This document shows, in pieces, positions 1-64,000 of a DNA stretch of 64,000 nucleotides. The stretch's first letter is position 1. Each line of letters opens with the position of its first letter. Source of the stretch: Paramoeba atlantica (Eukaryota > Protista > Discosea); the NCBI GenBank assembly GCA_977017575.1, contig CDRNVI010000100.1, positions 4,543 to 68,542 of the forward strand. Reading direction: 5' to 3'. A model generated the notes under the pieces. That model did not search any database and was not told the origin of the DNA. It saw nothing but the letters and a program-made list of their open reading frames with translations. The position numbers were made by a program, and so were the translations under genes.

Positions 1-169
1 AACCAAAACTCCCCCCCCCCCCCACCTTCCTCTTTCCTAACCCCTTTCCCCCTTTTCTCCCCATTCTCTACCCCCCATCTCTCTACCCCTCACCCTCTCC
101 CTTTTCCATTCCACACCACCCACCCTCTATCTAACCCGCCTTACCCCCTTTTTCGCCTCCCCACCCCCC

Positions 170-1594
170 ATGACCTCTTCCTCCTCCCCCCTCCCCCCTC
201 AGGAGGCACAACTCCACCACGCGGTATCCCCCCCCCACGACAACAACAACAGTGACACTAACGACAACACCCCGGACGACACCCACCGCAACGCCACCAT
301 CGCCTCCACCGCGGCCCACATCCTCTGCACCATGATCGGCGGCGGCCTGCTCTCCCTCCCGCTGGCCTTCGCCCAGGCCTCCCTGCTCCCCGGCATCCTC
401 ATCACCCTCCTCAACGCCCTCCTCGCCTGCCTCTCCGTCTACTTCATCTGCAAGAGCTGCGACGCCACAAAGGTCTACTCCTTCCGCGGCCTCATCCTCC
501 GCGCCTTCCCCCACACCAACCCGAAGCTCCTGGGGATCCTCACCGAGGGCCTCATCCTTGCCTGCAACACCTTCATCCTGATGATCTACACCACCGTGAT
601 CACCGACGCGATGCCCGACCTGTGCCACGGGCTGTGGGGGGGCGGGGTGTGGTCCACCAAGTGGTTCTGGATGCTCACCTGCGGGGGGGTGTTCGTGGTG
701 CTGAGCCCGATACGACGGCTGCACGAGCTGCTGGTGGTCTCCATCCTCGGGTTCGTCGCGATGATCGTGGTGTGCCTGGTGGCGTATGTGCATCTCGGGG
801 AGGTGAGCGTGTTCCCGAGCGGGGGGGAGTTGGAGTGGTTTACGCTCGGGGATGGGGTTTTGCCGGCGTTCGCGGTGGTGTGTGCGGCGTATACGTTTCA
901 TATGAATATCCCGCCGTTGTATGGGGAGTTAAAGAACCCCACGACGGGACGGATGATGACCGCGACGGTGCTGTCGGTGGCGATTGGCGCCGCGATGTAT
1001 ATCTCGGTAGGGGTTTGTGTGTATGTGGCGTTTGGGAAGAGTGTGGTGATGTCCGCGGCGGCGGGGGGGAACTACCTGCGGCATTTCTCGGATACCCATG
1101 GGTGGGCGAATGCGGCGCGTGGGATGATTGTGTTTCACATTATTTGCGCGTTTCCGATTTTTGCCATCGTCGCGCGACGCTCGTGGTACATTATGATGAC
1201 GGGGAACGAGCAGGAAGAAAGTTTGTGGAAGCGAGTGGTGATGGGAGTGACTTTGGTCGTGTTCGCGGTGTGCATCACGTTGGTGATTCCGGGACTGGGG
1301 GTACTGATGGCGTTCACCGGGGCCCTGTTCGGGACCTCCATTGAGTTTATCCTCCCTGCCCTGTTTTACTATCGGTTGCACGGCTCAAAGCCGTTGGAGA
1401 ACAGGCACGCGGAGGAAACCACGGAAGAAAAGGCAGGCGAAGTTGCGATCCCTTGCGAGCCCGTAAAGAAGACGTCGTTGGTACAAGTCGCCGTGGGAAG
1501 TCGAGGGATGCGCTATGCTGCCATTGCCGTGGCACTTTTCGGGGTGGTGGATATGGGAGCTAGCCTTGCGGTAGTGATTAAGGATTTGTGTTAG
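170..1594 (+). CDS. Amino acid/auxin permease (AAAP, Aa_trans/SLC38-like) transporter
   Basis: 474-aa ORF with ~11 hydrophobic segments; TM1 motif HILCTMIGGGLLSLPLAFAQAS, FAVVCAAYTFHMNIPPLYGEL and FTGALFGTSIEFILPALFY are typical of the family. Confidence 0.85.
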   Translation: MTSSSSPLPPQEAQLHHAVSPPHDNNNSDTNDNTPDDTHRNATIASTAAHILCTMIGGGLLSLPLAFAQASLLPGILITLLNALLACLSVYFICKSCDATKVYSFRGLILRAFPHTNPKLLGILTEGLILACNTFILMIYTTVITDAMPDLCHGLWGGGVWSTKWFWMLTCGGVFVVLSPIRRLHELLVVSILGFVAMIVVCLVAYVHLGEVSVFPSGGELEWFTLGDGVLPAFAVVCAAYTFHMNIPPLYGELKNPTTGRMMTATVLSVAIGAAMYISVGVCVYVAFGKSVVMSAAAGGNYLRHFSDTHGWANAARGMIVFHIICAFPIFAIVARRSWYIMMTGNEQEESLWKRVVMGVTLVVFAVCITLVIPGLGVLMAFTGALFGTSIEFILPALFYYRLHGSKPLENRHAEETTEEKAGEVAIPCEPVKKTSLVQVAVGSRGMRYAAIAVALFGVVDMGASLAVVIKDLC

Positions 1595-1945
1595 AAATAG
1601 TAAATCATGAGGTAATGTACTTGGACTAAAACGGTGTTAAGAGAATGTAAGTCGATGAGCGTAAAAATCAGTTTGGGCGGTTTTCCTTTAGTATCTTTCG
1701 TGTCAGCTAAAATTTTCATGGTTACTGTATTTTTTTTATAAGCACCTAGTAAAAAGTTATCCCATTATTTCTTTTCCCAAAGACGATTTCATCTGATTCT
1801 TTAACATTTGAACTGCATTTCTTCAAAAATTTCATTTTTACACTATTATTACATGCTTTTTGTTCCTTTGTTTTTTGGGCTAGCTTCAGTGGCCTTCGCA
1901 CCGTCCCATCAAACTTCACATTTTAGCTGTTACCTCTTTTATTGA

Positions 1946-2878
1946 ATGCCGTCTTGCATTTCATTTTTGACACTTTTTTCTTCCTTCATGTGCCACGTTC
2001 TTTGTAAGGACGACGGTTCGGATCTTAAACTTGGACGGGTTAATCTTTCACTCGTTCCGCAGGAGATTCTTATGGAGCGCTTTATTGATGGGTTGCATGT
2101 CACACCACCGTCTTGGAAGTTTACGAAGAAACGATATTTAGGACTTTCCTCTACCCATGTATCGATTTGCACCTGGGAAGGCATTATTTGCGACAAGGAT
2201 CAAATCGTTCGGCGGGTTCTTTCTGGTAGTCATAATCTTGCAGGATCCTTGCATTATCAGTATTTGCCTCGAGGTGTCCACGAGCTCCGAATTGGTCGCA
2301 AGGGACCTGATATTAGCGGAGATCTTGATTTGCTATTTCTTCCCGAATCATTAAAAATAATGTCGGTACAAGGCAATGCACATAACAGTACAATCTCACT
2401 GGGAAGTCTTCCTAGCTCGTTAACTCTTTTAAACGTTTCCGACAATCAACTCCACGGAGAGCTTGATCTCACACATTTGCCGGATAATTTAACGCATTTG
2501 CTACTCAATATGAATCTATTTTCAGGTAGTATTTCTCTTACCCAACTACCAGAAAAATTGAAAGTGTTACGACTAGACCATAATCATATTGAAGGCCCTG
2601 TAGATCTCACTTCTCTTCCCACGAACTTGACAGATCTGATCCTTGTGCAAAACAGGTTTTCCGGCACCATCTCCCTAGAAAAGCTTCCTCTAAGTCTTCT
2701 GAGGATGCGGTTAGATACGAATCGTTTGCAAGGCCCTCTGAATCTACAACCTTTGGCACGTTACGAATTTCTTTTTGGTTTCTCGTTCTTGGAAAATTAC
2801 TTTTCAAAAGACGATGCAGCGACCGCTCCATATGGGTTTCAATTAGGATCCCAGCGTCAACCTCTAAAGAAGTGCTGA
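1946..2878 (+). CDS. Leucine-rich repeat protein (LPxxLxxLxLxxNxFSGxLDL type)
   Basis: Tandem ~23-aa LRRs (LPDNLTHLLLNMNLFSGSISL, LPEKLKVLRLDHNHIEGPVDL) after a CTWEGIIC cap. Confidence 0.85.
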   Translation: MPSCISFLTLFSSFMCHVLCKDDGSDLKLGRVNLSLVPQEILMERFIDGLHVTPPSWKFTKKRYLGLSSTHVSICTWEGIICDKDQIVRRVLSGSHNLAGSLHYQYLPRGVHELRIGRKGPDISGDLDLLFLPESLKIMSVQGNAHNSTISLGSLPSSLTLLNVSDNQLHGELDLTHLPDNLTHLLLNMNLFSGSISLTQLPEKLKVLRLDHNHIEGPVDLTSLPTNLTDLILVQNRFSGTISLEKLPLSLLRMRLDTNRLQGPLNLQPLARYEFLFGFSFLENYFSKDDAATAPYGFQLGSQRQPLKKC

Positions 2879-2957
2879 AAGCACGTTTCACGAGTACCGT
2901 ATACCCCCCCAGTAGTAGACCCCCCCAGTAACAAGGATTTGACCCTTTTTTGGCCGA

Positions 2958-3485
2958 CCCCCAGTAACAAGGATTTGGCTCGGGAGGGTCGCTGGAGGGG
3001 GGGAGGGGGTGTTTGAGGGGGGTGCGGGCGGTTGCGCGGGAGCGAATTGCGTAGTTGCGGGATTGGCTGGACAGAAAATCAACGCTCTCATGAACAAAAA
3101 AGACCTTTTCCCACCAAAAAAGCATACCCCCCAGTAACAAGGACTTGGCTCGGGAGGGTCGCTGGAGAGGGGGAGGGGGTGTTTGAGGGGGGTGCGGGCG
3201 GTTGCGCGGGAGCGAATTGCGTAGTTGCGGGATTGGCTGGACAGAAAATCAACGCTCTCATGAACAAAAAAGACCTTTTCCCACCAAAAAAGCATACCCC
3301 CCAGTAACAAGGACTTGGCTCGGGAGGGTCGCTGGAGAGGGGGAGGGGGTGTTTGAGGGGGGTGCGGGCGGTTGCGCGGGAGCGAATTGCGTAGTTGCAG
3401 GATTGGCTGGACAGAAAATCAACGCTCTCATGAACAAAAAAGACCTTTTCTCACCAAAAAAGCATACCCCCCAGTAACAAGGATT
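2958..3485. repeat. 170-bp tandem repeat, 3 units plus a partial unit
   Basis: CATACCCCCCAGTAACAAGG recurs at 3123, 3293 and 3463; units are nearly identical. Confidence 0.95.
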
Positions 3486-3648
3486 TGATCATTTTGGTCC
3501 AAAATCGATTCTTACACTGGGGAGGGGGTACAGGGTATAGGAATGTGTTTTTGCGAATAATAGTAGAGGGGCAAGTAAAGTTTAAGAAGATTATAGATAT
3601 ATACACCTTTTTCTTTGCCTTTTGTTTAGCACACTTACTATCACCCGA

Positions 3649-4797
3649 ATGTCCATAAGACCATCTCATGCCTCTTTTTCAAGGCTTCCGCCCAACTTCG
3701 TCTTTTTGAATAGGACTCGATCTCAATCCACCCTTACATCACCTACTCCTCATTTGTTAGGGGCATTGACTTCTGCCTCTCCTCACAATAAAATTCCCGT
3801 GACTCGTTCCGACGCTGGAGATTACGTGCGGCATTATTTCCGACCTGAACTGGCTATTCCGGGCCTGAAACCCTCTTTGAATATTGTAGACTTGGGGGCC
3901 ATTCACGGAGAGAACCTCCATGAGGCCTACACCTTTCAGGACTTTACTTTAGCCGAGTTAGAGGCGACGGGGGATAAGCTGCTTGGGTGGCGTGTCCAGG
4001 GAAACAGCGAGGCGACGCGCCGAAAACTTCACTACCGCGAGCTCTATTGTGGCCCATTGCTGCGCTCCATGACGCGAAACTACCACGAACCCACGGAAGG
4101 CACAAAACAAGCCAATGAGACTAAATCAACGAATGAAACCACCGTTCCAGATGATTCCACCCCGATATTAAAAACAAGCGAAAACGAACACAAAAACACC
4201 GAAAAAACATCTGCAGAGCCCGCGGCTTCGAAATCACTCACTCCAACGCAAACACTCAAATGCTCTCTGCCCAACACAGCGGAGTGCCGCCCCTCTGTCT
4301 CTCGCCACGGCCTCCTGGACGCGGAGCTGCACGTCGCGTTCCGCATCTACGACCCCGTGATTCCCTCCTTGCTTGCGCCCGGGGAGATTAACGAGTACCT
4401 TGGGGTGATGTATCCCGTGCTGGAGCTCACCGCATGTCGGTACCCCCTGCGCCCCACCAACGTACCCGCCCATGTGGCGGATATGGCCGGCGCAGGGTTT
4501 GTGTTTTTCGGGGACCCAATCCCAAGCGAGAAGTGGGCAGGGCTCGAACTCAGCGAGCTCAAAGCTGTGCTGCTGCACAATAATATCCCTGTGGCGATTG
4601 GGAAGAGTTCCGCCGTCGTGGGTACGGTAATGAGTGCGATTAAATTTATCGCACGCCATTTGAAAAGTCGTCCACGGCCGCTCCAGGAGAACCAGGTGGT
4701 GTTGTGTGGCTCCATGGGGTGCACACAGGTGAAACCGGGGCACATCACGGCGCACTACGGCCCACTGGGGTGTGTAGAGGCGTTGGTGGATGAGTAA
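3649..4797 (+). CDS. 2-keto-4-pentenoate hydratase-like (MhpD / FAH superfamily) protein
   Basis: C-terminal motifs DAELHVAFRI, LELTACRY, VADMAGAGFVFFG, QVVLCGS and VKPG..AHYGPLG; first in-frame ATG is at 3649 (the ORF track starts at TTG 3622). Confidence 0.6.
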   Translation: MSIRPSHASFSRLPPNFVFLNRTRSQSTLTSPTPHLLGALTSASPHNKIPVTRSDAGDYVRHYFRPELAIPGLKPSLNIVDLGAIHGENLHEAYTFQDFTLAELEATGDKLLGWRVQGNSEATRRKLHYRELYCGPLLRSMTRNYHEPTEGTKQANETKSTNETTVPDDSTPILKTSENEHKNTEKTSAEPAASKSLTPTQTLKCSLPNTAECRPSVSRHGLLDAELHVAFRIYDPVIPSLLAPGEINEYLGVMYPVLELTACRYPLRPTNVPAHVADMAGAGFVFFGDPIPSEKWAGLELSELKAVLLHNNIPVAIGKSSAVVGTVMSAIKFIARHLKSRPRPLQENQVVLCGSMGCTQVKPGHITAHYGPLGCVEALVDE

Positions 4798-4936
4798 CAG
4801 TTTTTTAAACCACCATGGATTATGCCAGCTAGGCCAAGTACTTTAGCGACACATAAAAACATTTGAAACACCTTGGCTTTTTATTTACCCTTTTTCAACT
4901 TAGTGCTTGATTTTCTTGCTCCTCATTTTTATCCTA

Positions 4937-7522
4937 ATGCTTGGCCGTTTCCGTTTGTCAAACTTGCAAAGGAATCAGAAATCGGCTTTGTGCCTAGCCG
5001 TCAAGCTTGCGAAATATTTACCTGTGATCAACGCTGCCTCCTCTTCGCTCCCTCACACCTTGTCGAAACCCGAAGCGTCTTCTCAAAAAACCATTACGGA
5101 CCACATGGACCGCACAACGAAAACATTTATCGCTCCCCGTTTATTTTTCTCCCCAAGAAAAATCTTCCCGAACGCGATTACCCCTACACAGCCTTTATAT
5201 CACTCTTCCCTACGTTGTTTCCAACACAGCTCCTTCCAACACAGCTCTTCCTCTTCCTCCTCCATACCACCCACCACCGCTCCTCCTTCCCCTGTCCCCC
5301 CCTCCGTCTCCCCCCCACCACCACCCGAGAGCTTATGGCTCAGCCGCGCCCACCTCACCCGTCTTCTCTCCTACATGTGGCCCTCCCACCGCCCGGGGAC
5401 CCGACTGCGTGTCGCCTCTGCGGTGCTCCTGATGCTCGCGACCAAACTCCTCACCGTGTGTGTCCCGCTGGTGTTTAAAACCCTCGTCGACGCCCTCTCC
5501 AGTGAGGAGCTGGTCCGGGCCGCGGCCTACAACCCGTTTGCCTTCTCCCTCACCGCCGTGGCCCTGTGCTACGGCGCCGTTCGCACCGCCCAGCACTTCG
5601 TCCAGGAACTTCGCTACGCGATTTTTATGAATGCCAGCCAGAGCGCGATGAATGAGATCCACGTCCGCATGTACCGCACCCTGCTCGACCAGGACCTCTC
5701 GTTTCACTTAAAACGACAAACCGGCGCCCTGGTGCGTCAAGTCGACCGCGGCATGCGTGCCGTGAACACGCTGATCTACGTGCTGCTGTTTAATCTCACC
5801 CCGACGCTGCTGGAGCTTGGGCTGGTTTGTTATATTATTGCGAATACGGCGCCTGGAGGGCCCGCGGTGGCACTCACGTGTCTCTCCTCGATGGCACTCT
5901 ATACGGTTTTTACGTTCTGGATGACGAAATGGCGTATTGGTTTTCGCAAGGAGTTAAACGCGATTGAGAGCCAAACCAGCCAGAGGTTGCATGAAGGGTT
6001 GACGAACTATGAGGCGGTGAAGTTGTACAACAAGGAGAGATGGGAACTGGACCGGTATGAGGGTTTACTGGAGCAGTTTCGAGGGTACAGTGCGAAGAAT
6101 AACTGGTCGTTTGCGGCGTTAAATTTCGGACAGGCGTTTATTTTCTCTGTTGCGATGGCGCTGATCAGTGCGCTGTGTGCCTCCCACGTGCAATCCGGGG
6201 CGATGACGGTAGGGGATCTTGTCATGGTGAATGGACTGATGTTGCAACTGTCGTGGCCGCTTCACTTTTTGGGAACTATTTATCGTGAATTGACGCAAAG
6301 CAGTTTAGATATGCAAACGCTTTTTCGTTTATTCGACCGCACCACTGAACGAGAAAAGGAGAAAAAGAAACGAGAGGAACATTTTCCTCTGTTTTCTTAC
6401 CGCCCTTCTGGTGGGGGCATTGAGTTTCGCAATGTCTCGTTTCGCTATCCCACAGAAAAAGACGAGGCTTCCATCATTATGAACCCACAAACAAACTCAC
6501 CAAGCTCTGCTTCCTCCCCCACAACAGGAACACCCCAAAACCAATGCACGGAAAAACAAGAAAAATCAGCGACCTCGGTAAATTCCGATGCCATTCTCCG
6601 TGACATCAGCTTTACCGTACGCCCTGGCCAGGTCGTCGGGGTTGTTGGACCCACGGCCTCCGGCAAATCCACTCTGCTCCGGCTGCTCGCTAAGTTTTAC
6701 GAGCCCACGGAGGGTACGATATGGCTGGACGACCAACCCCTTCACCGGCTCACCCCGGACTCCGTACGAAAGGCTCTGGGTTATCTCACGCAGGACATTG
6801 TGTTGTTCAACGACACTGTCCGGTTTAATATTGCCTACGGAGCCGAGGAGCAAGCCCGTGAGAAAAATACTAACGAGACAACGACTTCTTCCCAAACTAA
6901 CGGAGAAGAGGTAGGGAATGAGGCGAAAGAGAAGGGCAAAGAAAGTGAAAAGCGGACAGCTGGAGGGAGAGATGGAGAAGCCATGTCTCCGTCTTCGTGT
7001 CCTGATCCTTTTTCCCTTTCCCATGTCCCGTTTTCTGCCATCCAACACGCCGCGACACGTGCGGATCTCCACAACGGCATCTGTGCCCTCCCCCAGGGCT
7101 ATGACACTCTCGTAGGGGAGCGAGGCCTGCGGCTGTCCGGGGGCGAGAAGCAACGCCTGGCACTGGCCCGTATGTTGTTAAAGGACCCCGTGATTCTGCT
7201 CGCGGATGAGGCCACGGCCTCGCTGGATACCCACACGGAGGCCAACGTGATGAACGCGTTAAAACAAAGTGGCCGGACTGTATTGCTCGTGGCACATCGG
7301 CTCACGACGGTGAGAGATGCGGATTGTATTGTCGTGTTGGACAAAGGCAGGGTTGTGGAACAAGGGACACATCAGGAGCTGTTGTGTGGGGTGGCAAGCG
7401 GGGGGAAGGGGTATGAAGGGGCGGAGAATGGAGAGAGAGGGAAAAGGGCGAAGGGATTGTATGCACAGATGTGGGAAAAACAGTCGCTGGAGAAAACAGT
7501 GAGGTGTGAGGCAAAGGAGTAG
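4937..7522 (+). CDS. ATM1: Mitochondrial ABC half-transporter, ATM1/ABCB7 type
   Basis: TMD with FHLKRQTGAL and NFGQAFIF; Walker A GPTASGKST, signature LSGGEKQ, Walker B ILLADE, H-loop VAHRL; R/S/L-rich N-terminus; first ATG at 4937. Confidence 0.85.
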   Translation: MLGRFRLSNLQRNQKSALCLAVKLAKYLPVINAASSSLPHTLSKPEASSQKTITDHMDRTTKTFIAPRLFFSPRKIFPNAITPTQPLYHSSLRCFQHSSFQHSSSSSSSIPPTTAPPSPVPPSVSPPPPPESLWLSRAHLTRLLSYMWPSHRPGTRLRVASAVLLMLATKLLTVCVPLVFKTLVDALSSEELVRAAAYNPFAFSLTAVALCYGAVRTAQHFVQELRYAIFMNASQSAMNEIHVRMYRTLLDQDLSFHLKRQTGALVRQVDRGMRAVNTLIYVLLFNLTPTLLELGLVCYIIANTAPGGPAVALTCLSSMALYTVFTFWMTKWRIGFRKELNAIESQTSQRLHEGLTNYEAVKLYNKERWELDRYEGLLEQFRGYSAKNNWSFAALNFGQAFIFSVAMALISALCASHVQSGAMTVGDLVMVNGLMLQLSWPLHFLGTIYRELTQSSLDMQTLFRLFDRTTEREKEKKKREEHFPLFSYRPSGGGIEFRNVSFRYPTEKDEASIIMNPQTNSPSSASSPTTGTPQNQCTEKQEKSATSVNSDAILRDISFTVRPGQVVGVVGPTASGKSTLLRLLAKFYEPTEGTIWLDDQPLHRLTPDSVRKALGYLTQDIVLFNDTVRFNIAYGAEEQAREKNTNETTTSSQTNGEEVGNEAKEKGKESEKRTAGGRDGEAMSPSSCPDPFSLSHVPFSAIQHAATRADLHNGICALPQGYDTLVGERGLRLSGGEKQRLALARMLLKDPVILLADEATASLDTHTEANVMNALKQSGRTVLLVAHRLTTVRDADCIVVLDKGRVVEQGTHQELLCGVASGGKGYEGAENGERGKRAKGLYAQMWEKQSLEKTVRCEAKE

Positions 7523-8184
7523 CGAAACGTTGAGGTTGATAAAAGGAGAGTTGTGGTGCGCACGTGTTCGGGTCTCAGAAAGAAAGGACGATGAAGCTGT
7601 TGAGGGTCCCGTCAAATTGAGTGTGAGTTCACTGGGGTCTTATGTTTGTGAAGGCGTAAAAAGTTATGTTGTAATTGTTTTTTTCTCGTCACATACCAGT
7701 GCGTTCATACTCACCAGTATCACCTTTGCCTCGAAGCCCCTTTACCTTGATGCGTGCCTGCTACAGATCTAGAGCAGGCTGTTTTTTACCACACTGATTT
7801 TTTTTTTGCAAAAGAGCAAGGGTTTTGTACCACCACCAGAGGAAAAAGCTTTGACACGTGTAGCTATCTGGGACATGCTCCGATACCTTTTATTGTTGAT
7901 TTTTAGCAGCAGACCGCTTGAGTGAAGCCCTCACTGCATGAACCAGAGCAGGACCTGAATCTTAGGCAGTTAGCTATTTCCTCTCCTTCCTTAGCTAGTT
8001 ACTCGTACTGTACAGTAGCTAGTCTACTGTAGTACAGTAGATAATCTACTGTGAGCGTTGAATACTGAAAAAATATAAAAGACTATTTTAAAGATATTCT
8101 TTGTTTCAATTCATATTTTTTTTCTTTCAATTTTAGAAAATTTCTTTTTCGCATTTTTATCCCTTTTAGACTTTACTTTCTTGC

Positions 8185-8805
8185 ATGGTGTATTTTTACA
8201 CTTTAAAAACTGCCCCGGATCTTGTCTGCTATATGGGCCGAGATAAGTATGAAAACGAAGATCTGATTGAATACGGATTGGACGAGGACGTTTGGTTTCA
8301 TGTTGATGATTACAGTAGTGCTCATGTCTACCTCCGATTAAAGGAGGAAGAATCATGGGAAAATATTTCTCCCGAAACATTGGAAGAATTAGGCCAGCTA
8401 ACGAAACACAATTCAATTACAGGATCCAAACTTGCGTCTGTGAATATTATTTACACGCCGTGGAAGAATCTTCACAAGGGAAAGGATATGGAAATTGGTG
8501 CAATTGGATATCATAATCCGAAAGCCGTCAAAACGTTGCGCATTTCCAAGAACAACGATATTGTAAAACCTATAGAGAAAACAAAGCGAGAGAAGTCAGA
8601 TTACAATTTGAAATCCTTGCGTGAGAAATATGATAAGAACAAAAGAGAAAAGGCACGTCTTATTCAAAAACAGCAAAAAGATGAAAAAGAACGTCAAATC
8701 TCTGAGGCGAAAAAGGCAGCAGAGCTTCGAAATTATTCATCATTAATGAAAACAGTTGATCGGAGTGCTGACCAAACGCCAATCGATGAGGATGACTTTA
8801 TGTAA
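8185..8805 (+). CDS. CCDC25: CCDC25 / NFACT-R (DUF814) protein
   Basis: YMGRDKYENEDLIEYG..DVWFHVDDYSSAHVYLRL signature and a C-terminal coiled coil; pyrimidine tract + AG upstream. Confidence 0.9.
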   Translation: MVYFYTLKTAPDLVCYMGRDKYENEDLIEYGLDEDVWFHVDDYSSAHVYLRLKEEESWENISPETLEELGQLTKHNSITGSKLASVNIIYTPWKNLHKGKDMEIGAIGYHNPKAVKTLRISKNNDIVKPIEKTKREKSDYNLKSLREKYDKNKREKARLIQKQQKDEKERQISEAKKAAELRNYSSLMKTVDRSADQTPIDEDDFM

Positions 8806-9551
8806 TTCATTATTGAGAAATTTTGAATTAATTGAAGCCATCCCCACTTAAATACCTGAGGAAAACTATCGAAGCCGTGAAGAGATTCAACTGAAAGCTT
8901 AAAAAGTTGCACTGGTTCATGACACCACTATTTATTATGAAAGTGTTATTCCCGACGCAAAGCCTACTACATTTTATTAGTGTATGGTTTGCTGTATTTA
9001 TTTTTCTTTTGGAACCTGTTTTATCATTGGAGAGTATGCAGTAGGTCTGTGTAAGTCCGCGACGAGCTGTGGTACGTGGTAATCCGTGTAGATTCGTGAA
9101 TGTTCGTGTAGAATTTTTCGGTATTTTTTGAGAGGGCTTAATGGCTCGGCCGCTAGGATGATTGCATGTAGGTAAAACAGACCGAATTAGTTAAAACACG
9201 TCACTCTGAATGAAAATTTAAATAACAGCTGAAAGAATAAACCCACATAGGCACTAATACTAATAATCCTTGTGATGGGAATAGTCGTTGGCTTTAGCAC
9301 CACTCACTCTTTACCTTATTTGGTGCCACTTATCTTTACTTTTTCATTAAATCTCTTTTACCATCTTAAACCTCTTTTTAGCTTTATAACTTGAAACATC
9401 ACGCACATTGCGAGAAGCGACGTTCTTTTTGCACTTTTTTAAAGATTCCATCTTACGGGAACCTTCTTCATCTTCGACTTCAATATGTTGTGGGCCACGT
9501 GAACCAAACGTGGTTCATCATTATCTTCGGTGGGATTGAACGAATAATGTA

Positions 9552-10518
9552 CTCCCCCTGTCATTAATAATTTCTTTTTTAGGCTTTTCGTTAAATGCGG
9601 TGGTTGTTTTCAACTTAGAAGTCCCTCATGCTGCGCTCTTCGCGTTGAAAACTACCTCCGCGTTTAACGAAGAGCCCAAAAAAGAAATTTGGCCTGGAAA
9701 GGTGAAGAAAACGGAAAGATTATAGCCAAAAATAGCCGATTTTTGGGTAAAAATGGGGTGATTTTTGCGTATTTTTGCTCTCAGAGCACTAAATCTGATA
9801 TTTGCGTGTGCGAAATCACTCGTAGGCGTGAATGCAAGCCTACTGAACGTGTTGGGTAGAGAATGCGACTCCAACCACGCCATTCTTTCGACATAAAAAG
9901 GCCTCTTGGGGTCCGAAAAATACTTTTTCACCTTTTTTAGTAAAAAATGGACCATTTTCGCGGGCATACCACGGCTCGAAGAAGAGATAGCTTGGGAAAA
10001 CAACTGGGCGGAAAGCTAGTATAGGTCCCAAACTCAAAATACAATAGGGGAAACGATTTTTGGAAAAATAATTTTTTTACCATCTTTTTCGCCAAGTTGA
10101 ATTTTTTTTCAAAATTTTTTTTCCGAAAAAATCCGAACTTGGCGGACCCGTCCTGCGGCTACGAGGGGGGGTCACCCCGGGGTACGGGGGTGGAAAATGC
10201 GCGCCAAGACCCCGGCTACCCTTTCTGCGGTTTTGTTTCGAAAAATCATTTTTACAAAAAAATTTCGTGCGGTATGCTCCCCCCCCCCTAGACCCCCCAT
10301 TTTTTTCAATTTTGACCACCGGAGCCCCTTTTTATATTTTTTTCTTCTATTATATTACTGTGTTCCTCTTTATATTTTCACTGTTTTTGTTCACCTTTTT
10401 TTCAATAATCGAGGGTAGAGCGGTAGTTTTACAACCACCGCAATGATAATGATAATCCTCAAGAATGATAATTTTTTGAGATTATTATTATCATTATCAT
10501 TATTAATGGCAGGGGGAG
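9552..10518. mobile_element. Small TA-flanked hairpin MITE (TIR CTCCCCCTG.CATTAATAAT), interrupted by a Helitron2-like insertion
   Basis: TA at 9550-51 and 10519-20; removing 9571-10443 restores an AT-rich palindrome; similar ends at ~14556-14578 and ~40252-40270. Confidence 0.6.
9571..10443 (-). mobile_element. Non-autonomous Helitron2-like element, full-length copy (~873 bp)
   Basis: One end TTGCGGTGGTT-GTAA-AACTACCGC hairpin; other end a ~44-bp-arm hairpin; 11-bp asymmetric inverted repeat GCGGTGGTTGT; no TSD; many other copies in the window. Confidence 0.65.
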
Positions 10519-10892
10519 TACTCCTCTTCTCATTAATTTATATAAACGCCATTCCTAATTTTTCAGAAAAAAATATAGATTTTCAAAAAATTATGTTTTT
10601 GAAGAAAAAAACAGGAAAAGCTAGGATAGAGGGGAGGACACCGCAGAAAAATTTGACCCTCACTTCCGACAAGGACCTTGGATCTCACGTTCTGCAATAG
10701 CTTATCGCAGAAAAATAGCGTTTTTCCATCAGGCAAGATCATTAATCAGGACTTTTTGCCTAACCATTCTTATTAATTTCTATAAATATAAATATAAATT
10801 TTCTTTTTTGTTACAATATATAAACCCCTGGCCACCAATAAGGCACCCCCCCTTATTTTTTGCATGAGGGGGTATGGTAGGGTTATCATACC

Positions 10893-11456
10893 ATGTTTTC
10901 GTTCAAAATTTTGAGATCTGTACGTTCCCGCTGTTTTTTTGATACAAACGATAATCGAATGAAAATGTGGGTAAAAAAAGGAGAGACCCCTGCAAAGAGA
11001 CTAAAGGTGCGCTGGGCGCCTAAGTGTCAGGTGTGGGGTGCTATAGGAATTAACTGGAGATGCTTAAAAATTTTATCCAGCAGGACCTCTATTACCCACG
11101 AAACATACATAGACACACTAAAACATGTTTATTTCCCCCGCAAAAGAATATTTCAACAAGATGGTGCCACCGCTCATACGGCCAAGGCCACCATAAATTA
11201 CCTGAACAAACGAAAAATTAATCTACTAAAAAATTGGCCCCCAATTTCTCCCGATCTTTCTCCCATTGAAAACATATGGTCAATGGTACAACAAGACGTA
11301 AGTGAAAAGCTACCATCTACAGTTTCCGAACTGCAAAGGTGTATTCTAAACACATGGAGTTCTTTACCGACTGAAATGATAAATGATACCATCTTAAGTT
11401 TCGATCGTAGACTGAAGGCCTGCGTCGAACTAGGTGGCGAAAAGGTAAAAAAGTGA
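10893..11456 (+). pseudogene. Tc1/IS630 transposase C-terminal fragment
   Basis: VWGAIG, FQQDGATAH, WPPISPDLSPIENIW (D-35-E spacing); HTH region and first catalytic D context missing. Confidence 0.85.
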
Positions 11457-11865
11457 TAAATACAGGGTCGTTCAGCATTTTTTGAACAATTCTTACAAGT
11501 GTATGTTTTGTTCAATTTTTTATATACAAATGTACCTCAATAATCATATGTACCTCAAAAGATAGGCGCGAGCCTCCTCTAGAAAGGAAAAATATGATGA
11601 CTTTGTCGCCAAGCGCGGTTCAGACACTAATATTTTTTTTGGTAATATTTGACGCCTTTCGTCCAGATGAGCCGCTAGAAAACGTCTTGTTTTTAAAACT
11701 CTTCGAATCGTGAAAGAAAAGCTTGTCTTTACTCACACGTATTTGAATCATGCGTTCATATGTATTTGAAGCATCCGATAGAGTAAGAATTTGATACTAT
11801 CAAATGCAAAACGTGTTTTGTTGTAGAATTGCCAAATTGCGTTTTTTTCTTTACTTTCTTGGAAC

Positions 11866-13059
11866 ATGCCATTGCAACTGGACGAGGAGTCCAGTTACTG
11901 TATTTCCCCTCGCTCTGATGCTAGCTCAATTTCAGATTTGAGCGTATCAACACCATCCTCACTCGGTGATGACCCGGATTGGACTTTGAGTGATTTCTCC
12001 GTAGATTCAAGCGATAACTCTCTTATTAGTGAAGATGAGTGGAGTGATGGGGAGGGCCTTGTAGCATATGGCCAATTAGCTTGTAACGTCGAACGCGGTG
12101 AAGATGAAAGTTTCTTAGATTTTATCTCACGAATAAAAGGGGATGTTTCATCCCGCGCGAGCTCTATCCCCTACGAGAAAATCTCACCCCCAAAAAATTA
12201 TGATCTAGTGGTTGAAGAATTGATTGGCAATAGTCTTTCTTCTCAGCAACCAGAAGAAGAGGTTCTAAGAGCAGAACCTCCGGACGAGATCGAGCCGAGA
12301 ACTTCAAATGTACAACCAAGTCACGACGAGGAAAAAATTCAAACAGAAGTAACGGCGGATGAGGTGCGAAGCAAGAGGAACGTCGAACGTGCTCTACGAA
12401 GACGTATCGAAAGCTTACAACACAAACTGCGTTTGCGCACACGACAGTTACGAAATGCTGTAAATCGTAACTGCAAGCAAGAAACGCGGTATGATGAAAT
12501 ATGTGAGAGGGTAAACGCAAGCATGAAAAACAGTGAGTTCACTTGCAAAGAGGCTGAGATTCGATGCTCTCTGTTAGAAAACGAACTGAAGATAGTAAAG
12601 GAGGAAAGAGCACTTCTTGAAGTACGATACAGGGAAGAGGAGACTGAAAAATTTCAAATAATTAAATCTTTGCAATTATTGCGCAGCCAACAGCACATCC
12701 AGACATTTGAACAAAAGCAACAGGGAAAACGAGGCCGACCCATGAAAAGAAAAACAATGAACAGACGAACCGCAGTTCAAATATATAGAACTAGAACGCG
12801 GTTAACAGAAACAGATGTAATGGCTATAAAATTGTTTCACAGGAGCGGCGTTTACCGGCACGCTGACCTTTGTTACATGTTTGCTTTGCCCCGTTCGACG
12901 TGCACTTATGTTCTGAAAAGTTCTAAGGCTGGAGAAAGACTTCAAAAAGTTCGACACGTGCGCCAGGTGCTAGAAAACTGGGAAGATTTTGAGCAGGCCA
13001 AAGGAATGCTGTCGAGCGTAATGGCAGCCCTCCAACGCACCGTTCTCTTAACAGTCTGA
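11866..13059 (+). CDS. Transposase N-terminal part: acidic region, coiled coil, basic cluster and HTH
   Basis: KRGRPMKRK and a HTH-like segment RLTETDVMAIKLFHRSG..LCYMFALPRSTCTYVLK directly upstream of the DDE ORF, inside the TIRs. Confidence 0.55.
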   Translation: MPLQLDEESSYCISPRSDASSISDLSVSTPSSLGDDPDWTLSDFSVDSSDNSLISEDEWSDGEGLVAYGQLACNVERGEDESFLDFISRIKGDVSSRASSIPYEKISPPKNYDLVVEELIGNSLSSQQPEEEVLRAEPPDEIEPRTSNVQPSHDEEKIQTEVTADEVRSKRNVERALRRRIESLQHKLRLRTRQLRNAVNRNCKQETRYDEICERVNASMKNSEFTCKEAEIRCSLLENELKIVKEERALLEVRYREEETEKFQIIKSLQLLRSQQHIQTFEQKQQGKRGRPMKRKTMNRRTAVQIYRTRTRLTETDVMAIKLFHRSGVYRHADLCYMFALPRSTCTYVLKSSKAGERLQKVRHVRQVLENWEDFEQAKGMLSSVMAALQRTVLLTV

Positions 13060-13928
13060 GATGCGCCTTCGTAGAAATGAGCAACGGCCGACTGATAATT
13101 CCACGCTTTCGATTACGTGCTTTACTCTACTACGGTGGTTATTCTTTTAAGGCCAAAGTATCAAATCTGTCTCTCTCCCAAAAAAAAATGGACGCAAGAG
13201 TCGCCTTTTGTCAATCAATGTTAAAAGAGAACGAGGCAACCGAAGGCATATTTTTTAAGCGATTAATATTTTCTGACGAATCCTGGATGGAAGCGGGGGA
13301 CATGTCCAGAGGTGCTTGGCAAAGTCCGACTGACATTGTGTATAAGTCAAGGACGCATCATCCAACGAAAGTAATGATTTGGGGTGCTATTGCGGGCGAC
13401 GGACACGTTTTTTACCACTGGTGCGATTTCACCAAGTTTTACAAGGATGAAGCTTCGCGTGAATTGCTACCTGGGGAAAAGCGGGAAGAATTTCCTCAGG
13501 AATTAAAACTCGGATCGTTATATTACCGCAAGTCGATATTGGAGCCCCATTTTTTGCCTTACGCAGCCACTCATGAAAACATTATTCTTATGGAAGACGG
13601 TGCTCCCGCTCATCGGGCCATACTTACAAAAAAGTGGTGGAAAGATCGAAAGGCGATGAACTTGTCACGGTACGTGAGTACAACTGGAGAGTTAATGCTT
13701 CGCTGGCCGGCGGATTCCCCAGATCTTAATCCAATTGAGAACTTGTGGAACCAAACAAAGCAATTCAAGAACCGTAAATGCCCCATTTCTGCAGGTGAAA
13801 TTAAGCGCGTATGTGAATCATATTTGGACTCCGTAGAAGCGAAGGAGTCGATAAAGAAGCTGCATGTCTCCTTCAAAAAAAGACTCGAGTTGTGCATATT
13901 ATATAAAGGAAAGAAGATTCCTTACTAA
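12993..13928 (+). CDS. Tc1/IS630 DDE transposase catalytic part (-1 frame relative to 11866-13059)
   Basis: IFSDES, VMIWGAI, MEDGAPAH, WPADSPDLNPIENLW; frame is open from 12993 (ATG at 13077). Confidence 0.85.
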   Translation, partial: AGQRNAVERNGSPPTHRSLNSLRCAFVEMSNGRLIIPRFRLRALLYYGGYSFKAKVSNLSLSQKKMDARVAFCQSMLKENEATEGIFFKRLIFSDESWMEAGDMSRGAWQSPTDIVYKSRTHHPTKVMIWGAIAGDGHVFYHWCDFTKFYKDEASRELLPGEKREEFPQELKLGSLYYRKSILEPHFLPYAATHENIILMEDGAPAHRAILTKKWWKDRKAMNLSRYVSTTGELMLRWPADSPDLNPIENLWNQTKQFKNRKCPISAGEIKRVCESYLDSVEAKESIKKLHVSFKKRLELCILYKGKKIPY

Positions 13929-15160
13929 ATACTGTATGTGTACTAATGTTAAAATAAGTGATTTCTGGGAAAGGGGAGAAACTCAGTACTAAAAACTAAA
14001 GTTTATCGAAAAATAATGATAAAATACTTGGTCAATTTTGCCTGAGATTGCCTTTTTGGACCGTTGCATCTTTTGGGTACAGGGGCCCATGTGCGTAGAA
14101 AATATTTTTCCCTATCTGCTTGTGTTCTAAACTAACGCTTTCCGCACATTTTATTTGAATTCGACATCATGTGCAACCTGTGGAATTGTTCAACTTTGAC
14201 ATAAACGGCCCTGTAGTTTCCACTTTATAAATAGCTATAGGACTAGTGACCAAGTGTGGGAGGACATAAATCCCGAACTGAGATCTGCAAAATGCCATTG
14301 AAATTAGCTCAAACAAACAAAGCATCGAATTTTTAGAGGGGGGTGCCTTATTTTGGCCAGGGGTTTATTTATAGAAATTAATGAGGAGGAGTACATCGTT
14401 TTCGACAAAAAAAAGATTTTCATGCCAAAAATGCGAAATTTTGGGCGAATTTGGGCCGTTTTTGAAACCAAATACAGTTGATAATTTTTATAGATACAGT
14501 TGATAATTTTTTAAGAGTCTTCATCACATAGAATAATAATTTTTTTAAGATTATCATTATTAATGACAGGGGGAGTACACTTTCTTAAAATAATTTCAAA
14601 TTTTTATGAAATCGTTTTTTGTGTTCCCTAGGCATACGCTAACTAGTAAACTAGTAATTACTATAGTAATTACTATGAGCTACTACTTTTGAGTCTTCCC
14701 ATGAAGGTTGTTACCATTTTAAAAACACAGTTATTTTTGAAATTTCATTTCATTGTTTTATGGCGGATATGTTATTAACTTTAGCGGTATCTGCAGTGTC
14801 TCTCATATTAATAAAATTATTAGCTATTGACTTCTTATTGTCTGTCTGGAAGTTGAACCAATCGTTGAAAGGGAACCCGGAAATGAAGTTTCTACACCTG
14901 TGCCAAGCAACACTCGTCGACGACAAAGGCCTTCTGCAGAAGAGCATCGCGAGCGTGCTGTTGCCATTTCTAATCGACTTAAAGAAAATCCCACTCAAGT
15001 TGCCCTTACTAATGAAGCCCATGAAGCCCACGGCGCTCTCCCGCCGTGCTCCCCGCCACGCTCCTGCCGTGCCACCCGCCACGCTCCCGCCGCGCCACCC
15101 GCCACGCTCGTGCCGCACCACCCGTCACGCTCCCTCCCCGCCTCCACTTCCGCCGCCCCC

Positions 15161-15457
15161 CTAATGCCCGGCAAAAGATCCTGGCGTCACCCAGCTAGCA
15201 GTACGGACTGAGTCCAAATACTTCTTTTGCTGTGCATGTGTGACCGCAAAATCTAATACCATGCCTTTCGCCAGAACCCCTCTCTCAAGAGAGCCAGTGG
15301 GCAGAAAAACGTCCGCGGGTCTAGTGAGAGCGCCTCCTGGGCCACGGTTTCCCAGACTCTTTTCTCTCTGTGGTTGAAGAAAGGCCTTGCTGCGGAAAGA
15401 TGCGAATTGGTGTGCCAGGGCGTTGTGTCGAGCTATCAAACCGTGTCCGTTTTTACA
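15161..15457 (-). pseudogene. C-terminal fragment of an RLE-type non-LTR retrotransposon (CRE/SLACS/NeSL-like)
   Basis: CKNGHGLIARHNAL (end of zinc knuckle) followed by RPADVFLP...VLDFAVTH (restriction-like endonuclease). Confidence 0.6.
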
Positions 15458-15861
15458 TAATAATCATACCCTGGACTTAGCTCCGAGTAAATTAAGCATC
15501 ATTAAGCACAACTAAACATTTTTCTCTTCCATGTGTAAGTACAATTATGTTTTGCATATATAACCCCCCAATGAAAAGTGACCTACCCCTTTATTATAAT
15601 GGGTACCTGGTTGGGCACCATAATCATTGCAAAGCGGGTTCGAGCCTCCATACCAAACCACTCCTCGCAACACATCGATCCCGAGAGTAACCCGCCTTCT
15701 ATGAGTCAGAGCTTGACTCCAATACGTCAGAACGGGGCAGGAGAGCGAAGAGAAATTTCAACCGCAGTGGAAAAGAATATTGGTACCTACAATTCGTAGG
15801 TTCATGCAGCCAAGCGGCTGTAACTGCTTCGCAGTTGAAAACACCGCGAAAACCAACTTCA

Positions 15862-16481
15862 TCAGCCCGTCGCTCCGGAAATGTGGACCCTTTGCGGTAC
15901 AATTTTGACGAGTGCCGCCCTGAATGGCTTCGTAGACACAGTGAAACCAGGGCCTGGGTGGGGTTTGGGTTCTAGTGGACTTTTAGACTTCCACGTAGAC
16001 AGAATTTCACGGACAGTCTTTCTGTCCCTGCCAAAATGTTTAGCTAAAGTATGAATCGAATTTCCTTTTTTATAATGGCGGACAATTTCAAGGCGCTCTG
16101 GGAATGCAGGTAATAGGGGGGTCTTACAGGTAATAGGGGGTGTCTTGTTCTTCGGCGAGTTGGAGTACTGCTCTTTAGTAGATTTAACGGGGGTATCCCT
16201 CAAATTTATAGAATTAGAAACCATATTTGAATAAAAAACTCCCAAATTTTTGAAATATTGGGATTGTTTGTAAAATTATGCTATTTTTTCGTGTTCTTTT
16301 TCTAAATAGCCAGGCAACGCTAGGATAGGGGGGATAGTATTTTAGACCCAGGGGGGGTGATGGGCAAACGAACGGCCGGAAACGCTCTAGTTTTTCGAGA
16401 TCTGTTGAATGCCGAAGGAATTAGGTCAAAAGCTCTTATGGTGTGCTCAGGAGCCTGGGGGGGAAACCAGTACCTGGTCTG
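15862..16481 (-). mobile_element. 5' half of a Tc1 element (TIR plus HTH coding region)
   Basis: TA at 16482-83; ~140-bp terminal sequence matches the TIRs of 17436-18220; ERLEIVRHYKKGNSIHTLAKHFGRDRKTVREIL HTH. Confidence 0.75.
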
Positions 16482-17243
16482 TAGAATGGTATGATCTCGA
16501 AATCACAGAATACCAAAATTCCTCGTTTAAGCCACATGTACACTTTTACCAGTTGTAGGAAGGAAAACAGTGTCCCTGTATTAATAATCTATATGCCCAA
16601 ATTATCACGGCCGAGTTTAAGGTTCACCGAATTGCATTCCTTAGTTATTCGAAAAAAATGGTAGCCACAAAAAAGGGAGGTACAATTAGTTATTCTTTTT
16701 TTTTCCTTTTATGTCACTGCAATATCGATAAAACCCATCCTCCCTACACACGGTTCAGCCGCGCGCCACCACGAATGCACACCACATCACTTCGGAGGAT
16801 TCGGAACACAAGACCCAGAGAAAGAAAATAGAAAGGGAAAGGGAAAAAATTAAGTTCCTATGATTTAATGACATACCTTCCGCGTGTAAGTGTGTACGTA
16901 CACGTGTAAGTTAGCCACTTACACACTTTTCTTGTAACACTGTTTTTGTTGATGGGAAAGCGATCTCGTGTAAACAGGCGCGGAAACACATTCAGTTTAG
17001 TTCAATGTAAGGATATAAAGTTCATGTGAAAGGTTTTTAGTCTACACAACTCGCACTTTCTTTTGGGTTAGATCCTGCAAAAAAACCCGCATGGTGAGGC
17101 ACACGTACAAATTGACTGAAAAGAAAAGTCATCCCTCTCGGGGAGTAGTACCCCGAACGTGTTCCTTCTGGATCTCCCGAATTTCGCTAAGTCTTTGCCG
17201 TTGGAGATGCACTGGGTGCGGGTGGGTGCGGCTGGGGATGTTT

Positions 17244-17433
17244 CAACCCTCTAAAGTGGACAAGGGAGATACTAAAGGCACCTTTGGAAAACCACCACAA
17301 AACTGGAACCCTCCCGGTTTGTAGAGCATTCTGATGTAACGAAAGGATCTTTAACGGGAGATATCGTTCCAGTTTTGTGGTGGTTTTCCAAAAGTGCCTT
17401 TAGTATCTCCCTCGTCCACTTTAGCCTGGGTAA
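17244..17433. mobile_element. Foldback/MITE-like hairpin element (59-bp arms)
   Basis: 17251-17309 is the reverse complement of 17366-17424 with few mismatches; related element at 35462-35645. Confidence 0.75.
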
Positions 17434-17435
17434 TA

Positions 17436-18220
17436 CAGTCCAGGTACTGGTTTCCCCCCCCCCCCCAGGCTCCAGAACACACCGTAAGAGATTTTGACCT
17501 AATTCCTTCGGCATTCAACAGATCTCGAAAGACTAGAGCGTTTCCCGCCGTTTGTTTGCCTATCAGCCCTCCTGGGTCAAAAATATTTAGGAAAAACACG
17601 AAAAAATAGCATAATTTTACTAAAAAATCCCAATATTTCAAAAATTTGGGAGTTTTTCATTCAAATATGGTTTCTCATTCTATGAATTTGAGGGATACTC
17701 CCATCAAATCTACTCAAGACCAGTACTAAAGGCCAGTACAACTCGCCGAAAAGCAAGATACCCCCTATTACCCATAAAACGTCACGAAATGCACTCCCAG
17801 AGCGCCTTGACCGAATTCTAAAAGAAAATTTGAAACCAGGGACTGAAAAACAGCTCCGGAAGGCGATAAAGAAAGCCTTTTGTGATGCTTAAGCGTCATT
17901 CTTATCGACGCCAATTCTTAATTTGTATAAATTCAGTTCCTAAACGCTTGCGAATTGTGCGGAGCATTCAAGGAGACCAATGTAGGTATTAATATATAGG
18001 AATCTATACACATTTTTTTCATTTTTTACCCCCCCTCGAATTTTTTTTTTTTGAAATTTGCCAACTTTCACCACGCCCACCTAGGACCCAGGGGGGGTGA
18101 TGGGCAAAGCAACTGTGGGAAACGCTCTAGCTTTTCGAGATCTGTTGAATGCCGAAGGAATTAGGTCAAAAGCTCTTACGGCGCGCTCTGGAGCCTGGGG
18201 GGGAACCAATACCTGGACTG
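17436..18220 (+). mobile_element. Non-autonomous Tc1 derivative with ~140-bp TIRs
   Basis: TA-CAGTCCAGG...CCTGGACTG-TA; internal sequence is a deleted version of the 15862-16481 element. Confidence 0.85.
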
Positions 18221-19534
18221 TATGCCGAAGAATAACTTTATGGTCGAATAGCGCCTATCGGGAGCACAGACCGTGAGAACATCGTTTTGGAAGTAACTTC
18301 TCATTGCCCTCGTGATTGTAACCATTTTATATACATCAGTCAGCCCATATTCTGTAACGATTTAAACTTTTGTACATATCAAAAAAAGTAGTAAGTCATA
18401 GTAATTACTGAGGACTACTTCTTCCTTAGTAATTAGGAAACTTAGGAAGGTTCTTCCTTAGTACTACTTCTACCTTAGTAGTTCTTCCTTAGTACTACTT
18501 CTTCCTTAGTAATTAGGAAACTAGAGAACTACTACTTCCTTAGTAATTACTGAAAGCTTGCGTAAGTAATTCATAAACGGGTGGGTACAATAAGATAATA
18601 GGGATACATACGTATTTTCTATAAATTGTCTAGTATCCATTTTGTACTGTTCATATCCAGATAAAAAATTTCATATCCAGATAAAAAGGGGCGGGTGCGG
18701 ACGGCCCTTTCGTTAGTTAGTAATTAGTTATTCGGAGACCAAATCAAAATTGAGAAGAAAGTTATAAATTTAGACATTAAAAGCTGAAGCGGGAAGTCAT
18801 GTGAAATTGAATTCGAGCAAGTCATCTATATACTATATATCTTTCATTTCATGGATCACGCACGAGCCTGTGCCCCCGAATGTCAATTATATAGTAATTA
18901 CTAGCCGATTAGTAGTAAATTAGTAATTGCTAGTTTACTACTGTAGTTAGGGTATGCCTAGGGTGATATGTATGAATTTTTTGGATTACTTAGTCAATTT
19001 TTTTCTTAAGATTACGGCTAGTATTGCCTTTCTATGGTTTCAATGAACTGCAGAGGTTGCCCCCGTTTTGAGTGTGCTGCTCAAATTCGCTTGACTTCAG
19101 TCGGCTCTGCCACAGAGGAAACGTGTACGCTGTGGATGCTAAGCCACAAACTCACTGTTAACCAAGTGTATTATGCGCATTATGTTCCGCAGTAAGAAGC
19201 ATTTTTCTTGTTAGATAATGATCGAAGGGAAAATATCGTCTTTTTAAAAATTCTGAAAACTGAATTCAAAATTTTGTACATTATTCGTTCAATCCGACCT
19301 TATCTTCTTTATCCCTTACAACTTTCAGTTCCTTGAGAATGGAAGATAAATCTTCAGAGGAAAGAGTCTCATCCTGAAGAACAGAACTGACACGATGTAC
19401 CTGATTTCGACGAATAAAAATCCTTCCTTCACGATTGCGAAGGCGGTTTTCTATCGCAGAAACCAGGTGCTTTTACGCTTTGTGAGTCTTTTCCAAAAGT
19501 CGTCCAAACTGTCTTCGATAAGAGCTTGATGTTA

Positions 19535-20481
19535 CAGGGGTGAACAGAAATCTTGCCCCCCCCCCCGTTTTTTTATCCGTTTTTGCTCATCTTTGCAGCA
19601 TTGGAGAGATCTCGCTTTCCTAGCGAAGGGCTTTGCCGCCTTTTTTTCGTAGGGACCCCCTGGGACCCCCTAGGTCTAAAAAACATGGTTTTTTGATACC
19701 GTTTTTCTGGAGCGCACCCATTTTTTTTACATTTTTTTATGTTTTATAAAATTATGCCCTTCGCATTTTAGCTCGTTTTAATCGCGTTTGATGAATCTAA
19801 TTCTCATAGCGAATAGTCTTGCTGCATTTCTTTCTTAATGGCTCCTTAGAGCTCTCATGGGATAAAAACATGATTTTTAGCAATTTTTTTTCCTCACGTA
19901 CATTTTTCCCTTTTGTGAAACTATGAAAACAAGATGTACAAACCCTAAACCCGGTGAGTATGTTGAGGCATGGAGCGACAAAAGAGAGGACACCCCCCCG
20001 ATATCACATAAAAGCACTTTTTCTGTACCCCTTTCTGAACAACATTGTGTGGAACAAATTTAAGCCACACAACCACGAAACACTCATAGAGGCCGTAAAA
20101 AAGGCGTTCAATGCCATAAAAAGATCCTCAGAAAAGCAAAAAGTAATGAATACAATCAACTCAGTTCCCAAAAGACTCCGAATAGTATTAGAAAATGACG
20201 GCGGACATTCTGGGTACTAATCTATAAAGTTTATATCACGTATTAGTTCTTACTGATCGGCATCCGCATTTTTCCATGTAATTTTCAAAATTTGAGTTTT
20301 CTAAAATCTTGTTTTTGGTCGATTTTCGGGTCGCCGTATGAGCACCAGGGGGTCCCTACGAAAAAAAGGCAGCAAAGCCCTTCGCTAGGAAAGCGAGATC
20401 TCTCCAATGCTGCAAAGATGAGCAAAAAAGGATAAAAAAATCAAATTTCCAAGGGGGGGGCAAGATTTCTGTTCACCCCTG
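19535..20481 (+). mobile_element. Non-autonomous Tc1 derivative with long TIRs and a transposase C-terminal remnant (19954-20220)
   Basis: TA-CAGGGGTGAACAGAAATCTTGCC...GGCAAGATTTCTGTTCACCCCTG-TA; remnant TLIEAVKKAF..NSVPKRLRIVLENDGGHSGY. Confidence 0.85.
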
Positions 20482-20728
20482 TATCATCGTGCAATGAGCG
20501 GTTCATCCAACGAGCCACAGCTTCGGCTGAGCGAATGAACGTCTTGCTGGGTTCAGTAGTCTTACATTGACGAATAATACATAAAATATTCGCCGCATAC
20601 GTAAAACACAGTGGCGTACTTTACGCCCGTATACAGAAGAAAATATTATAAACTTATTAGGAATTAAAATATTAAGAAAAACACCGATTTAGCTTTGTTT
20701 CTACTCTTACAACACACCGTCTCTCCCC

Positions 20729-21325
20729 ATGATCGTTTCCCCACCACTCCTACATTTCTCCGATGCCCCGCAGCCCCCGCTCAAGTCATCCAAAACACGC
20801 AACGTGGAACTCCCAGACGAATACAATCTTGTGCGTTTTATTGCCAACATCACCAACCCCCACGCCTCATGGACCACACACAACAAGCAGTGGGATGGCG
20901 CGGAACGCGACCTAAAAGGTGCAACCCGAGTCATTGATTGGTTCAGCCGCGGCCTTAGTGGCACTCTCCAGTGGGAATATCTACCGCGCTCCCTCAAGGA
21001 GTTAAATTTTTACGACAACAAGCTATATGGGAGTGTGGATTTGGTCGACCTCCCCCCAGGGCTCGTGGTGCTGGATCTGTCCTATAACCGATTCTCCGGG
21101 TCGCTGGAGTTAACAAAATTGCCGGAGACCATGGAGGAGCTAATCCTGTCCGAGAATCAATTTGCAGGATGGGTGGATCTAACCCGTCTGCCGCGGCGTC
21201 TAAGTACGTTTGCGGTGCGGAATAACGCGGAACTGACGGGGAAACTGGAGCCGGAAAAGCTGCCGCGGGATATGTCCTACCGGGCGCTGTGGGATACGAA
21301 AATTTTAGTCTGTGATCTAGATTAA
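20729..21325 (+). CDS. Short LRR protein
   Basis: LPRSLKELNFYDNKLYGSVDL, LPPGLVVLDLSYNRFSGSLEL. Confidence 0.8.
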   Translation: MIVSPPLLHFSDAPQPPLKSSKTRNVELPDEYNLVRFIANITNPHASWTTHNKQWDGAERDLKGATRVIDWFSRGLSGTLQWEYLPRSLKELNFYDNKLYGSVDLVDLPPGLVVLDLSYNRFSGSLELTKLPETMEELILSENQFAGWVDLTRLPRRLSTFAVRNNAELTGKLEPEKLPRDMSYRALWDTKILVCDLD

Positions 21326-21438
21326 GTATGACAGGAAATGTGAGAATGCAAGTGACGGAATTTCGTGCACTTACAAATGTGTATCATGTACTGTGACACT
21401 CCCCCTTGTACTTCGTTGAAAAAAACTGCTTTCACCTA

Positions 21439-22403
21439 AACCGGGGGTCAGTCTAATATTAAGATTGAAAACGCTAATAAACCCCGCGTCATCAATAAGC
21501 GAATCGCAGGGTTGTCATAATCACTCGCTTGGGTAATACTGAAATTTTGTTTGAGAAGCCACCATGAAAAAAATTCAAGTTTTTTTCGGGGGAAAAAAGT
21601 CCCCTTTCACCGAAATTTGTTACAGTAAAAGGATATAATCATTTTACATGATCTGGTGCACCGTTTCACAAGCCTTCTTGATGCCACGTGTTAATTCAGA
21701 ATAGTTTTGCAACTGATTTTTGTTGCTAATATGAATACGGGAGTTTGGAAATCTGCCTTTAATCCATTTGTTCAACACTTGTATGGATCCATACTTGCGT
21801 TGTATCTCTACACTCCAGCTATCCCACACACGTGAGATCGCCCGCTTGATTTTGGCCGTAGATTCCACTCGAACGCGAACACCATTATCTTTTGCTTGCT
21901 TTTCGTAAGGGCAAATTTTAGTTCTATCCACATTTTTTGAAAGTTCACCTGAATCCTCTGAATCTCTGTCATTCGATTTTTCATCCGATTCTTCGGAGCT
22001 TTCAGAACCATTATCTTCTTCGGACTCGGCACTGTCACTCGGCCGACTTTCAGAGTCACAGTTTTCAGATTTATAAAGCAGAGAATCGCTCAAGTCGGAG
22101 GGTTGCATACACCTTCGTCATCCTTAAGAGAGCAAACCTCAACATAATCTTCGACGACTCTGTAACATTCGTTGATTACTTCTCCGTGGCTACGCAGCGA
22201 TAGTGCCGTTAATTGTGAAGCAATAAGGTCCACCAAAAAAATCAGAAAAATTAAAGAACCAAAGAAAATCCTTAAAAAAATCAAATCTTAATATTGAAGT
22301 GAATCTTAATATTAAAGTGTCATTTTAATATTAAAGTGCCAATCTTAATATTAAAGTAGATCTTAATATTAAACTAACCTTAGTATTGAACTGACTCCCG
22401 GTT
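21439..22403 (-). mobile_element. TA-flanked TIR element (AACCGGG.GTCAGT) with ATCTTAATATTAAAGT subterminal repeats and ORF remnant 21644-22108
   Basis: TA at 21437-38 and 22404-05; ~5 repeats at 22285-22375; remnant ORF has an acidic N-terminus. Confidence 0.7.
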
Positions 22404-22523
22404 TACATGTTCTGTAGTAAATATTTTTTTCAGTCTTTCATACAAAAAATTTGATAGGAAGTGCCAAGCGAATATTATGTTTCTTTGGCAGGCTTTTCCT
22501 TTTTTTCTTCTTTGTGAATATTA

Positions 22524-24203
22524 ATGCCTGAAGTTCCCCAAAATGAGCCAGTTGAGGTTTCCTCTATGTGCCCTGCTTGCGAAGGAAGTGGCATGACACG
22601 AATGCTTCTCACAACTATCCCACATTTTCGCGACGTTTTACTTTCGAGCTTTAGTTGCGACGACACAAAAGAATGTGGACATACGAACCGAGAAGTACAG
22701 TTCGTGGGGACGTTTCCCCCAGAAGGCATAGAAATTACACTGTTGTGTAAAACTCGAAACGATCTCAACCGTCAAGTGGTGACATCTCCTCATGCAGAAC
22801 TTAGAATTCCTGAACTGCAATTAGAGATTCCCCCAAGTTCAAGCATGCGTGGTTCCATTCGTACAGTGGAGGGTGTCCTGAAGCAAATTTACAGCGACGT
22901 AAAGGAGAGCACGGACCAGCGAACGGATATTGGAGACGAGGAGAAGGTCGCCCTGTGTGCTTTTCTTGCTCGTGTCGAAGAGTTCATGAACCTCCGGGAC
23001 GAAACACCTAACCCTTTTACTTTGCTCATAAACGACCCCAGCGGAAATAGCAACATCGAGGCCATCTACCATACCGGAAATCTAGACCCTCAACTCTCGG
23101 AGCGGCACTTTTTCCGTACCCCTGTCCAACGTGAGGCCTTAGGACTGGCCTCCGAACCCCCTGAACCTGAATACATGGCCTCCGAGTCAACCCCTCCCCC
23201 CAAAGACACAACCCCCCAACCAAACAATAAAACGCCTTCCTCATCACCCCCTTCCTCATCACCCCCTCATCCCTCTGAGATATCCAACCCCCCACCCATC
23301 TCCACAATCCCAACAACCAACCCCACCACCACCCGTACCCCTTCCCAAAACCAATACATCAACGCGGGCCAACTCCCCCCCACGACCTCCACCACCCACC
23401 CATCCCCTACCACCACCTACCCACCCCCCACTCCCACTCCCACTCCCACTCCCACTACTACTACTACTACCGCCACCACCACCAACCACGAACTCCCTAC
23501 TCCCTCCACTCCCCCCACCCCTCCCCCCGACCCCCCCTCGGTCTACACCCTCTCCGAGTCCTGCCCCTCCTGCGCCTCCCTCGGCGCCTGCACCATCCAC
23601 CCCCTTGCCATCCCCCACTTCGGCGACGCCCTCCTCCTCGGGTACGCCTGCCCCCACTGCGGCTACCGCAGCACGGAGGTCAAGCGCGGCGGGGGGATCG
23701 CCCCGCACAAGACCCGGCTCACCCTCACCGTGCGGTCCCCCGCGGACCTGAACCGGGACGTGCTGCAGAGCGAGACCGCCCTGGTGCGGGTCCCGGGGCT
23801 GGGGCTCGAGATGCACCCCGGCGGGGGGTGGCGCTCGGGGTGCTTCACCACGCTCGAGGGGCTGCTGACCCGGATGGGGGAGACCCTCCGGGGGACCGCG
23901 GCCGCGTTCGTGGCCGGGGACAGTGGGGAGGCGGAGAGGGGGCGGCGGTGGGAGGGGCTGATGGGGGGGCTGCGGGGGCTGGCGAGCGGGGAGGGGCCGT
24001 ACCCGTTTCAGGTGGTGCTGGAGGACCCCTCGGGGAATATTTACGTGCAACGGAGGGGGAGGGAGGGGGTGGAGGTGGGGGAGAATGGGGATGAGCAGTT
24101 GGTGGAGGAGAGGATGGTGAGGACGAGGGAGGAGGATGAGGAGTTGGGGATTTTGGATATGAAGACGGAGGGGTATGAGGAGGAGGAGGAGGGGAAGGTG
24201 TGA
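22524..24203 (+). CDS. ZPR1: Zinc finger protein ZPR1 with an expanded Pro/Thr linker
   Basis: Two Zpr1 modules: CPAC..TTIPHFRDVLLSSFSC..ECGHTNREVQ and CPSC..IPHFG..CPHCGYRSTEVK; DLNRDVLQSET; FTTLEGLL. Confidence 0.9.
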   Translation: MPEVPQNEPVEVSSMCPACEGSGMTRMLLTTIPHFRDVLLSSFSCDDTKECGHTNREVQFVGTFPPEGIEITLLCKTRNDLNRQVVTSPHAELRIPELQLEIPPSSSMRGSIRTVEGVLKQIYSDVKESTDQRTDIGDEEKVALCAFLARVEEFMNLRDETPNPFTLLINDPSGNSNIEAIYHTGNLDPQLSERHFFRTPVQREALGLASEPPEPEYMASESTPPPKDTTPQPNNKTPSSSPPSSSPPHPSEISNPPPISTIPTTNPTTTRTPSQNQYINAGQLPPTTSTTHPSPTTTYPPPTPTPTPTPTTTTTTATTTNHELPTPSTPPTPPPDPPSVYTLSESCPSCASLGACTIHPLAIPHFGDALLLGYACPHCGYRSTEVKRGGGIAPHKTRLTLTVRSPADLNRDVLQSETALVRVPGLGLEMHPGGGWRSGCFTTLEGLLTRMGETLRGTAAAFVAGDSGEAERGRRWEGLMGGLRGLASGEGPYPFQVVLEDPSGNIYVQRRGREGVEVGENGDEQLVEERMVRTREEDEELGILDMKTEGYEEEEEGKV

Positions 24204-24368
24204 GGGGTGGAAACTGGCTTAGTGAAGAAAGAAGAATTTGAAAAAAAAAGTGTTTCAAAAAAGATGATTTCGGAGTGGGCGTGTATGTTGTTTAGGTAGT
24301 GGAAGGGAAGCGCATACTATTGACTTTGTATTACATGCTTTACCGTATTTTTGTCACACCTTTTCTTT

Positions 24369-25040
24369 ATGAATTTGCAGGAACTTGGTGCGGCACTACT
24401 CCCGCCTGCGAAAGAAGAAATAGATTCTTACCCAACATCGACTTCAGAGGCTGCTACAACAACTTTACCTGATGTTACAGTATCGGATTTTCCCTCACAT
24501 GCGGAACCAATTGAAGTGGAATATTGTCCAAGTTGTACACTTCCCTTTGAGTATTGCGAATATGGAGGCGTTTGGGCTTCCTGTAAGCCCCATCTGATTA
24601 AAAAAGGAATTGATGTAACCGATCGAAAAGATCGTTCTCGTAAAAAACGTGGCGCAAAGGTGCTACCGGAAAATACCGAAGAGAATGAGGAAACTGCAAA
24701 GGATGATTCAAAAGGAAAATCTTCTCATAAGAAGACTCCCTTACCCAAAATTACTATTTCTGTGCTACGAAGAAGCCGCAACAAATATGTTACGGTTCTC
24801 AAAGGACTCTTATCGTTTCCTGAAATCTCTTTAAAATCCTTTAGCAGTGATATGAAAAAACATTTCTGCTGCGGTAGTACAGTGTCAGCCGAAGGATTTG
24901 TTGAGATTCAAGGGAATGTAGCATCTCAGTTGTTTGAACTGTTGCCCCGTCGGTACGGGCCAAAGCACAATATTTCACGCACATCTCTCAGCGTGGGAAA
25001 AGTTGAGGTGGAGGGAGGAATTGTGATTCCTGAAGAATAG
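24369..25040 (+). CDS. DENR: Density-regulated protein / TMA22 (SUI1 domain)
   Basis: YCPSCTLPFEYCEYG zinc site; RRSRNKYVTVLKGL...FCCGSTV...IEIQGN SUI1 fold; first ATG at 24369. Confidence 0.85.
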   Translation: MNLQELGAALLPPAKEEIDSYPTSTSEAATTTLPDVTVSDFPSHAEPIEVEYCPSCTLPFEYCEYGGVWASCKPHLIKKGIDVTDRKDRSRKKRGAKVLPENTEENEETAKDDSKGKSSHKKTPLPKITISVLRRSRNKYVTVLKGLLSFPEISLKSFSSDMKKHFCCGSTVSAEGFVEIQGNVASQLFELLPRRYGPKHNISRTSLSVGKVEVEGGIVIPEE

Positions 25041-25330
25041 CAACAAGGCGTGGTACGAACGCTTCCCCCCAACGGAGAGAGCCCTTTCCACGAGATTTAC
25101 TTTCACAAATTCTCACATTCGACATTTTTGACAAACTTTCACACTTTCCACAATTGATTGAACTTTAAAGAGACTGGATCGACGAGTTGTGCTTGTTTTG
25201 TTCTTCAAAATATACTCGTATATAGTTTTTCATTTTTACTGGAGAAAAACTTTAAAAACACAACATCTTGTTTCAAAATTTACCCTTTTCCAATACTAAC
25301 CATTCCATTTTCTCTCTCTCTCTCCTTCCA

Positions 25331-25855
25331 ATGACCAACCCCCACGTCTTTTTCGACATCTCCATCGGCGGCACCGCGGCCGGGCGTCTCGAGTTCGAAC
25401 TCTACGCCGACGCCGTCCCGAAGACCGCAGAGAACTTCCGGGCCCTGTGCACCGGAGAGAAAGGATCCGGTCGCTCAGGCAAACCGCTGCATTTCAAAAA
25501 CAGTGCCTTCCACCGCATCATCCCTGGATTTATGTGCCAAGGCGGGGACTTCACCGCGGGGAATGGCACCGGGGGAGAGTCCATCTATGGCGCGAAATTC
25601 GCCGATGAGAGCTTTGCCGGGAAAGCGGGCAAGCACACCGGGTTCGGGTGCCTCTCCATGGCCAATGCCGGCCCCAACACGAACGGGTCGCAGTTTTTTA
25701 TATGCACCGCCCCGACGGACTGGTTGAACGGGAAGCACGTGGTGTTTGGCCAGCTGAAGTCTGGGGAGGGACTGCTGAAGCAGATGGAGGCGGAGGGCTC
25801 GCAGAGCGGGTCGACACGACGCCCGGTAGTGATTGCGGGATGTGGGCAGGTGTGA
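25331..25855 (+). CDS. CYPA: Cyclophilin-type peptidyl-prolyl isomerase
   Basis: [58 protein letters not shown]. Confidence 0.95.
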
Positions 25856-26384
25856 AAAAAGGGATGAAGAAATGACGTGAAGGGAAAAAAGAAGAGAGTA
25901 AATAAATGTTTCTTTAAGTGTAAAAAAGTATTTTCTTTTTGTGCGGAGAAGAAAAAAGGAATAAAAAAGGAATAAAGTTTGCTGCCTTTAAACATTTCTT
26001 TTGTCAAATTTGATGCTCCGATTTTTTTTCGAAATGTTGTTTTGACGTAGGGTTTAGACTTGTAAGTAATATTCAGTGATAAGGTGAGAGTAGTTTAGGC
26101 CGAGAAACTATAGAAGTAGGACTGGTATTTTGGCTATACAGATTGTGGCACATTTGAAAAACGACACGAACTTTGGCAGATAGATCATCGGCAGATTGAC
26201 TAGTAAATAGCTAAGCTATAGTACATTGTGGCGCATTGACGAAGGAAACATTTGGTTCATATATAAGTGAATGATCAGATTTTGGCTTCATAAAAGATAT
26301 TCGAAATAGTTCAGAACTTTCCTATCTAAAAAAAGGCACGTTTTTTTATTAGTACGCTCCTTGTCTTTTTTTGATACTTAATTG

Positions 26385-26696
26385 ATGAAATTTAGAAATT
26401 ACGTTCCCATTGACCCTTCTCTTGCGGACTTCGATTCCACCGAGGCGCAAACTGAAAGTGCTGAATCCCCAAATGAAGACAATGATCCCTACCGCCGTTT
26501 TTGTTCCTTTCTTGAAGACTTCTCGAAGGAAACTGCACAAGATTCTTTTTTGAAAGACATTCTTGACTTTGGTGCTTTTTCTTCCACAGAAAGAGCTTTG
26601 CTGGGGGAAATGCATCACATTACAGAGACTTTGAAAAGTAATGAAAATGTGAGTGGTGGAAATTCTACCACCACACTGAAGGATTCAAACGTTTGA
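26385..26696 (+). CDS. Hypothetical protein with weak CCDC12/Cwf18-like N-terminal motif
   Basis: KFRNYVPIDPSL resembles the Cwf18 motif; the remainder is not recognised. Confidence 0.3.
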   Translation: MKFRNYVPIDPSLADFDSTEAQTESAESPNEDNDPYRRFCSFLEDFSKETAQDSFLKDILDFGAFSSTERALLGEMHHITETLKSNENVSGGNSTTTLKDSNV

Positions 26697-26820
26697 AAAC
26701 GTATTTGGTGAGTGAAATTTTTTATTGCGTTACTTTGAGATAGAAGGGATCAATTTTTTTTCCCTTCTTTGTGTTATTAACTAAAATCGTTATTTGATTC
26801 ACGTTTTTACACCACAAGTC

Positions 26821-27408
26821 ATGAACACTGAAGACGCTCCCACACCTTTGAGTCGCGCTGGACGAACGAGAGGCTGCCAATTTCCGCAAGAATTTGACAT
26901 CATGCAATTTATTAAGAACGTCTCATGTGTCCACAGTTCATGGACGAATGAGGTTCCTGTTTGCAGTTGGGATGGAGTTGCGTGTAATAGGGATGGTAAA
27001 ATCTCAGATATCGATTGGTCCGAGCGACTTTTAAAAGGCCGTTTTCAATGGTTATATCTTCCTTCTTCCACTTTACAATTTTACGCCACAGGAAATTATC
27101 TATCTGGCAAGTTGCCTCTTGGCGCCCTGCCTCAGAATTTTCAAATTCTGAATATCGGTAAAAATGCCCATTTTGGGGAGCTTGACTTTACCCAACTTCC
27201 ACCTTTAATGGATACCCTCTTTCTTTTTGAGAATTTTTTCACGGGTGTGGTTGATTTTTCAAAGCTTCCCTCTACACTCCGATTTCTTAATGTGAACGAG
27301 AATTCTGGACTTGAAGGAGTATTGAACCTATCAGAAATAGGAGATGATCTTTGCCTCTCAATAAAAGGAACACAGATTCGAATTGTCGTACCGGATTCTG
27401 AACAGTAG
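26821..27408 (+). CDS. Short LRR protein
   Basis: CSWDGVACN cap; LPQNFQILNIGKNAHFGELDF; first ATG at 26821. Confidence 0.8.
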   Translation: MNTEDAPTPLSRAGRTRGCQFPQEFDIMQFIKNVSCVHSSWTNEVPVCSWDGVACNRDGKISDIDWSERLLKGRFQWLYLPSSTLQFYATGNYLSGKLPLGALPQNFQILNIGKNAHFGELDFTQLPPLMDTLFLFENFFTGVVDFSKLPSTLRFLNVNENSGLEGVLNLSEIGDDLCLSIKGTQIRIVVPDSEQ

Positions 27409-27719
27409 AAATTCTCCCCAAAAATTGCACATAAATTTTAGAGCAATAAAAACGACGCATTGCGTTAATCGCTGCATTGTTCTTACTCGACCTCTATATA
27501 AAAAAGTCCTAAAAGAATAACTAGAACGAACGGTTTGCCATTTTGTTCTCTTCCTGCCAAATTCCCAATAAAGATTTTTTTTAGATTCCTTCCTTGAAGG
27601 ATTAGAAAAAAATCATCTCCCATGCTCATTTTTATTGCTTGCGATGCAATAAAAAAGTATCGAAACCGTTTTTTAAAACCTAGCTCAATCCATTTCTTCA
27701 CATCTTTTCTCACATCACC

Positions 27720-29588
27720 ATGTCTACCCCCGCGGACGTCACCACACCTCTCAGACCCACACCAACCCAAATTCCTCCCAATTCACTTCCCCTTAACTCC
27801 CCGATAGCAGCCACGGAAGCCCCCACTCACCCCTTCCCCCCTGTATTGTACTATCCTCTCCCCACGACCACGCTGCCTCCCTTTTCAGCTCCTCCGCATA
27901 CGAGTGCGTTTTCCCCATTTCCGCTATCGATGCCTCAGGGATTTTATCCACAAGGAAATTTTGTTCCCGATGCTCGTTGGCTATATCCCATGATGTCTTC
28001 CGCTTCGTCAAGTCTCTTACCCGCACAGGAACCTGAAAAATTAGTTTCGCAAAATGCTTCACATTCCCGTTCTGTTGCGCTGGAAAGTTTTATTTTGGAT
28101 TATTTACATCGCAATGGGCTTGAAAAAGCCCATGCGTTGTGTACGGAGAGCTTTCACACGGAAGAAAAAAATAGACAACCCTCGAGTGTGGAAAAGCCGC
28201 TAGGGCCTTCACATTCCGCAAAGGGATCGCGAGAGCTCGATACGGAATCCTTGGCTGTTTCGCCGAGAAAAGGAAAGAAGAAGGCAGTCCAAATAACCGA
28301 CGACGATAAGGAAAATCAGAAATCGGGGATCACGTCAAAGGAAGAAACATTGAAATCATTTGGTTTATCCAGTGCCGCGGTATCAGGTAAAAGGGAGATT
28401 CAACCGGAAAATGATTTGTCAACAGCAATGGAAGTTGCACCTGAATTGCTAGGGACACACAAGACTAAGAAATCTCGTGATTCAGAAAGAATGAAAGATA
28501 ACAAAAAGCCACAAAAACAAAAAGATGAGATACCCCAGGTAAGTGGACATGAGTCGCACACCACGAAGACTATGAAATCACATTCTCCAAAATCTGCCAA
28601 AGCGACAGATGCTGAAACAAAAGCAAAACCAAAGGACATGGAGGTGAAATCAAAGCATTCTGAGCTCAGCCCCTCAGAAGAAGATTCTATTCCCTTTGTA
28701 CAATGGGAAAAAGCCCAGAACCTGCAGGCAACTTGGAAGGTGCTCCACAAAAAAGATGATGTCAGAGCTTCCGAGGACAATATTATCAGCAATGTTGAGG
28801 CGACGTCAAATTCAACCGGATGGAATTGCTTATTACCCGCAGATGTTTCTGCATCGGCCGAAGAGGTGAAAAAGAAAAAATCTAAAAACAAAGAAAGACA
28901 AGAAAACGCCTTGAGGCCTCGAACGGATATTATAATTCTCCAAGAGCAAGAAACAGCGAGCAAGAACGTTAAAAATTCAGTGATTGATAAATTCTTTTCT
29001 CCCTCTAAAAAGCCTCAGATCGCCGCCCAGCCTTCGTATGCTGAGTCTCCCGTTGAGAGAAAATCCTCCAAAGAAAAATCAAAATCAACAAAGCGCGATA
29101 GAAAACAGGGAAACCTTGAGACATCCGCCTCTAAATTACTTCTCGACGCCTCCCCGGTAGTTCTACCATCCAAGCATACAAAGAAATCGCGCATCAAAAC
29201 GGGTGTCACTTTACCAGATCCAGTGGGACTTAACTCAACACCGTCAACAAACGAAAAGCTTCCTGCAACCCGCGAAAAAGTAGAAACAAGAAATATTTCT
29301 CCCCGCAAAGCCCTGCGATTGGGTACAAAGCAAATCACTGAGGCGGTTCAGCGTAAATTCCAAGAGAGCACAAAACGCGCAGGACGTTCTTCCTCAACAC
29401 CCGAGGGCACGAGGCCTGACCGTTTATCAAACACAAAAACCCAGCCTACTTCAGGCGCACCTCAAGGGTTTTATTTAGCTGGGGAGTCAGATGGGACGGA
29501 TAGTTCTGAGTGCACATCCGATTCGGACTTGAGCTCCGATGGATCGCTTTTATTTCAAAGTCACCACGTTCAAAAAATCAAAAAATGA
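27720..29588 (+). CDS. Low-complexity K/S/E-rich protein with a LisH-like motif
   Basis: 622-aa ORF; LESFILDYLHRNGLEKAH is LisH-like; Pro-rich N-terminus. Confidence 0.55.
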   Translation: MSTPADVTTPLRPTPTQIPPNSLPLNSPIAATEAPTHPFPPVLYYPLPTTTLPPFSAPPHTSAFSPFPLSMPQGFYPQGNFVPDARWLYPMMSSASSSLLPAQEPEKLVSQNASHSRSVALESFILDYLHRNGLEKAHALCTESFHTEEKNRQPSSVEKPLGPSHSAKGSRELDTESLAVSPRKGKKKAVQITDDDKENQKSGITSKEETLKSFGLSSAAVSGKREIQPENDLSTAMEVAPELLGTHKTKKSRDSERMKDNKKPQKQKDEIPQVSGHESHTTKTMKSHSPKSAKATDAETKAKPKDMEVKSKHSELSPSEEDSIPFVQWEKAQNLQATWKVLHKKDDVRASEDNIISNVEATSNSTGWNCLLPADVSASAEEVKKKKSKNKERQENALRPRTDIIILQEQETASKNVKNSVIDKFFSPSKKPQIAAQPSYAESPVERKSSKEKSKSTKRDRKQGNLETSASKLLLDASPVVLPSKHTKKSRIKTGVTLPDPVGLNSTPSTNEKLPATREKVETRNISPRKALRLGTKQITEAVQRKFQESTKRAGRSSSTPEGTRPDRLSNTKTQPTSGAPQGFYLAGESDGTDSSECTSDSDLSSDGSLLFQSHHVQKIKK

Positions 29589-30434
29589 TCAGGTGTGTTT
29601 TCTGTGTTTCATGCTTCAATTCTTTGTTTAAGCCATTCACTAGGCATTATTCTGTTTATGTAACATTGTTCCTTAGCTTTTAGAAGTTTTCTGTGGATCT
29701 TTCCATTAGATATATTTGATCTTGTAAGCATTCTTCCGAATTTTTGCGCGTTGTAATGCTCGTTTAGAAGTTTCGTTAAACCCGGTGGTTGTTTTCAATG
29801 GTAAGTTCACCGGCATTGTCTGCACGTTGCTCAAAGCTACCGTTGTATTTAACGAAAAGCCTAAAAAATGGACACATGAGGGGCTGCGGGTATGATCTCA
29901 CGTGATCTCGTTTTGACATCGTCCAACCGCCCTCCCGAGCCAAATCCGCTCCCGGAGATCTCGCGTGATCTCAAGTGATCTCTTTTTGGGCCTCACTCGC
30001 AGCTCCTCACATGTGTGAGATGTTGTGGGTAACGAGCAAACTGAGATCACGCAAGCTTAAGTGTGACACCCACAACCCTTCATATGTCTACCAAGAACTG
30101 TCTTTTCTGGACGAAAAGATCTGCCATGTATGAGACGGAATTGTAGTCAAATTTTATATTTCGTTTTATTTTTGTATCCTCTTAGGTAGATATAGTACAA
30201 CTGATTATTCATAATTCTTTGCAAATTTGTGCTTGTCTGAAGTCGCCTTCGTTCAACGAATAGTCAACGACGTTGACTCTAATTTTTACGCAGTTCGTGT
30301 GTTTTTCCCTGCAGTAGAAAATCACAAGAAAGCTTTTTCCTTTAGCACACTGCAGATACTTCCTGCAGTAGCTCGCACCACTCACGCCCAGGGAAGGTGC
30401 GCGGAGCACAACTACCGCGAGAATATGACTTAAC

Positions 30435-30845
30435 ACATTTTCTGGAGGGCACTGATACTCTTAACCTTTTATGTATGTCCGTTTCCGGCTGGCGCTAGGG
30501 CCGGATACTCTTCTTTCCGTTGAAGAGGGGCCGCCGCTCCGCACACCCGTGCAGCGCGTCAGACGCGCCGAATGCCCCCGCTGGATGGACGGCGAGGAGA
30601 GCCTCTCAACGACGCTGCGTAGCCGAAAGGCTTCTTGCAGCCTCTCAACGACGCCCCCCGCAGTGGAAGTCCAGTGCCCCCTTCACCCCCCCCCCCCCCC
30701 TCATGCGCTGCAGGACCTCCCTTGAGGACCACGCAGCGTGGCCATAGGCCGAATCCCTGCGTACGACCGGCGTTGAATGCGCTGTAATGGCCGTTGATAA
30801 CGGTCGTCGTACGTCAGGCGCTCACTCTGCAGGTCTTGCCCTGTA
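30435..30845. other. GC-rich structured element; diverged homologue of 52502-53057
   Basis: Shares ATG(T/C)CCGTTTCCGGCTG and ATGCGC..CCTCCCTTGAGGACCAC..GCGTG with the 52.5-kb element; several stems including GCC-GAAA-GGC. Confidence 0.55.
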
Positions 30846-30877
30846 TGAAATATACTGTTGAAATATACTGTTTATAC

Positions 30878-32152
30878 TTAAACCTGCTCAATGTAATAAG
30901 GGTAGAGAATTTTTTCTACATATTCAAGAAACGCGCCTGTTGATATACAGGCATAACCAAAAAAATACAGGCCATAACCATGTATAATGGTTTTCCGTTT
31001 GGCATTGTACTGTGTCCGTACATGTTTGTACATGAGCTCCGCGATGGCGCTCCTTTCCATTCCAAATTACGAACGGAAGAAGAATACATCCATTAAGTGC
31101 TGCTGTAGCTACCAGCGTTGCGCTTCTTTTGTCAGCGAGTGCCATACTGCCGACTTGCAGTCCGCTCGGAGCGAGGGTACGCTCAGATAGACAATTGTAG
31201 GCTACAGCGGTTTCGTCCATATTGACAAGCAAAGACGTGAATATTTGTCCATTCCACTCTTGCCGAACTAGATCGCATATACGAAGGAGCACGTTTCTTC
31301 CGAGCTCCTCAATATTTGCGGGAAATGAACTTTGCATCGTGGCTTTGGCACTCTTAAAATAAATGTTCATTTTCTTGAGCCAAGATACAACCGTAGGATA
31401 TGAAGGACAGAAAGGCGCAATAAGTTCTGTACTTTCACTGTTGAGTGAATCGTTTTCTTTTTGATTTTCGAGAGATGCATCTAATATTTTAGAAACTATA
31501 TCCTTCCATTCTTCACTAGGTTCTCGCAAGGTCTCGCTCATTACAACCCAAAGAAGACATTTGCTCACTGGAATGCCATGAAGGCATAATTCAAGCAGTA
31601 GTGCACTAATAAGATCCACATAATGAGAGAATATGCTTGGGCGCTTGTTGTTGATTGTCAAAGGTTGAAGAGATTGCGCGTACAAATTGCGCCTTTGCCA
31701 CCAACGACGAATACACTGATAATCGATGCGATCAGAAAATGAAAAAAAAGTTCCTTGATTCGTGGGCAAATGTTTGTCCAATGCGATCCATTAATGCTAG
31801 GCCTTCGGTTACGCACAAATATCGAGCTTCAGCTCATTAAAAAGTCAACGGCATCGCACACCGACTGCTTTACCTCTAAAGATAGGTTTTTGCGTACTGC
31901 AACTCTGTTTTCGTTTACTTCTTCCGGTTCGATTTCGACCTGCGGAAGATTATTATTTGCATGAGGATGGTGAATACCTAGTATTTGGAACTGCATTCGA
32001 TTCGTCTTTTTATCCCAAAAAAGAGGTAAACCATCTGCTTCAATAGAATGCAACTCACCGAATGATTTACACAGAATGAAGGTTCTTTCAACTCCTTCTG
32101 CTTCAGCTATACTTTTCGCCTCCGAGGCATGGAAAAGACCCACCTCCACCAT
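30878..32152 (-). pseudogene. pogo/Tc5-type (DDE_1) transposase, frameshifted and 3'-truncated
   Basis: VNMDETAV, KRSATLVATAALNG.ILLPFVIWNGK, FLEYVEKILYPY spread over three frames. Confidence 0.75.
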
Positions 32153-33002
32153 AAATTAGTTTACGGAAGCATCGATATAACTTTGTGCAAGGCGTTCGAA
32201 CGGAAAAAAACCTCTGTTGCCAAGTCATTGTTTCCGTCTCTTTCGAACAGAGAATTAAACCACCTATTTTTTTTTTAGCCAACTGAGTGCAGGACGTCCT
32301 CCTATCGACGTAAATTCGTCCATGCCACCCATTTCATGTGACATGCGTTTCCGAGGCATTTTAAAGCGATGAAACTTACTACCAAAAAAAATTATCATTT
32401 TTTAAAACACAAAACTTTTGATAAAAAAAATGCTTCGAAATGCTCAAAAAAATACCATTTATCAAAATTAATCAGAGGGGGAGCTGACCACGGATGCACC
32501 ACGGAAGAAAGTACTCATCCAAACTACCATGTGCAGAGGTCGTTTCGATGAGTACTTCCATTTTCGTCGGAGGGCGGTGATAGTAAACCATGTTCCAGGA
32601 TAGTATACCTAGTAGGTATACTAAGTGGATACGGTATACTAAATTTTGTCTAAAAAGCAGAAAAAAAATCGCGCCGTTCCTTATCTGCAGTTGCTAGAAT
32701 AATGGTGTCTTGACCTCAAAATGCGACTTCTTACCGTGTGATTGCTAGAAAAGTTGCTCTGTTGCTTCTAAAAAAGGGACGTCTCCCGCTCCTGTTGCTG
32801 GGAGGGGGGTAGATATACTAAGAGGGGTGACTCTGGGTGGGAGCGCCTAGGATATCTTTCGTCAAAATTTTCTTCCTTAGTTTCTTAATATTTTTTGCTT
32901 CAATCGGAAATACAGAAATCATGTTACTGGTATTGTTATTCTGCAGAACTTAAACGAGGGTTTCGACATGTAATAAACCATGTTAATAATACATTGTGCT
33001 TA

Positions 33003-33797
33003 GAGGGGTGACTCTGGGTGGGAGCGCCTAGGATCCCGCCTAGGATTTTTTCCAACTTTTTTTTCGTGAAAAATCCGAACTTGGCGGACCCATCCTGCGG
33101 ATACCAGGGGGGGTCACCCTCACGTGGGGGTGGAAAATTTGTTCACTTTTTTTTAATAATCGAGGGTACATCGGTAGTTAAACAACCACCGCAATACACA
33201 TAACGTTAAGGACCGTCCAACCGGTGGGATTTTCTTGGTCGAATGAGCAGAGCGTTGTAGTATCGGACTGCGTCAGGGACTCTGCTAGCTCACCCGCTAA
33301 AACTCCACTATCCCAGATTGTTAGTCCGGGACGGTCCTGACTGGAGAAACGAAGTTTTTTACGCCTCCACTCCTCTGGAGATGGGGTGGGATTCGACCAC
33401 AGCTTGCACGAGTGCAGTTCCACCTCCATCGAGGTTACAAGGTTGGCACGCGAGAAAAGGTGGTGCTAACAACGTATTCCTGGAGATGGACCTACCACGC
33501 CGTCTTACAACCCCGGAACGCGGTTAACGACTCCGCGAATAGGGGTTAAGCAGGAATAGTAATGGATAAATCCCTGCAGCTAGCTGGAAGTCCTTACTTC
33601 GGAAGGCTGGGGTCGCCATGCCCCATCACGGACGACAGCCCAACGCCGGACTCCCTTTCTTTCTCTTTGTCATGTTAGCCCAGCATGTTCCATCCAAGGG
33701 GCATTGAGGATTCCGGACCTCTTTGAGAAAAAATCATTTTACCAAGTCGGATCTCCGTAGAAGTTTACTGGGAGCGCCCGGGCAGGAGTCACCCCTC
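33003..33797. mobile_element. TA-flanked TIR element (GAGGGGTGACTC) carrying a Helitron2-like end fragment (33040-33193)
   Basis: TA at 33001-02 and 33798-99; perfect 12-bp TIR; an extra left end at ~32820. Confidence 0.6.
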
Positions 33798-33917
33798 TAA
33801 GTGGCCTTGGGACACTTAGTAATCACCCTCCCCCCTTTATAGGTTTCATTGGGCAAAAGCGAGGCTATTATAAACGGGGTGGTACAGTAACTACCGTTTA
33901 CTTGTAACTACTGTTTA

Positions 33918-34595
33918 GTGCACATTACTTTTGAGGAGGAATTTATTCGTCTTTTATTCTATCAACACTTTTTGCTTTTTTCGCGTAATGTTTCTCACAG
34001 ATCTGCCAATCGTGTACCTACAAATCCAGGTTTTTTGTGCCGTGACACTCACCCCCCTTTAGCAGGTAAGGTACGTGGAGTTCAACTTCCTTCGGAATAT
34101 GAACTTGCTCGTTTTGTTCAGACCTTCGCAAACAGACATCCCACATGGGACGCATCGGTATCAACAGGTTCCTGGAAAGGTGTTGTGTGCGACAAGAACG
34201 AAAATGTGCAAGATATTTATTGGTATGGATATAAACTTAATGGAAACGTTTCATGGGAATATATTCCGAACTCTGTAAAACACCTAAGTTTGGCGAACAA
34301 TGAGCTTCATGGCTCGGTTGATATCGCTGCATTGCCACGAAATATGAAGGGGTTGCAGCTACAAGAAAACGAGTTTTCTGGAGTACTTGAGCTTGAGGCA
34401 CTGCCGCCTACCATCACGGACGCAAACTTTTCTTTGAATAAATTTAGTGGGACGGTCGACTTGTGTCATTTACCGCATAGTATGAAAGAATTACGTTTAA
34501 ATGATAACATAGACCTTTCCGGTTTTGTATACATACGTGACCTTCCGGATTCACTTAGGACGTTTGGGTGGCAAAGAACTAATATATTGGTCTGA
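33918..34595 (+). CDS. Short LRR protein; probable frameshift near its 5' end
   Basis: AGKVRGVQLPSEYELARF as in paralogues, plus LRRs; no in-frame ATG upstream, and an ATG at 33988 is out of frame before a C6 run (~34052). Confidence 0.65.
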   Translation: MHITFEEEFIRLLFYQHFLLFSRNVSHRSANRVPTNPGFLCRDTHPPLAGKVRGVQLPSEYELARFVQTFANRHPTWDASVSTGSWKGVVCDKNENVQDIYWYGYKLNGNVSWEYIPNSVKHLSLANNELHGSVDIAALPRNMKGLQLQENEFSGVLELEALPPTITDANFSLNKFSGTVDLCHLPHSMKELRLNDNIDLSGFVYIRDLPDSLRTFGWQRTNILV

Positions 34596-35461
34596 ACCTT
34601 AAAGTTTAATATCGGGAGGTGGTTCGCTCAAAACCAACTTTCGATACCTTTTTGCTGACAATATCTGCGAAGAATTCGATGGAAAATATCTGTATGCAAC
34701 ACTATTTCTTCATTCATACATCGGGGTTCCATGGAACACGGAACACTGTTCCGGGAACAGGAATATCGCTGTCCCGCATTTCGGTCCTATTCAAAAAAAT
34801 TGGGGTACGAGGACACTTCCGTGAGTACTCATCAAAACGCCCACGTGTCAAAACGAAAATCATTGAAACGAAAGAAACTCATCGAAGGTGATTTTAATTA
34901 CTTTTGAGGTGGTTTTCGACTCGGGAGTAAACGCATGTGCAGTCATGATGATGGCTAGGCCATTTGCCACGTAGGGATGTGGGTGCAGTCATGAAAAAAA
35001 ACGTTACGAAAAAAAATGTAGAAACGTGAAAGCAAAATAATATCTGTGACTCTTATTAGAAATGTGATTTTCCATTGATTTAAAGATCGTGATACCATAT
35101 TAAATATAGAAGCGCGCGCAAGTTAATCAAAAAATTACCTGGACAAAGAAATCCTAGGATTCGCACGGCACCAAGAAAACCACAGAAAACTCAGATACGA
35201 GACAAAAGAATATGCGCAAAAAACCGTTGCTATGGACGGAAAAGCTCGGAAGGCGGGGGTCGCTAAGCCCCTGCATTGTATACAATGCCCCTGGCCTATG
35301 GCCACTTTACAGTAGCCATGAAAAAAAATATGTGCAGAAAATAGAATTGTAGATTTAAAATTATAATAACACCTAAACCGTTGCTTCGCAGCCCGATTAA
35401 CCCGGGGTGCGGAAATATATGTAAATACGGATTTAAGCTTCATTTCGGGAGTCATGCGAGG

Positions 35462-35645
35462 CAACCCAGGGCAAAGTGGACGAGGGAGATACCAATAGTT
35501 TAGCTGCGGCAGTTTCCAAAGGAAAAACGGCATCTCTACCGTTTTAGGCGCTTGCCTTCATGCCATAAGGGAGATACTGTTTTTCCTTTGGAAACTGCCA
35601 CACCTAAACTTTTGGTATCTCCCTCGTCCACTTTGCCCTGGGTTA
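35462..35645. mobile_element. Foldback/MITE-like hairpin element of the same family as 17244-17433
   Basis: AACCCAGGGCAAAGTGGACGAGGGAGATAC...GTATCTCCCTCGTCCACTTTGCCCTGGGTT; arms ~65 bp. Confidence 0.75.
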
Positions 35646-35989
35646 CATAGGAAAAACATGTTCCCTAGGACTCCATACAGCTTCCCACGCGAGGAAGTCG
35701 TCGTCTCTGCGGCAAAAAGGCGGAAGGCTCCGCCTTCTGCCTTTTGCCTTGCGCCTCCTCCTTCCTCTACGGTCTTGCGTATCCCAAACTTCAAGTTGCA
35801 AAAATCATACGTGGGAAATTCGGGTTTGCAAATCGCTTCCGAAGGGGGTCTCGAGTCGTCCAAAAGGTGCGTTTTTCTTTCCTAAAATTCTTCTTTCCTT
35901 ATGGTGCTGCCTTTGGTTCTTTGCGAAAAAAACCTTTTCCGGAAAAACTTTTTTCGGGCCAAATTTTATTAATACTGGGTAGCGAGGGA

Positions 35990-36300
35990 GTAGTATCTCC
36001 CTCAATAAGGTAGTTATTTGTTCTTTGGTTATCGGGCGCGCCTGTCGCAGCGGTATCGAATCGCTGGACCGGACCAGCGTCTTTGCTAGCAACTCCGAAT
36101 GGGTTGCCGGTCTTTGCGCTTTTGTTAGCACTGAAATGAGGTGCTTCAAGTAGGTGTGTTTGTTCTGTATTGTCACCTGCAGTCCCGAGATAAACGACAC
36201 CAGGTTGTCGTCCTTTAGATGACTTTTAACGAATATACATTTGTAACTAAATTTTGTAGAACGCACCGAAAAAAGATTTAAATTGGCTGATAAAACAAAA
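35990..36300 (-). pseudogene. Possible tyrosine-recombinase N-terminal fragment (TATE/VIPER/DIRS-like)
   Basis: ..KHTYLKHLISVL..LAKTL..SIPLRQARPITKEQITTLL resembles the linker before YR catalytic domains; no catalytic residues are present. Confidence 0.3.
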
Positions 36301-36310
36301 ATATGGCTAC

Positions 36311-37096
36311 TCATGCCAACTTATGCCAATTCATGCCAACTTGTGCCAGTTCATGCCAACTCATGCCAACCAAGACTTGCACAGTCTCCTTTGAATGAGG
36401 CAGTATCAGCCTATTAGTGCGACTGTCATAAAACCCCCCATCCGCAAGAGCGCGAAGATTGCATTTCGACAAAAAACTGAGGACCCCGCTGTGATCTTGA
36501 ATAACTGCATCCGAAGATGCTCCACAATACAAAGTGTCAGATGTGAAGCAAACAAATCCTGACATTGTACACGCCACGAGAGCCTTAACTACGTGCGTAG
36601 CGTACTTTGGCTGGTAACAACGAGGTAAACTATCAACAAAAAGAGGGACAGTGCCCAAAGCCACTGTAACATCTTTATCCCAGAAAGGAAATGCAGTGTT
36701 AGCTTCGTGAAAAAGAATATCAGAGTCAAGGGACAACCAAGATTCTTTCATATTCTGATACATTTTCTTGAAAAAAGCCGGTATTTTGTCGGCACAAGAG
36801 CGTTCAGACCATCCTGGGCCAAATTTTAACAGCATAAGTTCAGAGGTGATGTCGTAACTACCCCCGCATCGTAAAAAAAGAAAGCTGGCAAAAATTTCCT
36901 CGAAAGGGTAAAAATGCCTTAGCAGGGCAAGAACTCGGTGGCTTAGCCCACAGAGAGAAAGCTCAGAATATTTCATCTCATATGGGGCATCCGGTTCACG
37001 TGCATCCGGTTCCACATCAGATTCAGATGGAGGGACAGAGAAAGGTTCGGGATTCGAGCCACTACTCAGCGCCGAGGTATCTGAAAAGGGCACCAT
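36311..37096 (-). pseudogene. DDE_Tnp_4 (ISL2EU/Harbinger/IS5-like) transposase, truncated
   Basis: LFVDS, YQPKYATHVVKALVACTMSGFVCFTS..YCGASSDAVI, ALADGGF; ends in ATGCCAAC 10-bp repeats before the catalytic E. Confidence 0.7.
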
Positions 37097-37422
37097 AAAG
37101 ATAAAGGAACAGAACAGAAAAGCAATGTAGAGCTTGTTAATAACAGTACGTTTTAAAACCATGTGTCAAGGAAATAGCATTTTAATACACAATATAAATT
37201 ATTTGTATATCTTGAACATAATGTACATAAACTGTTGTATCTTAAACTTGCTTGAACAATCTTATCTTGCACTTACAATGCTTCCTTTTCCATGCCTTAC
37301 AGCTTTACTTTACTTACTGTTTTTAAAGTGAAGAGTATGTGGAGAACGGGTTTAGGCAATACTGTCGCTCCGATGACGTTTCGGACCGCTAACCTCGTTT
37401 CTTCCATTTGTATCGCGTATTT

Positions 37423-38219
37423 CTACGATTTCAACCTCAGCTTCTGCGGAGATGGAACTACGAGGCGGAGGTCTCGCAACGTGGAAGAGGTGGAAGTTGT
37501 CAGTCTTTCGGTCTTTGATGATGCGACGTTGCAGAAGGTCATCTTTAAGGGATTAGACTTCACTTGCTTCCAGTGTTGCCGAAAGTTTATCCTTGACATC
37601 ACCTTGAATTTGATGAACAAACTTTCGATCAACTTCAAGGTTTGCATCCCCCAAAGTCGATAAAAAGCTCTCCACCAAAGCTACTTGATCGTCGCGTAGT
37701 CTCTTTTTCTCGTTCGCACGCACACCTTCGTACATGCGCCACATGTTTCGAAGAAATTCTTGCAAGGAGTTGCGTTCTTCGGGGTGAAGAGGGTGGTTGA
37801 AGTATGCGCATATTGCTTCCGCAGAGAGAGAGAGATGTAGTGCTTGATGGAAACATCTTTAGCTCGCTTGATTAGGATAAGGACCTGTGCCACGTGACCG
37901 AACATGAGTTTCGTGCCGCAAAGCATACGGCCAACGTACTCTGCACACACATTGAGAACTTTATTCTCTTGAAGCTCACGAGCGTGGAGATGGTAGAAGT
38001 CGTGGAGATGGCACTGGGCAGAAGTCGTTCCGAGTCCTGTGGAGCATTGCATAGAGGACAGTAGTTCGTTCCTATGATTACCGAGACCCTTTGACATTGG
38101 ATGCAAGGATCTTTTGCATCACTTTTAATGGTGCATGCACACATTACACACCGTATAGGTTCCCCCAAAGACACGTGGCGGTCCACCTTGCAGCGAGGAC
38201 AATACATTTTTCCCATCAC
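37423..38219 (-). pseudogene. Decayed gene with four N-terminal CxxC pairs
   Basis: CPRC, CVMC, CIQC, CPLC, then protein-like segments continuing in shifted frames. Confidence 0.35.
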
Positions 38220-38849
38220 AATAAATTTGAATAGGTGGAGAGTTCGAATCTAGAAAATAATAATAATGATTATCATTTTGCATCACAAGGGAGCAACGTT
38301 TAAGAAATAGCAGTAACAATCCATATTTGATCAACTAAACTTATACTAAATGATCAACAAAGACCAGTATCAGTGCCACACTTTGGCCCACCATGGCCCC
38401 TAGTGGCCCACCGTGACCCCGAGTGGACCCGGGTGGACCCGAAAAAGACGCCAAATTGCAGGGGGTCCACTGCAATCCAGTGCCAACTTGTGCCAGCCAG
38501 TGCAAGCCACAACGGCCATTATTCTAGGGGACCCCACTCGCACCTTTATCTGGCATAAAAAGTGGCCACTTATATTGCATACTAATCTGCACCTTTATAT
38601 TGCATAATGCACCTTTACATATATATTAAGCTGCACTTTTATATTGGATAAATTCTGCACCTTTATCTGGCATAAAAGTTGGAAAAAAATCGAGCTCTTA
38701 AATTTTTTTCGAGCCCGTAGAAATTTTTCGACCCCTTAAAAAAATTCACCCCTTAAAAAGTATGATCATTTTTCGTTGGTTTTCGCGAAATTTGAGGTTG
38801 ACTGGAAATTTTAGGTTTTTCACGTTGCCAAAAAATGGAAAAAAATAAA

Positions 38850-39235
38850 TTCACTTTTGCTCCCGGTGAGGCCCCGGAGTTGCGAGAGGGCACCCGGACA
38901 TTTATAATGCATATTAAGCTGCACATTGCTAATGCATATAGCACATTTGTAATGCATATAGCACATTTATAATGCATATAGCACATTTATAATGCATATA
39001 GCACATTTATAATGCATATCACAATAGTGAATTTCTTGGACACCTCAACTTAATTTTTTTTGCAGCATTCACCAGTTTATGTCGCAGACGGGTAAACAAG
39101 GTCTGGGTTTATTGGCCCGGCCGGCCCCTCCGTGCGTTCGGCCTCTCATATTCCCCAAAACAACTACCACCTTCCCCCCATTTATCAGGGGTCGCTCACG
39201 CGACCCCCGTTAAATAGGGGGGGGGGAGGTTGTCA
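38850..39235. repeat. Composite repeat: GCTCCCGGTGAGGCCCCGG module, 20-bp array (GCATATAGCACATTTATAAT) and GGCCCGGCCGGCCCC module
   Basis: Each module recurs at 50.6-51.0, 53.4-54.2, 57.0-57.1 and 62.9-63.3 kb. Confidence 0.8.
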
Positions 39236-40174
39236 CTCAGATTCGTCCTGTACTACAATCTTGCTGAAGGTAATGTTTCAGTTTCATACCGGGCGAGCCG
39301 GCAGAGCATTTTCCTGTTTTATGACGACCGTTATCAACGGCCATTACAGCGCATTCAACGCCGGTCGTACGCAGAGATTCGGCCGGCTATGTCTCTACTT
39401 CGTTGACCCGTCAGCGAGTGTGATTTGATCAACGCTAAGACCTGTTACATTTGCGATCTGCAAAACTGTAGAGGAAGGAGGAGGCGCAAGGCAAAAAGCA
39501 GAAGGCGGAGCCTTCTGCCTTTTTGCCGTAGCGACGACGACTTCCTCGCATAGGAATCTGTAAGGATCCCAACAACAACAAGGAGCCTAGGATCTGCTTT
39601 GGAACCGCGGAATTGGGGAGCTGTTAGGATTGGGTGAAAATTATAATTCCTGAAAATCTTTCATCGACTCTGAGACCCAGCTGCGGTTCCGCTCTTCGGT
39701 CAATGGGCCCCGAGAATATGGTCTAGTTCTTTAATGTGCGGTGATTGTCCGGCTTTAGTACGACTGGTTTTCCTTCAGGAAACATGGTTATTTTAGCCGG
39801 GGAGGCCGGTCTTCGCGCCTTGTAAGGGAGAGGCGTGGCCGGTTTACTGGACCCAAAGTGGCATGAAGAACACTTCGTGTGTTTCATTTTGAATGGAGAA
39901 AAATGTTTATTGCAGACAGCACAAGGCTGTTTGAGTTGGAAGGCCTCAGCGGTGAGGAGGATTTCTTTTTAAAGTCTGGATCTGGAAGGCCAGTGTTCTC
40001 ATGTTATGCTCCAGGAGAGCTATGGTCTATTTCTTATCACTGGGGCCACGTTTCTTGCTCTGTTGAGTACACTTTTCGCAGAAACGGTGATGGGGGAGAT
40101 GGGGGACGAAGTATGTCTCACAATCTGAACATACTCATGTAGAGATCGTGAAAAACGTGTCATGATAAAAAAAT

Positions 40175-40206
40175 CAACAAGGTACAGAAACTGTATCTTT
40201 ATCGTT
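40175..40206 (-). other. Relic spliced-leader sequence at the head of a probable retrocopy
   Basis: Minus strand AACGATAAAGATACAGTTTCTGTACCTTGTTG followed by non-GT sequence; core matches the conserved kinetoplastid/diplonemid SL CAGTTTCTGTAC..TTG. Confidence 0.75.
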
Positions 40207-40311
40207 AAAAAATATAGTTTTGAGGAAAAATGTTTAGGGTCATTTATGAAAATTAATGAGGGGGGGAGTATATAAAACGTTTAGAGCCTTTTTTACTATA
40301 CGGGTTGTTAA

Positions 40312-42873
40312 TTGTGTAAACGTTTTGGCAGAAAGGATTGTACTATGATGCCAGTGCACTCGAATTCGATGCCCCAGCCAGCCGAAAATCCACACGTACA
40401 ATTTCCAATCGAAATTTTCTGCGAACACGTTGAACGCAGAATGCTATGGCAAAAAAACATCAAAAGAAATTTACCCGCACTGTGTCCTTCAGGTGACACC
40501 TCGGTGTCAGTTTCATTTCCTGCTGTCCTTAAAATAGCCTACCCAGTATTTACGGTTCAATGGATAAACTCTACCGTTTTACTGGTAGCGGGGGGTGGAG
40601 GCCGTTCATTTGGGATTCCCAATGCCGTGCAGTACATATTTTTGCATCCTAGCCGGACGCCACCAATCTCGAATGAACATCGACTTCCTACTGAAGTTGC
40701 CCCACAAACCGACCGGGTGGCAGGCACCAAGAAGGGAGTACCTACTGATGACTGTACTCTACAGGTTTCCACAGTTTCACTGTCGCGACACCAATCTGTG
40801 TGGGATTCACTAACCACGCAAATACCAGACGAGAGACATGATTATGGTCTGGAACCAAATTCCACTCGTATACCTTGCCTCTCTTCTACGTTTCTTTCCG
40901 CACTCAGCCACCCAAAAGGTCTTTCTTTCCGAACGATGGAGTTAGCCGCTTCGTGTAGTCGACACACGAACAAGGAAGACGGTCAACGAAGCAGTGTAAG
41001 AAACCCTGTTTTCGACTCCCAGGAAATCAACGTTCTCGACCTCACCTCTACTTCTCTCATGCAGCCCAATAAAAAGTGCATTGCCTTGGTGTCTGTCCAA
41101 CACGCGGACCCTTGCGGGCGTATGACAACGCTGGTTCGCTATGTCCTCTCCCAAGACGATGGCGGAATAAAGGTGATCGAGGTCAGCCTCGTGGCATCTC
41201 GCACGGAAAACACACAATCGTCTACTTTGTCTTCCTCTGCCCGTATTTCATCTACGTCTTCTACTCTATCACACCTTCATGCGACATATCTCCCCTGTGA
41301 GAAGCGAAGTTGTCGAGCTCGACGCCATCACTTTCTTTCCAGTCCTAATCGCTGTTCATACGCCACAAAAGAAGCCACTACAGAGTCAAAAGAGGATCCA
41401 GAATCCAAAACCCCCCTTTCCCCGTCTCAACAGGAGTTGCGGAGAAATAGTCGGAGAGACCATGCTGCATCGAAAGACGATCCCAGGAGAGAATTGGACC
41501 GGAACACTAATGCGAATATTTACCAGGACGATGAACTTCCCACCGGGTTGCGTTCCGAGTCTCACACCTCTTACTGTTGCGGGTGTGAGGAAAGTCCATC
41601 GAATCATGATACCCCTTCGACACGCCTGGCATCTTCCCGTTCACTTCCCTACGTACTGGATATGAACACTTTCCTAGGAAGAGGTGCCGGCTTCGAGCAA
41701 AGGCGCAGCGAGAACCCAGACACGAATCTTCACGCTAAGTGCAGCTCTAGGACTTCGGCGAAAACCTTGTCAGAGTCTTCCCTTGGCGAGTCCAACATAT
41801 CAGAGAGTAGAACATACCCACGTAGCACATGCATTCAAACACTCCTGGCCGTCACTAGTTCTCGTGGAGGGGTGTTTCTGTACGTACTGTGCCCTGCCTG
41901 CGCGGCCATGACCCTGCTGTGTAGTTACCACACCCTTCCCCCGGAACTCAGCTCTCCTCACGGTGTGTCCACTTCCCTTGTCCCTTCCTCCTGGTTAGCA
42001 TCTCGCAAGCCAACCTCTTCCTCACCCGTGCGTTGGTCACACTGCCGATTTGATCCACAAAACGGAGAGACGCTTTACGTGGTGCTCAACCACACATCCA
42101 CCGGGAGTGTGCTGCTGGTGTTGGGGCTCGAGCGTGCGCACACGACTTACTCGCCTTTGACAAAGCCACCCACGCCCCATTTCTGCGACACAGAGAACAG
42201 TTTTGAAAACCAACACATCCGACTACGGTACGTCCGTAGCTCGTTTTTAAGCAAGGACAGTGTCACAGCATTGACCTTTTTTCCTGCGTTGCTGGAACAA
42301 AGCGACGCATTACCTTTGGCGTGTACGCCGTCATCTGTGTCACCTCTTCGCTCCAACGACACAGAACACAAATTCTTGACTTGTACTTCGTGTACACACG
42401 AGATGGGGTGGTCCCCACCCCGGACTTTTACGTCAAAAAAGAAAACGACAACACAACCAACCCCTTATGGATTGCTTCTCGGCACCAGCGAAGGGACCGT
42501 TTTTCGCGTGTACCTCCCCTGGGGGGTCTGCCTGGGACCTCACGCCCGGCTCCATCACGCCCCCATCACGAGCCTATCCCTCTCTTGTGTGGAGCATGGC
42601 GACGGGGGTGAGAAGCCTTTTGTTCCGAGTCCCACAGCCCGGTGTACAACGACTCCACTGCTTGCCAGTGCGGATCTCACACGCGTTGTGCGACTGACAC
42701 CGCTGAGTGCCACTGAGTCGTTTGCGACGCGTTGGGTGGAATACCTCACAAAAAGTCAGAGGGAGGCTTGTATGATGGTCCTGACCAGAACGACATGGGT
42801 GGTTGCCCTTCTCCTGTGGTGGGTACTGCTGCCACTAATTGGGACGTTCCTCGTATTACGACTGTATGGATAA
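40312..42873 (+). CDS. SEC12: SEC12/PREB-like WD40 protein with C-terminal TM and large insertions
   Basis: YPVFTVQW..LLVAGGGGRSFGIPNAV (Sec12 GGGG loop), GLLLGTSEGTV, HHAPITSLS, terminal hydrophobic helix. Confidence 0.6.
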   Translation: MCKRFGRKDCTMMPVHSNSMPQPAENPHVQFPIEIFCEHVERRMLWQKNIKRNLPALCPSGDTSVSVSFPAVLKIAYPVFTVQWINSTVLLVAGGGGRSFGIPNAVQYIFLHPSRTPPISNEHRLPTEVAPQTDRVAGTKKGVPTDDCTLQVSTVSLSRHQSVWDSLTTQIPDERHDYGLEPNSTRIPCLSSTFLSALSHPKGLSFRTMELAASCSRHTNKEDGQRSSVRNPVFDSQEINVLDLTSTSLMQPNKKCIALVSVQHADPCGRMTTLVRYVLSQDDGGIKVIEVSLVASRTENTQSSTLSSSARISSTSSTLSHLHATYLPCEKRSCRARRHHFLSSPNRCSYATKEATTESKEDPESKTPLSPSQQELRRNSRRDHAASKDDPRRELDRNTNANIYQDDELPTGLRSESHTSYCCGCEESPSNHDTPSTRLASSRSLPYVLDMNTFLGRGAGFEQRRSENPDTNLHAKCSSRTSAKTLSESSLGESNISESRTYPRSTCIQTLLAVTSSRGGVFLYVLCPACAAMTLLCSYHTLPPELSSPHGVSTSLVPSSWLASRKPTSSSPVRWSHCRFDPQNGETLYVVLNHTSTGSVLLVLGLERAHTTYSPLTKPPTPHFCDTENSFENQHIRLRYVRSSFLSKDSVTALTFFPALLEQSDALPLACTPSSVSPLRSNDTEHKFLTCTSCTHEMGWSPPRTFTSKKKTTTQPTPYGLLLGTSEGTVFRVYLPWGVCLGPHARLHHAPITSLSLSCVEHGDGGEKPFVPSPTARCTTTPLLASADLTRVVRLTPLSATESFATRWVEYLTKSQREACMMVLTRTTWVVALLLWWVLLPLIGTFLVLRLYG

Positions 42874-43138
42874 AGGGAAGAAAAAAATAATGCTGGTAAA
42901 TTGTTGTTTAGTTAAATATTAGCTACTCAACTAGGTTTACGCAATTAACGAGAGTAAAAAGGAGGTGCTGTACTCATGTTGTTTATCTTGCTTGTCACGA
43001 AATATCGTCAAAAAGCGAATCACTTCGCCTTATTCATAGTAGGACAGCTACTAGTACTTTTGGTTCCAACTAAAATTCTTCTACTCTTACTAAAATTTCA
43101 GGTTTTCTAAGATTTCCTATACTGTTTTGGCGAAAAGG

Positions 43139-43714
43139 ATGGATATTTCTGTGATTTCAACTTCGCGTGCAGGTAAAGTCAGGGGCATGAAATTACCATT
43201 AGAGTACGACCTTGCCAAATTCATTAGTGAAATTGAAAATCCGTATCCCTCATGGAGTACTGCTACGCCTGCCTGTGAATGGGATGGAGTGAAGTGCAAC
43301 AATAAGGGTGATGTTACTGAAATCAATTGGAGTTCTCGACAGTTACGTGGTGTGTTGCATTGGGAACATCTACCCCAATCACTTATTTTGTTGAACATTC
43401 ATAACAACCAGCTCTGCGGCAACGTAGATTTTTCTGCGCTACCCCGGGGATTGCAGAGAATGTGGATTGGTGAAAATTTGTTTAGCGGAGAATTGCATTT
43501 TAAAGATCTTCCTCCCACGGTTACTGTTTTGAATGCGTCGAGTTGTCGTTTCAGCGGTCATGTCGACTTTTTAAGCATTCAACATTCATCTCTTGCAAAA
43601 ACCGCGTCAGGTTTCGACCTACTGAATAACCCTGCTCTAAAGGGTACAGTCTCCAGAAACGTAATTCCTCAAGATGCTTATTGGGGGATTCCCGACTCAT
43701 GGATTAAAGAATAA
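43139..43714 (+). CDS. Short LRR protein
   Basis: RAGKVRGMKLPLEYDL, CEWDGVKCN cap, LPQSLILLNIHNNQLCGNVDF. Confidence 0.8.
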   Translation: MDISVISTSRAGKVRGMKLPLEYDLAKFISEIENPYPSWSTATPACEWDGVKCNNKGDVTEINWSSRQLRGVLHWEHLPQSLILLNIHNNQLCGNVDFSALPRGLQRMWIGENLFSGELHFKDLPPTVTVLNASSCRFSGHVDFLSIQHSSLAKTASGFDLLNNPALKGTVSRNVIPQDAYWGIPDSWIKE

Positions 43715-44261
43715 TCGCTTTGACGTTTTCACATTTGTTCAAGAGCCATTAGAGCTAGCCATGAAAAATTAGATTCGAACTGTCAGCTAAACACTGTAAG
43801 CTTGCGAAAGTAATTTTCGCGCAATTGTACAACTGGGCTGAGGTGAAGTGTATTGTACAAGGGTAAAATGCGCATACATAATTTGCGGTAATTGTACAAC
43901 TACAGTAAATGCCACTATTCTGAGAGTCGCTAAAAATGAAAATTGGGCTGTCAACGTACAACTGGCTAAAATGAGAATGCACTTTGAAAAATGAGAATAA
44001 TACATACAAGTGTGTGTCAACGTTCACTTGTATGTCAACGTTCAATTGAATTCGACACTAAAAGCTCGGGGGGAATAAAGCTGTATAAAGCTGAATATTC
44101 ATCGAAAGTGCCGCACCTTCAATGACCGTTCATCGAAGGTGCCGCACTTTCGATGAATCATTCATCGAAGGGTTCAAAAGTGCTTTTTGAAAAAAATTGA
44201 CGAAAAAACGGGAAAGAAACAATCCGGATTTTGTTGTCTAACTTTATTGTGCAACTGAAGA

Positions 44262-44862
44262 TTGTGGTGGTTGTATAACTGCCGCTCTACCCTCGATTAT
44301 TGCGGTGGTTGTATAACTCCCGCTCTACCCTCGATTATTGAAAAAAAAGTGAACGAAAACAGTGAAAATATAAATAAGAACACAGTAATAATAGAAGAAA
44401 AATATATAAAAGGGGCTCCGGTGGTCCAAAAATTTTCAAAAAAATTCGGACCCTTGGGGGGTCCAGGGGGGGGCATATCGCACGATTTTTTTTTGAAAAA
44501 CTTATTTTTCGAAATAAAAGCGCAGAAAGGATAGCCGGGGTCCTGGCGCGTATTTTCCACCCCCCTACCCGGGGGTGACCCCCCTGGTATGCGCAGGGCG
44601 GGTCCGTCAAGTTTAGATATTTTCGGAACTTTTTTGAAAAAATTTTCAACTTGACGAAAAAAATGGTAAAAAAATATTTTTCCAAAGTTGTTTCGCCTAT
44701 TGTGTTTTTATAGTTTGGGACCTATTCTAGCTTTCTACGCCATTGGTTTTGCGAGGTGTCGCTTCTTGAAGCCGTGGTACGCCTCCCAATATGACCCATT
44801 TTTGACCAAAAAAAGCGAAAAAGTAATTTTCGGAACCCAAGGGGTCTTTTTGGGTCGGAACG
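44262..44862 (+). mobile_element. Partial Helitron2-like non-autonomous copy with a tandemly duplicated 38-bp hairpin terminus
   Basis: Reverse complement of ~9890-10443; TTG(C/T)GGTGGTTGTATAACT.CCGCTCTACCCTCGATTA occurs twice. Confidence 0.75.
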
Positions 44863-47800
44863 TAATCTCTTCGTATTGATTACTGCGAGCCAGTGGACGA
44901 TCCTCTTTAAAATGAGCTCTGTCCACAGGTGCACTTGGCTCAGATTGAGCCGAAGTTGCAAGTCGTTCGTTTTGAATCATTTCAGCATAGCGCTTTCGCG
45001 CATTTATGACTGAAATATTGGACCTCGTCCTTGTCCTTGTCGATGCAAGATCAACATTTTCTTCGGAGGAGTTCTCAGTAGAACCTCCTAACGCGGCCGT
45101 TAAAGCTCGCGTTTGTAGTTCGCAGTATGCATTCTGCTGAACCAATCGCTCTTCATTGACCACTGCAGTGTTCTGCTGTGCTTCAAGAGTATCTTGAAGA
45201 TGAGGTTCAACCTCGCGCACTTCAAGCTCATTTTCGTACGCAATGTTCCGTGCTAATACTGCTTCTTCCAGAGTGCAAGCATCTTTGCGTCGATACAAAT
45301 CTGCCGCGTTCTCTGTATTCTTCGAAGCATGTAAAAGCCGAAGAAAGTTGCACATTGTGTCATACTTTCCAGGCGTATTTACTTTCGCTTCATTGAGAAG
45401 CTTTTCAAACCCTTCTGGGGTCATTTCATGGCTCGGTGAGCCTTTCGTCCATGGGGAAAACAATGCCACCATGTGTTTCGCTACTCGAAGCTGGCTTCGA
45501 GCTTATGTCCCAGGTTCTTTTGAAGAACTCAATATGGGAAAACCTGGTACAGCTGGCACAGTGTGCAAAGAGCGCAACTGTTGCTCAACAATATCTCCAG
45601 GCTCAAATTCCGGGAGGCCGTCAATGTCCTCAAAGGCGTATCTCCCATTAGCACGACGTCCGCGACGACGTCTTCGATTTGTCCCTGACTCAAAATCTTA
45701 ATCACGATCGGGCTCTTCTTGAGCTAGCTCAGCTCTTTTCTTCTTTACGCTGACAATGCCTGCATAGGAATACAGGTCAAGGTCTTGAAGATCTTCGCCC
45801 ATGTGCATGTAACGCACATGGAGTGGTGCAAGAACTGCACAATCATGTTCGGTGATCATTAGAGCTCTACCATACCGTTGTCGAACTCTATATCAGAGTC
45901 TTGTGACGAATCATCGTCACTGATTTCTAGATCTCTGTGATCTGACTCACTTGAGATGTTTGCCAGGAACTTCATTACAGGTTCACATTGATCCATGTGA
46001 AGTATGGCTCATGTACTCGGAGGGTTGGCCGAGACAAAAGGCAGTTGCCATTTCGATTGAAGCTTCCGATGTGTCATGTTCGACAATTCTCTTTCGATGT
46101 GTCATGTTCGACAATTTCTGTAAAAGTAAGCGTGCCATCGGAATGTCAGTTTGCACTCTGTGCTCTGAATTCAGACCCCTTCGAAGGTGGTCATTGGCTG
46201 CGCGAAGTGCTGGTACAATGTACACAGGTGGACCAATGTCCTTGCTCATATATTTTATGAGATATTGCATAATTTTTATGCCGGGGCCTTCGCTTCCAAT
46301 GAAAACTACACATGTATTGCATCTTACGCAAGCAGTGAGTGTCTCATTGTACGGAACGATGAGGGATCCCCGTTTAGTGTCTTGTGTCGGGTCCTGGTTA
46401 TTGCGCAGAAGCACAATCAGAGACCGTTCATCAAGTACTGACCAAATGGTATCATTTTTAATCGGCCGTGTTGGAGGCTTGAGCCAGAATTCCGGTTGTC
46501 CAGATTCATCCATCTGAACCTCAACCTCTCTAACTTCCGTTTCATTTTCATGAAGTACAGATTGTACGGATGCAATGCCATATCGGCATTTGTTCTTGTT
46601 TATATTTCCTTTCATTTTGAAACACATGGGTCTGTGACCAACGTGCTGCTGAACATCAACAGCACATTTGGCCACATGTTCCCTTAAATAATCATCCTTT
46701 TCATCAGGAATGATATGTAGTCCTCCGCGATACATCGTCGGGCGTTGCAGGGCCGTAAAGCTCCTTACTGATCCTTTGCGCCCACTCGGGCAGATCAGAG
46801 CGCATCGTCGTACCCAAAGACTTCGCGAGACCATCGTGCTCCTTCACAATGTGAATTCATTCGAAGACGTAGTGTGGACTAAGATTCGTCCATAGCACAC
46901 TATGAAAGTGTAGCGCACCTCTTTTCTGGCATTCTACGACACCAAAAAATGCTCGAGGTCGACCAAAGAGGCCTTTAAGAACGTCACGTTCCTTCTTTAC
47001 CTCATCTACATTCGACATTCCATACAATTCGGTAAGAAGAGTACGGATTTGCCGTTCGAAAATGCTGGTGGATCTGACAGGATTCCCTTGCACAAGCTCA
47101 GATCGCTTGAGAAGGTTGGCCCGCATTTCCTGCATTTTTTCGCTCTCATCATTTGTGATGATTCTTAGAGCTAGAACGTTATCGTTCATGTTTGGACTCA
47201 CTGTGGTCCAGTAAGTTGGCAGTCCGTATCGCCTGCATAAGGCGTAGATCTGACCTTGTGATGCCTTTCGCTTTGCTGGCGAAAAGGGTATCGTTTTTGC
47301 GCATATTTGCACAAATGGCAGAAACTTTGTTTCCAGAAGTTTCGCCTCGGAACTGTTTGGGTTCCTTATAGCCTGTTGTACAATGTGATAGAAAGCATCA
47401 GCATTGCAAAAATTAACGAGGCTTCTGTGCATATCTTTGTTATACTTCAGATTTTGCACTACCGCTGATGAGACTGCACGGCGCCGAAGCACATCGTAGC
47501 AGTAAAATATGAATCCAGCATTCTTTGCAAATCGGGAATCCGATTGCTCTAGAATTGTCTTGATTTCATATGGTTCAAACGTAGAACCCTTAAAAGGGTA
47601 CTTTTGCATCAGCGTCGGAAATGCTCCGAGCAAGATGTTTCCATGTCGACATACTCATTGAGTAAACCTTCTTTTTGTTTCAGTTGCATCGCCACGGCGT
47701 GCGTAATTTGCGCACCCGCCGGCGCATTGCTTACAGGGCAGTGATCGGTTACAAAAGCTCGTGTGATCTCACCGCGAGGATCGCGATGTGACGTATCGGA

Positions 47801-48097
47801 AGCCACTGCTTGGGTGACCATACTGTTGATGGCGTTTTCACCCTCCTGGGAAACGGATCTATCCCAAAGATGTGAGACAACGTCTCTACAATGTTGCTCG
47901 GTAACAACGTTGATTTTTCCTTCCTCTTTCAGTTGAGCATACACGTGGTTATGCTCACAGAGGAAGTCTACCCAGGTGTTCAGAGTCTCTGATTTCACCC
48001 CGAATATGCCACTCAGATGTGCAGAACATAGTCTTTGACTACGTTTTGTTCGCCGTTCGTTGGCTATCCAAACAATTTGGATGTGCTTAATCGCCCT
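44863..48097 (-). pseudogene. Helitron Rep (DUF6570 + Helitron_like_N + HUH) coding region, frameshifted
   Basis: WVDFLCEHNHVY; GAFPTL; GLPTYWTTVSPN; NPV..IFERQI; VECQKRGALHFHSVLW (HUH); QQHVGH..CFK..CRYG; CNT..YLIKYMSK (catalytic Tyr motif); LFSPW. Confidence 0.85.
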
Positions 48098-49243
48098 ATC
48101 TGGGGATTTTGGGGGAAAGTCCAAAACAACGACTTCGTTTTCTTTAAAGGTTCTAAAACTGCCATTGTGGCAAGGAGCATTATCCATAGCAACCCGGGCC
48201 CCGCTATGACGCTTTAAGAAACTTAAAAAACCCCCTCTTTTTGTCATCGCGCATTTAAAAACATCTGAAGTGATCGTAATTTTCCCATTACTGTCCCTGT
48301 TTGGAAAAACATGATAAAAAATTCCATAAATAAAGCTTATACCCATCCAAACGTTCACTCCATCCCCCCCAAACCACTTGTGCGAAGCTTTTAGAGGTGG
48401 TTTCGGGGGGTCACTTGCTCTGCAAATGTACGAGCGGCTTTCCTGTCCAAGCTGGCAAGTGAATTTTTTTTCGTCACACCAAATTATGTGACGAAGCTGT
48501 GCGACAGACCACTTCTGCATTTTCAATGCAAAGGTTAGTCGCTTGGCCTTATGAGATTCAGTTAAAAAAAGGCCTTTCGAAAAAGAACGTTGGATTATCC
48601 CTGCGTCCTTCAAAAAATATACTACAGTTGGCCTGCTGCAGGTGAAACCTCGTTTCCTGACCTCTCGAAGTATAAAATTCCAGGAGGGACAACCGCGTGT
48701 GCTTGACGTGTTGGCCGTGTCAATAATCTCGTGGCACGCATCAAGAAGCCCGGGTGTCGCCACAGTGCGTTCGCGAGGGGGTGTGGAACGTTCAACGTCC
48801 CCGGTTTCCTCAAAGCGTTTCACCCACAACTTGACAGTGCTGTGGTGGACGCCTTCTCTTCGGCAAGTGGCACTATAGGAATTTGTATTCTCGTAATCTT
48901 TTACAAGAAGCATCCTATGTGAATATTTGGTGTGCCCAGGGGAGGAGTACGCCCTATCGGAGAGAGATCCTTTGTTCTGCATAGAACGGGATCGCTTTCG
49001 CGGCATAAAACTGAGACGAAATGGAGAAAAAGCGAAAAAATGAGCAAATTTGGGAAACACTGCATATTTCAGAGGGGCAAAAAAACTTTAAAAAAATGCC
49101 ATAAACAAAATTGCTTTCTTTTGGGGTGAAAATAGCGCAAAAACATAGAACTCTGCGAGAGCTCTCGAATGCGCTATCATTTTCCAAAATTTGAAGGGTT
49201 TTGCAATTTTTAGACCCCCCGCAGCATCTGATTTACCCCCCTG
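48098..49243 (-). mobile_element. Tc1 element 5' part; transposase truncated at ..PPKSPD and fused in frame to Helitron sequence
   Basis: TA-CAGGGGGG end at 49243; ATG 49006 after CTCAG; HTH, WCDEKKF, VWMGIS and MDNAPCH present; catalytic E absent. Confidence 0.8.
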
Positions 49244-49361
49244 TATGTTTTATTTATGAATATTTTGGCTCAAATCCTTCCGTTTTCTTCAGCGTCCCTG
49301 GCCAAAGTGAAAGAAGACTGCGGGAGGGAGAGTATTCGAATACACTTAGTGATTGGCCAGT

Positions 49362-50556
49362 TTTCCTTTTTTAGGCTCTTCATTAAACACGGTGGTTGTT
49401 TTCAACTTAGAAGTCATTCATGCTGCATGCTTCGCGTTGAAAACTACCACCGCGTTTAACGAAGAGCGTAAAAAAGAAAAATCTCCAAAAGATCATGAAT
49501 AATCTATTTTTTTTGGGGTAAAAGCTCGATTTTTCGGCAAAAATTGCAAAATTTTACACCGAATTTGGGCCGTTTTGGATGCCTTCCCAGTAGGGGCACG
49601 AGTCGAATCTGTCGCAAAAACATAGTAGAATGGTAGCTGAGGTCCCAAACTCCCCAAAATACGGTTTAGGAGTCGATTGTGGAAAAATTTTATTTTTACT
49701 TTTTCTTGGATCAAATTATTTTTTTGGTCACCCTAAAAATTTCGGAAATTTTGACCGTGTCGGACCCCTCCTGCGCGTACCAGGGGGAGGTACCCCCAGG
49801 GGGGGGGGTGGAAAATTATCGCCGCGGCCTACTCTACCACTTCCCTGCGCTAGATTTTGAAAAGCAAAAAGTTCGAAAAAAAATTTCGCGCCGTATGCCC
49901 CCCCATGGACCCCCCCCATGGACCCCCCCCATGGACCCCCCCCATGGACCCCCCCCCATGGACCCCCCCCATGGACCCCCCCCATGGACCCCCCCCATGG
50001 ACCCCCCCCATGGACCCCCCCCATGGACCCCCCCCATGGACCCCCCCCATGGACCCCCCCCATGGACCCCCCCCATGGACCCCTCATTTTTTTGAACTTT
50101 TTTTTTCAGTTTTGGATCACCGGGGCCCCCCTTTATATTTTTTTCTTCTATTACTATCCACCCCTATTTAATAGGACTCCGATTTTGGGCGAAAGGCCCT
50201 AATAAAGCGGGGGGACACGGAAAATAATATGAAGAAATCGGCGCCGCTTCGCCGCGCCTTTTTTATCGTTGTGAAACAAAGTCCTACTCCCTTTTGATAC
50301 ACTTTTGGTTGTTGGGGTAGATACGAAAAAAAAAATCCGCCACTTCGCGGCGCATTCGACAATTTATTGGCACTTTCCCCGAAATCTTTTTTGGCCTTCC
50401 AGACAAAATAGCCCTATTAAAGGGGGGGGGGTGACACGTAGCCCTATTAAATAGGGGGGGATAGTATATTAGTGTGTTCCTCATTATATTTTCACTGTTT
50501 TTGTTCACTTTTTTTTAATAATCGAGGGTAGAGCGGTAGTTATACAACCACCGCAA
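49362..50556 (-). mobile_element. Diverged Helitron2-like subfamily copy with an internal 13-bp array
   Basis: Same long terminal hairpin (49365-49475) and GCGGTAGTTATACAACCACCGCAA end as 9571-10443. Confidence 0.65.
49898..50083. repeat. 13-bp minisatellite (ATGGACCCCCCCC)n, ~14 units
   Basis: Directly visible tandem repeat. Confidence 0.95.
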
Positions 50557-51014
50557 ATTCCTCCCTACAAGATACGGCACCCGCACATTTATAATGCATA
50601 TTAAGCTGCACATTGCTAATGCATCTAGCACATTTATAATGCATATTATTTTTATCATAGTGTTGTACACTAGAGATTTTCATTCCGGATAATCCTGGCA
50701 AAGATCAGGATCTTGTTCCGAAAGAGATTTTCCTACTCAAGCTGCTTGTGGTGGGTTCCAGGTGGGGTTCTGTCGCATAGTATATAGCCTAAATGAAGCC
50801 TGCAGTGCAGCAAGGGCAACGTTTTCACGCATTTTGCGAACGTGGTGCTTATAATCTTTTGGGAATCTCACCCCCGCTAAATAGGGGGGGAGGTGGTAGT
50901 TGTTTTGGGGGAAATGAGAGGCCGAACGCACGGAGGGGCCGGCCGGGCCACTGAGTGTGACGTTGGTGGGAAGCAATTTGCGAAGCCTCTAATGAAAAAA
51001 TATAATTAAATATG

Positions 51015-51240
51015 CTTGTCACTGAGACAAACCACAGAAATCTCAGATACGAGGAGGGAAAAACTGCAAAACGGAGCTGTGGACGTGCTGTACTAAATGA
51101 AAAAAATCGCACATATAGTCTGGATGAAAAAATCGTACACTTGTCACTGAGACAAACCACAGAAATCTCAAATAGGAGGAGGGAAAAACTCCAAAACGGA
51201 GCTATGGACGTGCTGTACTAAATGAAAAAAAATCGCACAT
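51015..51240. repeat. 125-bp direct repeat x2, downstream of IS30-like ORF 1
   Basis: CTTGTCACTGAGACAAACCACAGAAATCTCA at 51015 and 51140. Confidence 0.9.
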
Positions 51241-51312
51241 ACGTATCTTGAGTTTTGTTTGGGGCCCACAATAAATGAAGTAAAAAATCACTTTGAATTC
51301 TACCCGAGCATA

Positions 51313-52320
51313 CTACTGCGAATCCTGTGAGCTATCCATCAGAATACGAGGACGAAGCATAGGAGGGGCGATAACCTTGATATTTTCGATCAATTCAATA
51401 GGCGAATTGTTCTCCAGGACATCTTTTGGTCGTTCGTTGATGGCTGCAGATGTCGTATCAAGCGCAGCTTGCGTGACGTGGGTGAACGATGTTCGCTTAC
51501 GGTAGAAATCACGAACAAGACCATTGAAATTTTCAACGCCCCCTTTCTCCCAACTTGCGTAGGGCTGACAAAAGAATGATTGACAGCCCACCGAAGCGTT
51601 CACTAGTTCGTGTTTCGCGAACTCGGTTCCATTGTCGTACGTGATAGTGAAAACTTGGAACCCCTGCAGAGCACGAGTGACCTCCTCGGCTACAACTTCT
51701 GATTTCTTGTTCTCCAACTTCCGGAGAACTCCGTAGCGGCTTTTTCTCTCCACTAAACTGAGAAAATAGCCACTATGTTGCGCGCCTTCAATCAAGTCAC
51801 ACTCCCGATCTCCATATCTGGAGCGAGTATTGACGAAACCTGGGCGCTCGCTTATGTCAGTTCGATTCGGTATTTTCAGGCGATTTGTACCCCGTCGCCT
51901 TCTACCGCGACCTCCCCCCCGGCGCAGGAACTGAACTAAATTCCCTGCTCTGTCTTCCTGTTTGATGAATCCATAAACGGCTACACGAGAAATCTTTACC
52001 CCATCTTCTTTAAAGAGAGTTGTAGCGATTTGCTGTGGGCTAAATCTCTTCCCCAGCAAAGCAATCACCTTCTCTTGCACATCACCTTGTATTTTCTGGT
52101 GCTTGTGTTTCCGCGAGGAAATGGATGTGTTTGCCGCTCGTTGCGCGCGCTTCGCATTATACTCCCCGTTACGCATACCTCTCGTGAGCTCGCGGCTCAG
52201 CGTTGACTGATTTACAGACAACTTTTCGGCTATTTCCTCCTGCGAGAAACCTTGCTGGTTGTATAGCACCTCTATTTTAGTGCGATCTTCATGATCCATA
52301 CGCTTTTTTGATTGTGCCAT
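51313..52320 (-). CDS. IS30-family transposase (copy 1), intact ORF
   Basis: HTH SQEEIAEKLSVNQSTLSRE; FSPQQI; IPNRTDISERP; ECDLIEG, TYDNGTEFAKH, PYASWEKGGVENFNG (D-33-E); likely start MAQ at 52320 after TTTTTCTCTCAG. Confidence 0.9.
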   Translation of the reverse strand: MAQSKKRMDHEDRTKIEVLYNQQGFSQEEIAEKLSVNQSTLSRELTRGMRNGEYNAKRAQRAANTSISSRKHKHQKIQGDVQEKVIALLGKRFSPQQIATTLFKEDGVKISRVAVYGFIKQEDRAGNLVQFLRRGGGRGRRRRGTNRLKIPNRTDISERPGFVNTRSRYGDRECDLIEGAQHSGYFLSLVERKSRYGVLRKLENKKSEVVAEEVTRALQGFQVFTITYDNGTEFAKHELVNASVGCQSFFCQPYASWEKGGVENFNGLVRDFYRKRTSFTHVTQAALDTTSAAINERPKDVLENNSPIELIENIKVIAPPMLRPRILMDSSQDSQ

Positions 52321-52355
52321 TGAAACAGAAAGCTGAGAGAAAAACGTAGAATTAT

Positions 52356-52464
52356 GCATGTGAATGTGCTATATGCATGTGAATGTGCTATATGCATCTG
52401 AATGTGCTATATGCATGTGAATGTGCTATATGCATCTGAATGTGCTGTTATGCATGTGAATGTG
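52356..52464. repeat. 19-bp array (GCATGTGAATGTGCTATAT)n, continuing at 53058-53175
   Basis: Tandem units; an uninterrupted relative lies at 57205-57350. Confidence 0.9.
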
Positions 52465-53057
52465 TTATATACAATAAAGATACAGTTTCTGTACCTTGTT
52501 GGTACATTTTGCTAGCCCTTCCTTTCTTTTCCCGGAAACGGGCATATTCTTACTTTTAAATGCCCGTTTCCGGCTGACGGCTAGCTGGAACTGTCCCTCT
52601 TTGTCGCGGAAGTAGGGGACGCACTTCGCACTCTTCACCCCTCCCCGGCTCGCTCTCTTCGAGTGAGCTTTCTTCTCCCGGGAGCTATGCGCCATGGTGG
52701 CCTCCCTTGAGGACCACTGGGCGTGCTACCGCGGGAGGACACGTTGTATGCGTGTATAGGGGATGCGAACTTGCACCCCTCTCTCCCTACATGCTGTAGC
52801 GAGTGCGGCGGTAACGGACCTCCCCATGATGCATCATGATCCACGATAGATCATCTGACAGCATGAACCCACGGCTTGACCGTGCTGCAGCATGAACCAT
52901 GGCTATACGTGCTGTAGCATGACCGATGGGCGTCTCGTCTCCTACCTCGCACTACACTCTCTGTGTGACACCCGTCGTATGCGGGTCATGCGCCGATGGT
53001 ATCGGCCGTCACACAGAGAGACGTATCTCTGCGCCACGAGCGTATGATCATGACCAT
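52465..53057 (+). mobile_element. Spliced-leader-headed structured retroposon (SINE-like) with a 17-bp TSD
   Basis: TTATGCATGTGAATGTG at 52448-64 and 53058-74, single at the empty site ~57289-57305; head ATAAAGATACAGTTTCTGTACCTTGTTG|GTAC; multiple stems; no coding potential recognised. Confidence 0.7.
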
Positions 53058-53179
53058 TTATGCATGTGAATGTGCCGCTTAGTATGCATTATCAATGTGC
53101 AGTAAATATGCATTTGAATGTGCTAATATGCATCTGAATGTGCTATATGCATTATAAATGTGCCGCTTAGTATGCATTA

Positions 53180-53372
53180 TTGCGGTGGTTGTAAAACTAC
53201 CGCTCTACACTCGATTATTGAAAAAAAAGTGAACAAAAACAGCGAAAATATAAAGGGGAACACAGTAATATAATAGAAGAAAAAAATATAAAAGGGGGCT
53301 CCGGTGGTCCAAAACTGAAAAAAAAAAATTGAAAAAAATGGGGGGTCCATGGGGGGGGGTCCAGGGGGGGGG
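53180..53372 (+). mobile_element. Helitron2-like terminal fragment
   Basis: TTGCGGTGGTTGTAAAACTACCGC end plus ~190 bp matching the family. Confidence 0.75.
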
Positions 53373-53377
53373 CGCCC

Positions 53378-53778
53378 GCACATTGATAATGCATACTAAG
53401 CGGCACATTGATAATGCATATAGCACATTGATAATGCATATAGCACATTGATAATGCATATAGCACATTGATAATGCATATAGCACATTGATAATGCATA
53501 TAGCACATTGATAATGCATATAGCACATTGATAATGCATATAGGACATTGATAATGCATATAGCACATTGATAATGCATATAGCACATTGATAATGCATA
53601 CTATGCGGCACATTGATAATGCATATAGCACATTGATAATGCATATAGCACATTGATAATGCATATAGCACATTGATAATGCATATAGCACATTGATAAT
53701 GCATATAGCACATTGATAATGCATATAGCACATTCATATTGCATATAGCACATTGATAATGCATATAGCACATTGATA
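53378..53778. repeat. 20-bp array (GCATATAGCACATTGATAAT)n, ~20 units
   Basis: Directly visible; reverse-complement relative of the 19-bp array at 52356. Confidence 0.95.
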
Positions 53779-53982
53779 AGAGTGACAAAGACATCCGATT
53801 CTTATCCATAAATGTGCGTCCTTTATATACACGGGCATGTACTTATGCGCGTTACAAAAAAAAAGTGACCCCCCCTCGAAAAAAAAATCGACCCCATGAA
53901 AAAAAAGTGGAGGGGGGGAATAAGTTAAAAAGAAAAAAAGTGGAGGGGAGAAACAAGTTAAAGAGCGCTAGTATTTCATTCC

Positions 53983-54151
53983 TGCTCCCGGTGAGGCCCC
54001 GGAGTTGCGAGAGGCCTCCATACCCCACAACTACCACCTTCCCCCCCTATTTAGCCGGGGTAGCGCGAGCGACCCCTGATAAATGGGGGGAAGGTGGTAG
54101 TTGTTTTGGGGAATATGAGAGGCCGAACGCACGGAGGGGCCGGCCGGGCCA
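53983..54151. repeat. 169-bp module with internal hairpin; inverted copy at 63004-63172
   Basis: Near-identical reverse-complement match over the full length. Confidence 0.9.
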
Positions 54152-54162
54152 CTGAGTCTGAC

Positions 54163-54510
54163 GTTAGTGGGAAGCAATTTGCGAAGCTCAACTTTTCCAT
54201 CATACCCGACCCCTAGAAAAGCCAAGACTTTGTTTACCCGTCTGCGAGACAAAAATGTGTGTCGTTAGTGGGAAGCAATTTGCGAAGCCCAACCTTTCCA
54301 TCATACCCAACCCCTAGAAAAGCCAAGACCTTGTTTACGCGTCTGCAAGACAAAAATGTGTGTCGTTAGTGGGAAGCAATTTGCGTAGCCCAATTTTTCC
54401 ATCATACCCAATCCCTTACAAAGCCAAGACGACTGAAGCCCAACTTTTCTGACTGAGCCCAACTGTTCCACCATACCCAACCCGTAATAAAGCCAAGACC
54501 TTTTGAAGCC
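54163..54510. repeat. 101-bp direct repeats x3 plus a degenerate unit, downstream of IS30-like ORF 2
   Basis: GTTAGTGGGAAGCAATTTGCG at 54163, 54264 and 54365. Confidence 0.9.
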
Positions 54511-54656
54511 CATACACGTAAAGAAAACAACATTCAATGCAAGAACGCACACGAAATGCAAATATCCAATACAAACAAGGCCGCGCAGTTTCATAGGAAA
54601 TTAGTGTTTTATGACACAATATTTGAAGTAAGAAGCCCACGCACACGAAAAGAGGT

Positions 54657-55637
54657 TTAAGATTCCTGCGAGCTGTCCAAGAGAATTTGCGGTCGAATTT
54701 TCCGTAAGTTTTGCACAAACTCAGATGGGGACTGGTCTTGGAGCACCACTTTCGGTCGAGCATTGATATTGCTGGATACGGAATCAAGGTCTGCTTGGGA
54801 TATATTACTGAAAGGATGAGACTTTGGGTAGAAATCTCTGACGACGCCATTGAAATTTTCGACACCACCCTTTTCCCAGCTCGCGTACGGTTTACAAAAG
54901 TACGACGAGCAATTAAGGGAACGATTTACGCTCTCGTGCTTCGCGAATTGCGTTCCATTATCATATGTGAGTGTCCGTACCAAAAAGCCTTGAAGGGCGC
55001 TGGTGATAGTCTCTGCTACAAGAGTCGATTTCTTGCATGATATCTTTTTCAGGATCCCGAAACAACTTTTGCGCTCAACCAGGGTAAGAAAGTGGCGTGT
55101 ACCTTCTATTAGATCACACTCCCAATCACCGTATCGTTCCCGATCGTTAACAATGCTGGGCCGCATATCAATATCTGTACGATTAGGGATGCTGGTACGA
55201 TTAGTTCCACGACGACGGCGTTGTCCACGAATTCCCCCCCGACGGAGGCAACTCTCCAAGTTTTGACTCTTATTCCGACTAATAAAACCATAAATTGCCT
55301 TCCGGGAAATGCTCACACCTTCTTTACGCAAAGTAACAGATATCTGTTGAGGGCTAAAGCGCCGACGTAACAGAGATATGACACTCTCTTTGATGTCTCC
55401 TTCAATTTTGCTTGCACGGGACTTCCGTTTACTCATTGCTTGGTTGAGTGTTCGTTCAGCCCGCTTCGCGTTGTACACACCATCCCGATCTCCACGTGCC
55501 AGTTCTCGACTAAAAGACGACTGATTTACTTTCAGTTTTGAGGCAATTTGTGCTTGCGAAAAGTTTTCTTGATTGTGGAGAACCTCAATAAGTTTACGAT
55601 CTTCTGAATTAATACGTTTTCTAGATGTTTGACACAT
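54657..55637 (-). CDS. IS30-family transposase (copy 2), intact ORF
   Basis: GDWECDLIEG, TYDNGTQFAKH, PYASWEKGGVENFNG (D-33-E); GCACCATG start after a T-rich tract. Confidence 0.9.
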   Translation of the reverse strand: MCQTSRKRINSEDRKLIEVLHNQENFSQAQIASKLKVNQSSFSRELARGDRDGVYNAKRAERTLNQAMSKRKSRASKIEGDIKESVISLLRRRFSPQQISVTLRKEGVSISRKAIYGFISRNKSQNLESCLRRGGIRGQRRRRGTNRTSIPNRTDIDMRPSIVNDRERYGDWECDLIEGTRHFLTLVERKSCFGILKKISCKKSTLVAETITSALQGFLVRTLTYDNGTQFAKHESVNRSLNCSSYFCKPYASWEKGGVENFNGVVRDFYPKSHPFSNISQADLDSVSSNINARPKVVLQDQSPSEFVQNLRKIRPQILLDSSQES

Positions 55638-55661
55638 GGTGCAAGAAAGACAAAAAAAAAT

Positions 55662-56410
55662 ATTATCCGGTTACATTATGCATTATCAGGTTACATTATG
55701 CGTTATCAGGTTACATTATGCATTATCAGGTTACATTATGCGTTATCAGGTTACATTATGCGTTATGAGGTTACATTATGCGTTATGAGGTTACATTATG
55801 CGTTATCGGGTTACATTATGCATTATCAGGTTACATTATGCGTTATCAGGTTACATTATGCGTTATGAGGTTACATTATGCGTTATCGGGTTACATTATG
55901 CATTATCAGGTTACATTATGCATTATCAGGTTACATTATGCGTTATCAGGTTACATTATGCGTTATCAAGGGTACAATATGCGTTATGAGGTTACATTAT
56001 GCGTTATCGGGTTACATTATGCATTATCAGGTTACATTATGCGTTATCAGGTTACATTATGCGTTATGAGGTTACATTATGCGTTATCAGGTTACATTAT
56101 GCGTTATCAGGTTACATTATGCGTTATCAGGTTACATTATGCGTTATGAGGTTACATTATGCGTTATCGGGTTACATTATGCGTTATCGGGTTACATTAT
56201 GCATTATCAGGTTACATTATGCATTATAAGGGTGCGAGTTACTATGCGTTATAAGGGTGCAAGTTTTATGCATTATCAAGGGTACAATATGCATTATCAG
56301 TGGCCCTATATGCATTATCAAGGGTACAATATGCGTTATCAAGGGTACAATATGCGTCATCAGGTTACATTATGCATTATAAGGGTGCGAGTTTTATGCG
56401 TGATAAGGGT
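55662..56410. repeat. 20-bp array (GTTACATTATGCGTTATCAG)n, ~28 clean units then variants
   Basis: Directly visible; a shorter copy lies at 61983-62250. Confidence 0.95.
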
Positions 56411-56420
56411 GCGTGTGCCC

Positions 56421-57031
56421 CTACACTAGCTTTCTCCGCAGTTGTTTTCGCAAGGTATCACTTCTTCGAACCGTGGTGCGCCCCTCAAAATGACCCATTT
56501 TTGACTAAAAATATTTTTCGGACCTAAAGGGGCATTTTTGTGTCGAAAGAATGGTATGGTTGGAGTCGCATTCTCTACCGAATACGTTCGGTAGGTATTC
56601 CATTCATGCCTACGAGTGATGTCCCACGCGCAAATGTCGGATTTAGTGCTCTGAGAGCAAAAATACGCGAAAATCACCCCATTTTTACCCGAAATTCGGC
56701 TATTTTTTAATAGTTCACGTTTTGAAATTTAGCCGAGGGGCGGCTATATATTTGCCTGCTGGCCCTTCAGGGCACATAATTTTCTCAAATTATGATGTAG
56801 TATTCTCTAATTGCATGGAGGGGGGTGTTTACTCGTTTGTTATATTCTTGTTAGGTTGTTATTTTGTTACGTTTTAAGTTTTGTGCTATAATCTTTCCGT
56901 TTTCCAGGCCAAATTTTCTTTTTTAGGCTCTTCGTTAAACGCGGCGGTAGTTTTCAACTCGGAGAGCGTAGCATGAGTGACTTCTAAGTTGAAAACAACC
57001 ACCGCGTTTAACGAAGAGCCTAAAAAAGAAA
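56421..57031 (+). mobile_element. Partial Helitron2-like copy with a ~180-bp internal insertion
   Basis: Reverse complement of 63404-63845; long hairpin at 56915-57031. Confidence 0.75.
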
Positions 57032-57384
57032 TAAATGTGCGGGAGGCGGGTCGCGCGAGCGACCCCTGATAAATGGGGGGAAGGTGGTAGTTGTTTTGGG
57101 GGAAATGAGAGGCCGAACGCACGGCCGGGCCGGCCGGGCCAATGAGCCAATAATATCTACACGTTTTTTGAAATTTGTGATTAAAAGGGAAGGATCAACA
57201 AAATTGAGAAATATGCATGTGAATGTGCTATATGCATGCGAATGTGCTATATGCATTTGAATGTGCTGTTGTGCATGTGAATGTGCTGTTATGCATGTGA
57301 ATGTGCCGCTTAGTATGCATTATCAATGTGCAGTAAATATGCATTTGTATGTGCTATACATGAGGGGCTGCGGGTGGGGATTCG

Positions 57385-57500
57385 GTACGGTCTCGGCGCG
57401 GTCTCGGCGCGGTCTCGGTGCGGTCTCGGTGCGGTCTCGGCGCGGTCTCGGTGCGGTCTCGGCGCGGTCTCGGTGCGGTCTCGGTGCGGTCTCGGTGCGG
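57385..57500. repeat. 11-bp array (GTCTCGG(C/T)GCG)n, ~10 units
   Basis: Directly visible. Confidence 0.9.
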
Positions 57501-57717
57501 CGTACGCACTTATCTCAGTGCAAGAACAGAAAGTGTGAAATGGGTGGGGGGTGGGGGAAGGGGCGTAGAAGGCGAAGGCGAGGCTACATGAATCCGGACA
57601 TTGTTGGAGAGGAAATCTCAATGAAATTTACGTTTATTAACAAATCTGTACGGTTACAGATACACTTAACTACAAATTTATCACGAACCTTGAACGTAAA
57701 TATTTTTCTTTTTGGTG

Positions 57718-59695
57718 TCCAATCCAATCCAATCCAAAAAGGCCGATATAAATCGGCTAGAAACACTACCGTTTTGTATTTCGTGAGGACACTTTTCTCT
57801 TAGGTGAATCCTCCCTCTCAACACCCACCGTTTCATGTAGCACCCTTGGTCCTTCATGATCTTTATTTTCTCCAACACCATGCCCCCCCAGTAATAAGTC
57901 CTCACTCTCTTCGGATGATTTCACTCCGGAATCTCTAGGAAGTAATACACCTTTTTTGTGGATAGGTTCCCCCCCAGTATTTGACATCTTGCGTTTGTTA
58001 GCAATATTCTTACCGTTACTCTTGGGATTATAAATTTCTCGCATTTGTGAAGGGTTTACGAGCTCCGTGGTATGGCCATTCAATGTCTTTTTCCTCTTTG
58101 TTTCCGGAGAGGATGTCGCAAGTTTGCGAGAGCCAGCAAGTGCTAGCGCATCGGCTTTCTCGTTATGGACATTTCCATTGTGTGACTTTACCTTATCTAC
58201 ACAACATATAATATTTTTAGATTGTAGAGAACGGACCTGTAAATCTATGTCTTCTAGCAACTTTCCGTTTGGCACACTGCCATACCCAATCACACGACGT
58301 CTGAGACGCATGTGGTGAAAAAAGTTCCAAACGTAGAATGAATCCGTATGTATCATGATGGCATCAATTCCTGGTGGGATTCTCTTGATCGCCTCATAAA
58401 AGGCTTCTGCTTCAGCTATCTCGGCCGAAGGAGCCTCAAGTCGTAATGATATAAACTTGTCTTGTGTCCACTTTTGTCGGATTACTAGGCCCGCTCCGCT
58501 TCTGCATTCTTGTTTAGTTTTAAGTAAGCGGACAGACCCATCGATGTAAATGTGTACCTCTTTATCTTTGATGGGAAATGGTTCACTATCTTCTTCCAAA
58601 AACTGTAAATCATACAAGCTTTCTTTTTCGATCGCGTCTTTGTAAAGGCTTTTCCATTTTGATGTTTTAACGCGAACGTAATCAGGGAGTGGTTCTAATA
58701 TTTGGTGTAAATTTTCACAGAGTTTTTTCCAATGAATGCGGTCTTGAGAGTACACCAGAGCTTCCTCAAAGTTTATCCCCAGATCTCTGATGCATGATTC
58801 AGCTGGTGACATGGAGCGCGACGTTTCCTTGCTTTTCCATTGTATAAGTTCTCTAAACATCGAGGAGTGTCGAAGAATATGTCCTACAACTGACATATAT
58901 GCGACTGACACGGTGTATTGTTGAAAAGCGCGGTGTACCACAATAAAGAGATTCCAATGGGTAGCAGTGACCAAATTCATCCAGCTTTGCACATTGGCAC
59001 GCGAATCTACGCATCATGTTTATTTCGACCTCAATAGAGCGAATCATGGCATTAGGAATTGTTATTGAAGCTGCTCCAAATGTGAGTATGGGGTAAACGA
59101 GACAATTGAACAAGCGTAGTTTCGTCTCTGCGTTCAATGGTGAATCCCAAATTCCTCGTAGTTTGCGGAACGCTGCCCACGTTAGTCGTAATCTATCTTT
59201 CACGGATGAGGAAGAATCGGCAGCGTCCTGCATGTTCCCAAGATACCGGTATTTATCGACATACGGGATTTTCCCAAAAGAAATAGTACGAAGATCGCGA
59301 GTTCCGCCAGGAATTTTTCCGAATGCCAACCAAGCAGTCTTAGTCTGACCAACGGCAATGTGTAGATTAGCCTGTTTTGCCTCATTTGCTGTTGATTCAA
59401 TCATTTGAGAAAGTTCACGCTTTGTGGAAGCTATCAGGGCAATATCGTCAGCGTAATTAATGTCCCGCAACCTTACTTCCTTGATCCCCCTACTTTTGGT
59501 TCCGCTGGAAGAACAATGCCTAAGGGTTTGTTGTCTAAGGCTCTATATAGAATACGGTCTACAACAAGGACGAAAAGATACGGAGCTAAAACATCACCCT
59601 GGAGAATTCCAGTTTCGATCGGAAAAGGATCCGTGTTCCCATGCGGGGTCCGAACAATTCCCATCAATCCAGTATACAGGGGGGGCCACTAAAAC
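57718..59695 (-). mobile_element. 5'-truncated RTE-like LINE with C-terminal RNase H and a (TTGGA)4 tail; two frameshifts
   Basis: GILQGDVLAPYLF, NYADDI, YRYLG, RLRLTWAAFRKLRGIW, QDRIHWKKL; RNase H IYIDGS..AEAEA..HTDS..VKSHNGNVHNEKADALA; tail at 57718-57737. Confidence 0.85.
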
Positions 59696-59711
59696 TGACT
59701 AGCTTCGCATT

Positions 59712-60570
59712 TTAGCCTCGTTCTGCCGGTAAATCCCCTACTGATGTGGCATATCTCTTAAAAATCGTAGTTGCCACAGGACTATCCAATGCTTGATATC
59801 TTTCAGACGGGCTTGAAAGTACTGAACCTAAAGTGTTTATAACTGTGTCCGGTATAAATTGTCCAGGTTGTGTCCACTGATTGTCTTGCGTCCGATCTTT
59901 TAACTGGGGTCGCGTGTAAGTTTCACTTTCGCGCGACATAGGGTATTCCCCCTTTCTTTGCAGTTTCTTTTTCTTAGATGGCGGAGGGCAACGGTACAGA
60001 GTTTTTTCAGGTACGTATTTTTCATTGCCTTCCTTCTGCGTCATAAGTTTCACGAATTTCGAAACGTCGGCGTTGGGTCGCAAGTTTTCCAAGTAGCTAA
60101 AGCCTCCATCACTTCTTTCAGGGAGTAACCAAAGTTGACTCACACTTTTTACCCTTGAGAGGGCCACGTACACCGAGGCATGACATAACATCTTGCTGTG
60201 ATAGCATGTTGGTCTGCGGTTCAAGTCTATGCAGACATTTTCTGTAAGAGTAGCTCCCTGTACTTTGTGAATGGTGTAAGAGAAGCCGCACCCAATTTCA
60301 AGCTCATCATCAATATCACTTTTTCGAAATTCAGCCGAAAGATTTCCGTCTACTGTTGAGGCTGAGATGCCAGCTATTGAGAAGGCTGTGCAATCCAAAA
60401 TTTTACCAGGCCTTCCATTTTCTTTAATGTATGAGCTTAATTCTTCTTTGGTCTTCTCGTTTTTTACAATGATTTCATCTTCAATCATTAGCGTACCATT
60501 CACTAGTCGCCTCTGCGGGCATAGGTTGACTAGGCACATCACGGGTTTCCCAGGAACAGAAAGGCCAGCT
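59712..60570 (-). pseudogene. Helitron-type PIF1 helicase C-terminal fragment
   Basis: GKPVMCLVNL..LVNG, YTIHKVQGATL, YVALSRVKS; the ORF N-terminus upstream is repeat-derived. Confidence 0.8.
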
Positions 60571-61260
60571 GGCCACTTTTCGACGAAGCACAAACCGTGT
60601 TTTTGGTGGCCAGCTGGCCACCCTTCCACAACATGGCCAGCTGGCCACCCTTCCACAAATTGGCTACTTCTAAAACATGGTCACTTCCACAACATGGCCC
60701 CTTCCACAACATGGCCCCTTCCAAAACATGGTCACTTCCACAACATGGCCAGCTGGCCACTCTTCCACAACACTCTCCCACCCCCGTGGGACTCACTCAG
60801 TGGACTCACTCAACGTGAGTCACTGCCCCACGTGGCAGTGCTCTGACTATCTCACGTGCCACTGTAGGTACAGTGCCGATGCAGTCACTACCTTACGTGG
60901 CAGTACTCTCACTCTCTCACGTGCTACTGCAGCTGCACTGCATCACTGCAGTCACTGCCTCACGTGGCATTGCCTCTCACTCTGCCACTGTATCTACACT
61001 GCAGTCACTGCCTCACGTGGCAGTACTCTCACTCTCTCACGTGCTACTGCAGCTACACTGCAGTCACTGCCTCACGTGGCACTACTCTTACTCTCGCACG
61101 TGCCACTGCAGCTACACTGCAGTCACTGCCTCACGTGGCACTGCTCTCACTCTCTCAAGGGCCACTGTAGCTACACACTGTACCACTCGGACCTGCACAT
61201 TATTTTTCTCTCTATATATACACAAAATGCAAACCGTGTTTTTGGTGGCCAGCTGGCCAC
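60560..61260. repeat. Composite repeat block: TTCCACAACATGGCC units and ~59-bp CAGTCACTGCCTCACGTGGC units, with AAACCGTGTTTTTGGTGGCCAGCTGGCCAC direct repeats near both ends
   Basis: Direct repeats at ~60592 and ~61231; internal tandem units visible. Confidence 0.8.
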
Positions 61261-61351
61261 TTTTTTCAAGAAAAAAAAATCTGAAAAAAAAAATCGTTCC
61301 CAATTTGTTTTCTTCGCGATTTTGAGCATATAAATTTTTTTGTTCAAAAAT

Positions 61352-61423
61352 GTCGATGCCGGGAATCGAACCGCGGACATCCAGCGTCAAAATGGAACCC
61401 CTTTACCAACTGGACTACTCAAA
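61352..61423 (-). pseudogene. tRNA-like sequence (Pol III A and B boxes), degenerate
   Basis: TAGTCCAGTTGG A-box and GGTTCGATTCC B-box followed by a T5 terminator; acceptor and T stems do not pair properly. Confidence 0.45.
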
Positions 61424-61789
61424 GGACTATCCTTAGTCAACCAGTTTGTCGTATCGCAGACCTTTGCAGACGCACTTTTTTTTACCAAAAGTGTTCTACA
61501 ATTTGGGAAATGAGGTCGTTGTAGATGATTTTTCGAGTATTAAAGAGTTCATCTAATGAGCTACTGCTACGTTTTAAAATTTTGAAAAAACTCGATCTCT
61601 CGCTTCTTTGAGGGGCATTTTCAAGTTTTGGAATTAACCTTAGTAAGCGAGTTAGAGATACTCCGTATCTCCCTCAATAAGGGTGCATTATGACAGATAA
61701 GGGTGCTGTATGACAGATAAGGGTGCGAGTTTCTATGACAGATAAGGGTGCCGCGTTTATGACAGATAAGGGTGCGAGTGGGCCCCCCT

Positions 61790-61982
61790 GGACCCCCCCA
61801 TGGACCCCCCCCCCATGGACCCCCCATTTTTTTCATTTTTTTTTCAGTTTTGGTCCACCGGAGCCCCCTTTTATATTTTTTTCTTCTATTATATTACTGT
61901 GTTCCTCTTTATATTTTCACTGTTTTTGTTCACTTTTTTTTCAATAATCGAGTGTAGAGCGGTAGTTTTACAACCACCGCAA
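61790..61982 (-). mobile_element. Helitron2-like terminal fragment abutting the 20-bp array at 61983-62250
   Basis: GCGGTAGTTTTACAACCACCGCAA|TTATCCGG junction. Confidence 0.75.
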
Positions 61983-62573
61983 TTATCCGGTTACATTATG
62001 CATTATCAGGTTACATTATGCGTTGTCGGGTTACTTTATGCGTTATCAGGTTACATTATACATTATCAGGTTACATTATGCATTATAAGGGTGCGAGTTT
62101 TATGTGTTATTAAGGGTACAATATGCATTATCAGTGGCCCTATATGCATTATCAAGGGTACAATATGCGTTATCAAGGGTACAATATGCGTCATCAGGTT
62201 ACACATTATGCATTATAAGGGTGCGAGTTTTATGCGTTATAAGGGTGCGTGCGCCTGGAAGCAATTTGCGAAGCCGTATTTAGTAGTTTACCCCCCTATA
62301 ACACCTCCCCGTTCTCTTTTTTTTTCATGCATTTTTGGGTAACTTGTACATTTTATGGCTACTTTCGAAAACCCAGTTTTCGCGTACAATTTGTGGTAAC
62401 TTGTACAATTTATGGTAACTTTCCCCCCTTTTTTATCAACTTTATATTTTTTTTGGAGATGGAAGTGGTGGAAGCAACGCATTTTCGTTCAACAAACGTA
62501 ATGCGCATTGCGAGCGTCGTACGCTCCGAGTTGAGGTAACTCAGCCTGTGGTTCCCCACGGTGGAAGTCAACG

Positions 62574-62808
62574 AATATTGCATAAGTAAAGGAATAATGC
62601 ATAAGTAAAGGAATAATGCATAAGTAAAGGAATATTGCATAAGTAAAGGAATAATGCATAAGTAAAGGAATAATGCATAAGTAAAGGAATAATGCATAAG
62701 TAAAGGAATAATGCATAAGTAAAGGAATATTGCATAAGTAAAGGAATATTGCATAAGTAAAGGAATATTGCATAAGTAAAGGAATATTGCATAAGTAAAG
62801 GAATATTG
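62574..62808. repeat. 19-bp array (GCATAAGTAAAGGAATAAT)n; second block at 63285-63403
   Basis: Directly visible. Confidence 0.95.
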
Positions 62809-63403
62809 CTTTTTGCTTTATCGGATGTCGCAAAGTGATGTAAACTGGAGCTGTGAAGGCTGCGATCATTTCGAATGCGTTAACAATATATCATGTAGTT
62901 GTGGGGTATGGAGGCCTCTCGCAACTCCGGGGCCTTACCGGGAGCAAAGGTGAGTTTAATAGCCGGTTGATGTCGCAGACGGGTAAACAAGGTCTGGGTT
63001 CATTGGCCCGGCCGGCCCCTTCGTGCGTTCGGCCTCTCATATTCCCCAAAACAACTACCACCTTCCCCCCATTTATCAGGGGTCGCTGGCGCGACCCACG
63101 CTAAATAGGGGGGGAAGGTGGTAGTTGTGGGGTATGGAGGCCTCTCGCAACTCCGGGGCCTCACCGGGAGCAAAGGTGAGTTTAATAGCCGGTTGATGTC
63201 GCAGACGGATAAACAAGATCTAGGTTCTCATTGGCCCGGCCGGCCCCTCCGTCCGTTCGGCCCTAGGACATAATCCACAAGCACAGGAATAATGCATAAG
63301 TAAAGGAATAATGCACAAGTAAAAGAATAATGCATAAGTAAAGGAATATTGCATAAGTAAAGGAATAATGCATAAGTAAAGGAAAAATGCATAAGTAAAG
63401 GAA

Positions 63404-64000
63404 TTTCTTTTTTAGGCTCTTTCGTTAAACGCGGTGGTTGCTTTCAACTTAGAAGTCACTCATGCTGCGCGCTTCGCGTTGAAAACTACCGCCGCGTTTA
63501 ACGAAGAGCCTAAAAAAGAAAATTTAGCCTGGAAAACGGAAAGATTATAGCCAAAAATAGCCGAATTTCGGGTACAAATGAGTCATTTTCGCGTATTTTT
63601 GCTCTCAGAGCACTAAATCCGACATTTGCGCGTGGGAAATCACTCGCAGGCATGAATAAAAGTCTACCGAACGTATTGGGTAGAGAATGCGACTCCAACC
63701 ATACCATTCTTTCGACACAAAAATGCCCTTTAGGTCCGAAAAATACTTTTTCACCTTTTTAGTCAAAAATGGGTCATTTTGGGGGGCGCACCACAGTTCG
63801 AAGAAGTGATACTTGCGAAAACAACTGCGTAGAAAGCTAGTGTAGGTCCCAAACTATCAAAATACAATAGGGGGAAACGATTTTGGAAAAATATTTGTTT
63901 TGTCATTTTTTTCGCCAAGTTGAAATTTTTTTTTCCGAAAAATCCGAACTTGGCGGACCCGTCCTGCGGATACGCGGGGGGTCACCCCCAGGTAGGGGGG
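63404..64000 (-). mobile_element. Helitron2-like copy running off the window end
   Basis: Colinear with 9571 to ~10190. Confidence 0.8.

Follow-up and report, generated by a model that had tools for sequence, protein, structure and literature searches.

A spliced-leader-headed, SINE-like retroposon family, probably dependent on R2-like LINEs, in a genome with kinetoplastid-type trans-splicing

The locus lies in the window, by which we mean the whole 64-kb stretch of DNA that was analysed (contig C100 of the 45.7-Mb, 248-contig assembly in which genome searches were made), and consists of a 593-bp insert (52465-53057) in a minisatellite array. As the initial annotation had described, the filled site reads GCTG, a 17-mer, the insert, the 17-mer again and CCGCTTAG. 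The upstream 17-mer, TTATGCATGTGAATGTG (52448-52464), is a unit of a 19-bp ATGCAT minisatellite and not a demonstrated target-site duplication (TSD), and the downstream 17-mer (53058-53074) is the last full unit of the array; neither is assigned a strand. On the forward strand the insert begins with a 9-nt junction filler, TTATATACA (52465-52473), which is not spliced leader (SL) sequence and resembles the 5'-junction stutters of other copies; its final 3 nt (ACA) could correspond to SL nt 8-10 with one mismatch. All further parts lie on the same strand: the head ATAAAGATACAGTTTCTGTACCTTGTTG (52474-52501), the 14 nt GTACATTTTGCTAG (52502-52515), a 14-bp stem-loop (52532-52573, arms 52532-52545 and 52560-52573), a nearly invariant hairpin, GGTGGCCTCCCTTGAGGACCAC (52696-52717), a 3' domain (52957-53020) in which a 13-bp stem (arms 52957-52969 and 53008-53020) surrounds two small hairpins, the terminal signature ATCTC-(TGCGC CACGA GCGTA)-TGA (53025-53047) and a terminal tag, TCATGACC(AT) (53048-53057), which forms the 3' end of the element without poly(A). 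Both stems had been recognized by the initial annotation, as had the lack of an ORF or poly(A), which agrees with a longest ORF of 76 aa on the opposite strand and with the absence of poly(A). The insert contained no tRNA in a tRNA scan, no Rfam family at gathering and E-value thresholds, and no telomere-template motif.

Self-comparison of the window recovered the insert once, with weak matches at 30455-30740. The region 30435-30858 (+ strand), most of which had already been linked to the insert through shared helices, is a diverged, head-less superfamily member that has the conserved hairpin and a CTC-hairpin-TGA tail. The copy in the window carries a private 33-nt deletion between GCTTTCTTC repeats. 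A paralogous, uninterrupted array without assigned strand, TTGTGCATGTGAATGTG-CTG-TTATGCATGTGAATGTG (57269-57305), contains two adjacent units that match both flanks of the insert, and an 11-bp tandem repeat (GGTCTCGGCGC/GGTCTCGGTGC; 57380-57500) starts directly after this array. A second element end, ATCTC-TAGTG-TACAA-CACTA-TGATAAAAATAA, adjoins an ATGCAT array at 50650-50700 (- strand), on the other side of an IS30-like ORF (51313-52359, - strand); the IS30-like unit may have a LINE-type tail of its own, or one of the elements described below may have inserted beside it. Elsewhere in the window, an SL fragment at 40175-40205 (- strand), which begins at about nt 6 of the SL, runs into ATTTTTTTATCATG... 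and a short ORF; here a different RNA has left an SL-headed retrocopy.

SL trans-splicing in this genome is of the kinetoplastid type, and its SL/5S rRNA repeat units are bodonid-like; they form tandem arrays of 2.56-kb units on C97, C107, C11 and C24, and each unit combines a 5S rRNA gene (99 bits) with a gene for SL RNA. The SL exon is AACTTTAACGATAAAGATACAGTTTCTGTACCTTGTTG, continued in the true SL RNA genes by GTATGAGAAGCTTCGAAC...; sequence past the exon reads GTATGAGAAGC and the intron GTATGAGAAGCTTCG.... The head of the insert equals SL exon nt 11-38 and is identical to the exons of the true SL RNA genes, which confirms the proposed SL-like head and its relation to the real SL, since it is a genuine piece of that exon. 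Past the head the insert reads GTACATTTTGCTAGCCC..., which has only GTA in common with the SL intron, and comparison of GTACATTTTG with that intron gave no match. The GTACC/GGTAC hairpin that had been likened to the stem at SL RNA splice donors is real and occurs in all subfamilies, but beyond GTA it is unrelated to the SL intron. Because the intron differs, the element is not derived from SL RNA itself. It also lacks the features of an SL RNA pseudogene: a full exon (nt 1-10 are missing), the SL intron and the upstream promoter. The exact SL string gave no match in the literature. No source gene with an AG acceptor before GTACATTTTGCTAGCC was found in the genome; every genomic GGTACATTTTGCTAGCC is preceded by the T of the SL and never by an AG acceptor, and the head was therefore inherited with the element. 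A 5'-truncated SINE-like copy is fixed behind (CT)n in every SL unit (L081 at C97:1-6000, and C107, C11 and C24); this copy within the 2.56-kb unit was considered as a source gene and rejected, as it is truncated within the first stem.

Genome-wide searches with the body and head, as the initial annotation had suggested, revealed a dispersed multi-copy family. The insert yielded 56 matches from 40 scored of 441 first-look candidates, on different contigs and with unrelated flanks. The A-type 3' tail, the type carried by the window copy, occurs 48 times in the genome at ≤1 mismatch, and 25 distinct A copies have a mean pairwise identity of 99.0% (indels ignored); the related tails of subfamilies B, C and E account for 152 occurrences. 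Bodies of subfamilies A-D are only 72-82% identical, and each of the four has the exact SL head, with 5' and 3' domains that are conserved on either side of a variable centre; head, 5' domain and 3' domain are common to A-E. The 5' starts vary, with a mode at SL nt 10-15 and a range from nt 3 to beyond the head, including starts at SL nt 6-27 and at element positions 41-180, and the 3' ends are constant despite this variable 5' truncation. The 5' junctions are often stuttered (ATAAAGATAAAG or repeated partial heads), with direct tandems of the LINE-to-SINE and the SINE-to-SINE type in L008, L016 and L084. We infer that template jumping, with joining by microhomology in the SL's single A-rich stretch, accounts for stutters and tandems. 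In L084, copies that start at element position 175-180 were considered as a LINE 3'UTR, and this was rejected as an LRR fragment lies between the LINE and the copy. A 5.2-kb tandem unit (L073-L074, C65:1-16000) carries only a B-type 3' tail, followed by TTTCTGTACCTTGTT; these units showed neither the head nor reverse transcriptase (RT) homology.

The insert RNA was predicted to fold at -253.7 kcal/mol compared to -191.8 ± 7.5 for shuffled sequences (z = -8.25). Pairing was counted by script in 13 representatives, with slid-partner controls. The 14-bp stem, the GGUGGCCUCCCUUGAGGACCAC hairpin and the 3' domain were 96-100% paired in these representatives, whereas the slid controls were paired at about 20-60%. 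The 13-bp 3' stem showed compensatory changes at 6 of 10 scored pairs between subfamilies, and the other helices showed one or two; the 14-bp stem-loop, present in all subfamilies, has a single compensatory change of an A-U to a C-G pair. The nearly invariant hairpin is common to subfamilies A-D and the diverged copy (30716). In 12 of 12 head-bearing copies, a GGAACUGU box that is conserved in the body is predicted to pair with SL nt 19-26, a pairing that shows no covariation because the SL does not vary. The terminal hairpin, whose layout is that of LINE tails, covaries across the SINE-like subfamilies (TGCGC/GCGTA, TGCGC/GCGCA, TGCAC/GTGCA and others).

In all subfamilies the 3' end consists of ATCTC followed by a hairpin of 5 bp, TGA and a short tag, without poly(A), and the initial annotation had proposed comparing this 3' end with those of resident LINEs. 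One such LINE, here LINE-X, encodes an RT for which R2 proteins are the best matches among solved structures (PDB 8gh6, E = 4e-25), and its C-terminus aligns weakly to R2 residues 1046-1119, in the region of the restriction-like PD-(D/E)xK endonuclease (E = 0.03). LINE-X copies are 97-100% identical; near-identical copies at at least seven loci (L083 and L085-L095 on C20, C87, C71, C45, C54, C44 and C30; 99-100% identity over 669 nt) indicate very recent activity. The 5' end of LINE-X is an SL fragment starting at nt 8, 9, 11, 14 or 19 in five copies (nt 11 in L083), followed by an unrelated T-rich 5'UTR and a start codon; copies differ at the SL/5'UTR junction through slippage of TTG or CTTGTTG. 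Its 3'UTR consists of a long stem and then ATTCTC-TGCCTT-ATA-AAGGTA-TGATAAATTAAA (tail ...CTC-TGCCTT-ATA-AAGGTA-TGATAAA). A related LINE in L008 ends in TGATATCATC and directly adjoins an A copy. The tails of LINE-X and the L008 LINE have the layout of the element: a long stem, ATCTC, a covarying hairpin, TGA and a short tag. A LINE with the identical main A tail (…GCGCC ACGA GCGTATGA TCATAACC) was not found in the genome. An A sub-lineage with diagnostic substitutions ends in TGATATCAT..., not TGATCATAACC, and the TGATATCAT tag is also that of the L008 LINE. Beyond head and tail, the element body has no homology to a LINE. Shared architecture, head and target, together with one matching tag, make a partnership between element and LINEs likely. 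In L083, subfamily B was considered as part of the LINE-X 3'UTR; this was rejected as 11 other LINE-X copies stop aligning at the junction, and subfamily B at this locus is a separate insertion or a chimera.

LRR genes house most copies, which are sense-oriented and sit at LPxxLxxL|xLxxNxFxG. An LRR motif at the right distance was present on at least one flank in 20 of 32 distinct insertions, compared to 11.6% of random positions, and a downstream LRR motif was present in 41% of insertions compared to 1% of random positions; the control positions were drawn from the 64-kb window only. The flanks of LINE-X are also mostly LRR, in the same codon phase and in sense orientation, without target duplication. 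Units of the ATGCAT array resemble the LRR target (TTATGCATGTGAAT compared to CTTGCATAATAAC, and TTATGCAT..AAT compared to CTTGCATAATAAC), a resemblance that may explain the off-target insertion in the window.

The initial annotation had interpreted the flanking 17-mers as a 17-bp TSD, on the ground that the homologous empty array holds the 17-mer once. The 17-mer is one unit of the 19-bp minisatellite; allowing ≤2 mismatches, it matches the window 14 times where 0.02 matches were expected, and the empty array contains a copy with 1 mismatch (57269-57285) located 3 bp upstream of the exact one (57289-57305). The flanking 17-mers can be two pre-existing units because the paralog already has two adjacent units; the paralog comparison is not decisive against a real 17-bp duplication by itself, because the arrays differ in unit number anyway. 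When 30 nt upstream were compared with 45 nt downstream of each distinct copy, the longest flank match averaged 5.3 nt across 31 copies, compared to 4.9 nt for mismatched pairs, and only the window copy had a flank repeat above chance (17 nt), with none in the other 30. In nine LRR insertions the distance from the Pro to the Asn codon across the element stayed within -3 to +1 of the intact 33 nt. Integration thus appears near-blunt, as in R2, and the "17-bp TSD" is probably two neighbouring minisatellite units. On the simplest reading, insertion occurred between two existing units with the loss of ~3 bp, and the pre-insertion site would have read ...GAATGTG-CTG-TTATGCATG.... A real 17-bp TSD made through staggered nicks by L1/ingi-type TPRT, with an APE-type LINE mobilising the element at least here, is in our view unlikely. 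It draws on the exact 17/17 flanking repeat, on CCGCTTAG also following the last unit of the paralog, and on the poly(A) retrocopies of this genome, which imply a second, poly(A)-dependent machinery. It is opposed by the 0 of 30 other distinct copies with a repeat above chance, the register held by the nine LRR insertions, the two adjacent near-identical units of the paralog exactly here, and an element without poly(A). The LINE-mediated TPRT with TSDs of 7-20 bp put forward by the initial annotation is replaced by machinery that is likely R2-like and not of the L1 type with staggered nicks.

The history of the head was examined in variants and in SL copies genome-wide. Some copies join the SL directly to CCCTTCC and have lost exactly GTACATTTTGCTAG, which ends in AG and is not SL intron. 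These 14-nt-less variants occur on at least three substitution haplotypes, each also seen in unspliced copies, which suggests that transcripts of the element have repeatedly been trans-spliced, the acceptor being the first AG past the U-rich relic; recombination, whether among copies or among templates, could also have spread the variants across haplotypes. The 3' 20-mer of the SL has 877 dispersed copies genome-wide on both strands, compared to 0 for the control. Many are arranged as A(n), full SL, short 5'UTR and ATG (e.g. L031-L060, contigs C1 and C2), some of them in tandem 5093-bp units on C1, a pattern that, as in dinoflagellates, suggests retroposition of trans-spliced mRNAs on a large scale. 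The poly(A) retrocopies keep the SL from nt 1-3. Tandem junctions of a full SL with a relic SL number 25 genome-wide (e.g. C14:509725 and C27:63916); most are located at the AG within the SL itself, nt 21-22 (CCTTGTTG|TTTCTGTACC), and two at nt 15-16. The window copy has no tandem relic SL. We take the tandem relics as evidence for repeated rounds of presumed retroposition and re-trans-splicing. At L063 (C6:27088, - strand) a complete SL RNA (exon and intron) precedes an A-run and, beyond it, a 22-bp tandem repeat, and looks like a retrocopy of unspliced SL RNA.

Together, we consider it highly probable that the insert belongs, as a single copy, to a young retroposon family that is non-autonomous and LINE-dependent (SINE-like). 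The initial annotation had offered an SL-RNA-derived SINE-like family, of which the SINE-like, multi-copy nature and the SL-exon head stand and the derivation from SL RNA does not, as the intron differs. It had alternatively offered a retrocopy of an unknown structured ncRNA, which is contradicted by the lack of a source with an AG acceptor, the several diverged subfamilies and the LINE-like tail. The broader form of that idea, in which the copies are pseudogenes of a host-functional, trans-spliced, structured ncRNA and not a selfish element, would account for the strong conserved RNA structure with covariation and for an SL head implying a Pol II-made, trans-spliced precursor, and trans-spliced ncRNAs such as telomerase RNA are known in kinetoplastids. 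We regard it as very improbable: GGTACATTTTGCTAGCC always follows the T of the SL and never an AG acceptor, at least four subfamilies were each amplified separately, the 3' module is laid out like LINE tails, there is neither an Rfam match nor a telomere-template motif, and the copy in every SL/5S unit is 5'-truncated behind (CT)n and so is not a source gene. Still less credence attaches to an SL RNA gene fragment or pseudogene, or to a SINE headed by the whole SL RNA (exon and intron). The exact match to the SL exon over 28 nt with GT behind it, the GTACC/GGTAC hairpin that mimics a splice-donor stem and an AUUUUG Sm-like motif downstream invite such a reading, but the true genes continue with GTATGAGAAGCTTCGAAC..., unrelated beyond GTA, the SL promoter is absent upstream and exon nt 1-10 are missing, and the same head stands on protein-coding LINE copies before an unrelated 5'UTR. 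DNA-level rearrangement or unit gain of the IS30-flanking array, without a mobile element, would fit an insert that lies in a repeat array beside a DNA-transposon-like gene; the same 0.6-kb sequence at dozens of unrelated loci with different flanks leaves it next to no probability.

For the preferred retroposon reading, the following route is proposed from the sequences. Sense copies in polycistronic Pol II units would be transcribed through, and a LINE reverse transcriptase would recognise the 3' hairpin module and prime on the nicked target. The 5' junction would then form at irregular positions within the A/T-rich portion of the SL head, the stutters and the head-to-tail LINE-to-SINE tandems suggesting template jumping. 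The SL head would stem from genuine trans-splicing and be renewable, re-splicing at the first AG after the U-rich relic removing GTACATTTTGCTAG. The window copy would be an off-target insertion between two ATGCAT minisatellite units.

Several known systems share parts of this arrangement. In trypanosomatids, the short non-coding NARTc and RIME elements share a conserved 5' hallmark, Pr77, and the 3' end with the LINEs L1Tc and ingi, on which they depend (PMC5814959, PMC1874656, PMC8190864). The element described here likewise shares a 5' hallmark with a LINE of the same genome. The LINEs of NARTc/RIME are APE-type, with poly(A) and TSDs, and Pr77 is not SL sequence; here, in contrast, SL exon nt ~8-38 serves as the hallmark, a restriction-like endonuclease is carried by the R2-like LINEs, poly(A) and TSD are lacking, and the body is not an internal deletion of a LINE. 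Recognition of a structured 3' end, not poly(A), is the rule for the non-autonomous partners of R2 (SIDEs) and for stringent SINE/LINE pairs such as UnaSINE1/UnaL2 of eel, which share a 3' stem-loop, and R2-type integration has imprecise 5' junctions and makes little or no target duplication. Unlike in these systems, the target here is an LRR codon phase, not rDNA, and the 5' end is a host SL, not a ribozyme or a Pol III small-RNA head. Nor is the element a classical SINE with a tRNA, 7SL or 5S Pol III head and an internal promoter, since its head is the SL exon.

The CRE clade (CRE1/2, SLACS, CZAR) comprises kinetoplastid restriction-like-endonuclease LINEs that insert between SL exon nt 11 and 12 (PMC5814959, PMC12278014). 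In the present genome, heads start most frequently at SL nt 10-15, but the SL is carried on the element and is not its target, and insertions are in LRR genes. A CRE-like origin by present-day insertion into SL genes was rejected, as none of the 34 promoter-bearing SL genes found is interrupted at nt 11-16; given these intact genes, the proximity of the SL nt 10-15 starts to the CRE site is striking and is for now left as coincidence. Dinoflagellate DinoSL retrogenes have a DNA-encoded 5' SL and tandem relic SLs from rounds of trans-splicing and retroposition (PMC5585692, PMC6050394, PMC12014239). An SL head in DNA and 25 tandem relic junctions are found here too, in another phylum and with another SL, and the tag heads transposable elements as well as mRNAs. 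The literature searched held no report of DNA-encoded SL tagging of this kind in Euglenozoa. SINEU elements also have heads from spliceosomal-class small RNA (PMC4494074), with whole U1/U2 genes acting as promoters; here the head is the SL exon only, and autonomous LINEs carry it too.

More tentatively, the SL fragment might be a required 5' module for a guild of R2-like LINEs and SINE-like parasites, a reading to which we give less than even credence. The fragment stays exact while bodies diverge to about 75% identity and is paired with the GGAACUGU box; it would be renewed by host trans-splicing, which would supply a proper RNA 5' end, and integration would have evolved at one LRR codon phase. 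If this were true, the expanded LRR family would be a protein-coding 'safe haven' used instead of rDNA or SL genes.

For annotation, a match to the SL in this genome should not be taken for an SL RNA gene, nor a repeat that flanks an insert inside a minisatellite for a TSD. An R2-like set with a covarying 3' hairpin as candidate recognition structure and a codon-phase target would be useful for understanding how R2 chooses its RNA and DNA, and for gene insertion. Mobile elements in this kinetoplastid-type genome routinely carry the host SL in their DNA. Such elements appear to be direct evidence of cyclic reverse transcription and re-splicing of trans-spliced RNAs, including LINE and SINE-like RNAs, a cycling of SL tags that in the literature searched is described for dinoflagellates only.
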